Of a stretch of 64,000 nt of DNA, positions 1 through 64,000 are shown piece by piece. This DNA comes from Mytilus californianus (taxonomy: Eukaryota): positions 6,138,001 to 6,202,000 of the forward strand of contig NW_026262604.1 of the NCBI RefSeq assembly GCF_021869535.1, in the 5' to 3' direction. Made by a program: the position numbers and the translations under genes. Positions within the stretch are counted from its first letter, which is position 1, and each line of letters starts with the position of its first letter. The notes beneath the pieces were generated by a model. That model saw nothing but the letters and a program-made list of their open reading frames with translations, was not told the origin of the DNA and made no database searches.

Positions 1-845
1 GACACTGATCGATCTGATGACACTGATGTCAGCGAGTGTAGGTCGATTTTATTATTTTTGTTATGATCTGTTATAAATACGTAGTGCACATTTCCTTAGT
101 AATAGTATTTGTTATTTGCAGTCCAGTTCTTGTATAAAGTTTGAAATTATTATATAAAGTAGCATTGCTTACTCACATGCCGATTGCAATTATATTGTCG
201 TGACTGTGTGTATAAATAAAAAAAAATACAGGTATGGATTCAAAGGGCGATAACCACGAATTTATTTCTATGGAACACCCTTTGAACCCAAGTAACATTA
301 CTTTGCGTAACGCCGTTTAAATAGAGAACAGCAGATTAAGTTGGTCTTCACACTCGTAATTATTTGAAGAGTAGGGGCATTAGGCTATTGTAACTCGTTA
401 AATGTAAACTTTAAGATTGTTTTATTTTCTGAATATCATTTCTACATTTTTTTTCTAAGGCCCCTCTTTTAATTTCATGTAATATATAGGCCGTTGCCGT
501 CTTTAAGTTTTAGAATTTTTGACAATTATCTTCAACTTTGTGTGTGATTTCGACTCTCAATCTTTTTTTCTAGACAAACAGGCGTGGATCCAGCCATTTT
601 AAAAAGGGTGTTCCAACCCCCGGAACACTATATGAAACGTTCACATAATTAAAAAAATATTAATAAAAAAAAGTGCTCACGCTGAAATGTCCCACCTTCT
701 TTACTAACATTGATTCAATGTTGATAGAACTAAATATAACTATCACACAAACTTGACATGATCCATGAAAATAAGGTCAAGGTCATATGAACCAAACACG
801 AAATACATGTTCACCTGACAAGCATTCCATAAAGTTGACCTATTG

Positions 846-1051
846 ATTGATTGATTGATTTTTTGGTGTTTTAACGCCACTTTTAAGCCCCGCATTTAGG
901 CTATTTCGTGGCGGCCAGTTTTTATTGGTGGAGGAAGTCGGAGTGCCCGGAGAAAACCACCGACCTTCGATAGGAAAACTGACAATCCTAGTCAATTAAG
1001 ATTGGAGTAGAGTGCACCCGCGCACATGAGCGGGGTTCGAACTCTCCAGTT
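846..1051 (-). mobile_element. tRNA-derived SINE (V/Meta-domain type), 5'-truncated
   Basis: The minus strand reads a B-box GAGTTCGAACC, a central GGTTTTCTCCGGGCACTCCGACTTCCTCCACCAATAAAA and an (AATC)n tail. It is flanked by the 12-bp TSD GTTGACCTATTG (834-845 and 1052-1063). Confidence 0.85.
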
Positions 1052-1874
1052 GTTGACCTATTGCACATAGTATCTAAGAATTAAACTTAACTCGGAAAAT
1101 TTAGCATAGGTCAATTAACCATGAAAGTGAGGTCAAGGTCAGCTAGATGAACCCTGCCAGACAGATATGTACACCTTATGATCACTACATACTTTAAATA
1201 TAGTTGACGTATTGCATATATTGTCCTTAAAACAAACTCAACAAGAAAACTTAACATTTATTAATGAACCATGAAAATGAGGTCCAGGTCAAATGTACCT
1301 GCCAGACAGGCGTATACACCTTTTAATAATTCCATGCACCAAATAAAGTTGACCTATTGCTTAAAGTATAAGAAAATCAAAACACAAACATTTAACATTT
1401 ACCAACAAACCGTCAAAATGAGGTCAAGGTAAAAAAAAAACCTGCTAGACTGACATGTACATCGTGAAACCTTTTCATTTTCCAAATATAGTTGACTTAT
1501 TTCATATAGTATTAGGGAAACAGGCATTAACCCAAAAGATCAACTTAAACCACTGAACCATGAAAATGAGGTCAAGGTCAGACAACACCTGACAGTTTGC
1601 CATATGCACCTTTCAACCATTCCATACATCAAATATTATAGAAGACCTATTGCTCATAGTATCTCAGATAACGACTTGACCACGAAAACTTAACTTTGTT
1701 CACTGATCCATGAAATGAGGTAGAGGTTAGGTAAAAACTGACCAAATGGCAAGGTACGCACATACCAAACATAGTTATCCTATATCCCAAAATTAAAGAG
1801 AAATTACGATTTCTAAAAATCTTAAATTCTTAAGTACTCACCCTAACCAAGAAAATAAGGTCAAGAACAATATA

Positions 1875-2051
1875 CAGTGAAACCTGTTTAAACCGAACCT
1901 TTTCGAGACTAAACATTTTGTTCGGTGTAGGCTGATGTTCTGTGTTATCAGGTCTACAACGCATACAAATTGATATGGCGGTGCTTAAGAACATGTTTGT
2001 TTTATACAGGTTTTCGGTTTATGCAGGATTAGGTTTAGCCAGGTTTCACTG
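1875..2051. mobile_element. Tc1/mariner/pogo-type MITE
   Basis: 12-bp TIRs CAGTGAAACCTG / CAGGTTTCACTG with TA on both sides. Confidence 0.85.
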
Positions 2052-3409
2052 TACATATAACAGATGGATTCTTCATAGCATAAGACATTTATATTCAAAG
2101 TATGAAGGATCCAGGTCTTCTATCTTCTGAAATATTAAGCTTTTAAGAAGTTTGTCAAAACCACCGCCGCTGGATCAGTATCCCTTTTTCAAGCTTTCTG
2201 CGACAGAAGACGCACGACAAAAATGATGTCGATGTCCGAATCACCCTGCCAGACATCAGATACACATTGCAGTCACTCAATACACCAAATATATTTGACC
2301 TAGTACTTGAAGTATCTTAGGAAAGGTCATAACCATGAAAACTTAGCATTGACTAATTAACCGTTTGAGGTGAGCTCATGGTGATCTTAAACCTACAAGA
2401 CAATAATTCTCACATTATAATCATTCCATACATCAAATTTAAGTATAAAACGTGAAAAATAAACATTGTCAAATGAACCATGAAAATGGGGTCAAGGTCA
2501 TATAAAACCTACTAGTCGGACATGTACGTATACATCTTACAATCATTCCATACAGCAAATATAAGGACCGTACTGTCTGCTTAGAGTACCTGAGAAATTG
2601 ACAAAATTACAACAAGAGTGCACACGCTGAAATGTCTCACCTTCTTTATTGACCATTGATTCAATTTTGATAATCCCAAATATAAAGCTTTAATACATGC
2701 ATCACATAAACTTAATTAATCCAAGAAAATGAGGGAAAGGTCAGATAAACCAAACATGAATATAATGTTTACCTTACAATCATGTAATACACCAAACTTA
2801 GTTAACATATTGCTTATAGCTTCTAGGAAACAGATTTTACCAGGAAAACTAAACATTTACCAAGTGCAAGTGCAAGTAAACCATGCCAGAAAGACCTGTA
2901 CAAATTACAATCAATCTATGTGTTAAATATAGTTGCCCTATATTGCTTATAGTTTCTATGAAACAAACATCATCATGAAATCTCAACATTGACCAATGAT
3001 CCATGAAAATGAGGCTACGTCAGATGATACCTACCAGACAGGCATATACACCTTACAATAATTCCATACAACAGTTGATCTATTGGTCATAGTTTAAGAA
3101 AACCGACCAAAACAAAAAACCTTAACACTGCGTTATGAACCGTGAAAATGAGGTCATGGTCTAATAAAACCTGCTAGACTGACATGTACATCATAAAATA
3201 TTTCCATACACAATATTTTAGTCGAATTTTTGCATATAATGTAAGAAAAAAAGACCAAAACACAAAAACTTAACTTTGACCACTGAACTATAAAAATTAG
3301 GTCAGATGAAACCTGCCAGTTGGACATATACATCTAACAATCATTCCATACGCCAAATATAGTAAACAACTATTGCTTAAAGAATATGGTAAATGAACTT
3401 GACTTAATA

Positions 3410-3890
3410 GATATAAGAAGATGTTGTATGAGTGTCAATGAGACAAATATCCATCCAAGTCACAATTTATACAAGTAAACCCTTATAGGTCAAAGTACGG
3501 TCTTCAACACGGTGCCTTGGCCCACACTGATCAGTGATAAAGGGTCCGAAAAAATGACTAGTGTAAAACCATACAAACGGGAAACCAACGGTCTAATGTA
3601 AAAAAAAAAACGAGAAACTCGAAACACTTCAAACTACATCAACAAATGAATGGCCATCAGATTCCAGACTTAGGACATGTGCAAACAATTGCAGCGGGTG
3701 TAAACGTTTTAACAGGTACCAACCTTCACCCTTATCTGAAACAAAAGTGTAAGTTAAGCCTTTATCAACTTATTTATATAGCTCATTCTTATGTTGTACT
3801 GTAATACCACTGTCCCACGCAAGGGGAGGGTTGAAGTCACGCTAACATGTTTAACCCCGCCACATTCTGTATGGATGTACATAACATCCA
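3410..3890 (-). repeat. Interspersed SINE-like repeat; shorter related tails at ~12295-12780 (split), ~52110-52170 and ~63970-64000
   Basis: The shared motif AGAAGATGT(G/T)GTATGA(T/G)TG(C/T)CAATGAGACA, or its reverse complement, recurs at these positions. Confidence 0.55.
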
Positions 3891-5042
3891 CCAATGCAAA
3901 TAAATACGTAATTCATACTAGCATAAAATAACATATTCAATGAGTTTTGATTTTAACCATATACATAAACGCAGTTGGAAATTCGTTCATAATGATAATT
4001 CTATGTTCCATGTAATACTGTGTTATTTAGTGTTCTATGGTAGCATCGATAATATTTTTTTTCTGGTAGTAATTAGCGGTGATTTAGATATATAGTTTTG
4101 AAACTAAGAAATGGCGTCAATTAAAGACTGGCAAATCTGTTATCAATTGGGTAAATATACCCCCTCCCCCCCCCCAAAAAAAAGGTACAGACATCTTCTG
4201 AAGCTAATGTTTCATTTCAAATTCGAAAGGGTTGATTGGTTGATTGATTGTTGGTTGCTTAACATCTATAGGGAACGTGAACCATCGTGGAATTATTTTA
4301 CATATAGAATGGAAATGGGGAATAAGTCAGAGACAACAACCCGACCAAAGAGCAAACAACAGCCGAAGGCCACCATGCAATGGGTCTTAAATGCAGCGAG
4401 AAAATCCTGCACCCGGAGGAGGTCCTCAACTGTATAAGGCTTACGGTAGTTAATGAAAATACCAAACTTGGTAATCTAAATGTATGAACTTTATTTTAAT
4501 AAACAATACTTTTTGGATATACATCAGCTTTTATTAATTCTATTTACAACATTTAATACCAATATGTATTCTAATATTTGGCGCCATATATTAGGCAACA
4601 AATTCTTATTGACTTACATCATTATCTTGATATACATCATATATTAGTATAAGAATGTACATGGTGAAATGACTTGCCTTATTTACTAATCATCTATGTT
4701 ATGTTTATAGTCCTAACTATAAAGTTTTACTACAATTACCACATAAACATTAATACCTTGATCCAAGAAGATAAGGTCAAAGTCAGATAAACAAAACTAG
4801 AAATACATGAACACTTTAAGTTACATTACTTCCATATACCAAATTTGCTTTAATTATAGTTGAACTATTGCTCATTTAAGATAGAGTTTCATCAGGAAAT
4901 CTTAGCATTGATCAGATCAGTAACCATAAAAATGAGGCCAAGTTCAGCTGGACCCCTCCAGAAAGACGTGTAAACCTTACAATCTTTGCACGCGTTAGAT
5001 AAGGTGGACCTATTCAATATAGTATCCAAATAACACACTTAA

Positions 5043-5621
5043 AGTCATATGAAACTTCAAATAACAAAAAAAAATGATGCATATGTTTTTAATATCTAAA
5101 TAGCTAGTTTTTATATTACAACTTCTGAACATGTATTTTTTTCTAAAGATTTTTTTTTAATTTGTCCAAATTTAAAAGAAATTGACTTTTTTGTAATTCT
5201 TGGCTTCCAGTCAACAATTCGCCGACACGTTTTTTGTATGCGTGACCTTTCTCGTAGAAATCTGGTGATCGCAATACGCAAATGTGAAGGGGAAACCAAA
5301 CGTAAACACCGCTCAGTCATCAAAATAAACTATATCTTATTTTACATGTTATACACGTGCTAACATAATTCCATGCTTCTTTGTTGATTGTTTACAAAGG
5401 TGACAACCGGTAAACGTCGGTTTCAAAACACGACCATTAATCAGCTGCCATATTCTAACAACATCAATGACCGATTGGAATATTTTTTTGACGATTATAC
5501 GAAATGGATGCGTCAAAAAATGATGAAATCGTGCACAGGAGACTCAGTTTATGATATATGCATGCAATGTTTAAAGAATTGAATTGTTATAATTTTCAAT
5601 GGTCACGCATTTCGTATGACT
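5043..5621. mobile_element. Kolobok-like MITE (copy 1)
   Basis: TTAA|AGTCATATGAAAC ... ATTTCGTATGACT|TTAC. Imperfect TIR at a TTAA-type target. Confidence 0.6.
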
Positions 5622-5641
5622 TTACTCAGACAAAGTCTTAA

Positions 5642-6188
5642 AGTCATATGAAACGAGTGTCTGGTGAAAAATAATGTTTATCCAATTTTTGAACCAATGC
5701 TTGTTTATATATATCATAAACTTAGTCTTCCGTGCACGATTTTATTATTTTTTACGCAAACATTTCGTATAATCGTCATTTTTTTTTCTCTCTGACTGTA
5801 ATTGTGTGAAAATATGGCAGCTATTTAATTGTTGGGTTTTAAAGCCGTAGTTTGTCAACAATCAACAAAGAAGCATGATTATTGAGCACGTGTATAACAT
5901 GTACAATCAGGTAATAGTTTATTTAAATGACAGATCCATGCGTATTGCGATCACCGGATTTTTACGAGAAGGGTCACGATGAGGTCACTTACTTACCGAT
6001 AATGTGTCGGCGAATTGCTTCCTGAAAGCAAGCAATTAAAAAAAAGAAAACGTCTTCTGAATGTGGACAAATTAAAGAATTTTCTTCGGAAAAAAGTATA
6101 TGTACATAGGTTTTATAATGAAAACTATCCATTTTGTTATAAAAAACATATGCATCATTTTTGTTTTAATTTGAGGTTTCATATGACT
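5642..6188. mobile_element. Kolobok-like MITE (copy 2)
   Basis: TTAA|AGTCATATGAAAC ... GTTTCATATGACT|TCAA. Perfect 13-bp TIR. Confidence 0.7.
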
Positions 6189-6982
6189 TCAAGTATCAAA
6201 CTAAAGATTGATCATTGAAGTATGAAAATTAGTCATGGTCAGACGAAAAAACTGCTGGACAAACATATACACCTAACAATCATTCGATACGCTAAATATA
6301 CTTTATCTTATGATTATTATTTTAGAAAAACAGACCAAAACACAAAAACATAACTTTAACCACTGAACCATGAAAATGACATCAAGGTCAACTGACACCT
6401 GCCAGTTAGACAAATCATTCCATACACCAAAATATAGTAGACCTACTCCTTATAGTATCTGAGATATTGACTTTACCACGAAAACTTATCCTTGTTCTCT
6501 GATCTATTAAATGAGGTCGAGGTCAAGTGAAACTGTCTGACGTGTATGAGGACATTGCAAGGTAGGCACATGCCAAACACATTTATAATATAAGAAATTA
6601 AGAATATTAAACGAAAATCTTAGCTTTTTTTCAAGAAGTCACTGAACCATGAAACTGAGGTAAGAGACAGTGGACATATGACGGAGAAAAACTTCATAAT
6701 ATTAGGCATCTATATTCAACATGTACATAGTATGAAGGCCCAAGTCTTCTACGTACTGAAATATAACGTTTGAAGAAGTGTGTTAACGCCGCAGTGGCCG
6801 TCGCCGCCAGATCACTATCCCTTTGTCGAGCTTTCTTGCTTGCGACAGAAGTTGCAGAATCGACATACATGTGAATTTAGATATCAGTGTACAAGTTTGA
6901 TACAAAGTAGCATGATCTTGTATCCTTTTATGTGGCAAAAGTTCATTCTCAGCATTTTTTCATGTATCATATCCTACATGTC

Positions 6983-9044
6983 CTAATGCGGTAATTTACA
7001 TATATGTGTCTGTGAATTCATAAACTGACTAAATCCTCTTCCACATACATCACATTTAAAAGGTTTATCACCGGTGTGTATTCTGATATGGGTCTTTCTG
7101 ATCTGTACACAACTAAATCCTTTACCACATATACCACATTTATAAGGTTTATCACCGGTGTGTATTCTCATATGGGCTCTTATGATCTGTGCACGACTAA
7201 ACCCTTTACCACATACATCACATTTATAAGGTTTATCACCAGTATGTATTCTCATGTATATCTGTAAGTTATGACTATCAAAGTAACTTTTACTGCATTC
7301 GTCACATTTATAAGGTTTATTTTCATGTGTATCCGTAAGCTATAACTATCAAAGTAACTTTTACTGCATTCGTCACATTTATACTTTTTTCATCAGTATG
7401 CAAAGTACTGTGTCTCTGTAAGCTATCACTATGACTGAACCTTTCACCACATACATCACATTTATAAGGTTTATCACCGGTGTGTGTTCTCATATGGGTG
7501 CTCATGCTCTGTACAAAACTAAATTCTCTTCCACATAAATCAGATATAAAAGGTTTATCACCAGTGTGTATTGTCATGTGTCTCTGTAAACCAGTTAATC
7601 GCATAAAAACTTTTTCACATACATCACATTTATAAGGTTTATCTCCAGCATGAGTTCTCATGTGTGCTTGTAGATTACGATTCTGCATAAACTCTTTACC
7701 ACATACATCACAATGCTATGGTTTATCATCTGTATGTAATTTCATGTGTTGCAATAAGCTACATTTTTTATTAAACTCTTTACCACACACTTTACATACA
7801 CAAGGTTTATCCCCGGCGTGTGTTCTCATGTGTTTCTGTAAACAATGAGTATGCCTAAAAACTTTTTCACATACATTACATGTATAAGGTTTCTCTCCAG
7901 TGTGTATTCTCATGTGTGCTTTTAAATTACCTTTCTGCCTAAAGTCTTTACCACATACATCACATTGATATGGTTTATCATCTGTATGTAATTTCATGTG
8001 TTGCAATAATCTACATTTTTTTCTAAACTCTTTAGCACAAAATTTACATTTAGAAGGTCTATCCCCGGTGTGTGTTCTCATGTGTTTCTTTAAGCCATGA
8101 ATATATCCAAAAACTTTTTCACATACATCACATTTATAAGGTTTATCTCCAGTATGAGTTCTCATGTGTGCTTGTAGATTACCATTCTGCCTAAACGCCT
8201 TACCACATACATCACATTTAAAAGGTTTATCACCTGTATGTGTTCTCATATGGGTCCTCATGCTCTGTCCAAAACTAAATTCTCTTCCACATACATCACA
8301 TTTATAAGGTGTATCTCCAGTGTGTATTTTTATGTGTGCCTGTAAGGTATCTATCCGACTAAATTTTTTGCCACACATATCACACTCATAAGATTTATCA
8401 CCAGTGTGTATTGTCATGTGTCTCTGTAAACTATTTAATTGCACAAAAACTTTTTCACATACATCACATTTATAAGGTTTATCTCCAGAATGAGTTCTCA
8501 TGTGTGTTCGTAAATTACCATTCTGCCTAAACTCTTTACCACATACACCACAATGATATGGTTTATCACCTGTATGCAATTTCATATGTTGCAATAAGTT
8601 AAAACTTTGACTAAACTCCTTACATTTATAAGGCGTATCACCAGTGTGTGTTCTCATGTGTATTTCTAAACCATGATTTGTACTCAATCCTTTATAACAT
8701 ATATCACATTTAAATATGTTGAAAGTCTTTTTATCAATGTGTGATCTCATATGCACCTTCAGATTTGTACCATTACTGCAACGTTTACCACACACTTCAC
8801 ATTCATAGTAATTTTCGCCTGTATTTAAGATGAAGTGTTCCTTTGACTTGTCTGTTGTCTTAACATCGCCTGTATTTAAGATGAAGTGTTCCTTTGACTT
8901 GTCTGTTGTCTTAACATCGCCTGCATTTAAGATGAAGTATTCCTTTGACTTGTCTGTATTTAAGATGAAGTGTTCCTTTGACTTGTCTGTTGTCTTAACA
9001 AGGGAGATCATCATGGTATCAGCTGTATTTTCGTTGTTAGACAT
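6983..9044 (-). pseudogene. C2H2 zinc-finger gene A (~22 finger units); disrupted, or translated only as a truncated 442-aa product (7716-9044)
   Basis: Tandem CxxC-x12-H-x3-H fingers with TGDKP linkers. In-frame TAG at 7716-7718 where TAT is expected, with fingers continuing in the same frame. A 1-bp loss in the A-run near 7385 and a ~13-bp deletion near 7320 shift the frame. It ends with the same terminal finger as paralog B (FSQFMNSQTHIC). Confidence 0.9.
8821..9000. repeat. In-frame coding minisatellite (51+51+33 bp extra units) in the N-terminus of ZNF A
   Basis: The unit GTATTTAAGATGAAGTGTTCCTTTGACTTGTCTGTTGTCTTAACATCGCCT encodes repeated KTTDKSKEHFILNTGDV. Paralog B has a single copy. 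Confidence 0.95.
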
Positions 9045-9101
9045 TTTATTTGTATCTTTTCCTTCTCGTCCACTTCTTACAATCTCTGAGTGAACAGGAG
9101 T

Positions 9102-9130
9102 CTGATGAAAAGAAACGAGAAAAACACAAT
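9102..9130 (-). promoter_or_regulatory. Splice acceptor of the ZNF A coding exon
   Basis: The minus strand reads TGTGTTTTTCTCGTTTCTTTTCATCAG|ACT. The exon is open in phase 0 for 19 codons before ATG 9044. Confidence 0.7.
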
Positions 9131-9184
9131 GAACATAGCTTAATATATTCAGGTAAAATAAGATGGAATGATTTCTATTTAAGG

Positions 9185-9480
9185 AATGATTGTAATATTT
9201 TTTTCTGTCTATGAAGAAATAACATGAAAAATGTGGTGCACACTGAATAACCCGCGTAGCCGGTTATTTAAAGTGTGCACCAAATATTCTTTGTTATTTC
9301 GAATAGGCAGAAAAAATATTACAGTCATTTATTATAATTTAATTCTTAAATCCATTTCAAACCTCAGTATATCATGAAAAAACGTTGATGACGTCACGGT
9401 CACATGACAAAATTATGTCTATGGGCCGATAAACAAAACGACGTCAGCCAATCAGAAGACGTGTTACTTCCAAAATTAAT
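9185..9480. mobile_element. Unclassified repeat with a ~145-bp foldback (9185-9329) and a unique tail
   Basis: Arms AATGATTGTAATATTTTTT..GGTGCACAC / GTGTGCACC..AAAAAATATTACAGTCATT. No counterpart is seen at the same position in paralog B. Confidence 0.55.
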
Positions 9481-9831
9481 TATTCATGTTATTCTAGACT
9501 GATCGTCCAAAAAGAGCTGATGTTAATTTTGTTATCCTCTTTTTAAGATGTTATTATATTTTTGTATTGTTACTTAATGTTTGCCCTTTTGGATTTCGAG
9601 AACCAATGAAGAGAAATATCTTTAATTTTGTTTAAAATTTTGTAAAAAAAAGACCAAATCAGACATTCGGTAATCCTCGGTAGAATCCGCTACTCTCCTT
9701 CTAGATGAGGGTACGGAAGTTGAGACGAATACAAATTAGAGTTACTTTTAATGAATATGTTAATTCAAGGTCAATATATACTAGTCGTAAATATAAATGT
9801 GATAAACTCTTTCTGTAATGAAATAACTTAA

Positions 9832-10413
9832 GGTAGATCATAGGTATATGTTTCCCCGAGATAGATTTTTTTTATTATTTGCCAAAATGAAGATTTTAAT
9901 ATGCTCTTTTTCAAAATATGATAACATGGATGGGTCACCGTGCAATTTTTCAAGCTATGAGTTGTTGGAAATTGCCTAAATTTGCTAAGAATGATCATGA
10001 AAAAACATATTCTCAAATCTACTAGAAAGAATTTTGAAATAAATTGTGAGAAGATAGGTTTTATAATATGTTTCAAGAAAATAAAAATAAAAAAATTGTG
10101 TCACTGAATTTGTTTTCTTGCCACAAGTAAAAATTAAAAAAATCCCTATCAGTTCAGTATAAATTTGTTACTAAAAGAGTTATCTCCCTTTAAATGACTT
10201 TGTTAAAAATAAATGATTCTTAAACACAAATGCTCGGTATTTGTTTAAATATTTTGAATAATGCAATAAATCAGCAAGTTTTCTCAATATAAATAAACAG
10301 TCTAATCAATAAAATTGCACATCTGTGTACAAATTTGCAGATTTGGGCAAAAGCTAGACTGATAGTGTAATGCGATAGTACAATCCAAGATGGCGGTATA
10401 CCATGAATTTACC
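9832..10413. mobile_element. Kolobok-like MITE
   Basis: TTAA|GGTAGATCATAGGTATA ... TATACCATGAATTTACC|TTAA. TTAA TSD and GG termini. Confidence 0.7.
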
Positions 10414-11012
10414 TTAAGCATTATGATATGAATAGGAATAGGAAAAGGCACGTTGTACGTGGTTTATACTGTGGATTCATTGATATTCGTTTGATACCAA
10501 TTTTCGTGGATTTCGTGGGTACCGGGTAACCACGAATTTAAATGTTCAACGAAATACAAATTTTCTACCGAAAGGAAGCAGACTTTGCCAAAACCATGAA
10601 ATCAAATATATACGAATATGCAAGTTTTCATCAATCCAAATATTTACATGTGATAGGTGCACTTTTTTTATGAAGACACCTTTTCTTGCTAATTCATTAA
10701 TATTATAATTAATTTCGCTGACCGTTGTCACGGTAACTCTAACATAGCTTATTTGACATATAATATTGAAGGATTTTATGGATCATTGATCACGGATCAG
10801 TCTGGATCCGTCAAATCCATCACCCATTAGCATGATAAGTGAAGTTCACATTAAGCAGTAACGCATAAGGTTGCAAGTACTGTACATTACATATTTAACG
10901 TTAAACTGAACAGACCCATTGGTGGACTTCGGCTGTTGTTTGCTATTTTGTCAGGTTGTTGTCTTACTGACATATTACCCATCTCTTTCTCATTTTTTTA
11001 TTTTCAATAGCA

Positions 11013-14000
11013 CCCAGCAAACACACAACATTTTAAAAACATTTTTTAAATGTCATATGGACGTCTCTCAAAAAATGTTTCAATAAGATATCATTTAAAC
11101 ATAAAAAAAATGTGTATTTTATTGTTTTTGAAATGTTTTATTTCTAACATTTAAGTAAAATGTTTTTACAACATTAACAAAATATTATTTGCAAATATCT
11201 TTTATTCATGTTCTCAAACGTTGTTCTAAAATATCCCGTAGATATTTTATAATATAAAAAAAAAATATATTCTTCAATTGGTATTTTATATTTTAACAAC
11301 ATTTAGAGTAAATATTTTCCAAATATCCAAAAAACATTCTGCCAAAAAATGTGTTACAGAAAATATAGTTTTGCTATTTGCATAAAATGTTTTATAACGT
11401 AAAATTAAAATGTTTTACATAAAACATCTGAAAAATATCAGCTAAATGTTTTCTATAAAATATTCTGACATACACATTACTTAATAGTCTTACTGATATT
11501 TTATTCAACATTTAACGGATATAAAAATAACATTTTATTTAAACTTTATTCAAAACCCCACAAACAACGTTTTGTGGAATTAGCTCGTTTTTTCAGGATA
11601 AGATATAGTACTACATTTCATCAATATCATGACAAGCAAGATACTATGGTTGATATCCTTAATTGATATCTTGAAGATCCTTGAAGTCAGATTTTATTCC
11701 TTCTTATATTAAAATTCAAAAGAGTCAACATTAAATTAAGCAATAATGTATTAATAAACAATCACCGTTCTTTAATGTTTATTCATTTCGTTCGTGTATA
11801 TTTTAGAAATTAAGAGATGAAAACTGTAACTGTACTAAGTTCAATTTTCGTATCGTTTATATGCCTTACGGAAAACCGACCTTTTCCGGAATCGACTTTT
11901 GTTTTATCACCGGAAATGATTTTGCAATTTGAATTTCGAAACGAAGACAGGATATCAACAAAGAGAGCCAAGAAAATTGTTTGTTACGCGATATATACTC
12001 ACTTGGTAAGAATGATTAATCTGTTAAGATGAAACTTGTGCATTCATTGTGTGTGTTCAATCATAATCGGAACCAAATTACATCTGTTTCTGGAGGTGCG
12101 GATCAAGGTTTTGAAAAAAAGGGGGCCCCTGCCCAAGCCAAGGCAAGCAAACGTTTGGAGTGATACTTGTAAATAGTCTATACATTTATCTTATAAGTAG
12201 CTCCATAAGGGGGTCGGGGCCCCTAAATCCGCCACTGTTCAAGCATCTACGTACAACAATTATGAATTTGTTCATTGATATAAAAAAATTATAAGGATAT
12301 GTGGCTTGTGTGTTTGATTGCCAATATACCTTATTGCTATTTGTCCGCCATTACTGGCCATGGACATCACAAAAGTTCCCGTAAAATGTTGACGTCATAT
12401 TAGAAAATATTTGACAACACAATTGAAAGTAATACACCTTATCGCTAAATTGTCCGCCATTACTGGACATCACACAACTGTCACAAGTTCCCTTAAAATT
12501 TTGACATCATCATAAAAAATATCTGATGCCACAATGGAAAAGTGATTGTTGTTTGACGTCAAAAGTTCAAGCAGGATAGATTCTCGGGTCAAGCGGGAAT
12601 AGCGATAAGGTGTATTATTGTATGACGTATGCTGACGTAAAAAGTTCAAGCGGGACAGATTTCCAAATACTGAAATAGCGAAAAGGTGTATGAGACAGCT
12701 ATCCACCAGAATTTAAATGACTTGGATAAAAGAAATTATAGGTCACTGTACGGCTTTCAAAACTGAGAAAACCAATGTCCACTTTGAAGCCTTGACAAAC
12801 AAATGTTAAATTTTTCTCAACACAATTGAAACAAAACAACTAACTGCCTACATTAAATATACATACATGTATTATGAAAAAGAAATTTGACAGACTTAAA
12901 CCAACAACAACTATTGCAATAAGCATGACTCAATACCTTGTTTCCGAGGCACACAAACAAGTTACAATAACACTAATATAAGCACCATTTGAATATGGAG
13001 ATTTTTTTTCTAGTAAAATTAGTGTATGTATGTATTTGCAAAACAGTAAATTAAATTTCCCTTAACAGCTTAATGAACATTACAAAGACTATGTAAGACT
13101 TCAGCACAAGCAAGATAATATAAACTGTTGCTTAAAATCTTTTATTTTTTAACAGGAGCTAAAAGAAAAGCCACAAAGGACAAGTTCAATATGCAGGTTT
13201 ACAATTTGGAAGTGGCGCAGGTTCTTTGAAATGTCTACAACCTTTCAGGAGAATTTTTTTTGAAGTAAGATTTTCATACAAAATTACTGTTATTCCATAT
13301 TTAATTCAAATATTTAGCATAAACAATGCATTACATTCATTAGATTATGGGCATACAATACAGAAAAGATATCTGGATATTTGAATAAATTATTTTTTTT
13401 GTGACAAAATAGAAACAAGTTGTTTTTTTAAATCAATCTTTTAGTCCAACAGTGTGCTTTCATAAACATATTTGCTTTCCTTTGAAGTATTTCAAATACA
13501 TATAAACAACTCATTTAATGACATCTGTGTGTTTCTCGGAAGTTAAGTTATATTATTATCATCATTGCGAAAACAATGTGTAACACTTCGATAAGTTATT
13601 ATGTGCCTATAGTATACTTCTAGGACTGTATCATATGCCCTTAGATACAAATGACAAGTTATAAACTATGTCACTCTACAGAGTTTAACACTTAAAAAGG
13701 ACAATAAGATGTTTAATGACATTATGTAGCAGGGCTTTTAAAGGCCCTTACATGATACAATGCATTTAATGAAAACTAAAAAAACCCAAGAAAAACAACA
13801 GCCTGATTTATACAAAACAATAAAAGAAAAAAAATATGATAGACAACAATCAACGAGTATAATGAAATAAGACTCTGGACTGGACACATATCTAGTCTAA
13901 AGTTTTTTTTAATTTTTTTTAATAACTAAATGAAGTTCAGCGTGGATTATTGCTCTCTCTTAACACGGTCAGCAATTTATCGTCCCCTTCCGACAGACTA

Positions 14001-15447
14001 TCATCGTTATTTGTTTCAAAACTTTAAAGGGGAGGGGATGTATATCCTTCAGGCAACGTGAATCGTTCTATAATTAAGGAATGTGCAAGAAGTTCATATA
14101 TGAATGTAAGATTAGTTTTTTTTTTTCAGAAGCATGGCACAGCAAGAAAAGATATAAGACACTACAAGACATTCCAAGTGATTTTGAATAAGACAATTGA
14201 TTGACTTTTTCAATGTATTCTTAAATAAATCAAATAGTTGATGTAAAATGGTGTTTTGTTCTCATCTGTTCAGCCAATTATCAATGATTATTGACTTAAG
14301 ATGTAACCCTATTAGAAGTGTAGCATTTTAGTTTAGAAAGAGAAGATGTATTGAAAAATCTGAATTTGGGACACAAGTTTTAGTCAATGTAACTTGAACT
14401 TAAAAATGTGTATAATGTTTGCATAATGTCCAATGGCATATATGTCATGCATGTTCAGGTTGACATATGCATGATGCGTATAAGATAGGTAATAAAAGTT
14501 GAGAGTGACAAACTAAACATTATACCATTGTGGTTGGAATGTGAGATTTCTTGCACTGTCTGTCGTCTGTCAACCTATATTTGTCGGATTTTGTCCAACA
14601 AATATTTTCATCAAGTGCTGTTTTTCCCAAAACTGCTGATAAAGATGAGTTCATATTTTAAAATGAGCTGCTTGATAGTGATGAACTGTGATGTGTGAAC
14701 ATTTTTGTATCTTTCACCTGTTTCCTGTTTGCTTATACTTTGTATTTCAAAATGTTGAATGTTCTCAAATTTTTCATTACTTTAATTAGTAATGCTGATG
14801 AACAGAATTACTTCATATTTGGTAAGTGGCTTGACCATGATGAGTTGTGTCTGCCATTTTGGATGTGTCAAAATTTGTAGATACTTCTTGTTTTTAGAGA
14901 CTTTGAATTGTGAATTTCATATGCTTAGCAAAACAACTGATTTATTCTTGTTTGTATATAGAATTAATCACTGTGTATAAATTAATTTAACTAATGATTT
15001 GTTATTTAAAGAAGCAGGAAACTCAATCAAAAGTACAGACATTTTTTTATTGATATGGTCTAGATATCAACCAAAAACATCTTCTTAAAACATTTTGAAA
15101 ACATTTTTAGGCACAGTCTCACTTGCAAGAAAACATCCAAAAACATTTTTATAACATTATTTGATGTTCATGATATTTTTCAAACGTTCAGAAAATATTT
15201 CTAGAAAATATTTTTTAAAAGATTATCAAAATGTTTTATACGCCATTGTTTTTCACATTATCATGATATTTCTTTACAACATTTTAATTATATTATGCAA
15301 ATATTTTAGAAAATATATTAGAAAACGTTTTAGCGATATATATTCTACCATACATTTAATGTTTTTCTCACGTTTTTTTGTGATATTTTCATGACATTAG
15401 ACACAACATTTTAAAAACATTTTAAAGATGTTTTTGTGTTTGCTGGG
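11013..15447. mobile_element. 4.4-kb non-autonomous CMC/EnSpm-like DNA transposon
   Basis: 13-bp TIR CCCAGCAAACACA / TGTGTTTGCTGGG with a 2-bp TSD CA. Subterminal AACATTTTAAAAACATT-type repeats at both ends. An empty site exists in the paralogous segment at ~32918-32950. No transposase ORF. Confidence 0.85.
12330..12690. mobile_element. Doubled foldback MITE nested in a SINE-like tail inside the CMC element
   Basis: Two left arms ATAC(A)CCTTAT(C/T)GCTA..GTCCGCCATTACTGG and two right arms ..ATAGCGA(T/A)AAGGTGTAT. It interrupts TTGCCAAT|GAGACA. Confidence 0.6.
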
Positions 15448-15558
15448 CAGCAACCCATAGATTTAAGAACCATTCTATAATATTCTCAGGAAAAGAATTT
15501 GTATAAAATGAGTGTTTTATACAGAATCAAATCTGAAATTGACCTATAGGATATTATA

Positions 15559-16106
15559 GGCTATCGGGTCAGTTCGCCCTAGGTCCGTTCACCCTGAGTC
15601 TGTTCGCCCTGGAATACGCCTCCTTACTTTATCTAAAAATATTAGTATTAGGGTATTAAAGTTTAATTAACTCATTCAGATATTTATGTGGTACATAATT
15701 TTTTGAAATTTATGAAAACACATGGAAATGTTTAAAATCAATGGAGTGTTTTTTTAGCATTAATTGTCCTAATAATAATATATATATCTCACTAATTATT
15801 GTAATAATTGTACATGTCTTTGATGGATTAATAATAAAAACAACATTTTGTTTTGATAAACTAGTCAGCTTGGAAGGAGTTAAAATGGTGTATGAATTGT
15901 AAAAAATGACAAGGATCCATAATTTCATTTGTAATAATACTGCATAAATTGACGGAACAGAATTATTAAAATTGTAAAAAATCTCTAAAGATAAATGCAT
16001 TGTATTCCAATATTCTACTATACAAATCAATGGAAAATATTTGGTTGGACACTAGGCGAACAGATACTAGGGCGAACGTGAATCAGGGCGTACGGATGGC
16101 GGATTC
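15559..16106. mobile_element. MULE-like MITE with short subterminal repeats
   Basis: GTTCGCCCT repeats on the left and AGGGCGAAC repeats on the right. Absent from the paralogous site at ~33025-33035. The TSD is degenerate. Confidence 0.6.
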
Positions 16107-17238
16107 AGAATATAGCAGTATACGGTTAGCAGGTTAACATGATCCTAAAAATGTTAAATAGACGTTCCATAGAAATATAAATGTTCTTTACTATGTTAAA
16201 AAAACATATATTAATAACAAGAAAAGAGTCTCGGTTTTTAAACCAAACAACATTGTCCCCCAACATATCTAAATCAACACTGATCAACAATATTCATAGA
16301 TCTAATTTCAATGACTGTTGATTGTTGGCAGATTTTTTTATTTTTTTATTTTTGTGAAAACATTCTGGCTGCACAATTATTGTTTGTTATTTTCAACTTA
16401 ATCCATATGGACAGTTTAGCATCATTAAATCAAATAATATTACTTACTTACATGCTTATTGACGTACCTAGTCTGTAAGTAATAAAATTATAATGCAGGT
16501 ATCTAATCAAAGGGAGAAAACCACAAATGAATTTCTATGGAACGCCCATTGAATTCAAGTAGCATTATCATAGCATTGTATGCGTTCAATATTAGAAAGC
16601 ATTAGATCAAGCTGGTCTCCACATTCGTTAGGTATCTATCTTTTGATTTATAGAGAAAGGGGGGGGGGGGGGGGGGGGGGGTAGGAAGAAAAATTTGGTC
16701 TCGTAGCCGTATTTTGTTAAGTTGTAATGAGGGGGGGCAATACCTTATGTTAACCTGTTTTGGCCTTTTTCAAGATGTTGTTAACTGTTATCTGAGATAA
16801 CTGTTTTCAACCCACTGTGTTAACTGTTATCAGCATTTTTGCATTTGTTGTTAACTGTTTTTGCCAAAATTTAGTCCAAATGATTATGACGTCTGGCAAA
16901 GCTATTTTATTTTTTTTCTGGGACGCCTTCCTAAAAATTTGACGTAAAACAAAGAAATTCCAGAATTTTACAAAATATACTCATTTAATTTTCTTATAAT
17001 TGATTGCCATGGTTACTCGTTAAATGTTACATTTCATTATTTTTTTCTGAATACCTTGTTCCTAAGTCTATAATAAGGACAAATTTTAAAATATTTATGC
17101 TAACTTTTAAATTTGCAGTAATATTTGGGCCAAATAAAGGCTTAATTGTCCGCTACTTTTTTCACGCTATCCGTAATAAACACATTGTTAATAGACACTT
17201 TTCGAGTTCGATGCATTTCCGTCAAAAATAAAAATAAA

Positions 17239-17331
17239 ACGATGCCCATAAACGCACGAATGATGTTCACTAAAACCAAAGTTTTTGATTCTGGTTTTAG
17301 TGAACATCATTCGTGCGTTTAGGGGCATCGT
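17239..17331. repeat. 93-bp near-perfect hairpin (40-bp arms, 13-nt loop)
   Basis: ACGATGCCCATAAACGCACGAATGATGTTCACTAAAACCA ... TGGTTTTAGTGAACATCATTCGTGCGTTTAGGGGCATCGT. Confidence 0.85.
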
Positions 17332-17580
17332 CACTTCCGTTCCAATGTTGAGCGAGTGGTTGAAAAACTATAATGTTATATTGCACGAATTATTCGTAAA
17401 ATTAAATTATCATAATTGACAATCAGCACTGCTGTCATTAGAGAATTGTGATTAAGTACTTACAAAACAAAATTTGTTTCTAGTTTATCCTGCACAATGA
17501 CGATCATTAAGACGCTTGATGAACGTTAAAGGGATACTTCGCAAAAAAATGAAAAATTGATATTATGTTGATTATGTATA

Positions 17581-20010
17581 AAACAAGAGTGCACACGCTG
17601 AAATGTCTCGCCTTCTTTACTAATCATTGATATTATGTTGATAGTCCTAAATATAAAGCTTTATTACAACTGTCACATAAACTTAACATTAACCAAGTAA
17701 ACTAAACATTGACCAATGAACCATGAAAATGAGGTCAAGGTCAGATGAACCATGCTAGGCAGGCATGTACAGCTAACAATTCTTCCATACAACAAATAGA
17801 GTTGACCTATTGCTTATAGTTTAAGAAAAACAGACCAAAACACAAAAACTTAACACTGAGCAATGAACCTTGAAAATGAGGTCAAGGTCAAATAAAACCT
17901 GCGTGACTGCCAAATAGATCATAAAATATTTCCATACACCAAATATAGTTGAACGATTGCATATAGTATAAGAAAAACAGACCAAAACACAAAAACTTAA
18001 CTATAACCACTGAACCATGAAAATGAGGTCAAGGTCAGATGACACCTGCCCGCTAGAAATGTACAGCTTACAATCATTCCATAACCAAATATAGTAGACC
18101 TATGGAATACAGTATAAGAAAAACAGACCAAAACACAAAAACTTAACTATAACCACTGAACCATGAAAATGAGGTCAAGGTCAGATGACACCTGCCAGTT
18201 GGACATGTACACCTTACAGTCCTTCCATACACCGAATATACTAGACCTATTGCTTATAGTATCTGAGATATGGACTTGACCACCAAAACTTAACCTTGTT
18301 CACTGATCCATGAAATGAGGTCGAGGTCAAGTGAAAACTGTGTGACGGGCATGAGGACCTTGCAAGGTACGCACATACCAAATATAGTTGAACTATTGCA
18401 CATAGTATTAGAAAAAAAGACCAAAACTCAAAAACTTAACTTTGACCACTGAACCATGAAAATAAGGTCAAGGTCAGATGACACCTGCCCGCTAGACATG
18501 TACACCTTACAATCATTCCATACACCAAATATAGTAGACCTATGGCATACAGTATAAGAAAAACAGACCAAAACACAAAAACTTAACTATAACCACTGAA
18601 CCATGAAAATGAGGTCAAGGTCAGATGACACCTGCCAGTTGGACATGTACACCTTACAGTCCTTCCATACACCGAATATACTAGACCTATTGCTTATAGT
18701 ATCTGAGATATGGACTTGACCACCAAAACTTAACCTTGTTCACTGATCCATGAAATGAGGTCGAGGTCAAGTGAAAACTGTGTGACGGGCATGAGGACCT
18801 TGCAAGGTACGCACATACCAAATATAGTTGAACTATTGCACATAGTATTAGAAAAAAAGACCAAAACTCAAAAACTTAACTTTGACCACTGAACCATGAA
18901 AATGAGGTCAAGGTCAGATGACACCTGCCCCCTAGACATGTACACCTTACAATCATTCCATACACCAAATATAGTAGACCTATGGCATACAGTATAAGAA
19001 ATACAGACCAAAACACAAAAACTTAACTATAACCACTGAACCATGAAAATGAGGTCAAGGTCAGATGACACCTGCCAGTTGGACATGTACACCTTACAGT
19101 CCTTCCATACACCGAATATACTAGACCTATTGCTTATAGTATCTGAGATATGGACTTGACCACCAAAACTTAACCTTGTTCACTGATCCATGAAATGAGG
19201 TCGAGGTCAAGTGAAAACTGTGTGACGGGCATGAGGACCTTGCAAGGTACGCACATACCAAATATAGTTGAACTATTGCACATAGTATTAGAAAAAAAGA
19301 CCAAAACTCAAAAACTTAACTTTGACCACTGAACCATGAAAATGAGGTCAAGGTCAAATGACACCTGCCCGCTAGACATGTACACCTTACAATCATTCCA
19401 TACACCAAATATAGTAGACCTATGGCATACAGTATAAGAAAAACAGACCAAAACACAAAAACTTAACTATAACCACTGAACCATGAAAATGAGGTCAAGG
19501 TCAGATGACACCTGCCAGTTGGACATGTACACCTTACAGTCCTTCCATACACCGAATATACTAGACCTATTGCTTATAGTATCTGAGATATGGACTTGAC
19601 CACCAAAACTTAACCTTGTTCACTGATCCATGAAATGAGGTCGAGGTCAAGTGAAAACTGTCTGACGGGCATGAGGACCTTGCAAGGTACGCACATACCA
19701 AATATAGTTATCTTATTACTTATAATAAGAGAGAATCTAACATTACAAAAAATCTTAACTTTTTTTTCAAGTAGTCACTGAACCATGAAAATGAGGTCAA
19801 GGACATTGGACATGTGACTGACGGAAACTTCGTAACATGAGGCATCCATATACAAAGTATGAAGCATCCAGACCTTCCACCTTCTAAAATATAAAGCTTT
19901 TAAGAAGTTAGCTAACGCCGCCGCCGCCGCCGTAGCCGCCGCCGCCGCCGCCGCCGGATCGCTATCCCTATGTCGAGCTTTCTGCGACAAAAGTCGCAGG
20001 CTCGACAAAA
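17581..20010 (+). mobile_element. Young intact HINE-type (Helentron-derived) element carrying a 440-bp higher-order satellite
   Basis: 5' AACAAGAGTGCACACGCTGAAATGTCTCGCC, then ~146-bp monomers. Near-identical 3-mer period of 440 bp (18161, 18601, 19041, 19481). (GCC)n microsatellite and a 3' hairpin TGTCGAG..CTGCGACAAAAGTCGCAG.CTCGACA before AAAA. Confidence 0.85.
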
Positions 20011-22529
20011 ACCACAAATTCATAAATATTAAAGTTTATTCTGCTAGATAAGAGATCACCATAGATTTTAAATTTAGAGTATCACTTCTCCGCGTGCGGC
20101 CATTTTGACATCATCCCTGAATAGAAACCACGATATATCTATAAACCACAAAGGACCAAAACAAGCAGTAACCTAACGTAGCCGTAATTGAGTGTCGATA
20201 TCTTGTCAAGCGTATGGTTGTTTTACCCGACAAGGAAAGCCTAAACAGTTTCCCGGGTCACAAAAAAAGATTATAATAGACATGGTTGTGCATGCAACCT
20301 TTCCTAACTAACTTGATAGGCGGAAAATGTAATTATATATAAATTTTTTTGAATAACTACTATGGTCTGTCGTTTTAAAACTGTTTTTTACTAAGTTTTT
20401 GAAACAAGAAATTTTAATGGAAATTAGTTAAAAAGTTCAAAGTGATAAATTAAGTGTTACGTGTAAAAATGTTTTCGAAAATCTAGTGTATTCATAATTA
20501 ATTTATGTAATAATCTTATTTAAATAAATTCGGACCTTCCCTTATCTGATCACCAGTATGGCTAAAGGAATTGTTCCCAGAGGTATTGTGAGTTGACACG
20601 TCCAGGTATTCAAGCGATTTCCTGTCGGGCTTTAAAACTCTTATTACACAATAACATAGAGCAAGTTCGTACATCACTTCACCTCTGAGGGTATTGAGAA
20701 GTGTACACGGCCGATAACTTGTAACTTTCCATTTTGAAACTATCAGGTGAGTATAGTGCTTTGTCTTGCGTTTCCGATAGTGATATACTAGTCTTTACTA
20801 AACCATAGATATAATAGCCATTATATATATGACTAAACTCATACGCTTGTTTATAAATAACATTTATGGTGTAAAGAATATTTATGAAAATCTAAATAAT
20901 TCCAAAAAAAGATTTGATAAAATAAAAATATATTTACATATTTTCCAAACGTAAATTGGGGAAAATGTAAGTAATTACTCGTTGTCAATAATTATGGACA
21001 TTTTGAAACGTACAAATATTGATTTAACAAAATGTTCGCACTTGTCGATCATTGGATTATACGCCTAGATAGAAGGTTACGGAACTATAGATAGTCGCAA
21101 TTTAGAATATATACATGTATATTGAATATACGAGAGAAACATCCAAAACCAATCTGATTTAAATACAGGTCGATATCTAACTTGCTTTGGTTCATCGAAG
21201 TTATGCACATAGTAAAATCACAGATTTTTATTTCAATTAGAATATTTGGACAGTTTAAGAAAGTCGTCATCATCTCAATGGTTGTGTATTATGTATAATA
21301 ATGTAATAATGTGAACATGGTTATATTATACCGGTAGTACCTCATGTCAATTTTCCTGTTCCGACTTGCATGTAATATATAATGATCCCCAAAAAGCTTA
21401 TTTGAAGAAATAAAGAAACTTCACTCCGAATAGACTGATAGTAGATGTATTAACGTCTGGTCATCTAGAGGGTTGATTAATTTATTTAGTTAGCTTAAAA
21501 GGGAGGGGGGATAAACCATTCCTAATATTGCACTTATGCATAAAATATAAAATGAGAGTAATATAAGAGAAAATATAAATACGAAAAGTCGTATATCTGG
21601 AAAAAAAGTCTCACTGGCAACTATAAAATTTCACGTACAATTGTCATTCTTAATCGAAATAACGGACAGTCATTAAAATACATGCATGTACACTTTGATA
21701 AAAAGGGGTGCTGCAGTTGCATATTATTCATCATAAATCTATTTCAAGTATGTACTTTCCTGTCATTCTTATAAGTTAACTCAGAGACATGTGACTATAC
21801 ATCTCTAATTAACGACAATCAACCATATAAATATTTGAATCTGATGTGACTTACCGTTCATCTCTTTCTTTTTTCTTCTTTTGTTTTTTGATTTGGGCAG
21901 GTACACAAACATTGTAATGTTAGATATACTGTTCCCAGGTTGGGAGGGGGCGGTGGTTGGAGGCGAAGTATATCGAAAGTTACAAAACAAGAACGTTGTA
22001 TTGATGAATTCACATGAAGAATTCTGATCTTGGGCGTAGGTTTCTTTTTTTTTAAGTTCAGTGATTTAAATTGAGAGAAAAAAATCTGTCAGAATTTAAA
22101 TCGTACCGGCAATTTCCAACTAAGAGTCCTCTAAAACCATGAATGGTCATGCTTCACAATCATCAGAATTTTCTTTGCATTGTTACATTCTGTATCGGTA
22201 GTGATTTACCTTTACATTTCCGGGTATAACAGAGCTACTTGTATATTACATGTATGTGGTTAGGTGACGTCCCATGAGGTCTTACGTATACAGGTTCACA
22301 TTTATAATGGTTTCTGATAAAAACAAGGTTTTATGACATTCACACTCCTGCATGTTCTGTATACCAAATTCTTATCTTATTTTCAGACCAAACGAGGATG
22401 TGAATATTTTCCAGGAAAAATATTGAGTATCAAAGTATCAAATTAATTTCGGGATTTTTTTCTTTCTTTGTATTAAATCACAGAAACTTAAAGAATATAC
22501 TGCTTGTCCGCTTTAGGTGTATTCTTGTC

Positions 22530-23021
22530 GGTAAACGGACAGAAAGTCACAGGACAAAAAGTCACAGGACAAAAAGTCACAGGATATAAAGTCACAAATT
22601 TGATAGGAAAAAAAGTCACAGAAAAGTCACAAATAATTTGTTGACAATTGTTTGAATACATAAGAGAAAGATCTTGAAATATTTTCTTTTTATTACATAT
22701 ATCCATTTTTAAGTTAAGGAAATTGTTCATAAGCCTTGATAAATGAAAATTTATTAAATTTTAATCATTCAAAGTATAATTTCTTGGCACCATGAAGCCA
22801 TTTAAGTACTAATCCACTTTGACATTTTGTTTCCATAACAATTATTTGATCATTATTGATATTTATTGAATAAATGTTAATAACAAAGTTGCTTTATATA
22901 TAATAGTTCAAGAAGAAAAAACAAAAAAATTTTTTTTTAAATTAGTGTTTTCTTGTTCAAAGAAAAATAAATTTAAAACTGAATTGGGACTTTTTGTCCT
23001 GTGACTTTCTGTCCTATATTC
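22530..23021. mobile_element. MULE-like MITE
   Basis: TIR GGACAGAAAGTCACAGGACAAAAAGTC / GACTTTTTGTCCTGTGACTTTCTGTCC with the 8-bp TSD TTCTTGTC (22522-29, 23022-29). Confidence 0.8.
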
Positions 23022-23648
23022 TTCTTGTCAGTTAAGACTGACATATATGTCTCTGGTATATAGTGGGTTTATGAATGAATGATAAGTCTTGCAAAGGTAC
23101 AAGATATAAAGCACATTGAAAATTGATTCCGCCGGTCTGTCTCAAAACTTCAAAAAAGGAAAGTTGACGTTAGATTGATTCTGTTTTTTTTAAACATCGT
23201 TGGTCAAATAGCTAAAGTATGTATACGTTGTGAGATTTTAAATATTTTAATAAGGGCATTCCCGATTAAGTAAATGTAGATCGCTGTGGACGGACCAAGC
23301 TATATTAATCATGTAACCGCGATAATTTTCTCTAAACATTGAAATATTCAAGGTTAATACCCATGATAATTTGAAAAAGTAAGTACAGTGTATGGTTTAT
23401 ACGCTCATTTTCGTGGGCCATTTTTATTTATAAAATTATTTAATTGAAAGTAATTCAGAATTTCGATGTTACAACAAATACTCACCTATCTATTTTAAAA
23501 TTAAGCTTACGCAAAATATAAAAGATATACATTTATATAACGGCGATTCAGGTATTTTGCCACCATATTCCTCCCCAAATAATTAATGTTTTTATCATTC
23601 ATACGAAATGTTGTTCACACCTGTAACGGTGAACCGTGTTGGCTAAAA

Positions 23649-25263
23649 GGTGTCTTCCTGCTATTCCTACATTTTATAAATACATATTCCTTCTATTCCT
23701 ACAAACAAAGAACAATAGATTTTGGTATATGGTGTTTTGTTGTTTTAGTAATTTAAATTTAATTAAAATACAGGTAAGTACAGGTAATCTGGAAAGGATG
23801 ATTACAATGATAAAAATAAATAGAAAAAAAGTAGATGCATTGCAAAGAGTATAGAACAGAAAATTCCCCAAAATGAATGTATTTCTGTTAAAAATGTTTT
23901 TAAAATAATAAAACCCTAATACGACTTTAATTTTAAAGTTTAATAGATATTTTAAGGGGATATTATATTGTCCGGTGAACTTTATAAATTTTGACTATGT
24001 TCTAATTAAATGGCGTTGTTGCTAGAATAAATGCTACAAAAGTATTATTATTTTTATTATTATCATCAAGGATTTGTAAATCTATCTATACAGATCCTTG
24101 TTATCATTGATGTTTTGGGTGGCGGCTTTCCCGGTATGGATCTTGCGCCCTACTAAACACTCATTGTGTGAAAAATTAAAATTTCCTTAGTGTTTCGTAT
24201 TGTTTCATGTGAGTTCTGGAGTTGTGAAGTCCTTACTTTGTTGTGAAGTTGTACTCATGTAAAATGATACAGGATTTTGAAATATTGATGTTGACATTGC
24301 ATGATGAATATAAGCTAATTATAATTGCTTTGATTTGAGTGGTAATAGTAGCCGGTAAATGAAATAAATAAAACTAGATAAATGAATGAATCTCAATGTC
24401 CATCAGGAAGATTGAGATTATATATTGCTACCCGATAGCCCAGTGTCAATTATATATATATAAAAAAAAGCCAAAGCTATATATGCGTCAAATAAGTAAA
24501 ACATTGATAAATAAATAATAAATTTATGTTACATTTCTTTAACCTACTTTGAGCTTAGCAAAAAATATTATATCAGAAATTGCCATAGATACCAAGAGAC
24601 CAGTTTGATTTGTAGTCCCCTGTTCAGTGAGGATCGTCGGGGTGATATGTATTGACCTCTACTGCCCTCACTGACTACTGGGTAGAAAGTAATTGAAGTA
24701 TCTGGAACAACTATGCAACAGATGGCCCAAGAACTACAAATCATCTAGAGGGCTGGTACAGCAGATTAAAGAAATTGATCAAGGCACACCACCCAAACAT
24801 ATTTAGTCTTGTTAAGCTGCTGAGGCATGAAGAGGCGATTCATGCGTGCAAACTACTCCAATATGCAGCAGGAGGGAAGCATGTACCAAGGCTAATTATT
24901 ATTTTTCATGAACATGATGAAATAAATAAAATGGAACTTTACCGATCTTTTTTTTATTATTGTCCTCGGTGATATAAGAGGAAACACACATAATACAACA
25001 GTACAAAAATAGACAAGAATAAATATTTCTTTCAATAATTTGTATCGTTTTATACTGTTAGTACAAAATGTACACTAAAATTGCACATGAATTGAAAACT
25101 AAAAGGTATTTCATTTAAATTTACCCGAAGTTAATTAGCTTCATGTTTTTACAACCTAATCCGATTTAGTCCCATGTTTGTACAAGCATTCCTCCTATTC
25201 CTACATGGTTTTCTTACATTTTACATACCGAATTATCAAATGTAGGAATAGCAGGAATAAACC
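23649..25263 (+). mobile_element. Internally deleted Mutator-like element (MULE)
   Basis: ~26-bp TIR GGT(G/T)T(C/A)TTCCTGCTATTCCTACATTT with the 8-bp TSD GGCTAAAA. Carries a transposase remnant. Confidence 0.85.
24661..24900 (+). pseudogene. MULE transposase C-terminal fragment
   Basis: The frame reads DYWVESN*SIWNNYATDGPRTTNHLEGWYSRLKKLIKAHHPNIFSLVKLL, matching the MULE RTNNxxEGWHxxL...HPNI motif. One internal stop. Confidence 0.75.
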
Positions 25264-27008
25264 GGCTAAAATTCACTGAGTGAAGATCAAAAAGAATAGA
25301 ATTACAGAATGCTAATCTTTTTATTACCTTGAATTTAACCACGCATTCAACAGGTAGTCACTAAGTGTCACAGTACAATACACATTGTATTTTCACAGTA
25401 CTAGTTGGAAATGTTTGCTAGACTGAAGTAAAAGCCGTCAGGTGAGAATACAAACATATGCATTTGTAAAACAATATCAGTTATATATGTTTGTTCAAAA
25501 TATCCGTCGGAAAAAAAATCATAAAAATATATTCTATTGTATGATTTACTTTTATTACTGTAATCATATCAGAAATCCTTTAAATATAAATCGTATATTT
25601 TAATTTTGAAAGTTGCACGGCTGATCACTTTACTTTCTTAATTATTAGTTGGTTAATAGCTACGCCAAATGTTGTCGATGCGCTTTAAATCGCGTTATTA
25701 GATGATTAACGAACAAGACTTATAATGAGATTTATTCACTCCCGGCATGCAAAAAGACTTAAACTACGTCACATAAGTCAGGAAGTTGGAATAAATTAAA
25801 TTATTAATTCCCAATTTTCTTCTTTATTAGTGTTCATATCCAGATAAAACTTGGTAAATATGTTTTTTATGGTATTATGAACATAATAAGATGAAAAGTA
25901 AAAAATCGCGAATTTTACCTTTAATAGTGCAGGGATACAGGCGATCCCCTCTACCTGGTAAATGACGTCATAAAGTCGCGCATAACTGACGAGTTTTTTT
26001 TCGGTGACGGATGAACTCGAAAGTGGTCTTTTGATTCAAGGGGTAAGTATGGGGTACCCTACATGACGAATATGACGGTAACATATTTGTTGAACTAACA
26101 CTAAGGATCAACGTTTTACTCCACTTGAAGCTGCTGACGGTAGCTACAAAATCAGACTTGACGAATCACGATAAAAAGGAATAAGGCTTATTTAAGGTTT
26201 ATGACCCCTTCTGTAGCCATGTGAATTACGAAATTTTCAAACTGCAATAGTATCAAAATAGCAAAGATAATGCATAATAGAAATATGCCATTTTGTACAT
26301 ATACCAAAGAGAAACTTCGTGCAAAGCAATATTATTTATTGTTTCCTTGTATTTAATAGAAAAAGGGGATTTTGGGAAGATAAAACCAAATTTTTTGTAG
26401 AAAATCTACAGACTTTAATACAGAGATTTTTGTTATAAAATTTTAAACATAGATTACTCACTTGTTTTTCTATGACGTGCTAGCGTTTATTGTTTACGAA
26501 AAGTCCTAAATACTATATATAGTAACCTTTCAATTCCCAAAAAACTCGTGCTGAGTCACTAAAGTTGGGCGCACCCTAGAAGGTGTACTTGAATTGATCC
26601 ATTTTTATAGTTATTTTTTTTACCGATATCTAAATTTATAAATATGTTTTACGGAAATCAATGCTGTCACTGCATGCAATAATCATCTACCTATCGAGCA
26701 CCAAATTGGGTGAAAAGTCATAACCATGAAAACTTAACATTGACAAATACTAGTAAACCGTTTAAGATGAGCTCAAGGTGACCTAAAACCTACAAGACAA
26801 TCATTCACACCTTATAGTCATTTCATACACCAAGTTTAAGTATACTATTTCCTATAACATTTGATAACTAAACATTGTAAAATGAACCATGAAATTGAGG
26901 TCAATGTAAGATAAAACCTACTAGTCGGACATGTACACCTTACCATCATTCCATATAGCAAATTTTAGGGCCATTATGCTTATAGTATCTGAGAAATGGA
27001 CAAAATCA

Positions 27009-27852
27009 CAACAAGAGTGCACACGCTGAAATGTCTCACCTTCTTTATTGACCATTGATTTTATTTTGATAATCCTAAATACAAAGCTCTAATACATGCA
27101 TCACATAAACTTAAAATGATCCAGGAAATGAGTCAAGGTCAGATAAACCAAACGGGAAACACATGTCATCAATACAACCGTTTAATACACCAAACATAGT
27201 TGACCTATTGATTATAGTTTCTAGGAAACAGACTTAACCAGGAACACTAAACATTGACTAATGAATCATGAAATTGAGATCAAGTTCAGATGAACCATGC
27301 CAGAAATGTGTATCTGGTGCAGTAAACTTGATACTGTTAAAATATTAATTTAATACATAAAGTGTTTTGGTGTGACACCTGTAAGTTATACAGTTAATTT
27401 AAGTACTTAGAAGAGGAATAATTACTCCTTGTAACGATATGAAACTTAATGTCATTCAGACATATATTGTTAATGTTATCAGGGTTTATAGAAAAGAGGA
27501 AATGGACCAAAAACACACAGCAAAATAGACAAAACATAATTATCATAAATAAAGAGAACAATCGACCAAAAATAGACAAGATGCTGTAAAAGATACAGAA
27601 AATCGGATTTTCCTGTAGGGGTCGAACAATGGCCAGTTGAGCAAGTATATACACAACATTTAAGCTTAAAACAGCTCTGACGGAAACTTCATAATATTAG
27701 GCATCTATATACAAAGTATGAAGGATCCAAGTCTTCTACCTTCTGAATTATTATGTTTTAATAAGTTTGTTAACGCCGCAGTGGCCGTCTATGCCAGATC
27801 ACTATCCCTTTGTCGAGCTTTCTGCGACAGAAGTTGCAGATTCGACAAAAAT
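27009..27852 (+). mobile_element. Degenerate HINE-type element 3' of ZNF B, orthologous to the one 3' of ZNF A
   Basis: Same 5' end as 2611. The 3' end and flank (27680-27965) align with 6680-6985. Confidence 0.7.
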
Positions 27853-27964
27853 GTGAATTTAGATATCAGTGTACACGTTTAATACACAGAAGCATGATCT
27901 TCTATCCTTTAATGTGGCATAAGTTCTTTCTCAGCATTTTTTCATGCATCATATTCAACATGTC

Positions 27965-29260
27965 CTAATGCGGTTGAATACATATGTGTGTCTGTGAATT
28001 CATAAACTGACTAAATCCTCTTCCACATACATCACATTTAAAAGGTTTATCACCGGTGTGTATTCTCATATGGGTCCTCATGGTGTGTCCAAGACTAAAT
28101 CCTTTACCACATACATCACATTTATAAGGTTTATCACCGTTGTGTATTCTCATGTGTATCCGTAAGCTATAACTATTAGGGTAACTTTTACTGCATTCGT
28201 CACATTTATACTTTTTGTCACCAGTATGTACGGTAATGTGTCTCTGTAAGTTACCACTATGACTAAATGCTTTACCACATACATCACATTTATAAGGTTT
28301 ATCACCAGTGTGTGTTCTCATATGGGTCCTCAAGTTCTGTTCAGAACTGAATTCTCTTCCACATAAACTACATTTATAAGGATTATCTTCAGTATGTTTA
28401 TCTCCAGTATGTATTGTCATGTGTTTCTGTATACCATAAATATGCATAAAAAATTTTGCACATACATCACATTTATAAGGTTTTTCTCCAGTATGTGTTC
28501 TCATATGGGTCTGTAAGGTACCATTCTGCCTAAACGCCTTAACACATACATCACATTTAAAAGGTTTATCACCGGTGTGTGTTCTCATATGGGCCCTCAT
28601 GCTCTGTCCAAAACTAAATTCTCTTCCACATACATCACATTTATAAGGTGTATCTCCAGTGTGTATTTTTATGTGTGCCTGTAAGGTATCTATCCGACTA
28701 AATTTTTTGCCACACATATCACACTCATAAGGTTTATCACCAGTGTGTGTTCTCATGTGTCTCTGTAAATTATTTATAAGCATAAAAACTTTTTCACATA
28801 CATCACATTTATAAGGTTTATCTCCAGTGTGAGTTCTCATGTGAGCTTGTAAATTACGATTCTGCCTAAAATCTTTACCACATACATCACATTGATATGG
28901 TTTATCACCTGTATGCAATTTCATGTGTTGCAATAAGTTAAAATTTTGACTACACTCTTTACCACAAACTTTACATTTATAAGGTGTATAACCAGTGTGT
29001 GTTCTCATGTGTATTTTTAAACCATGATTTGTACTCAGCCCCTTATTACATATATCACATTTAAATATGTTGAAAGTCTTTTTATCAATGTGTGATCTCA
29101 TATGCGACTTCAGATTTGTGCCGTTACTGCAACGTTTACCACACACTTTACATTCATAGTCATTTTTGCCTGCATTTGAGATGAAGTGTTCCTTTGACTT
29201 GTCCGTTGTCTTAACAAGGGAGATGATCATGGAATCAGGTGTATTTTCGTTGTTAGACAT
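27965..29260 (-). CDS. C2H2 zinc-finger protein B (~431 aa from MSNNEN; 13 canonical fingers plus a degenerate terminal finger)
   Basis: Uninterrupted ORF (track 27965-29323). The start is placed at the Met homologous to ZNF A. TGDKP linkers. No effector domain is recognisable. Confidence 0.9.
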   Translation of the reverse strand: MSNNENTPDSMIISLVKTTDKSKEHFISNAGKNDYECKVCGKRCSNGTNLKSHMRSHIDKKTFNIFKCDICNKGLSTNHGLKIHMRTHTGYTPYKCKVCGKECSQNFNLLQHMKLHTGDKPYQCDVCGKDFRQNRNLQAHMRTHTGDKPYKCDVCEKVFMLINNLQRHMRTHTGDKPYECDMCGKKFSRIDTLQAHIKIHTGDTPYKCDVCGREFSFGQSMRAHMRTHTGDKPFKCDVCVKAFRQNGTLQTHMRTHTGEKPYKCDVCAKFFMHIYGIQKHMTIHTGDKHTEDNPYKCSLCGREFSSEQNLRTHMRTHTGDKPYKCDVCGKAFSHSGNLQRHITVHTGDKKYKCDECSKSYPNSYSLRIHMRIHNGDKPYKCDVCGKGFSLGHTMRTHMRIHTGDKPFKCDVCGRGFSQFMNSQTHICIQPH

Positions 29261-29728
29261 TTTATTTGTATCTTTTCCTTCTCGTCCACTTCTTACATTC
29301 TCGATGAATAAAAAAAAACACATTTAACATAGCTGTATATATATATATCGATTTATCCTGCAATTAGCCAACTATTGTACAAATAATAGGTATACAAATA
29401 AATTTTTCCTTTATTCGTTCTTGTTAAAATAAAGTCTCCTGTTACCCCACGTCCATGTTGAGCAAGCGGTAATATGAATATTTGTGTCTCCTAACCAGTT
29501 TATTTTGGGGTACTCTACGCGGTCTGCGTTTCAACTATGTCGATTTCTTTGATTGATCGTTGGTTGCTAAACGTCCAGTGGTCGATTTCTTTGAGAAATT
29601 AGAGACAATGATTCAGATTCTAATAAGTAAATTTTCAAGTAATTTCAGGATAAACACAATATATGTACATTGTCGGAAAATATAATATTTATACGTCAAT
29701 GACCTCAACTAACCTATTAGCCACGCCT

Positions 29729-29790
29729 ACTTACCGGAACTACTGTATTTCATCAACAATGTCACGTCACAACCATGACAACGTGTATCC
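29729..29790 (-). promoter_or_regulatory. Putative non-coding upstream exon and splice donor of ZNF B
   Basis: A consensus donor CCG|GTAAGT lies on the minus strand (exon end 29735), ~430 bp upstream of the coding exon, in a locally CpG-richer tract. Confidence 0.45.
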
Positions 29791-30339
29791 CGCAATGGTG
29801 GTAAGTCGTGCACTTAAGGCCATTTTTTATTTAATTTTTCTGTAGACTTAGCTTTGTTTTTTTATTACTGTGTATTGTCAAGCTTGGTTACTCATAATTG
29901 TTTCTCAGTCACTGAATGTACGATGTTGTTTCATACTGCAGCAGATGACCCGGTTTGATTACATTCAAATTCTAATGGCTTCAAAACCACGTGACACATT
30001 GAATCGTTATATCCAATCAAATTGCTCTACTGTCAATTAGGTGATTTTTTAGTACAAGGCAATTATATTATTTGTTTGTATGATATTGCTTTGAAATAGT
30101 TTGCAATAAATTGGGGGTTTATTCAATAGGAAACCTCATTATTAGCCATGAAATTCGATATCAATGGAATTTTATATGAATATTTACTTATGGTCAGAAT
30201 ATCGATCTCTTTATATTGAACCAATTTTTTTTTTTATGAAAAATATATGTATGTTGTTTTTTATTAACCTACTCTATATTCCTGAACAAAAATATGGCAT
30301 GATTATCGTTTGTTTCCCAAAGTTTTTCTTTCAATTTGG

Positions 30340-30700
30340 ATGGGTTTTTTTCGCGGGAAAATCGCGTAAGACGTAAGGTGCTTGCCATTTTGAAATTCTT
30401 AAAAATACGATTTGCTTGGCCTGTTTGGTCTGCCATTAAGATTGATGACGCTAAATGGAATGTAAACAAAGCAATGGAGGCCGGAAGAGGGGATTTCTGA
30501 AGTTCTGGAATGTTTTTAGGCATTCGGAAGTCAGGTTTGAAACGGCCATTAGAAAATTGGCATTTTTGTACAATGCTTTAGAATAACAATGAAAACATAT
30601 CTTTAGAAATGTTTGTTTATTTAGAAGTGTAGAAAAAATGTATTCTGCACTAATTTTGTACGCTGGTATTGGCGTAGTGACGTCAATGCGGAGTTTTCCC
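30340..30700. promoter_or_regulatory. CpG-enriched promoter-like patch
   Basis: Cluster of E2F-like TTTCGCGGGAAA, YY1-like GCCATTTT, ETS-like CCGGAAG/TCGGAAG and CRE TGACGTCA motifs. It could instead be TE-derived. Confidence 0.35.
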
Positions 30701-33489
30701 GTGTGATAAGTACAATAACAAAATCCGAACGAACCAACATTATGACCGATTATAGACTACGGTAGGATAGTAACAATTGTCAAACTTTTGTAAATTTAAA
30801 CTTGTTATGTCTTGAAATTCGTAATTTACATACCATGTTTATTAAATATTATTAAATTAGTTTATTTTCTCTTTCTAATTCCTAAAAAAGTCAATGTCTT
30901 ATCGCCTGGACTTTATGAGTTACTACGCTTATAGGGAAATACCCAGACAATGGTACCCCAAGAGGGAAATTCCAAACACTTTTTTTTAACAATAAATTTG
31001 TTACGTTTTTTATTTTTTTTTTATGTTTTTTATCGATTTCAGTATAAAGACAATATACGTATAGTGTCTAATTATTTGTTCTCGCTATGAAGCAACAGAG
31101 CCTCGCTTTTCGTCCTGTTTCTCTTCTTCTTCCTTTATAGTACAGGCCTCCCATGGGAGTAGTATCCTACTGTTTTATGCACATGTTCTATGTGAGAACA
31201 ACAAATGTGCGGGTAAGTGCGAATTATCTACAGTGAAAACGGTGCTTCTTTTCTAAAGCTCATACAACATGTACAAATAAATTTTATATTTTCCGACAAC
31301 ATACATATATTGTATATGTATGTGTTGTATATGTATGTGGTTTATATAATTACATTAAAATAAGCAATAAATCACATACACAAAGTCATGGAGTCTACAG
31401 AAAAGAGATTAAGGTTAAACATAGGTCAACAATCACATCAAATTCTAAATGTAAATTATAATTCACGCGCATCAATGCCTCATTAAGCAGGAAGATGTCA
31501 GAGTCACAGCAAACCGTATTTTCCTGCAGAGGTCGAACCCTGAGCAGTTGAGCAAGTATGGACACTAAATTTATAAGCTTATAACAGCTCTGAATTTGGA
31601 TTGTTATCGTATATTTGAGTATAGGTTTGTGACACAAAATGAATATGGTCAAAGAACTGAAATATTTGAAATTGGACATTTACCTATTATAATCCAAAAT
31701 CTAAGTACATTGATAGAATCAGCATATCAAATAACCCCAAAGAATTCAATTTTTGATGAAATCAAACAAGTTTAAATTGAACCACAAAATGTTGAATAAT
31801 CTTCTATTCCTGGCTCTCTAATACATTTATCCAACTGTTTGTGTCATTCATGTGCACATGTGTGTGATCAGTATTTTCCATAGATTTGATTTTCAAAAGT
31901 TAAAATAGTAAAATATAGTTTCTTTTTTGTGTAACCATGGCAAAATTCTGCATGTATTTACCATAAAATATTGCAAAAAGGGGGATGGAAATGTCACATA
32001 TTCTCCACAAATTTGGTTCAAACTAGAATTTCCCTGAAATTTAGAATATTTTATGGAAAACAACCCATCCTGATGTATAAAAAGTACTTAAATTAAATAA
32101 AATAGGGGTTGATAATTTCTATCAAAATAAATCAATAATTGCAATTGTATTCGACACAAACAAGAGTATTCTTTTCCTCATGAAATTTAAACATAAAAAA
32201 AAATTTATATTGGTGCCTTTGAAATAAATAGTTACAAATAACACTGAATTATTTTTTATCAAATGAAATAAAAGTTATCATTTTAAACAATGCAAACATA
32301 AATTTATAGTGTATTTTCTTTTAATTTCTAATGAAAAACAGCATATAATGAAGAACGTAAAATACAAAAATCTAATGGCGGTCAATAATTTCCATTAAAA
32401 TGAAGAAATGATTGCTTTCTTATTCAATTAAAACGAAAGTTTATGTATATTTAAAAGAAAGTCTGCGTTTATCACTGACTCATAAGTAATGTGGAGTTCG
32501 TTTTAAAATAAGAGTTTTAATATATATGTATCCGTCCAATTGGTGTATTTATATTTAATTTCGCTGTCAAAGTAACTTTCACATAGCTTATTTGACGTAT
32601 TTGACAGATTCTATGGTTCATCGATCACAGATCTGTCATGGACCAGTAAAAGTATCCATCACTGATCAGTCACCGATCAGTCATGTTCACATCAAACAGT
32701 AACGCCAGTGGCAGATCCAGAAATTTTCATAAAGGGGGGGTGGGTACTGACTACTTAAGATGGCCTCGCTCCCGTCATGCTTCAGTGGTTCCCTATATAA
32801 TCAACCAAATTTTACAACAACAAAAAAGTACCAAAAAAAGAGGGTTGCCCGACCCCGCTAAATCCGCCTCTAAACGCCTCATGTACATGACATTTTTAAC
32901 ATTGAACTGAGCAGGCTTTTCAATAGCAGCCATTCATAGTGTTTTAAGAACCATTCTATACTATTCGCAAGAAAAGAATTTGTATAAAAAGAGTTTAATA
33001 ACGGAATCAAATCTAAAATTGACGAAAAGAATATAACAGTACACGGTTAATATTGTCCTAAAACTGTTAATTAGACGTTCCATAGAAACATAAATTTTCT
33101 ATACGTTGTTAAAAAAAAAAATATCTTATTTACATGTAAAGTGTCGCAGATTTTATTTAAAACAAACAACATTGTCTTCCAAATATTTACATCAACACTG
33201 ATAAACGATATTGATCGATCTGATATCAGCGAGTGTAAGTCACTAAGTGTCGGTCGACTTTATTATTTTTATTATCTGAATACGTAGTGCACATTTCCTT
33301 AGTAAAAACTTATTATTTGCGGTGAAGTTTTTGTATAAAGTTTGAAATTATTATATAAAGTAACATTGCTTACTTACTGCAAGTTTATTGTTGACTCGTG
33401 ACTGTGTGTATAAATCAAAATAAGACAGGTGTGAAATCAAAGGGCGATAACCACGAATGAATTTCTATGGAACACCCATGGAACTCAAG

Positions 33490-33956
33490 GAAGTACACCA
33501 CTAATTCATGGCCCCATTGCTTTCTATGTTAAATTCCTCAATTTCAAGCAGACACAGCTCTTTTGTTTCAAGTTCAAATAAAGTGACAATCATTGCATGT
33601 CAAAGCAACACTTTATGGTGTCTTGTACTGGAAAAATCAACATACCTTTAATGGCATATAAGAAAGAACTGGTTCCCGGAACTTCGGATGTACCAAAACA
33701 GGTACTTCAGATCTGACATACAGGCAAAAAGTACCCTCTTTATAAAATTTGGTGCAGTTTTTTTAATATTCAAAATTATAAGTCAAAAAGTGTTCTACAA
33801 TGATCACCAGTCATTCAGCTTTCATTTGATACCAACAATACCTAAATATTCTACATATTTTGAAAGCTACACTCATGCGTAGGAACTATTTTGTGTTAAA
33901 TATGTACTACTTTCTAGTATGTGCTTTCTGGCCGGGCCGAATTAGTGGTGTTACAC
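33490..33956. mobile_element. MITE with 6-bp TSD
   Basis: TIR core ACACCACTAATTC..GGCC / GGCCGAATTAGTGGTGT with TSD CTCAAG. An empty paralogous site exists at ~284-300. Confidence 0.75.
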
Positions 33957-35601
33957 CTCAAGTAATACAAGTAATAGCTTTTCTAAAAATCTTGCTGTGT
34001 TACTCTGCATAATTGTACAGTTTGAAAAGTTTAGAGTGGTGGGCGCATATTCGCCATGGACACAAATTCGCCGTTTTGCTATTTTTTCTGTAAAATGTGT
34101 GTGCCTTTACCCAGTACTTGCATAAATAGATAGTAAAGTCTTTTTGTAATGTTCTTACGGTTGATATTCCTCTTTACCCCCTTTCCAAGGTTTTTCGCAC
34201 TTATAAAGGAATACGCAGGTGTTTTTAAACAATTTTTGGCTATTATGCAAGATTTATATGGCAATCATGCGCAGTCTTAAAGTAAATATTTGTGAGAAAA
34301 ATCGTATAGGAATGATCTATCAAGCTTATTCATTTAATTACAATCATTCGTTTTTATAATATACCAGGATAATGAGGATGATCATATCATACATTGCGGC
34401 GAAAATGTGTCCCCCATGGTACACGAACAACTTAATTTACTCTTGAGTTTGCGTTCAGTTTTAGAACAATTAACCAATGTTTTGAAGATAATTCCGTTAT
34501 CAAACAGTTTTTTCATATAGCAAAATTTCTAAATCCTACATAAAAAGTTCCAAATATTTGAATGTAGGTCAGATGTAAGTGGAATGAACGAATTATGCAG
34601 CGAATATGGGTCACTCACTCTAGTCTTTTTATTTCAACCGTGTGAGTGATTTTACGCCGATTATAAAATTGGTGATTCTCCTAACATAGGAGGGAGTTGC
34701 AGTACAGGTGTATTGGGGGTAAAACATCATGTATGATATAGGGCCTATATTAGTTCCAGGATAATGGCAGATTTCAGTGGCGGATCAAGGGGAGGGGGGG
34801 GGGGAGGATTGGAAACCCTCTTTTTTACGATCAATGCATTTAAATGGGGACATATAGTTATAGAACCTCTACTTTACTTTACTTTAGTCTGTACTGTTCC
34901 GCCTAAATCAGACGACCCACTTTTCAATGTGAATATCATTAAAATTGTCATTTAATCCAATGCACTAAAATTGTTCTTTTATACACATTAACCACCACCT
35001 CTTTTTACACACGAGAATAAGTACATCCCTTGAAATATATACACGACAGAAATATATAACCATCCATTTTATCCTTTTTTTTAATGACTGGATTTAGCAG
35101 TTAATTTCTAAATCTATGGCAAAATTTCTGCAAATGGAGGAGCCGGAAGTTAGTACGTACGTATCTGACAAAGTACTTTAGCTCAAAATGATGTAAAAAG
35201 CCTTCAAGGATATCAGAAGTCTAAGATAGGGCTTTTTTTAAAATATAAAGAAGGTGATTTGGTACAATAGTACTGGATAGCTGCTGGGACTATTAGTATA
35301 ATTGTCCCAGATAGGTGGCGTAAAAGTTCTGCAGTTTAAGCTAAACAAAATATAAAGAAACAAACTGCTCTGCATTTCAAAAACGTATGAAAAAAAAGCA
35401 AAATGCAAAATGCATTCCAAAGACACAATAGAAATCGTATAATTAAGGAACAAGGTACCCCAAACAACACAGACGAGGACGAGAAAAGAAGGAGCGGAAA
35501 CAACCATGAAACGATAACATCAAAAACACCATACTCCCCTGCAATTCCAGCTCCAATCCGCATACTACTCTACATCAAAGGCGGTGGTAGTGATGGATGG
35601 T

Positions 35602-36695
35602 CCCGTACGAAATTATAAGGCGTATTTTGCCTGGAACTCTGGCGTAAACCATACGTAAGTGGTAGTTACGTGTCCAGACCCAGGCGTAAGGGAGCAGGAA
35701 ACGTAAATTTGTAGACTTACAGGCGTAGAAAAAGTGAGAAACCTGGCGTAAATTGAAATAAGCAAGGCGTAACTTTTCTTACGGGCGTAAAACTGTTGGT
35801 TTGGCGTAAATCATAATACCCATAATGCTTTGTTTAAAGGTTCATGGGATTTTTTTTCAACTTTTGGCTCTTTGATATTTGTTTACAAGTCGGTTGGACT
35901 TATAGCAGCTATATAAATTCAGGGATAATTAACTTGTTTTGTGCTTTTGGAAGAATTTTAAATTGGCATCGTGGAAACAAATTGATAAATGAAAATTAAT
36001 TGTGAAATAAAAGGAAATATGTAGTAAGAATAATTATGTAAGTAATTAAGTTATTAAGTTTTTATCTTTTGTCAGTAATTTTGAATTCTGAAAACCTTTA
36101 TCCTTGGATAATAACATTAAAATCTTTCACATGAAGTTAAATTGCAGTACATTGTAGTATCATTGATATTTTAGTTTAAATGACATTAATTTTCAATAAA
36201 AAAATTAGTTAAAATGCTAGTTATACATAAGGAAAAATTAATTGTCATAATTCTTCTTTAATTTACATAAACTCATTTGAGACAGTATATTTATAAAGCT
36301 TCTTCAAAGGTTAATATTTCAAGTTTTATGTCAAACACTGAGAAATTATTAAGCAACAGACTTACAATACAGAAGTTAATGTATCAAATACACAAAAGTA
36401 CACAGCTAGCTAGAGTAATACACTGATTTAAATTGAGTGTAGAATTATTTAAGGATATTACGCCTGGTTTATTTATTGAACAGGCGTGCTCATTTGCATA
36501 TAACGCCTGGTTTTCTGAGGACCAGGCGTTCTCATTTAAATATTACGCCTAATTTTAAGCCTGGTTTCCGCCTCAGTTACGCCTAGCTGGTTGACGCCTA
36601 AAACATGCATTCCTTAAACACTGCAATGACGCCCAGATAAAGTATGATTTCTACGCCTGGTTCGTGTCATATACGGGCGTCACATTTCGTACAGA
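35602..36695. mobile_element. CMC/EnSpm-like MITE with GGCGTA/TACGCC subterminal repeats
   Basis: Left end CCCGTACGAAAT and degenerate right end ATTTCGTACAGA. Multiple GGCGTA repeats on the left and TACGCC repeats on the right. TSD unresolved. Confidence 0.6.
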
Positions 36696-37644
36696 GAGTA
36701 ATGGAAAATAGTTCCGGAACGAAAACTATACGACTGTACGGCAAAGCATAAACAATACGGCCAACATAAAATTGGACGTTATTTTACTTTAGTTACTAGT
36801 ATTTGTGACCGCAGTATATAGTGCACAATTTTCACGAGAATGTAAACAACATTCAAAATCTGCCGTATAGATTTGGAGGAAACAAAAAAGCTGATTTTTA
36901 TGGCGTTTGAGACGTTAAATTTTGCCATAGATTTGATATTTGCCATAGAGTCCTACATATATTTGCTAAAGCTAGATTCCTACATATATTTGCCTTTTTA
37001 ATTGTTTAGTACATAAATCAATTTCACATATTTTCTGGCATTATATGACTTTAATTTTCAGGACCATGGCCAAACATTAATTGAGAAAAGAACACTGAAT
37101 GGTGCAAATTTGCCATTTCAGAATTGGCAAATCTGACTTTGTTGTTTTACAAGATATTAAGAATATATTTGGTCAAATAAAGATAATCCCATATGCCCCA
37201 ACATGTCACTGTTGTCACTACAGCTGATTAAAAGTACATTTCCGATGGGAAATTAAAAAAATTCCCATGGGTATATTAGAAGTTCCATTGGGAAATTTAA
37301 AGTTACCATGGGAACATAAAAAAATAGTTTGTCCGCATTGGAAGTAATTTATCCTATGGGCACAATTTATCTTCCCACTGGAAGAATTTTCTTCCCATTG
37401 GAATATACATTTTACGATGGGATTTTTTTTTCATTTCGACTGTTTTTCTCCTAGAAAAATGTAATGGAGACTGTGGCCGTCTTTAATTTGTTTTAAACTT
37501 TAAACTATTGTCTTCAAAATCCGTGTGTGATTTGGACTTTCCGTTTTTCTAGACATGCAGGCGCGGATCAAGCCATTTTAAAAAGGGTGTCCCGAATCCC
37601 CGGAACACTTGTTTGGCTTTATAACTACTAGTATTTTGATCTGA

Positions 37645-37688
37645 GTGTCACTGATGAGTCTTATGTAAACGAAACGCGCGTCAGGCGT
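37645..37688 (+). ncRNA. Minimal type I hammerhead ribozyme motif (degenerate copy)
   Basis: GTGTCA-CTGATGA-GTC-TTATGTA-AAC-GAAA-C-GCGC-GTC^AGGCGT. Conserved core, palindromic stem III loop and GUC cleavage triplet (after 37682). One mismatch each in stems I and II. Confidence 0.8.
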
Positions 37689-37769
37689 ATAAAATTATGA
37701 TCCTGGTACCTTTGATAACTTTGAAACGTTTATACAATTAAAATAATAATAATAAAAATTAAAGAACCT

Positions 37770-38826
37770 TAGTGAGCGCGCTCACATTCCCCACGTCCTC
37801 ACATTGTTATTGGAGAAATAAAATATGTGTAAGAAAAAAAAATTGAATCATAATTTCCTGTCAATATGCACATCTACATAGTATGTCCTTATTATCTACA
37901 AAGTTTCATGAAATTATGTTGTGTGGTTTCAGAGGAGTTGCGATGAAAAACTGTTGCAGAAGACATTGAAGCAAATAAGTTCAAAGGGGCGTAACTCCTA
38001 GAAAAAATATTGAATCATAATTTCCTGTCGATATGCAGTTCTACATAGTATGACCTTATTATCTTCAAAGGTTTCATGAAATTCTGTTGTGTGGTTTCAG
38101 AGGAGTTGTGATGACAAACTGTTGCAGTAGTACATTGAAGCAAATAAGTTCAAAGGGATGTAACTCCTAGAAAAAAAATTGAACCGTAATTTCCTGTCGA
38201 TATGCACATCTACATAGTATGTCCTTATTATCTTAAAAGGTTTCATGAAATTCTGTTGTGTGGTATCAGAGGAGTTGCGATGACAAACTGTTGCAGTAGT
38301 ACATTAAAGTAAATAAGTTCAAAGGGGCGTAACTCCTAGAAAAAAAATTGAACCGTAATTTCCTGTCGATATGCACATCTACATAGTATGTCCTTATTAT
38401 CTAAAAAGGTTTCATGAAATTCTGTTGTGTGGTATCAGAGGAGTTGTGATTACAAACTGTTGCATAGTACATTGAAGCAAATTAGTTCAAAGGGGCGTAA
38501 CTCCTAGAAAAAAATTGAACCGTAATTTCCTGTCGATATGCACATCTACATAGTATGTCCTTATTATCTAAAAAGGTTTCATGAAATTCTTTTGTGTGGT
38601 ATCAGAGGAGTTGCGATGACAAACTGTTGCAGTAGTACATTAAAGTAAATAAGTTCAAAGGGGCGTAACTCCTAGAAAAAAAATTGAATCGCAATTTCCT
38701 GTCGATATGCACAACTACATAGTATGTCCTTATTATCTAAAAAGGTTTCGTGAAATTCTGTTGTGTGGTTTGAGAGGAGTTGCGATGACAAGAAACAGGA
38801 CTGACGGACTGACGGACTGACAGACG

Positions 38827-38880
<54 letters not shown>
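37770..38880 (+). mobile_element. HINE-type element with a ~169-bp tandem array (~6 units)
   Basis: Repeat starts at 38011, 38180, 38349, 38516 and 38685. (GACT/GACG)n microsatellite and a 3' hairpin TATACCC..CGCAACTCGTTGCG..GGGTATA. Confidence 0.85.
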
Positions 38881-38882
<2 letters not shown>

Positions 38883-40699
38883 AAATCGTAAAGAAATCGA
38901 ATTCTAACTAACGGACACCCCACCACTCCCTAGGATCTACCAATGACATATTGCATAAATAAGTCATGAATAAGTCTGGTATCCTTGAATCGTTTAGCCC
39001 TTTTTTTTCATTTGAACAACATATATTAATTTTCAGCAGTGGATGTTGTTTCGTATCTTATTTTGCTCATATTTAATACGAAATGAACCATTTCGAAGAT
39101 ATGACAGATAAGGATTTTGATCCAGATAACACGGTTCACTGAACATGGAAATGAGATTATGCGAGCGGACATGGATGACCTGTTGACACGGATACTAAAC
39201 TGTTTTTAAGTTTAATGTTTAGCTTTTCTCTCTACTTTTGAAATAAACTGTTAGTACAGAGATATGTCTCACCTGTCATGGTAAAACTAAGAAAAAGACA
39301 ATCTGATAGACAGCAACATTGCTCATTTATTTAGAGTCCTTGGACCATGAACTAGTGTATAGGGCCTCGAAATTGTCAACAGGGTGAGGTGTAAAAGCAG
39401 AATATGGCAAAAAACTACACACTTTATTCTTTTGATTTGTAACACGTGACTTTGACCCTTTTTTATTATTAAACAAAACCTCCCTTAGTTGTAAAGTAGA
39501 AACATATGAACGTGTTTAAAAACATCATTGGGTGGATATTTTTAAATGTGTTTTGTAATTCCAAGGGAAAAAAAAACAGAAATCTGACTATTTACGTAAT
39601 GGTAAGGATGAAATCATCATGTTTTTTTAAAAACAATTATTTGGCCGAAAAGTAGGTAAAAGAAAAATTTTTTACATGAAAACTCAACCTCCAATGTGTT
39701 TCCCTATAGGTGGATATATCAGGAGCAATCTCTTCTTGCATCCTTATATTTCTATTTTTAATCTGGTCATGCATTTTATGATTTACTGTTATTTTATTTA
39801 GCAATTATATAACGGTAACGTACGCTTCCTATTTTCAGACTTTATCTAAAATGTTTCTTTATCTTTTGTCCATTATTCTCTATTCTTTATATTTTAGCAC
39901 ATCATTAATCTTATTCTTTATTTTATTAGTCCATTTTTATCTATTCTTTATAGTTTTCCCCCATCATTCTCTATTCTATAAACCTCCATCCACACCCTCA
40001 AGTTTATTAATACACCAAATGTAGCTGACCTATTGTTTATAGTATCTTGGAAACAGAAATATAACCATGAACACTTAACATTGTCAAATGAACCATGAAA
40101 ACGAGGTCATGGTCAAATGAACCCTACCAGTCGGACATGTACACCTTACAATCATTTCACACAGCAAATATAGCGGTCATACTGCTTATAGTACCGGTAT
40201 TTGAGAAACATTCCAAACCACAAAACTAAACATTATCCAATGAACCATTAAAGGTCAGAAGGAACCTGCCAGCGGGACATGTGCACTTTATCGGTATTCT
40301 TAAAACAAAAATACCTATTGCTTATAGGATCTGAAATTTGGTCGTGACTACATAGCTTTAACCTTGACTACTAGTCCAGGTAATAAGGCCGAGGTCAGGT
40401 CAACCTTACCTGACGGACATATAGACGTTTCAAGGAACACTTACACCAAATATTACTCCTAATCAAGTAAGTACTACGTAATTCACTTGATAAATAAATC
40501 TTAATCTTTTTAAGTAGTCACTGAATCATGAAAATGAGGTCAAGCACAATTGACAAAGGACAGGCGGAAAATTCGTAACAAAAGGTATCTGCATAGAAAT
40601 ATGAAACTTCTATGTCTTCTTCATGTCTATCTTCTGTAGTTTTTTATGTTGTGTTTTGTGTATAGTACTGTTGTTTGTTTGTCTTTATATTTGTCATTT

Positions 40700-40985
40700 C
40701 AGCAATATTTTGTAACATTGTCATAAAGCGGGAAGTTTGGGTAGCCATAAAACCAGGTTCAATCACACATTTTTGTCTTAAAGATGTCTTGTATCAAATC
40801 AGGAATATGGCTGTTGTTATCAATTGAATAGTTCGTATCTATGTACGTTGGCGTGTGTTTTTGTTGCACTTCAGTGTTCCTGTTGTTCCTTTGTTTTCCT
40901 CTTATAGTTGATGTGTTTCCCCCTGTTTAAGTTTTAGTTTGTAACCAGGATTTGTTTCCTCTCAATCGATTTATGACATTTGAAC
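40700..40985 (+). mobile_element. Body of a hammerhead-associated (retrozyme-like) repeat
   Basis: Aligns with the reverse complement of 55350-55620 (GGGAAGTTTGG.TAGCCA.AAAACCAGGTTCAA...CTCAATCGATTTAT). Confidence 0.55.
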
Positions 40986-41955
40986 ACTTATCACTATCAT
41001 ACAATTAACAAACATCAAGTTTCAGACGATTATTACCATCATACAATTAACAAACATCGACTTTCGAACGTTTATCACCATCCTACAATTGATAACATCG
41101 ACTTTCGAACGTTTTCACCATCTGACATACAATTAAAAAACATCAAGTTGCAAACGTTTATTAACCATCATACAACTAACAAACATTAAGTTTCAAACGT
41201 ATATCACCATCATATAATTAACAAACATCAAGTTTCGAACGTTTATCACACAGGCACTTGTCTCAAAAATAAATTCCCTATATACCTTAATATTAAGGTA
41301 TAGGAATTTTTTTTCTAAGACAAGTGCCTGTGGTTTATCACCATCATACATTTAACAAACATTCAGTTTCGAACGATATTCACGATCTCACATACAATTA
41401 ACAAATACAAATGTATCAAGTTTCGAACGTTTATAACCATCATACAATTATAACAAACAAAGTTTTGAACGTTTTTCACCATCATACAAATTACAAACAC
41501 CAAGTTTCGAACGTTTATCACCTTCATACAATTAACAAACATGAAGTTTCGAGCATTTATCTCCATCCTACAATTAACACACATCAAGTTTCGAGAAGTT
41601 TAGTATAGGTATAAAATAAGGTTTAATCCATCGTTTTTTACCTGTACCAAGTCAGGATTATGACAGTTGACTCGTTTGATGTGTTTGAGCTTTTGATATT
41701 GCCATTTGATAATGGAATTTCTTTTTTGAATTTTCCTCAGAGTTCTGTATTTTTGTGATTTTCGTTCTTATCACCATCTACAATTAACAAACATTCAGTT
41801 TTCGAACGTTTATCACCATCATAAGCATACAATTTACAAATATCAAGTTTCGAACATTTATTACATTCGTACAATTAGCAAACATCAAGTTTCATACATA
41901 TAATACATTTGTAAAATTAGCAAACATCAAATTTCAAACGCTTATCATTATCATG
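40985..41955. repeat. 42-bp minisatellite (~17 units) in the 3' flank/UTR of ZNF C
   Basis: Unit TACAATTAACAAACATCAAGTTTCGAACGTTTATCACCATCA. Interrupted by an 84-bp MITE and a ~160-bp insert at ~41605-41765. Confidence 0.9.
41249..41332. mobile_element. 84-bp all-hairpin MITE
   Basis: CACAGGCACTTGTCT ... AGACAAGTGCCTGTG centred on CCTTAATATTAAGG. Perfect 8-bp TSD GTTTATCA. Neighbouring repeat units show the empty site. Confidence 0.9.
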
Positions 41956-43975
41956 TGTTTTTATGTGTCTTTGTAAGTTATAATCTGTAGGAAATCCTTT
42001 GCCACAAATACTACAGTGTCGAAGATTTCCAGAATGTTTTTTTCGAATGAGTTTGTAGGTTACTTTTCCTATTAAACTGTTTGCCGCATACATCACATGT
42101 ATGCATACCATCACCAGTGTGTAATTTCATGTGCATCCTTAGAGTATCTTTACTACACAACCCTTGACCACACACTGCACACTTATAAGGTTTGTCATCA
42201 TTATGTGTATGAGTTCTTACGGTTCTCTCCAAGGTATGTGTATGAGTTCTTATGTGTCTCTCCAAGGTATGTTTCTGACCAAATCCTTTGCCACATGCTC
42301 TGCACGTGTACGGTTTATCTCCATTGTGTGTTCTCATATGTTTTTTTACGTATTTTTCTAATCTGAAACTTTTATCACATAATTGACATTGATAAGGTTT
42401 CTCACCCGTATGTAATGTCAAATGTCTCTTTAAATCATCTTTTCGACCATAACTTTTACCACACTTTTCACATTTATAAGGTTTATCATCAGTATGTGTT
42501 ATCATATGTCTTTTCATCGCTTGATTTTCGCTGAACATTTTACCACACAGATCACATTGATACGGTTTTTCTCCAGTATGTGTTCTCATGTGTGTTTTTA
42601 AGAAAAATGAAAACTTAAACCGCTTTTCACAAAACTGGCACTTATGAGGTTTCTCATCGCTGTGTTTTCTCATGTGTTTCTGTAAGTAGTAGGAATCATG
42701 AAACCGTTTACCACACATATTACACTGTCTAGCTTTGTGATTTCTTATGTGTTTCTGAAATTGCAATTTATTTTTAAATCCTACACCACACACATCACAC
42801 AGATAAGATGTGTAATCAGAGTGTGTTTTCATGTGTGACTGAAAGAAATCACTACGATCAAACCCTAAACCACATAAAAAACAATCATAAGGTCTATCAA
42901 CGTGTGTCCTCATGTGGTCCTGTAGGTGTTGTTTGTCGGTAAACTTTTCACCACACACAGCACATGTGTAAGGTTTGTAAACAATATGTGTTCTTATGGG
43001 ATTCTGTATGTGTTCAGTAAAGATGGTTATCTTTTCATCACATAAAATATATGTACGAGGTTTATAAACAATGTGTGTCCTCGTGTGGTCCTGTAGGTGT
43101 TGTTTGTCGGTAAACTTTTTACCACACACAGTACATGTGTGGGGTTTATTAATAACATGTTTTCTTGTGTGCTCCTGTAAGTGCTCTTTCTTAGTAAACG
43201 ATTCATTACATACTATGCATGCATGTCGTTTATTAACACTATGTATTCTCATGTGTTCCTGCAAATGATCATTAGTTGTAAACTTTTCACCACACACAGT
43301 ACATGTGTGAGGTTTATCAACAATATGTGTTCTTGTGTGTTCCTGCAAGTGCTCTTTCTTAGTAAACTTTTCATTACATACAGAACATGTATGAGGCTTA
43401 TACACAACATGTATTCTCATGTGATTATGTAGGTGCTTTTTCTCAGTAAACTTTTCATGACATACAACACATATGTGAGGTTTATCAACAATATGGACTT
43501 TCATGTGTTCTTGAAAAAGATCATTTTCAGTAAACTTTTCCCCACATACAGTACATGTGTGAGTTTTGTTAACAATATGGATTCTCATGTGATTCTGTAA
43601 GTGTTCCTTCTCAGTTATCTTTTCATCGCATACAATATGTGTAGGAGGTTTATAAACAATATGTATTTTCATGTGTTTCTGAAAGTGTTCATTAATTGTA
43701 AACTTTTCACTACACACAGCACATGTGTAAGGTTTATCAACAATATGTTTTCTCCCGTGTTCTTGTAAGTGCTCTTTTGTAGTAAATCTTTCACCACATA
43801 CAATACATATATGAGGTTTTTTGACAAAATGTATTCTCATATGATTCTGTAAGAGTTCTTTCTCTGTAAACTTTTCATTACAATGACCACATATATGAGA
43901 TGTCTGAGGTTTATGAACAATAACTATTTTCATGTCCTTTGTAGGTTTTACCTTGGGCTGAATTTTTCGATACAT
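41917..43975 (-). CDS. C2H2 zinc-finger protein C (654-aa ORF 42011-43975; ~23 finger units if the A7 frameshift near 42040 is corrected); possibly a pseudogene
   Basis: 12 N-terminal units with IVDKP-type linkers and 11 C-terminal, mostly TGEKP-type fingers. The last finger (HCSICGKGFPTDYNLQRHIKTH) lies in another frame. The upstream exon sequence (43976-44441, acceptor TTTTCAG at ~44442-44448) carries stops and frameshifts. Confidence 0.85.
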
Positions 43976-45474
43976 ACTTCAAAATTGTAAGTTTATCACT
44001 TATATAAATGTTCATGTGTGCCTCTTATTTGCATTATTTCTTCTTTCTCCACCACAGAAATTACTAATTTATAAGCTTCCCATGCAGTGTCATGAGCATG
44101 ACATCTCATGGGTGATTGTGTTGAGTCCTCGGTAGTCTAATCAAGAAAAATTCTTGTTGATATTACCTTAGTTATAATAAATAGGTTGTCCAATATCAGA
44201 CCTTTCGCATTGGTATGTACTTCCATTAATTGAAATAGTTTTAATTATATCATATATATTATCCAATATCAGACCTTTCTAATTGGTTCGTACTTCCATC
44301 AAACACTGTTTTGTCAATATTATACTTTTATGTGTCTTTCTTTTCGTATCTATTAATGGACATCTTTCACTGGTCTGTTGTCAATTTGTGGCATCAACCA
44401 TGGATCTTATTTCATTACATTCAGCAAACTTATAAATAGACTGAAAATATATAAAAGAAAAATATAGAAATAGGACTCAGAATTGCTACAGGTGAAATAC
44501 CACCAGTCATAGTACATGTATGTCACATCCTGCATAATAGTCATAATAATAGCTCCAATAGAATTTTAAATTGTCTGTCCTTTGCAGATGGCTTTACTAA
44601 TCATTTAAGTGTAATTTCATGGAAAATGAAAATCCCATTTGTCTGTTATCTTCAGAACACTGCTCATTTACAAGCCCATAAGGAGCAATTTTTGAAGGCC
44701 TTGCGCAAATACTAAAAAAAAAAAGATCTTTGTGCAATCAGTTTCTTTGTTGAACTCTAATAAAAAAAAATATGAGCTTACCTTAGAAAAATAATTAAAG
44801 GCATGTTTTTACATCTCAAAACTTAAGAATTTTTGTCAGATTGTAAAAAATAAAATGCTCCGCTGGGCGCAGCTTGATACAACCGCAGAGGTTGAACCCG
44901 GAACAGTATGGACACAACATTCAAGCTTGATACAGCTCTGAATTTGGATTGTGATTAAATATTTGACACAGCATAGGTTTTTGACACAGAATGAATGTGG
45001 TCTAAGAACTTAAAAAAATTTAATTTACCTATTATGGTCCAATATAAGGCCATTTAAATACATCATAAAAGTATTAAAATAGAAAATGACATCATAGTCA
45101 TGGCTAAATTTAAAAAAAACTTAATCAGCAAAATTTTATAGTGATATCTAAAAATAAAATTCCTTTTCAACCATAACAGCCCATTTAAATACATCATAAA
45201 GGTATTAAAATAGAAAATGACATCATAGTCATGGCTAAAAATAAACAAAAAACCTTCATCAGCAACATTTTATATTGGAAAATTTCCAATGGAGTTTATT
45301 ATACTAAAGTTATTGGCAAATTTCCTATGGAATTTATTAATACTAAAGTTAGAGGCAAATTTCCAATATACATAATTTAAAACCAGTGTAGCTGAGATAT
45401 TCAAATGAGTTGAATTACAACCCCAATAAATTTGCAACAATAAAAGCCCATTTAAATACATCATAAAAGTATTA

Positions 45475-47160
45475 AATAAAATGCTCCGCAGGGTGCAGCT
45501 TGATACGACCGCAGAGGTCGAACCCTGAACAGTTGGGGCAAGTATGGACACAACATTCAAGCTTGATACAGCTCTGAATTTGGATTGTGATTAAATATTT
45601 GACACAGCATAGGTTTCTGACACAGAATGAATGTGGTCTAAGAACTTAAAAATTTGAAATTGGACATTCACCTATTATGGTCCAATATCCAAAATCTAAA
45701 TACATGGTTAGAATCAGCATATCAAAGAACCCCAAGAATTCAATTTTTGATGAAATCAAACAAAGTTTAATTTTGGACCCTTTTAACCTCAATGTGGACA
45801 AAGTTGATAACAGGGCCCAAAAATCAAAAATCTAAATACATGGTTAGATTCAGCATATCAAAGCACCCCATATATTCAATTTTTGTTGAAATCAAACAAA
45901 GTTTAATTTTGGACCCCGATTTGGACCAACTTGAAAACTCATAATCAAAAATCTAAATACATGTTTAGATTCAGCATATCAAAGAACCCTAAAAAATCAA
46001 TTTTTGTTAAAATCAAACTAATTTTAATTTTGGACCCTTTGGACCATAATGTAGACCAATTTGAAAACGGAACCAAAAATTAAGAATCTAAATACACGGT
46101 TAGATTCGGCATATCAAAGAACCCCAATAATTCAATTTTTGATGAAATCAAACAAAGTTAAATTTTGGACCCTTTGGACCTCAATGTGGACCAATTTAAA
46201 AACGTGGCCCAAAACCAAAAACTTAATACACGGTTAGATTCAGCATATTAAAGAACCCCAAGAATTCAAGAATAAAACCCCATTGAAATTGATCAAGAAA
46301 TAAGCAATTTATACAAAGTATCTTCTTTTGCACAATACAGTTATACTGTGCAATTGAATATTTCTTGCTATTGCGCAATACTGTACAATTGACAATTTCT
46401 TGTTATTGCGCAATATTGTGCTATTGGATATTTCTTGCTATTGCCCAATACTGTGCAATTGAAGATTTCTTGCTATTGCGCAATACTGTGCAATTGAAGA
46501 TTTCTTGCTATTGTGCAATACTGTGCAATTGAAAATTTCTTGCTATTGCACAATACTTATCATATAATAATTTACACATCCTGGTTGGTGTGTATCTCCT
46601 ACCATATCATTATTATTTGCTTTTAAATATAAACCAGAAATAACCAACTTAAAATGGAAAATTTTAAAAGAAAAAAAAAAGGAAAAAAAGAAAAAAAAGA
46701 GAAACAAAAATCCCCCCCCAAATTTTTTGAACCCCCTTATGATTCATCACCCCTAAACTCAATCCCAGCCTTCCCTTTGTGGTATGGTACCTTGCAGTAC
46801 AATTTCAGAGAGATCCATACACTTGAACACAAGTTATTGTCTGGAAACTAGAAAAATGCTTATTTTTGGCCCCTTTTTGGCCCCCAATTCCTAAACGTTT
46901 CGGGTAATTACCCCCAAACTCAATTCCAGCTTTCCCTTTGTGATATGGAACCTTGTTGTACAATTTCAGAAATATCCAAACACTTACACACAAGTTATTG
47001 TCATGAAACTAGAAAAATGCTTGTTTTTTTGCCCCTTTTTTTGCCCCTAATTCCTAAAATTTTGAGGCAATTACCCCCAAAATCAATTACAGCCTTCCAT
47101 TTGTGATATGGAACCTTGTGGTACAATGTCAGAGAGATCCATACACTAACACACAAGTTA
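45475..47160 (+). mobile_element. Repeat-containing HINE-like element of a second family; 5' fragments also at ~27605-27680, ~31500-31790 and ~44853-45030
   Basis: Shared head GGTCGAACCCTGAACAGTTG.GCAAGTATGGACAC. Internal ~120-140-bp array, ~35-bp array (46345-46555) and ~150-bp repeats. Confidence 0.6.
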
Positions 47161-49040
47161 TGTATATTTTTCTACTTCTTCAAGTAAATAAAGAATACTT
47201 GTACAAGTAGTACCCATGACTGACATGTGAGAGCTCTAACAAGACTGGATTTTTTAAATTACTTATACCAAATTGAAATATTGAAAAAAGCTTGCATTTT
47301 TTTTTATAAAGGAGCTGTAATAAAGTGATTTTCTTTGTATACTGATAATAATTTCAATGAATTCATTCATTGAATTTCACACATTGTTTCTGTATTTCTG
47401 GACAATGATGCACAATAATGTATTTTGCATGCAGTCAGTTTATTATAATATATATTTAAATAGACAAACATGACAAAGAGAGTGTTAAAAAATCATAAGA
47501 TGAATATTATGGTTCTAAAACACAGGTAAAATGAATATCAAAATATGACAGGAAAACGTAATATTTGCTTAATACATGTACATATGATAAATAAATGTAA
47601 CAATTAGATATAGGTTTTAAACATGTGATGCTTTATTGAACAGATATATGGAGGGGTATTTTGAAAAATACAAATATCCATAACATGATATATCTGTTTA
47701 ATTACACAGAATAGATTTTGATTGAATTTGTCTGTACATGCGAAGGGAAATCATAGTAACCATGGAATTATACATGTACTTATAGTCTTATAATGTTACA
47801 TGTTAGTGCTATCTTGTTGTAAAGTCATGGTATCTATATGTGTAAACGTCATTGTTATTCCATCATTAAATAATTTTGGCGGGAACAGGCTTGTGAGGTT
47901 AAAAAAGGATTATCCAAAATGGCAACTAGCATGGCAGAGAGGGAAATTTGAGGCAAATTCACCGGCAGTGGTGAAAGACCATCAAAACAAGCAAATTCAT
48001 TTGAAATGAGAAAAAAATATGTTAGAATATGCGAAAAATACATTGGCTAACAATCAATAAAAATGCAGCATACAGAGCGTCTTTTCACCACAGAACACCA
48101 CAGAATACCACAGAACACTGTGGAATACCAAAGAACACTTAAAATATACCAAAGAACTACACAAATTACAATAAAACTACAAAGATATACAATAGAACAT
48201 TAATACTATTTTATAAAATGAAAATCTAATGATACAGAATTTTATATCATTTCTTTAATTCAGGTTACACTAATATGAAATGACGATTGACTGGATGAGA
48301 TAATTATTATCATAACTGTTTTGTTATTTGGCATATTTTTTTTAATTTGGAGACCCTTCAATATGTTGTTTAACAGTAAAACTATATATAAATAAAACAT
48401 ATTTTCTACAAAAAAAAAATTGATCTGACGGATTTTACCAGCGAATATTACGCTACAAATTATATCGATCTGATCAACAGAAAGTGCTTATTTCGCTTTG
48501 TTTTTTAATTTCATTGAAATAAGAAATCTGGGAGATAAATGAATATTTTATACGAAAATATATCCTTTAGAACCTATGAATAATATTTACTTGATTGGCA
48601 GAAAGAGCCAATACCGGTATTTCTCATATGTAACTATTTTTTCTGTTAAATTAATAAACCTATAAGACAATAATTTTAATTTTTCAACTAAAATGATAAT
48701 GATCATCAGCTCACATTTTAATCTTTAATCTAATTTATTATAAAAATTGTATTCTTGAAATTAGTTGGCAAAAATTAGAACAGGAAGACTGCTATCAATA
48801 TTCTATTTTTTTATTGCCACTTGATTAAATAAGTTAATTCAAATAAATGTATTTGATGTCTGAGGTGTGAAAACTTAAATGACATGTTAATTGACTTGTT
48901 TGGTAATTACTACAATTGTTAAAATTGTTTAATCTAATTAAATTTTGGTACTTTAATTGTGCCGTACACTTGCTAAGGTCAACAATAATTTTGGACTTAA
49001 AAATATAGTTGCCAAATGTAAATGCTACAATACTATACCG

Positions 49041-49917
49041 CAGGCATGGGGCGAATTACATTGCAATGTAATGCATTATATTACAATTACTTTGACCAAA
49101 CCATGCATTATATTACAATTACAATTACATGCATTTATCAAAGTAATGCATTATATTACAATTACTTTTGCAAAGTAATGCCTTGAATTACACATTACAT
49201 TTGAAAATTTTATTAAGTGAATAGAAAAACTGAACATTTTGAAAAACAACTAGAAGTCACAAAAGATTCTAGCATATGCAGAAACTGTTCCATGAATTGA
49301 ATATAAGTATACATTTAAAAAGTCTATTTAATTCGACTTTTACAATTTTAATTATTTTAACTTAATGTTAATTAACTTTTATAAATATACTTTTTGTTGT
49401 TTTTTTTTTTTTTTTTATTTTAAACGAAATATTTAATTACTGTGAATTACTCCCCTAATTATAAAATAAACATAGACCTTAATTAATGAACAATTGTTTA
49501 GTTGGTGAAAATATTGATTGTAAAACAAACTAATTAGTGTTTTATAACAAAGTTTAATTATCTTTTATTTAAGCAAGACAAGATATTCTTTGATCTTATG
49601 ACAACAATACAGTTATGCTTTTCAAATATCAATCTCTTTATGCAGGAAAATGTATGAAATAAGATGAAACAAAGAATGTATTCTAATGATTAACATATTC
49701 TTAGTTAATCAAGAAATCTTAAATTTGGTTTAGTTAAAACTCCAACAACATGTTAAAGATGTAGTATGTGAAAAAAGTAATGACATGTAATGCATGAAAT
49801 TACACAACTTTTTGCTAAAGTAATGCATTATATTACAATTACATGTAATGCACAAATTGCTGCATTACACATTACATGCAATTACTTGGAAAAATGTAAT
49901 GCATTACCCCATGCCTG
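49041..49917. mobile_element. hAT-type MITE
   Basis: TIR CAGGCATGGGG / CCCCATGCCTG with a perfect 8-bp TSD CTATACCG and GTAATGCATTA subterminal repeats. Confidence 0.9.
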
Positions 49918-50280
49918 CTATACCGGCAGTTTTTTTGTTAATAAAAGTTTCAGTTCAACAATTTCTGAATGCATACAAAATTTGGTTAAAATCTGAAATA
50001 TTGTCAAATTATTGGAGAAGATGTACACAGACAACATAAGATTCCAACAGTTATCGAACTGGAATTTTTGACAATTAAAAAGACACACTTTTAATACTAG
50101 TATGTTAACAATTACTGTCTTATAACAACTTTAGATATCTTTTTGAAAGTATTTGATTATTTATTGAAACTACTCTTCACATAAAATTATTAAAAAAAAA
50201 ATGGAAGAAAAAAACTGACAGACAAAATAAATTTAACAAATAATTACGTAATGCATCTAAAATTTTCAATAAACTGTTAT

Positions 50281-51095
50281 CACAGAGATATGTCTCACTT
50301 TTTTTTAATTTGGATAATGCAAATGTTAAAATTAAAATAGCAACACTTTAACATGTAAGTTTTGCAAATATTCAAAGTCAATGAACCAAAACTGAAGGTA
50401 CATGGCTAAAAAATCTCCATGGAAATGAGATGTGCCAATGCATAATAAATACCATTGACTTATTATAAGTAAGGTTCCCTTTAAACAAACCTTTTTAAAA
50501 CACAAACTAATACATGTAAACTAAGCAAAATTTCAAAGTCAATAAACCATAACTGAGGGGGCAGGGTCAAATAATCTCCATGAATATGAGATGTGCCAAT
50601 GCTAATACAACTGCATACCAAATATCATTGACCTACCACTAGTGGTTTCCCATAAATCTACCTAATCACGAACTAATACATGAAAACTAAGCAAAAGTTT
50701 CAAAGTTGATAGACCATGACCGAGGGGGCAGGGTAAAATAATCACCATGGAAATGATATATGCCAATGCTTATGCAACTGCATACCAATTATCATTAACT
50801 TACCACTAGTGGTTCCTCATAAACTGACCTAATCACAAACTAATACATTAAAAATAAGCAAAATTTCAAAGTCAATAGACCATAACTGAGGGGGCGGAGC
50901 CAAATAATCTCCATGGTAATGAGATGTGCCAATACTAATACAACTGCTTACCAAATATCTTTGACCTACCACTAGTGGTGCACTATAAACTAGACCTAAT
51001 CACAAACTAATACATCGTTGATGCCGCCGTCGCCGCCGCCGCCTTAAACAGCATACCTAGTTCTCACTTTTTGACTCCATCAAGCGAGACAAAAA
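50281..51095 (+). mobile_element. HINE-type element with a ~166-bp array
   Basis: About four tandem units, a (GCC)n tract and a 3' hairpin remnant followed by AAAAA. Confidence 0.7.
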
Positions 51096-51456
51096 TTATT
51101 TAAAAATCATAAAACAGATTAAAATGTATTTAAACATTAATCTCACAAATATAAATAATCTTTGTATATGAGACAATATCTGAAAATGTCTAAGTTTTGG
51201 CGATAGGAAAAACCAAAAAAAAATGTCTTTAGAACCGGTATTTTAATAGCACAAATGGAAGAACACACATTGAGGATCTAGGAACTGTTGTCTGTAATTC
51301 AAACAGTTGTTAAATGTGGTAATAATTGCAAATTTAAAATTGGTACAAACAAATTCCAGTTCTTTCCTGTAACCAAAGTGAATCAATTTAAAAAAGTTTC
51401 TAATGGGAATAAAGAATTAGTTGAAGATCCTATATCTGGTTTACAAGTATAACCTA

Positions 51457-52557
51457 CAGGGCTCGACAATAACGCTTGTCCGATTGTCCGGTACCAGAGG
51501 AAAAAAAGGTCGGACAAGTAAAAGCTATATCAAGCTTGTCCGATGGGACAAGTAAATTTATTCTGCATAAAATAAATTTAATCCAACTTTGATGAACAAA
51601 GTAATTATAAACAAAAAACAAAAAAAGAAGATAAAAACAAGTATTAATTTGACATGTTTACTTGCAATCGATAATTGAAAACTGGTTCTTTGTCAGGTAC
51701 TTTTTAACAGGTAAAAGGCATACTATTATCAGAAACCAGTCTTACTGATCCGAATCAGCCATGCGCTTTGTAGATGGATAACTTTACAAGACAGTTCGTC
51801 TCCAGCTTGGAACAATTCGGCTCCAAGTTTAATAGACAGTTTGGCACCGTAGGAGACATATTTAATAGACATGATAAATAGACAGTTTGGCAACAGAAAT
51901 TTCGGGACCAAGTCAAATCAGTACCTCGTTTTCCTACCTTGATTCTGTTGCTTTATCATAAATACCAAACCAGTAATTTTTTAACAAAAATATTTTTTAA
52001 ATAAAAATGAAGAAATTATTTACCATAAATTTCACAAAATCAGATTTGATCATATGTAGAAAAAAAACAATACTTGCAATACTGTGACCTATAGTTTTTT
52101 AGTTTCTGTGTCATTTGGTCTCTAGCAGAGAGTTATCTTATTGGCAATCATACCTCATCTTCTTTTTTTTATTGATTGCATTTGAATAAACTTTTTTTCA
52201 GCTTAAAAACAGGATACAAATCCAATGAGTGTACATTGACAGGCCTATCAGACAGTGCCTCATGTGCAGAGTCTGATGAGACTTTGGCATTGATGAAAAC
52301 TAGAACCTTAAAGTCCTGTGACATGACTAGATTCAGTTGTTCTCGACTCATATTTTTGAAAAGTATATCAAAAGATATAAAACTAACTTCTGTTATATTG
52401 TTGTAATTCATTTTGTTCCTGGAATTAACTTAAAATGCAAAAAAAGGTTATTATTAAGATTTCTTTTGGACAAGTTACAATTTCATTCGGACAAGTAAAT
52501 TTTGGTATGTACTTGTCCTACTGGACAAGTTGAAAAAAAAGTTATTGTAGAGGCCTG
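51457..52557. mobile_element. hAT-like MITE with 5-bp TSD (hAT5-type)
   Basis: TIR CAGG(G/C)CTC(G/T)ACAATAAC with TSD ACCTA on both sides and CTTGTCC/GGACAAG subterminal repeats. Confidence 0.75.
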
Positions 52558-53718
52558 ACCTACAATATTTTATCAAATGCCAATTATTTATTTTAGCATT
52601 TTCAATACAAAAGGTTAAGAAATATACTAGAATAAAGTCTGATATGTCAGTAACATGAAAGAATCTTGAGTAACAGGACAGAGTTGGTAACAGGAAGGAA
52701 TTATTTTTTTCAAAACAATTGCTTTATTTCATAGTGTTAGAAAAATACATCATGTCAAATTGGTCACAATTGGAAGATAACAGCCAACAATGTCATTTAT
52801 CTTTTGAAACTGTATTTGCAAGATGAAAAATCTGCCTAGGTAATGAAAAATTCTAAAATAAATTCCTTTCTGTTACCATCTACTATACTAAAATTGCACA
52901 ATGTTCTCTGCTGTTATCATAAGTAAAAAAACTGTCTTTTCATTCAATATGCTGTGTATTATGGGGGTGAACATCTAAATTATAATATTTTATTAGAAGA
53001 AATATAAGAAAGAGTGTTTAATTGGCAATAGTTGGTGCATTATATACTCTAGTTAATACTGAAACTTAAAATTTTCCAAAAAGATGCCGGATAAAAAAAT
53101 AATTGCTCGTGAAAAATGGAACATGGAAATTAGACTTTTCAGATATTGTCTCATATATATATTATGATCCCCATTATTGGTCATTCAGTTTGGGGTGTAA
53201 CAGTAGTGAGTCCACCCTAAATAGAAAAATTAAATTTATTTGAATAAAAAATGTCAAATTATATAAAGAATGAACAATAAGACGATAATAATGTCTGAAG
53301 TATTAACAATGATTAACATGATTAATACAATGTATTTCGAAGATCTGTGGTAAATTTTTGGTGTCCTGTGGTATTCTTTGGTGTTCTGTGGTATTCTGTG
53401 GTGTTCTATGGTATTCTGTGGTGTTTTGTGGTAAAAAGACGCTCCCATAATTATACTATATATAAATATAGACTTTTCTATAAATTCATATTTATAAATT
53501 ATATTGTTATAGCTAAATTTGTTTTCTTGTCGCTAAATAGTCTTCTTGTCGATTCTTGACGCTAAATTATTCGTCTTGTCGCTTATTAGCGAGACGGAAA
53601 AATAAAATAGCCTTTCAAGATGTCATAATTATTTCAATATTTGGACTTCTGAACTCTGGACCATGCCCTAGCCCTAGGTGGCAGTAAAACATATAATATT
53701 CTGTCTTTGGTGGCAGGG

Positions 53719-54807
53719 CGGCTATATCCTGATTCTACCCCGTACATTAAATTTTCGGGGAAGAATGACAAGACCACTGATTGTACACAATTTCATTCAA
53801 GATGAATAAAAGAAAGATTTTGTTTTGAATTACATCTCTACTTCAAACTATTTTTACTTCTTTATTTTGTATTGAGTAGTAAAAAAATTTAATCCCCCTA
53901 CTATATTCTAATTGACATTATTTTTTCATTTTCCCAAAAAAAATCCTAGCCCCTTTTTTTCCTGAATATAACCCCAAAGAAAACCCTTTCGGACGCTTGG
54001 GTATATGTGTAAAAGAAAATAAATTAAATAATTTAAATAATTTATTTTACAACAAAATATCCTCCTTCCTTTTTAAAACACTGTCTTATATAACTGTTCC
54101 TGATTCTACCCTGTAAATTTCTTAACACTGTCATATATAACTGTTCCTGATTCTACCCCGTAAATTTCTTAAAACACTGTCTTATATAACTGTTCCTGAT
54201 TCTACCCCGTAAATTACTAAAAACACTGTCTCATATAACTGTTCCTGATTCTACCCTGTAAATTTCTTAAAACACTGTCTCATATATAACTGTTCCTGAT
54301 TCTACCCCATAAATTTCTTAAAACACTGTCTTATATAGTTGTTCCTGATTCTACCCCGTAAATTACTTAAAACACTGTTTTATATAACTGTTCCTGATTC
54401 TACCCTGTAAATTTCTTAAAACACTGTCTTATATAACTGTTCCTGATTCTACCCCGTAAATTTCTTAAAACACTGTCTTATATAACTGTTCCTGATTCAG
54501 CCCCGTAAATTACTTAAAACACTGACTTATAATTTACGGGGTAGATTCAGGAACAGTTATATGTTGTTTGTGCTGTATTTAGACCCCTCTACCAAGAAAT
54601 TTGTTTTGCATGCACACGTATAAAAATTGCGGTACGTTGTTTTCAATTTAGACTTGTTTATATATAGATTATATATATATAAATAATATAAAACCGGACC
54701 ACAGAAGTCTTTCCTTTATTCAAAATATTACTCCATCACGAATATTCATTGCCTGAAATGCTGATATGACATTCTACCCCGGTGGGGGTAAAATCAGGAT
54801 ATAGCCG
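53719..54807. mobile_element. TIR element with 6(-7)-bp TSD containing a ~49-bp TIR-derived minisatellite
   Basis: 23-bp TIR CGGCTATATCCTGATT(C/T)TACCCC with TSD GCAGGG. Nine direct units (54091-54530) plus one inverted unit (54531-54562) share TCCTGATTCTACCCCGTA with the TIR. Confidence 0.85.
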
Positions 54808-55344
54808 GCAGGGCTTCTGAATAGTTGTCACGAATATCATATATAATAGAATTCTATATTGAAATTCGACCATCCAATGGCAATGGAAACAAGTGCATGT
54901 GTCTTCACCTCCCCCCTAATTTATCAACTGACGAACTGTTTTGGTATGTTTTGGAATTCATTGTGTAAGTAGCTGATAGTGTTTTACATTCGGGGTATTA
55001 GTCCTACCATAATGTATATAAATATGAAAACATTCATTCTCTTCACTGTTTTGAAATCGCTGTATTCATCAAGTTTCAAAGTGTAAATAAACAAAGGGCG
55101 ATAACCGAACATTATTACATGTACCTATGGAGTGCCAACTATGGCACAACTGGATATGTGGCACATGGTCAATTCGCCACTTTTAGAATAAGACAATTGG
55201 GCACCTGCACAAATCGGCATCTTTTCAAATCGGCACTAATGTTGTCTTTCATTAAAATGCATAAAACAGAAGGAAAAAACACCTGTAAGTAAATTAAATT
55301 TATATTGATTACCTGAAGTACGCAAATATGTTCTATACGTAGTA

Positions 55345-55748
55345 TATATACTTATACCGCTGTTCGAAATTTATAAATCGATTGAGAAAAAAACAAATCC
55401 GGATTACAAACTAAAACCGAGGGAAACACATCAAATGTAAGAGGAGAACTACGACACAACACCAAAAAGTAACACACACAGAAACGAACTATAATATAAC
55501 AATGGCCATTTCCTGACTTGGTACATGACATTTTAAGAAAAAAATGGTGGGTTGAACCTGGTTTTGTGGCTAGCCAAACCTCCCACTTTTATGGCAATGT
55601 TAAATATAATTAAAATGACAACATTACATGACAGGACTATACAAAACAAATAAATGGGAGAACATATAGGACAGACGGAAACACGCAAATAATAGCTATC
55701 AAGGTACCAGGTTTTAATTTAATACGTCAGACGCGCGTTTCGTCTACA
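55345..55748 (-). mobile_element. Retrozyme-like monomer beginning with the 3' half of a hammerhead
   Basis: The minus strand starts TGTAGACGAAACGCGCGTC^TGACGTA; the CTGATGA half is missing. It is followed by ~380 bp of body homologous to 40700-40985. Confidence 0.7.
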
Positions 55749-55858
55749 GGATATATTAGAATGATTATATAGGTATACTGATTTTGAATACCTTATCCAG
55801 AATCTGGGACTCATATATTTAACAAGTGACATGCATGTACAGATATGATGAACAGAGG

Positions 55859-56201
55859 AATAGACTATTTTCATATTACCGACTTTTGACTCCGGATTAT
55901 ATAATTTGTCGACTGGTTACCTTGGACATCATGGTACTCGGTCAAGTAAGAGCAACCAAAATAAGTAAAATCAAACATATAATCGGTGTAATTTGAGGGG
56001 AAAGTTTATTGTTTTCCGATGATTTTGTAGTGAAAAAAAAATGTTAAGCAGGTAATTTCCCCCCAAAATTGTACCGATTGAACGCTTGGTTTTACTTCTT
56101 TAGCTTGCTCTTACCTGACTTGGTACCATGATGTCCAAGGTAACCAGTCGACAAATTATATAATCCGGAGTCCAAAGTCGGTATTATGAAAATAGTCTAT
56201 T
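55859..56201. mobile_element. ~340-bp foldback element with ~100-bp near-perfect arms
   Basis: AATAGACTATTTTCAT..GTCGACTGGTTACCTTGGACATCATGGTAC / GTACCATGATGTCCAAGGTAACCAGTCGAC..ATGAAAATAGTCTATT. No TSD found. Confidence 0.75.
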
Positions 56202-56365
56202 GTTTGTCACAAGGCTCACAAGCATATATATGTGAAATTTTAAGAGGAAATGATGTACAGAAGAGTGTTTTGAATACACAAGTATAACCAAAGGATAATT
56301 TACATTTAGCAATGAAAAAGGTAACATTGTGCAACAATTGGCTATTTTTATAAGCTTATAAGATC

Positions 56366-56398
56366 CAGGGACTTTCTATATAGTATAGAAAGTCCCTG
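56366..56398. mobile_element. 33-bp TIR-only palindrome with 7-bp TSD (P-element-like excision footprint, copy 1)
   Basis: TAAGATC|CAGGGACTTTCTATAT-AGTATAGAAAGTCCCTG|TAAGATC. Confidence 0.8.
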
Positions 56399-56409
56399 TA
56401 AGATCTTAT

Positions 56410-58530
56410 AAACCCTCGCGGACATGACTGATCTCAAATTTAGCAATTGCTTTAAAACAACTTCTTATAAAATTTGTAAAAAATATGACAATTTAATGAT
56501 AATAGGAGATGTGAATTTTAATAAGATATATGAACATAAAAGTTCATTTTTAATTGATACATGTGACATTTTTTATCTTTAAAATTTAGTTCAAAAAACT
56601 ACTTCTTAACAAATACCATATATGAACAAGAAATGATTGTAACAGGATGCTGTTACGAAGTCTCCCAAACGAAGCTCCCATAATTCGTAATTCCAAGGGT
56701 CGTCTGACATTGGGCAAAGTCCAGTGAAAATTGGTTTGGTAAAGTTATATGCAGTAGTGATGCCTGGGGACTAACCCTGTATATCATTCAAATCATCTTG
56801 GCATGACAAACCAGAATATATATGGTTTAGGGGTGGTGATCTCGACCACTTACAAGATACTAAAACATTGGGGGTGGGGGGAACCCCTGGGGACCGACCC
56901 TATACGTCATTCAAATGTTCGCGACATGACAAACAGGAATATATATGGTTTAGGGGTGGGGATCTCGACCATTTACAAGATATTAGAACATTGGGGGTGG
57001 GGGGAACCCCTGGGGACTGACCCAATACGTCATTCAAATGTTTGAGACATGACGAACAGGAATATATATGGTTTAGGGGTGGGGATCTCGACCATTTACA
57101 AGATATTAGAACTTTCTCAAATGGCAGGGGGTGGGGGATGGCCCCTGGGGACTAACCCTGTATATCATTCAAACCATCTTTGCATGACAAACCAGAATAT
57201 ATATGGTTTAGGGGTGGGGATCTCGACCACTTACAAGATACTAAAACATTGGGGGTGGGGGGAACCCCTGGAGACCGACCCTATACGTCATTCAAATGTT
57301 TGCGACATGACAAACAGGAATATATATGGTTTAGGGGTGGGGATCTCGACCATTTACAAGATATTAGAACATTGGGGGTGGGGGGAACCCCTGGGGACTG
57401 ACCCAATACGTCATTCAAATGTTTGAGACATGACGAACAGGAATATATATGGTTTAGGGGTGGGGATCTCGACCATTTACAAGATATTAGAACTTTCTCA
57501 AATGGCAGGGGGTGGGGGATGGCCCCTGGGGACTAACCCTGTATATCATTCAAACCATCTTTGCATGACAAACCAGAATATATATGGTTTAGGGGTGGGG
57601 ATCTTGACCACTTACAAGATATTAGAGCTTTCTTAAATGGCAGGGGGGGTGGTGACCCCTGGGGAATAACCCTGTATTTCATTTGATTTGCTTTATAATG
57701 ACAAACCAGAATATATATGGTTTAGGGTGGGGATCTCGACCATTTACAAGATATTAGAACTTTCTCAAATGGCAGGGGGTCGGGATGACCTCTTGGGACT
57801 AACCCTGTATATCTTTCAAATTATCTTAGCATGACAAACCAGAATATATATGGTTTAGGAGTGGGGATCTTGACCACTTACAAGATATTAGAACTTTCTT
57901 AAATGGCAGGGGGTGGGGGTGACCCCTGGGGACTAACCCTGTATATCATTCAAACCATCTTTGCATGACAAACCAGAATATATATGGTTTAGGGGTGGGG
58001 ATCTTGACCACTTACAAGATATTAGAACTTTCTTAAATGGCAGGGGTGGGGTGACCCCTGGGGACTAACCCTGTATATCATTCAAACCATCTTTGCATGA
58101 CAAACCAGAATATATATGGTTTAGGGGTGGGGATCTTGACCACTTACAAGATATTATGTTTTTCTTAAATGGCAGGGGGTGGGGTGACCCCTGGGACTAA
58201 CCCTCTATTTTATCTAATGTGCTTTATCATTTAGAACATTTTCAATTAAAAAGATTGTGTCTATCACAAATGGTTTTCAATTTATAATCATTTGAAAATT
58301 TAAAAAATAAAATCCCATAGGGTTCTATAGTAAAACCCTCCTTTCTTTTCGCCCCTCAAAGTACCCCTTTATAAACCCTATTGCACAAACAAAACCCTGA
58401 TTGCACCACTAGACATGTTAGTCTAACATATTGTGAAACCCTAAGTTAATCTGACTAGCGGTTTTGGAGAACGGGTGCGGACAAGTTCAAATTTAAAAGC
58501 GGCGGAAGAGGAAGAGGAAGATGAAGAAGA
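56410..58530 (+). mobile_element. HINE-type element with a G-rich 123-135-bp array including a 381-bp higher-order repeat
   Basis: Repeated GGGACTAACCCTGTATATCATTC..GGTTTAGGGGTGGGGATCTCGACC. The 381-bp period is visible in ORF starts 57049 and 57430. (GAA)n-type tail. Confidence 0.75.
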
Positions 58531-59545
58531 ATAACTAGATTTGCAATTGCAAGCAATAGCGGATGGCACCCTTCCCCCGTTGCCAGGTGAGTGGCAGCCA
58601 TTTAGAAAATTCCAAAGTCAAAGAGTGCATCTACACATGCAAATTATCCTTTTTGTAAAGTTTCATTAAGTTTGGAGCATTTTGAAAATTTGGACATTTT
58701 TGCTGTTTCCATGGTAACGGCGGCCATTTTGAAAAATTGCAACTTCAAAATGCAACTCTGCCTATGCCAGTTACCATTTCTGTAAAGTTTCATCCAGTTT
58801 GCAGCATTTTGATTTTTTTTTAAATTTTGGACATTTATGCTGCAGCCATGGTTACAGTGGATAATTCCAAAATTCTAAAATCATGCAGACTCTTCATTGC
58901 CACATGTCATGTCCCTTATATATCAATACAGTTTCCTTGACTTTGGTGAAATACTCTTTAAGAAAATGCTGATTTTATGCATTTTCCCTTAGGGTCAATG
59001 TTAAACTTGCCCCCAGTTTCCATGACAACGGCGGCCATTTTGGAGTATCCAAATATTGTCTTGGCATCTTGGCATACTGGGTAACATTTTCATTAAGTTT
59101 TATCCAGTTGGGTCTTATAACGGAAGAGTTAGAATTTTTGATATTTTAGCTGTTTCCATGGTAACGGCAGCCATATTGAAAATTCCGAAGTCAAAATGCA
59201 AATCAGCACATGCCAGTTACCATTCCTGTGGAGTTTCTTCCAGTGTGAAACACTGATTTTTTTGGCATTTTTGCTATTTCCATGGAAACGGCGGCCATTT
59301 TTTACCATTCCATAGCAAGGTGCACAACTTTACAAGGGGGTCCTCATTATAATAGAGTTCCATCAACATTGGTCCATTGGATTCCAAGAACTCGCGCGGA
59401 CAAAATTTGTGCAAGAAAAATAATAAGAAAAAAAAGAAACGTAGAATAACAGTATGTCACCCCAACTCCGTTGAGGTTGCCATAATAATAATAATAACTG
59501 AGCAAAAACAATAAGTCTTCCCAAACTTCGTTTTGGAGACTTAAT
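58531..59545 (+). mobile_element. HINE-type element abutting the previous one
   Basis: Starts AACTAGA and contains repeated CATGGTAACGGCGGCCATTTTG. (AAT)n/(AAG)n tract and a 3' hairpin AAGTCT.CCAAACTTCGTTTTGGAGACTT. Confidence 0.65.
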
Positions 59546-62153
59546 AAAGAACTGAAGTCAGCAGTCTTACCGTAACTACCATTGAGGCAAGTGAGGCAAT
59601 TGCCTAACTAAAATTTCGACACTGATTTTTTTGTATTTGTTTATGGTTATTGAATACGAAATATAATCATTTGTTGTTCTGTTTCAACCTTAATTTCTAC
59701 AACTTGTCATCGTTCCTTTTAAATTATTCTTCTCAAATATAACTCAGCATCTAAACGGGTGATCACGGGTGATGTTTCTCAATTTTAACCAGTTAACCTA
59801 GTAACGGTGATCATTGTGGATCTCTGTTTGAAAATAAGCTCTTGAAGAAAAAGGAAAAGCGATACTGAAGGTTAGGAACGAATAATTCTAGTAAACTAAC
59901 TGATGTTGTTTGTGTTAAGAGTTTGAGTATTGAAAATAACTTCATTGGAAATAATTCAAAAACTACAAAGAGCCCTATAAATAGTCTGACAAATCAAGTA
60001 CTGGGGCATCGCTCGGAAGCAATCCTGTCTGCGTAGTTATTTCTCCGTTTCACAAACTTTATTCACTATCTTTACATATAAACAAAACATAAATAATATG
60101 AAACCTGCATGGATTAGTTTTTATCCATGTTTCTTCAACCTTAAAAATTGAAAGGACATCCCGTCTTCAAATTTGACATTATTGAGGAACGGTTGGACCT
60201 TTAAAACGGAATTTTGGCTTTTCTAATTCGGGACTAAGGATTTTTGTGTCTTTATATTCGGGATTACCTGAAGACGAAGCATAGATGAAACAAACGAAGT
60301 GTACAACCCCGTATTTCATTTAATAGAGCCTCAGAATTTGCAGAAAGTAAAGAAAATGTCGGATTTTCTCGATTTTTTAGTTTTTGCGCCCCGTGTATGA
60401 TCGTATGCGCAGGTAATTTCATTATGTCATCAGAAAGTGAACAAAAATGTCGGATTCCAGCGACAAGGATTAAATAATTATTCTAATGACTGTAATAATT
60501 GTTTTGTTTTTTTTTGTTTTCAAGGTATCATACAAATTGATCATATTTTACTGGTTGTTCATCTCATTGAAAGAACTGCTTTTCTTCCGTTATTTTATTA
60601 ATTCGATTATTAGATTATTTATCAAAACACAATTTTAATAATAAAACACTTAACAGTGGCGGATCGGGATCCAGGGAGCGTAGATAGTGTACGTCCCCTA
60701 TCTGATCGCAAAAAGAATCATGTTTTTTTCACAAATTTTTATAGCCGATATTTATTCCTTTTTCTATGGTAATCCCCTTTTTTAATCGAAATTTAATTGA
60801 ATTTTTGCAAAAGAAATGGTACTACATTGTAGTATTACATTTTATTGTTTTTAGAACTGAAAGAAGAACTTTTAGTATTTTTTCCAAAATTAAGGGAACT
60901 CGTAATAATCCTATATAGTTTGAAAAAGGTTTCTTAAGATGGTACACATGATTTATTGCTTTTTGTTATAAAATGAAAACAAATGAAGATCTTGACCTTT
61001 TACGATTTTTTGTTTCCTAAATATTTCAGTGGCGGATACATTTAAAAAAAAAGGGTGGAGCTTCAGCCATGGAATAAAATGAAAATGAATGTGTTAGCTA
61101 AGCTCCGCCTTCTTTCCTTTGGATTCTAGTTGAGTTGCATATTCAATTAGCAAAGTATGGCACAACATCAAATTGCAGATAATATACCATGATGGTTTTC
61201 CCTCAACACACTCAAGTTTTAAGCAAATTATTTCATTAAAACATCAAAGGAAAACTCCAATTTATGTTACAAGAAAACATGGCTATAGAGACAAACCAGG
61301 AAAAAATATGCGAGACATTTAACCATTTCTTTGTTACTTTAGCGAAGAACATTGGAGATAACGCCATGCTGGACAACGTTGTCGATAAAAAAAAAGACTT
61401 CAAAGTAATGAAGCAATTATAAAAAATCATACAGATTTGTCATCATCAGCACTACATTTTCAACCAGTAAACGAAAATTTTGTTTTGAAACGAATAAATA
61501 AAATAAATATCAAGAAAGCAACAGGTATTGATGGAATATCACCAAAATTGTTTCACTATGCCAAATCTGTAGTTACGAAACCAATGACTGATCTTGTAAA
61601 TTTGTCATTGTCTACCTCAGTCTTCCCAGACTCACTTAAAACTGCCCAGGTGGCACCGATTCATAAAAAACCCCACTCCCAGTGCTCTTGAAAAAGGTAA
61701 TTACAGACCAGCGAGTGTGTTTCCTTCGATATCCAAAACTTTTTGCCGGAGGCAGCCATCGAGATGCAACTTTCGGAACAATTCAAAATTATATTTAATT
61801 GATTTCTTGCAGCATTTAGAGCAGGTTTTGGCTGTCAGTCCACTTTACTAAGAATAATCGAGGACTGGAAGAAACCCTTAGACAATGACAATTACCTAAC
61901 AATCTAAACTATCAACACTTAAATTCAGACCCATGAGAACCATGGCATTAGAAACTTTAAAAAATGTGACAAAATCCAGTCCAGAGTTCTTTCACAATAT
62001 ATATATATATACATTTTAAAGATAACTCATATAATTTAGATATAAACTCACATTTGATTTACCAAAACCTAGGACAACAATGTATGGCAAAAGGAGTCAG
62101 TTTAGCTTTAAGACAGCAAAGTTGTGGAACTCCCTGCCTAACCATGCACGGCC

Positions 62154-63280
62154 CCCTTACAGAACTGAAATGTTTGCTGCAGATCTGCTGCAAACTTGCT
62201 GCAGGTCTGCTGCAAACGAAAAGCTTGCAGGAACCCTTTCAATAATGTTTGCAGATAATTGCAGCTAGCTGCAAACCTCCTGCAAACATTGCAGCTTTTT
62301 GCTGCAAGCTTGCGGCAAGTTTGCAGAAACAAAAATGTTTGCAGTAAGGTTGCAGGAAAAACTAGAATATAAGGGATGTTCGCAGCTAGATTGCAGAAAT
62401 CTTTGACAATTCTATATGTTTGCAAGAACATTGCAAGAACTACATAACATGACTGAGCATGCCTATTGGTAACTTCCTGATAGATAGAGATTTGAAATTT
62501 GAAAATGTTGATGGTGTTTGAGTCATGTTATATATTAGTGTTCACGGACGCATTTAAGTTTGGAATTAAAAGTTTAGTTTTCAAAGACATTATTTGTAAG
62601 TAAAAATTCTTCATAGAAGTACTAGTGTAATTTATAAAATTTTAGATATTCACGCATGCAATTTCATTTGAGCATGCATGTACAATGTACTTGAACAACA
62701 AATAAAAACCTTTAAACTAGTTTTCAAAGGTATTAACTTATGCTATGATAATTTTGCAAATGATAAAGTATTTGGATTATTGTATGTATGTATGTAACAT
62801 ATTTTTTTTCAGAATTTGCTGTGTAATATTAATAATGTGATGTGTACCAACAGTCAACATGACATTGGTTAATTGTGTAACGTATGTAGTTCCTGCAAGT
62901 TTGCAGCAAACACACAGGAGAAAGATTAATTTGAATATAAATGTTTGCCGCAGGTCTGCAGCAAACACGCAGCAGGTCTGCAGCAAACACGCAGGAGAAA
63001 AATTAATTTGCATAAAATGTTTGCAACAGGTCTGCAGCAAACACTCATTTGCATATTAATGTTTGCAGCAGGTCTGCAGCAAACTCTCATTTGCATATTA
63101 ATGTTTGCAGCAGGTCTGCAGCAAACACTCATTTGCATTGTAAATTGTTTGCGGCAGACCTGCAGCGTATTTGCAGCAAACATGCCGCAAATACAGACTC
63201 TATGTTTGCTGCAAGTCTGCAGCAAGTTCGCAGCAGACTTGCAGCAAATGTTTGCAGGAGGCTAATTTTTTCAGTAAGGG
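62154..63280. mobile_element. CMC/EnSpm-like MITE inserted into the LINE remnant
   Basis: Termini CCCTTAC(A/T)GAA / TTCAGTAAGGG with a 2-bp TSD CC. Dense TTTGCTGCAG / CTGCAGCAAAC subterminal repeats. Confidence 0.85.
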
Positions 63281-63744
63281 CCGGAGCCTCACAACTTTGG
63301 AACAGTTTTAATATTTTCATGATTTCAACATAGTGTTCTTCAGAAGACTGCTTTTGTAGCTCATGTACACAATAACTTTGCTGTCTCACAGCTGAAATCT
63401 TCTAGCCCGCCAGTGTTCTGTTTCATGATTGTTTGCTTTTGTTTTATTTATTTGCTATAGCTTTTGTCTTTGTGCCAGTTAAAGTAAAACATGTCTTTTC
63501 TTTTCTTTTTAGCTTGCTTGCATTTATTTATGCATGTTTGCTTAGCTATTATATATATTATGCATACATATGTTTTATTTGTATATATGTAGACAGGCTG
63601 TCAAATGATCTCAAATGTGCTTATAATTTGTTATTTGTGGGTTTTTTTTTTTAATATCTAGTTGGTTCAGAGCTCTACAGAGCTCATGATTACTGTGCTA
63701 AATTATACATATCATGCCGACTCTCAATAAAATCTACTTACTAC

Positions 63745-63778
63745 CAGGGACTTTCTATACTAGTATAGAAAGTCCCTG
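63745..63778. mobile_element. 34-bp perfect palindrome (17+17) with 7-bp TSD (P-element-like excision footprint, copy 2)
   Basis: TTACTAC|CAGGGACTTTCTATACT-AGTATAGAAAGTCCCTG|TTACTAT (TSD matches 6 of 7). Confidence 0.8.
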
Positions 63779-64000
63779 TTACTATACTTACTTATTTCTT
63801 ACTTACATTTAGTAAAGGAAACACTATTGTTAACTTTGTGCTCCATAGGTACATTTATTTAAAATTGATTATCGCCCTTCAACGGAATATGTAGATTGTC
63901 GCGCATCATTGCAAAGCAAAGAACTTTGAACTGCTTGAAGGTTTGTTAATTAATTAATATCATTGATTTTATAAATAGAAATAAGATGTGGTTCGAGTGC

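What the first reader, a model, noticed from the sequence alone, without database searches (positions are those of the whole stretch)
56359..56405. P-element-type excision footprint, copy 1: 16+17 bp of TIR between a perfect 7-bp TSD
Seen: TAAGATC-[CAGGGACTTTCTATAT|AGTATAGAAAGTCCCTG]-TAAGATC. The same palindrome occurs 7.4 kb away in unrelated flanks. Established: Drosophila P transposase cuts with a 17-nt stagger, so end-joining leaves about 15-18 bp of each TIR at the donor site, and P-superfamily elements have CANRG termini and 7-8-bp TSDs. Inference: this is the germline scar of a P-like element, implying that the unusual 17-nt staggered cleavage operates in this mollusc-like lineage. Alternatives are a 34-bp mobile mini-element or an hATw-type (7-bp TSD) derivative.
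Basis: partly seen in the sequence, partly recalled or inferred. Interest (0 to 1): 0.8.

Follow-up and report, generated by a model that had tools for sequence, protein, structure and literature searches.

The report
Transposon excision scar in mussel DNA
This 33-letter near-palindrome between two copies of TAAGATC is most likely the scar left when a small jumping gene related to the fruit-fly P element cut itself out of a mussel chromosome. It is one of about 250 such scars, which together record where that family's enzyme cuts DNA.

Summary
TAAGATC, a 33-bp near-palindrome and TAAGATC sit at 56359-56405, and a 34-bp perfect palindrome lies 7.4 kb away.

The arms are the first 15 and 18 nt of a 33-bp terminal inverted repeat (TIR). 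That TIR bounds a ~600-bp non-coding transposon family (at least 40 copies, 7-bp target duplications) in this 1.65-Gb mussel genome.

About 250 short relics of 30-60 bp carry the same tips, but only 4 measure 61-90 bp. Their centres differ widely (20 junctions among 22 loci in one complete class). Nearly all checked have 7-bp duplications. Their arms stop at TIR position 20, just before GGGACT.

I did not find the family's own transposase. Its TIR is 26/32 identical to that of a family encoding a P-type transposase. That family has 436 relics, and a second P family has 245.

Best reading: an excision scar of a P-superfamily element, repaired by end joining. The stagger here appears to be about 20 nt, not 17. 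The 17+17 form is what 20-nt overhangs give when they pair at a TA.

The scan reached the same reading on other DNA of this genome (s1-314015, s1-287925, s1-333284, s1-330654).

The parts
56359..56365 (.). Left copy of the 7-bp target-site duplication, TAAGATC
   Evidence: It is identical to 56399-56405. Seven-bp duplications flank nearly all relics and all intact MITEs of the family that I checked.
56366..56380 (+). Left arm: TIR positions 1-15 (CAGGGACTTTCTATA)
   Evidence: It is identical to the first 15 nt of the MITE TIR CAGGGACTTTCTATACTAACGGGACTSGTC.
56381..56398 (-). Right arm: reverse complement of TIR positions 1-18 (TAGTATAGAAAGTCCCTG)
   Evidence: There are no mismatches to the TIR, and no filler lies between the arms.
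56399..56405 (.). Right copy of the 7-bp target-site duplication, TAAGATC
63738..63785 (.). Second relic of the same family: TTACTAC, a 34-bp perfect palindrome (17+17) and TTACTAT
   Evidence: The same CTAG junction recurs at four other loci with different flanks and different arm variants.
56340..56607 (+). Low-copy host repeat in which the relic sits. Two paralogues (L059, L060; 87% identical) lack the relic.
   Evidence: In the paralogues, GGCTATTTTTAGGAGCTTACAAACCCCCGG runs straight across the site.

Best explanation
The 47 bp are the donor-site scar of a cut-and-paste transposon of the P superfamily. A ~600-bp non-autonomous element (TIR CAGGGACTTTCTATACTAAC|GGGACT...) inserted at TAAGATC and duplicated those 7 bp. 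A P-type transposase supplied in trans later excised it.

Such a transposase cuts the 3' strand at the element tip and the 5' strand well inside the TIR. Here that inner cut falls about 20 nt in, immediately 5' of the GGG. Each flank therefore keeps a long 3' overhang made of TIR sequence. End joining trimmed these overhangs to 15 and 18 nt and ligated them between the two target copies.

Shown here: the structure, the family, the length peak, the junction diversity, the 20-nt arm limit, and TIR homology to elements that encode P transposase. Inferred: the excision event itself, the strand chemistry (by analogy with Drosophila P), and which transposase acted.
For: (1) Longer elements carry the same tips. 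At least 40 MITE copies of ~600 bp at 81-98% identity have 33-bp TIRs and 7-bp TSDs. Three longer TSD-flanked copies are MITEs with unrelated nested inserts.

(2) The size distribution is bimodal. There are 156 + 72 + 22 = 250 relics of 30-60 bp, only 4 of 61-90 bp, and then the ~600-bp MITEs.

(3) The centres vary although the arms are intact. There are 20 different junctions among all 22 AGT/AGT loci and dozens among the 72 TTT/AGT loci. These include unequal arms and fillers of 1-18 nt.

(4) Junction classes that recur with the same flanks lie inside other repeats. Classes that recur with different flanks also occur on different arm variants, for example CTAG on TT/AA, AG/AA and TT/CT. They therefore formed independently.

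(5) Arms reach TIR position 20 very often: 13 of the 22 AGT/AGT loci have at least one 20-nt arm. They almost never pass it: 1 of 72 and 1 of 22.

(6) One-sided derivatives keep a long arm on one side and only 16-20 nt on the other (L071, L075, L069, L078).

(7) Two families that encode P transposase show the same behaviour. Both carry PF21787, the GTP-binding insertion domain PF21788, and PF21789. Both have 7-bp TSDs. They have 245 and 436 relics. In the L055 family the two ends differ, and its relics are left-end prefix (up to 19 nt) plus right-end prefix (up to 17 nt).

(8) The MITE TIR is 26/32 identical to the family-B TIR, z about 7 against shuffles.

(9) From the literature: Drosophila P makes a 17-nt staggered cut (PMC7776569), and Galileo, a P-superfamily element, makes 7-bp TSDs (PMC4168063).
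Against: No autonomous element with this exact TIR was found. None of the 51 + 95 P-transposase hits lies near a listed TIR of this family.

Similarity to family B is confined to the TIR. Beyond 33 nt, z is 1.7 or less. Similarity to the L055 TIR is not significant.

No allele or orthologue with the full element or a clean empty site could be examined. The two paralogues that lack the relic also lack a further ~10 bp, so they are not a clean empty site.

Listings were capped at 100 rows, so two of the three arm classes were sampled, not exhausted.
Confidence: 0.8

Rival explanations
1. It is a self-mobile 'TIR-only' micro-transposon. A 33-40-bp palindrome is itself cut and pasted by the transposase, and each copy makes its own 7-bp TSD.
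For: Every copy has its own TSD. Some junctions recur at unrelated loci: CTAG, CTAACTAG and CTAACGTTAG, and several classes in family B.
Against: Centres differ at most independent loci while the arms are intact. The recurring junctions are the simplest joins of 20-nt overhangs: full retention, loss of 1 nt, or pairing at a TA. They occur on different arm variants, so they do not descend from one copy. The relics lack everything from GGGACT inward. Drosophila P needs 138 and 216 bp of its ends to move (cited in PMC1562414).
Confidence: 0.08
2. It is a scar, but of a non-P element (hAT-like or an unclassified superfamily) that merely shares CAGGG tips.
For: CAGGG fits the hAT terminal pattern, as I recall it. 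No transposase gene was found inside an element with this exact TIR.
Against: The TSD is 7 bp. The TIR is 81% identical over 32 nt to that of an element encoding the P-specific GTP-binding insertion domain. hAT and MULE excision proceeds through hairpins on the flanks (PMC5499845) and leaves flank-derived palindromes, not 15-20 nt of each TIR.
Confidence: 0.05
3. It is an in-place internal deletion of a resident MITE, by replication slippage or by aborted gap repair copying from a sister copy. It is not a direct joining of staggered ends.
For: A few derivatives keep 40-140 nt of one end and four units measure 61-90 bp, so gap repair does occur in this family.
Against: Random deletion or synthesis end-points would give a smooth length spread. 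The TIR match runs to 33 nt, yet arms pile up at exactly 20 and stop. The limit is specific to each end in the other families: 19, 19 and 17 nt.
Confidence: 0.07

Closest known systems
Drosophila P-element excision footprints (17-nt staggered cleavage followed by end joining)
   Same: Both target copies are kept. Between them lie only prefixes of the two TIRs, of about 15-20 nt each, with variable trimming, use of microhomology and short fillers. The inner cut lies just 5' of an RGG: Drosophila ...ACATA^AGGTGG (TIR sequence from PMC11368186; stagger from PMC7776569), and here ...CTAAC^GGGACT.
   Different: The TSD is 7 bp, not 8. The arm limit is 20 nt, not 17. These scars are old, germline-fixed and number in the hundreds in a mollusc genome, whereas the Drosophila ones are laboratory events. 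The chemistry here is inferred, not assayed.
P-MITEs of Anopheles gambiae and BuT5 of Drosophila (non-autonomous P derivatives)
   Same: They are short, non-coding elements with P-type TIRs, the TSD length of their P partners, and internal sequence unrelated to the transposase gene (PMC1562414, PMC3698922).
   Different: Those families have identified autonomous partners with matching ends. Here the nearest P element shares only 26 of 32 TIR positions.
Galileo and 1360 (P superfamily, Drosophila)
   Same: They make 7-bp TSDs (PMC4168063).
   Different: Galileo has very long foldback-like TIRs. No genome-wide relic class is described for it in the papers I read.

Membership tests
P superfamily (for the parent element) | Target-site duplication of 7-8 bp | tested here: met
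   Intact MITEs have 7 bp: CTTCCAC, TCCCAGG, GGTAGGT and GTATATG. Of 21 relics, 16 match 7/7, 3 match 6/7 and 2 match 5/7. This locus has TAAGATC on both sides.
P superfamily (for the parent element) | Mobilised by a transposase with an RNase H fold interrupted by a GTP-binding insertion domain, shown by an autonomous copy with the same ends | tested here: inconclusive
   No coding element with this exact TIR was found. The closest TIR, 26/32 identical with z about 7, belongs to family B, which carries PF21787, PF21788 and PF21789.
P superfamily (for the parent element) | Long staggered donor cleavage, so that about 17 nt of each TIR stay at the donor site | tested here: met
   This is indirect evidence. 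Relic arms pile up at 20 nt and stop there. The same holds at 19, 19 and 17 nt for the two P-encoding families. No biochemical assay was done.
P superfamily (for the parent element) | THAP DNA-binding domain in the transposase | not tested
   Only the catalytic exons of L055 and L082 were scanned.
Excision footprint (as opposed to a mobile unit) | Junctions differ between independent loci while the arms are conserved | tested here: met
   There are 20 junctions in 22 loci. This locus's junction was unique among the 50 loci listed.
Excision footprint (as opposed to a mobile unit) | A filled or empty allele at the same site in another individual or species | not testable with these tools
   Exact-protein look-ups and a metagenome scan found nothing. 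Paralogues lack the relic, but the comparison is not clean.
hAT superfamily | 8-bp TSD and flank-derived (hairpin) footprints | tested here: not met
   The TSD is 7 bp. The relic is made of TIR sequence, not of flank palindromes.

The most novel reading that the evidence does not exclude
In P-superfamily transposases the inner (5'-strand) cut is placed by sequence, immediately 5' of an RGG motif in the TIR, and not by a fixed 17-nt ruler. Four different mussel TIR ends have relic arms that stop at 20, 19, 19 and 17 nt. Each limit falls at N^RGG, as in Drosophila P (ACATA^AGGTGG). If this holds, the roughly 900 relics counted here for three families are a natural archive of P-transposase cut sites and of germline end-joining outcomes in a mollusc.
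Probability: 0.4. Interest if true: 0.7.

Novelty: new member of a known kind. Interest (0 to 1): 0.5.

Why it matters
The long staggered cut is the hallmark oddity of the Drosophila P transposase. In the papers I could search it has been measured only for that enzyme. These scars are indirect but plentiful evidence that distant P relatives in a bivalve cut in the same unusual way.

They also suggest that the offset varies from 17 to 20 nt with the position of an RGG motif. That gives a concrete prediction for a cleavage assay. The scars further offer hundreds of natural germline repair junctions for studying end joining in a non-model animal.

For genome annotation, these 30-45-bp palindromes should be labelled as transposon scars, not as the smallest known mobile elements.

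Tried and rejected
(1) Long TSD-flanked elements with these TIRs (L051 4.8 kb, L052 2.2 kb, L053 8.4 kb) have no long ORFs, no Pfam hits and no shared interior. They are MITEs with nested inserts, not autonomous copies.

(2) P-transposase loci L054, L055 and L056 have no copy of this TIR within 10 kb. An inverted-repeat scan gave no flanking TIRs for L054 or L056.

It has no such TIR.

(4) Twenty unpaired long-TIR ends were all MITEs or deletion derivatives. L063 diverges after 33 nt and was not followed.

(5) L035, a tip followed by non-palindromic DNA, has no matching right end.

(6) The allele test failed. Two ORFs next to the scar are not on record elsewhere. A 23-nt flank gave no hit in metagenome contigs.

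TSDs of family-B relics were therefore not read. I did not try to get flanks by another route.

(8) Subterminal similarity between the MITE and family B looked suggestive by eye but is not significant.

(9) I found no paper describing genome-wide P-type scars in any animal. The library is incomplete, so this is weak evidence of novelty.

Full report
**The observation**

The window reads TAAGATC (56359-56365), then CAGGGACTTTCTATATAGTATAGAAAGTCCCTG (56366-56398), then TAAGATC (56399-56405). A perfect 34-bp palindrome with the same arms lies at 63745-63778, between TTACTAC and TTACTAT, in unrelated flanks. The 15-nt arm occurs four times in the window against 0.16 expected.

The window is C24:6138001-6202000 of a 1.65-Gb, 175-contig animal genome. 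Earlier notes of the scan call it the California mussel. In that genome the 15-mer occurs 830 times, against once for the reversed control.

**The family**

Nearly all of the first 50 places are short palindromes of 25-43 bp. Each has its own 7-bp direct repeat, and their centres differ. The same tips also bound a ~600-bp non-coding element:
- Its TIRs are 33 bp: CAGGGAC[TT/AG]TCTATACTAACGGGACTSGTC...
- Its TSDs are perfect 7-bp repeats.
- At least 40 full copies exist at 81-98% identity.
- 129 ends carry at least 26 nt of the TIR.

Three longer TSD-flanked copies (4.8, 2.2 and 8.4 kb) are this MITE with unrelated nested inserts. They have no long ORFs, no Pfam hits and no shared interior. So longer elements do share the TIR, but I found no coding one.

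**Size distribution and junctions**

I counted units whose two arms each match the 15-nt tip exactly.

| Arm class or size | Loci |
|---|---|
| TTT/TTT arms, 30-60 bp | 156 |
| TTT/AGT arms, 30-60 bp | 72 |
| AGT/AGT arms, 30-60 bp | 22 |
| Any arms, 61-90 bp | 4 |

MITEs exist with all three arm combinations. The centres are highly diverse. There are 20 junctions among the 22 AGT/AGT loci, which is a complete list, and dozens among the 72 mixed-arm loci. They include unequal arms and fillers of 1-18 nt.

Junction classes that recur with identical flanks sit inside other repeats and were copied along with them. Classes that recur with different flanks and perfect TSDs also occur on different arm variants. 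Examples are CTAG (the 17+17 form), CTAACTAG and CTAACGTTAG. They are therefore repeated outcomes, not descendants of one mobile copy.

Against the family TIR, whose position 16 is C, the flagged copy parses exactly as TIR[1-15] plus the reverse complement of TIR[1-18]. Its junction was unique among the 50 loci listed.

**The arm limit**

The TIR continues ...CTAAC(20)|GGGACT. Arms very often reach position 20: 13 of the 22 AGT/AGT loci have at least one 20-nt arm. They almost never pass it. The exceptions are one of 72 loci and one of 22.

The rare longer derivatives are one-sided: 42+16, 40+20, 128+filler+18 and 142+filler+20. That is the pattern expected if one broken end copied from a sister element before joining, while the other kept only its overhang.

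A perfect 17+17 palindrome is what two 20-nt overhangs give if they pair at T17-A18 and lose their 2-nt flaps. Copy 2 therefore does not by itself show a 17-nt stagger.

**Link to P transposase**

The genome has 51 matches to the P-transposase RNase H domain PF21787 and 95 matches to one such protein. None lies next to a listed TIR of this family. Two P families were characterised.

- **The L055 family.** It has five copies at 99% identity. The L055 element spans 244-8037, has the TSD CGGTAAT and begins CAAGGACGTATA. One exon carries PF21787, the GTP-binding insertion domain PF21788, and PF21789. Its two ends differ after position 12. Its 245 short relics are left-end prefix (modal limit 19 nt...CTAACA) plus right-end prefix (modal limit 17 nt...TTAGA).
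- **Family B.** L082 carries the same three domains. These lie inside an element whose ends are defined by the internally deleted copy L088, with TSD CACCAAA. Its TIR, CTGGGACTATTATACTAACGGGACTGGAAAC, is 26/32 identical to the MITE TIR (z about 7 against shuffles). It has 436 relics with very diverse centres and arms that stop at ...CTAAC (19 nt).

Similarity between the MITE and family B does not extend beyond the TIR. Similarity between the MITE and the L055 TIR is not significant. [quoted passage not shown]

**Comparison with what is known**

Drosophila P transposase makes an unusually long 17-nt staggered cut, and the donor break is repaired by end joining or by homologous repair (PMC7776569, PMC10983969). 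The P TIR begins CATGATGAAATAACATAAGGTGG (PMC11368186), so that cut falls at ACATA^AGG.

The four mussel limits fall at C^GGG, C^GGG, A^AGG and A^AGG. This suggests that the inner cut tracks an RGG motif and not a fixed distance. That is an inference from four ends.

Seven-bp TSDs are known in the P superfamily, in Galileo (PMC4168063). MULE and hAT excision goes through flank hairpins (PMC5499845), which would not leave TIR prefixes. Drosophila P needs over 100 bp of each end to move (cited in PMC1562414), which argues against mobility of 33-40-bp units.

**Empty-site evidence**

The scar sits in a low-copy repeat. Two paralogues (87% identical) run straight across the site without it. They also lack a further ~10 bp (GATCTTATAA) and contain no TAAGATC, so this is not a clean empty site.

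No other individual could be examined. I could not test that claim.

**Verdict**

- The flagged locus is a real scar of a cut-and-paste element. It is very probably a P-superfamily MITE, excised with a long stagger and repaired by end joining (confidence about 0.8).
- The 17-nt figure should be read as 'about 20 nt in this family' (confidence about 0.6).
- The locus is one of some 250 in its family, and the scan has reported the same kind of scar elsewhere in this genome.
- The wider pattern of end-specific limits at N^RGG across three families is the part worth following up.

Noticed in passing
window 56350-56415, compared with L059:370-440 and L060 (reverse strand): With the scar and one TSD removed, the site still holds about 10 bp that the two paralogues lack (GATCTTATAA). 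This creates a 16-bp palindrome, TTATAAGATCTTATAA, which can also be read as two copies of CTTATAA separated by GAT. It could be an older, almost fully trimmed 7-bp-TSD scar at the same spot, or a slippage duplication.
   Followed up: partly
window 55859-56201: There are two inverted ~142-bp arms (87% alike) about 60 bp apart. They belong to a very high-copy foldback or MITE-like repeat. More than 1,200 first-look candidates were found, and many are 97-99% identical.
   Followed up: no
G000:C24:58733606-58733903 (L104); G000:C1:131297367-131297695 (L033); window 56366 and 63745: Scars of this family occur in close pairs: about 220-250 bp apart in L104 and L033, and 7.4 kb apart in the window. 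Each has its own TSD. This would fit local re-insertion, which is known for P elements, but I did not test the clustering against chance, and duplicates made by host repeats confound it.
   Followed up: partly
for example G000:C1:64726940-64726976 and at least 13 other places: An identical 37-bp unit, CAAGGACGTATATCAATTTAGATTATATACGTCCTTG, recurs at many loci. Its centre does not match either end of the L055 element. It may lie in a host repeat, derive from another subfamily, or be a truly mobile unit.
   Followed up: no
L071, L075, L069, L078; G000:C88:23513969-23514034: These are one-sided deletion derivatives of the MITE. One end keeps 40-142 nt and the other only 16-20 nt. This is the pattern expected from one-ended gap-repair synthesis followed by end joining.
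   Followed up: partly
L055:769-2232 (+): The young 7.8-kb P element carries a second 487-aa ORF, on the strand opposite the transposase exon, with no Pfam match.
   Followed up: no
L054 (G000:C165:50969000-50978999) and L056 (G000:C121:88881000-88890999): Two paralogous loci carry P-transposase open frames of 893 aa (intact in L054; interrupted by one stop in L056, leaving 862 aa open). They are 74% identical to L055. No recognisable TIRs lie within 10 kb, so they may be domesticated THAP9-like genes or very large elements.
   Followed up: partly

What the first reader, a model, noticed from the sequence alone, without database searches (positions are those of the whole stretch)
63738..63785. 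P-element-type excision footprint, copy 2: exact 17+17-bp perfect palindrome
Seen: TTACTAC-[CAGGGACTTTCTATACT|AGTATAGAAAGTCCCTG]-TTACTAT within a LINE tail. The arm length equals the 17-nt overhang known for P transposase. The junction differs by one base from copy 1, as expected for independent repair events. Two scars in 7.4 kb imply a high genome-wide density and a past burst of insertion and excision (possibly local hopping). Such perfect AT-centred palindromes could also extrude cruciforms.
Basis: partly seen in the sequence, partly recalled or inferred. Interest (0 to 1): 0.75.

Follow-up and report, generated by a model that had tools for sequence, protein, structure and literature searches.

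The report
Transposon excision scar in mussel DNA
This 34-letter perfect palindrome between two copies of a 7-letter target is most likely the scar left when a cut-and-paste jumping gene, with a fruit-fly-P-element-like staggered cut, left this spot in a mussel chromosome; the scar is recent, since another mussel of the same species lacks it.

Summary
Window 63745-63778 is an exact 17+17 nt palindrome (arm CAGGGACTTTCTATACT) flanked by TTACTAC / TTACTAT. A second copy at 56366-56398 (33 nt) has a perfect 7-bp flank repeat and unrelated outer flanks. They are the only long non-simple perfect palindromes in the 64 kb.

Contigs from four public runs show:
- The palindrome is a dispersed repeat in three species labels, bounded exactly at 63745 and 63778.
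- Its listed variants are all indels at its centre.
- This site is polymorphic: one individual of the same species, and a contig of a second species, lack the palindrome plus about one flank copy.

The anatomy (target duplication, TIR stub, inverted TIR stub, target duplication) matches published Drosophila P-element donor-site junctions. A 7-bp duplication fits the P superfamily (Galileo).

Best reading, at 0.6: an excision scar of a long-stagger, P-type transposon.

- The stub can reach 18-20 nt, so the cut need not be exactly 17 nt.
- The family has only about 100-200 copies per genome, so two scars 7.4 kb apart are a local cluster, not a sign of high density.

The parent element was not found, so P membership is untested, and a TIR-only mini-transposon is not excluded. 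Earlier follow-ups of this scan reached the same scar reading for like palindromes on other DNA of this genome (s1-287925, s1-333284).

The parts
63738..63744 (.). Left copy of the 7-bp target-site duplication (TTACTAC)
   Evidence: The empty allele in run X3 keeps a single copy of this motif (joint 63741>63785).
63745..63761 (+). Left TIR stub, transposon end positions 1-17 (CAGGGACTTTCTATACT)
   Evidence: Loose ends of many different contigs start exactly before 63743-63745 (table 7).
63762..63778 (-). Right TIR stub, exact reverse complement of the left stub. The junction centre is ACTAGT, with the self-complementary TA at 63761-63762.
   Evidence: Loose ends start exactly behind 63778-63780. 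Centre indel variants map to 63758-63761 (table 4).
63779..63787 (.). Right copy of the target duplication. It reads TTACTAT (6/7). Compared with the empty allele it reads TTACTA+TA+C, a perfect copy with a 2-bp indel in simple sequence.
   Evidence: The X3 contig skips 43 bp, which is 34 + 9, where 41 was expected (tables 5 and 8, record 22).
56359..56405 (.). Sister scar (copy 1). TAAGATC, then a 33-nt palindrome at 56366-56398 (15 + 18 nt of the same TIR, or the 34-mer minus one C), then TAAGATC.
61389..62265 (+). Degenerate LINE coding remnants upstream of the site (RT-start motifs and a C-terminal piece). This is context only.
   Evidence: ORF translations. Recognised by eye from motifs; no Pfam hit at E<=0.01.
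63653..63715 (.). High-copy repeat segment about 30 bp upstream of the scar, probably the conserved 3' end of the LINE. This is context only.
   Evidence: Summed contig depth is about 2800 against about 22 for single-copy flanks in X1 (table 2).

Best explanation
The palindrome is a donor-site scar of a cut-and-paste DNA transposon whose ends begin CAGGGACTTTCTATACTA.

Proposed sequence of events (inferred unless marked otherwise):
1. The element inserted here and duplicated 7 bp of target.
2. Its transposase later cut the transferred strands at the element/target boundary. It cut the other strands about 17-20 nt inside each inverted repeat, as P transposase does. Each chromosomal end was left with a long 3' single-stranded tail made of the TIR tip.
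3. Host end joining paired the two identical tails at their self-complementary TA (TIR positions 17-18), filled the gaps and ligated. The result is 16 + TA + 16, a 34-bp perfect palindrome between the two target copies.
4. The same element, or a sister copy, left a second scar 7.4 kb away after a local hop. There the join differs by one base.

Shown here: the anatomy, the 7-bp duplication, the independent sites, the dispersed multi-species family, the centre-only variation, and the empty allele.
Inferred: the staggered cut, the end-joining route, and the P-type enzyme.
For: (1) The palindrome is exact, with 7-bp flank repeats at two unrelated sites.
(2) In one search, depth on 63737-63778 is 10 to several hundred times the flank depth in all four runs. 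Loose ends begin exactly at 63743-63745 and at 63778-63780, with consensus agreement of only 0.41-0.56. The 34-mer alone is therefore the repeated unit, at many different loci, in three species labels.
(3) In one search, tables 3-4, no substitution inside 63745-63778 is listed. Listed indels all sit at 63758-63761: -3 (31 nt, in both orientations, several contigs per run), +1 (35 nt, 18+17) and +5 (39 nt). Every variant, and window copy 1 (15+18), can be written as two stubs of one TIR of differing length. This is a junction spectrum, not drift of a copied unit.
(4) In one search, tables 5 and 8, an X3 contig (same species, another sample, 105 nt on the shorter side) joins 63741 to 63785 and so lacks the palindrome plus one flank copy. 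An X7 contig (a second species) lacks it too. X1 carries it with 0 mismatches. The event is therefore an insertion-derived, recent polymorphism.
(5) Published P{wa} junctions have the same layout. Their commonest tip joins are perfect palindromes made at a self-complementary AT or TA near the tail's 3' end (PMC2895639 Table 1). P transposase cuts 17 nt inside the TIR (PMC7776569).
(6) A 7-bp duplication is the rule for the P-superfamily element Galileo (PMC4168063).
(7) Depth over single-copy depth gives about 130-210 copies in this species. The chance expectation of a second copy within 7.4 kb is about 0.002. This clustering fits a trail of local hops.
(8) Inference: an enzyme that cuts 17-18 nt inside each end would cut a 34-bp unit through its centre, so such a unit could not move as one piece.
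Against: - No parent element with these ends, and no P-type (THAP / RNase H / GTP-binding) transposase, could be found or reached. Assignment to the P superfamily therefore rests on scar geometry and the 7-bp duplication alone.
- The terminus CAGGGA also resembles hAT ends such as Ac (own knowledge), whereas the Drosophila P end is CATGATG.
- Stubs of 18-20 nt exceed the 17 nt of Drosophila P.
- The 34-nt form dominates strongly, especially in species C. This is more uniform than the Drosophila junction spectrum and would also fit a copied unit.
- No allele carrying a full element at this site was seen.
- The skipped stretch is 43 bp, not 41 bp.
- Copy numbers come from summed contig depth, which the tool itself warns is not a copy number.
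Confidence: 0.6

Rival explanations
1. TIR-only mini-transposon. The 34-bp palindrome is itself a mobile unit, two fused terminal repeats and nothing else. A transposase supplied in trans moves it and makes a 7-bp duplication at each new site. The 31-, 33-, 35- and 39-nt forms are mutated subfamilies.
For: It has TIRs plus a target duplication, dispersed copies with different flanks in three species, and a presence/absence polymorphism with an empty site. The 34-nt form strongly predominates, most of all in species C. No longer relative was seen in the window.
Against: At 34 bp it would be about half the size of the smallest MITEs I know of (about 60 bp, own knowledge). Listed variation is confined to the centre and is fully explained by differing stub lengths. 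The same 31-nt form recurs in several contigs, in both orientations, in three species. The two neighbouring window copies differ exactly at the junction. If the enzyme is P-type, a 34-bp unit would be cut through its middle (inference from PMC7776569).
Confidence: 0.2
2. Extreme internal-deletion derivative. After excision of an element of any superfamily, gap repair copied in only the first few nucleotides from each end of the sister copy before the ends were joined. The stubs then reflect aborted synthesis and not a staggered cut.
For: Incomplete synthesis followed by end joining is the commonest outcome of P{wa} repair in wild-type flies (PMC2895639). Stubs of 18-20 nt, longer than 17, would be easy to explain.
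Against: Aborted synthesis should give a broad range of retained lengths. Here all forms seen fall between 15 and 20 nt per side and most are exactly 17. The junction sits on a self-complementary TA, as in the tail-tip joins of flies.
Confidence: 0.12
3. Chance palindrome, assembly artefact, or internal part of a larger repeat such as the LINE.
For: The site lies in repeat-rich, simple sequence next to a high-copy segment (table 2).
Against: Chance expectation is about 0.16 for the 15-mer, against 4 observed. Independent short-read contigs from X1 reproduce the sequence with 0 mismatches (records 6 and 8). The flanks of the two copies are unrelated. The repeat unit ends exactly at the palindrome edges (table 7).
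Confidence: 0.02

Closest known systems
Donor-site end-joining junctions ('footprints') of the Drosophila melanogaster P element (Beall and Rio 1997 as cited in PMC7776569; junction tables in PMC2895639)
   Same: The layout is target duplication, up to about 17 nt of the TIR tip, an optional filler, up to about 17 nt of the inverted tip, then target duplication. The favoured joins are perfect palindromes made at a self-complementary dinucleotide near the tail tip. Variation is confined to the junction.
   Different: Here the duplication is 7 bp, not 8 bp. The end sequence is different. Stubs reach 18-20 nt. One junction form dominates. These are natural, heritable, polymorphic scars forming a family of about 100 or more copies in wild mussels, not events recovered in a laboratory cross. 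The enzyme is unknown.
Galileo and other P-superfamily elements with 7-bp duplications (PMC4168063, PMC2775673)
   Same: The target duplication is 7 bp, and transposition is cut-and-paste with a P-type transposase.
   Different: Galileo has very long TIRs and is known as whole elements. No scar family is described in the papers I read. The mussel target 7-mers (TTACTAC, TAAGATC) do not match the GTANTAC preference.
MITEs, including the P-derived BuT5 (PMC3698922) and very short families such as Microuli (about 60 bp, own knowledge)
   Same: They are non-coding, have TIRs plus a target duplication, and are dispersed with presence/absence polymorphism.
   Different: This unit has no internal sequence at all and is only 34 bp. 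Its variation is at the junction only. MITEs are copied units, whereas this is more likely what is left behind.
hAT / Transib / MULE excision footprints (PMC5499845)
   Same: They are scars of cut-and-paste excision and can contain short palindromes.
   Different: Those palindromes derive from the flanking DNA through hairpin opening, so they differ at every site. Here the same transposon-derived arms occur at all sites. hAT also makes 8-bp duplications.

Membership tests
P-type (long-stagger) excision scar | A short direct repeat of target DNA (7-8 bp in the P superfamily) on both sides | tested here: met
   Copy 1 has TAAGATC 7/7. Copy 2 has TTACTAC/TTACTAT, 6/7. The empty allele holds a single copy. 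An 8-bp reading fails for both copies.
P-type (long-stagger) excision scar | Only the outermost nucleotides of both transposon ends are retained, in inverted orientation, each no longer than the stagger (17 nt in Drosophila P) | tested here: inconclusive
   The stubs here are 17+17. The family forms are 15+16, 15+18, 18+17 and 18+3+18 (or 20+19). The lengths cluster tightly at 15-20 nt, but some exceed 17, so the stagger would have to be 18 nt or more in this enzyme.
P-type (long-stagger) excision scar | Independent events differ at the junction (microhomology, small deletions, filler) while the outer stub sequence is constant | tested here: met
   All listed variants are indels at 63758-63761, and no substitutions are listed in the arms (tables 3-4). 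The two window copies differ by one central base. This matches Drosophila Tables 1-3.
P-type (long-stagger) excision scar | A parent element with the same ends that encodes a P-type transposase (THAP, RNase H fold, GTP-binding insertion) | not testable with these tools
   None is present in the window. The public scans hold no mussel DNA with this end. Protein routes failed.
P-type (long-stagger) excision scar | The same site is occupied by a full element in another haplotype or individual | tested here: not met
   Four runs showed only scar-bearing (X1) and empty (X3, X7) contigs, and no loose end leading into an element. With four low-coverage contig sets this is weak negative evidence.
MITE / TIR-only mini-transposon | TIRs plus a target duplication, many dispersed copies, and empty sites | tested here: met
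MITE / TIR-only mini-transposon | Copies descend from one another, so variation is spread over the whole unit and defines subfamilies | tested here: not met
   Listed variation is at the centre only and is explained by stub length. Caveat: only variants reaching a 10% share in some run are listed.
hAT element or hAT footprint | An 8-bp duplication, with a footprint made from flanking DNA rather than from the TIR | tested here: not met
   The duplication is 7 bp, and identical transposon-derived arms occur at unrelated sites.

The most novel reading that the evidence does not exclude
There are two novel readings that the evidence does not exclude.
(a) The 34-bp palindrome is itself the smallest mobile DNA element known, a pure TIR pair moved in trans.
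(b) These scars are a natural, genome-wide read-out of an 18-nt-or-longer staggered cut by a mollusc P-like transposase whose tail tips end in a self-complementary TA. The donor break would then 'self-seal' into one stereotyped product, a feature that would lower the cost of excision to the host.
The probability below refers to either of the two being true in its strong form.
Probability: 0.25. Interest if true: 0.7.

Novelty: new member of a known kind. Interest (0 to 1): 0.5.

Why it matters
Germ-line excision of DNA transposons is rarely documented in wild animals. A family of datable, polymorphic scars would show that a cut-and-paste element has recently been moving in mussels. It would give its cleavage geometry without biochemistry, namely a long 3' stagger so far shown only for the Drosophila P element. 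It would also offer a natural spectrum of end-joining outcomes in a lophotrochozoan germ line. The pair of scars 7.4 kb apart would be a fossil record of local hopping. The result also warns annotators that very short 'TIR-only' repeats need not be mobile elements.

Tried and rejected
1. Larger-repeat hypothesis. The flanks of the two copies are unrelated, so it was rejected.
2. Relatives in public collections. The 15-mer in viral contigs and the 17-mer in metagenome contigs gave only single-arm hits inside microbial sequence. None had a second arm or a TIR-like continuation, so these are chance hits. The two-arm pattern in 185,579 bacterial and archaeal genomes gave 0 hits.
3. Reaching other assemblies of this locus. 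A nearby ORF and ten window ORFs are not in the protein collection.
4. Sampling mussel DNA through zinc-finger homologues. The search was swamped by fish and reptile zinc fingers, and no close mussel relative was returned. Given about one copy per 7 Mb, random sampling would have been futile anyway.
5. Seeding a P-transposase search from a THAP domain found in a hit. Only 17 candidates came back, all horseshoe-crab zinc-finger proteins.
6. Searching the window for a parent. There is no THAP signature, no P-like ORF among 174 stop-to-stop ORFs read by eye, and no further TIR match at up to 3 mismatches. A TIR+TSD scan found only unrelated elements with 8-bp duplications.
7. Literature search for the end sequence. 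All hits are NF-kappaB probe sequences, and none is a transposon. No paper in the library describes natural P-type scar families.

Full report
**Observation**

Window 63745-63778 is an exact 34-nt palindrome. The arm CAGGGACTTTCTATACT occupies 63745-63761 and its reverse complement occupies 63762-63778. It is flanked by TTACTAC (63738-63744) and TTACTAT (63779-63785).

The 15-nt end occurs four times in the window, against 0.16 expected. These four are the two arms here and the two arms of a 33-nt copy at 56366-56398. That copy has a perfect 7-bp flank repeat, TAAGATC.

A systematic scan found no other perfect, non-simple palindrome with arms of 12 nt or more in the 64 kb. The DNA outside the 7-mers is unrelated between the two copies. 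They are therefore independent insertion sites and not parts of one larger repeat. An 8-bp reading of the flank repeat fails for both copies.

**What public reads add**

I laid Logan contigs of four runs on 63380-64000. X1 and X3 are two samples of the window's species label. X7 and X17 carry two other species labels. Earlier notes of this scan call the genome the California mussel; I did not verify the name. There are four results.

1. Summed contig depth jumps on exactly the two bins that hold the palindrome.

| Run | Depth on the palindrome | Depth in single-copy flanks |
|---|---|---|
| X1 | about 4700 | about 22 |
| X3 | about 760 | about 6 |
| X7 | about 570 | about 42 |
| X17 | about 13,700 | about 22 |

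   - Dozens of contigs per run run off into unlike sequence exactly before 63743-63745 and behind 63778-63780.
   - The consensus agreement of these loose ends is only 0.41-0.56. The 34-mer alone is therefore the repeated unit, sitting at many different loci in three species labels.

2. Inside 63745-63778 no substitution is listed. Listed indels all lie at 63758-63761.
   - A 3-nt loss gives a 31-nt form. It is seen in both orientations and in several contigs per run.
   - A 1-nt gain gives a 35-nt form, 18+17.
   - A 5-nt gain gives a 39-nt form, 18+ACT+18 or 20+19.
   - Window copy 1 reads as 15+18.
   - All forms can be written as two stubs of one end sequence, CAGGGACTTTCTATACTA(AC), kept to different lengths.
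   - The abundant 39- and 35-nt forms are each a single high-depth contig per run. They are probably one event each that was later amplified inside a larger repeat, not many events.

3. The site is polymorphic.
   - X1 contigs carry the palindrome with no mismatch (records 6, 8).
   - An X3 contig (record 22, 305 nt, at least 105 nt on each side) joins 63741 to 63785. It thus lacks the palindrome and about one flank copy: 43 bp skipped where 41 was expected.
   - The 2-bp excess lies in TTAC-like simple sequence where this haplotype has other indels. Against this allele the right flank copy reads TTACTA+TA+C.
   - An X7 contig also lacks the palindrome (net 40 bp shorter, only 27 nt on the shorter side).

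4. Depth divided by single-copy depth gives rough copy numbers.
   - The estimates are about 130-210 copies in the window's species, about 14 in the second species and about 630 in the third.
   - Counts of flank contigs agree in order of magnitude.
   - With about 1.4 Gb of contigs, this is about one copy per 7 Mb.
   - The chance expectation of a second copy within 7.4 kb of a given one is therefore about 0.002.
   - The tool warns that summed depth is not a copy number, so these are order-of-magnitude figures.

**Comparison with the known mechanism**

P transposase cuts the transferred strand at the element boundary. It cuts the other strand 17 nt inside the inverted repeat, leaving 17-nt 3' tails (PMC7776569).

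Sequenced donor-site junctions after P{wa} excision have this layout: 8-bp target copy, up to 17 nt of the end, optional filler, up to 17 nt of the inverted end, then the target copy. The commonest tail-tip joins are perfect palindromes made by annealing at a self-complementary AT or TA close to the 3' tip (PMC2895639, Tables 1-3).

The mussel 34-mer has the same layout, and its centre is a self-complementary TA. It reads equally well as 17+17 or as 16+TA+16. The second reading, together with the 35-, 33- and 39-nt forms, implies tails of at least 18 nt.

A 7-bp duplication is the rule in the P-superfamily element Galileo (PMC4168063). Footprints of hAT, Transib and MULE elements are built from flanking DNA through hairpins (PMC5499845, listed; mechanism from its abstract and my own knowledge). 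They would therefore differ from site to site, unlike these.

**Most likely mechanism**

An element with these ends inserted and duplicated 7 bp of target. It was later excised by an enzyme with a long (17-20 nt) stagger, and the two identical tails were joined at their TA tips by host end joining. A further local hop and excision left the sister scar 7.4 kb away with a slightly different join.

- Shown: the anatomy, the independence of the two sites, family behaviour, centre-only variation, the empty allele and the clustering.
- Inferred: the stagger, the repair route and the enzyme family.

I put this reading at 0.6.

**Rivals**

- **TIR-only mini-transposon (0.2).** It fits the dispersed copies, the empty site and the strong predominance of the 34-nt form. 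It does not predict centre-only variation or the recurrent 31-nt form. It would be far smaller than any MITE I know. It could not be moved as one piece by an enzyme that cuts 17-18 nt inside each end.
- **Aborted gap-repair synthesis in any superfamily (0.12).** It would explain stubs longer than 17 nt, but it predicts a broad length range, which is not seen.
- **Chance, artefact or part of the LINE (0.02).** This is excluded.

**What remains open**

I could not find the parent element.
- The window holds no THAP signature, no P-like ORF and no further copy of the end.
- The viral, metagenome and prokaryote-genome collections hold no mussel DNA with this end.
- The window's ORFs are not in the protein collection.
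- Two protein searches led nowhere.

P-superfamily membership is therefore untested. It rests on scar geometry plus the 7-bp duplication, and the CAGGGA terminus would also suit a hAT end (own knowledge).

- The arm length does not pin the stagger at 17 nt.
- The genome-wide density is low, not high, so the two scars are a local cluster.
- The LINE context is plausible but unclassified.
- Cruciform formation is possible in principle (hairpin of -14.3 kcal/mol as single-stranded DNA) but untested.

**Earlier notes of this scan**

Follow-ups on other pieces of this genome (s1-287925, s1-333284) reached the same 'scar, not mini-transposon' reading for similar palindromes with 7-bp duplications. 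Another end family is noted in s1-333294. I used these as leads only. If several unrelated end sequences all give stubs of 17-19 nt, that would be strong support for a fixed stagger. I could not check those loci here.

**Verdict**

This is a real, recent, insertion-derived palindromic scar, most likely from a P-type cut-and-paste element. It is a new member of a known kind and of moderate interest. The decisive test is finding the parent element.

Noticed in passing
window 63747-63755 and 63768-63776 (also 56368-56376, 56388-56396): Each arm contains GGGACTTTC, nine of the ten bases of the classical NF-kappaB site GGGACTTTCC. All literature hits for the end sequence were kappaB probes. Each scar thus deposits two inverted near-kappaB motifs. 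This is probably incidental, or it could be a protein-binding part of the transposon end.
   Followed up: no
window 49041-49917: An 877-bp non-coding element with 11-nt perfect ends CAGGCATGGGG and a perfect 8-bp target duplication CTATACCG. It looks like a hAT-type MITE and is unrelated to the scar family.
   Followed up: partly
window 53720-54806: A 1087-bp element with about 23-nt inverted ends (GGCTATATCCTGATT...) and an 8-bp flank repeat GGCAGGGC. Its class is unknown.
   Followed up: no
window 24697-24969 (+): A 91-aa open frame containing TTNHLEGWYSRLKK, which resembles the catalytic-E motif region of MULE/IS256-type transposases (recognised by eye). It is probably a decayed Mutator-like transposase fragment.
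   Followed up: no
window 56760-57720: A tandem repeat of about 190-380 bp units lies just downstream of scar copy 1. It gives open frames on several frames and both strands, with repeated peptides such as MTNRNIYGLGVGISTIYKIL. The exact ORF at 57049-57426 is not in the protein collection.
   Followed up: no
window 62100-63300: A long array of short GCAGCAAAC/CTGCAGC-like units forms many overlapping direct and inverted repeats. It lies between the LINE coding remnant and the high-copy 3' segment.
   Followed up: no
window 63785-63879 in run X3; 63823-64000 in run X7: Haplotypes and species differ here by many small indels: 12 gap positions in 95 nt in X3, and two distinct X7 contigs with 11-16 substitutions (table 8). 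The region is highly polymorphic simple sequence.
   Followed up: no
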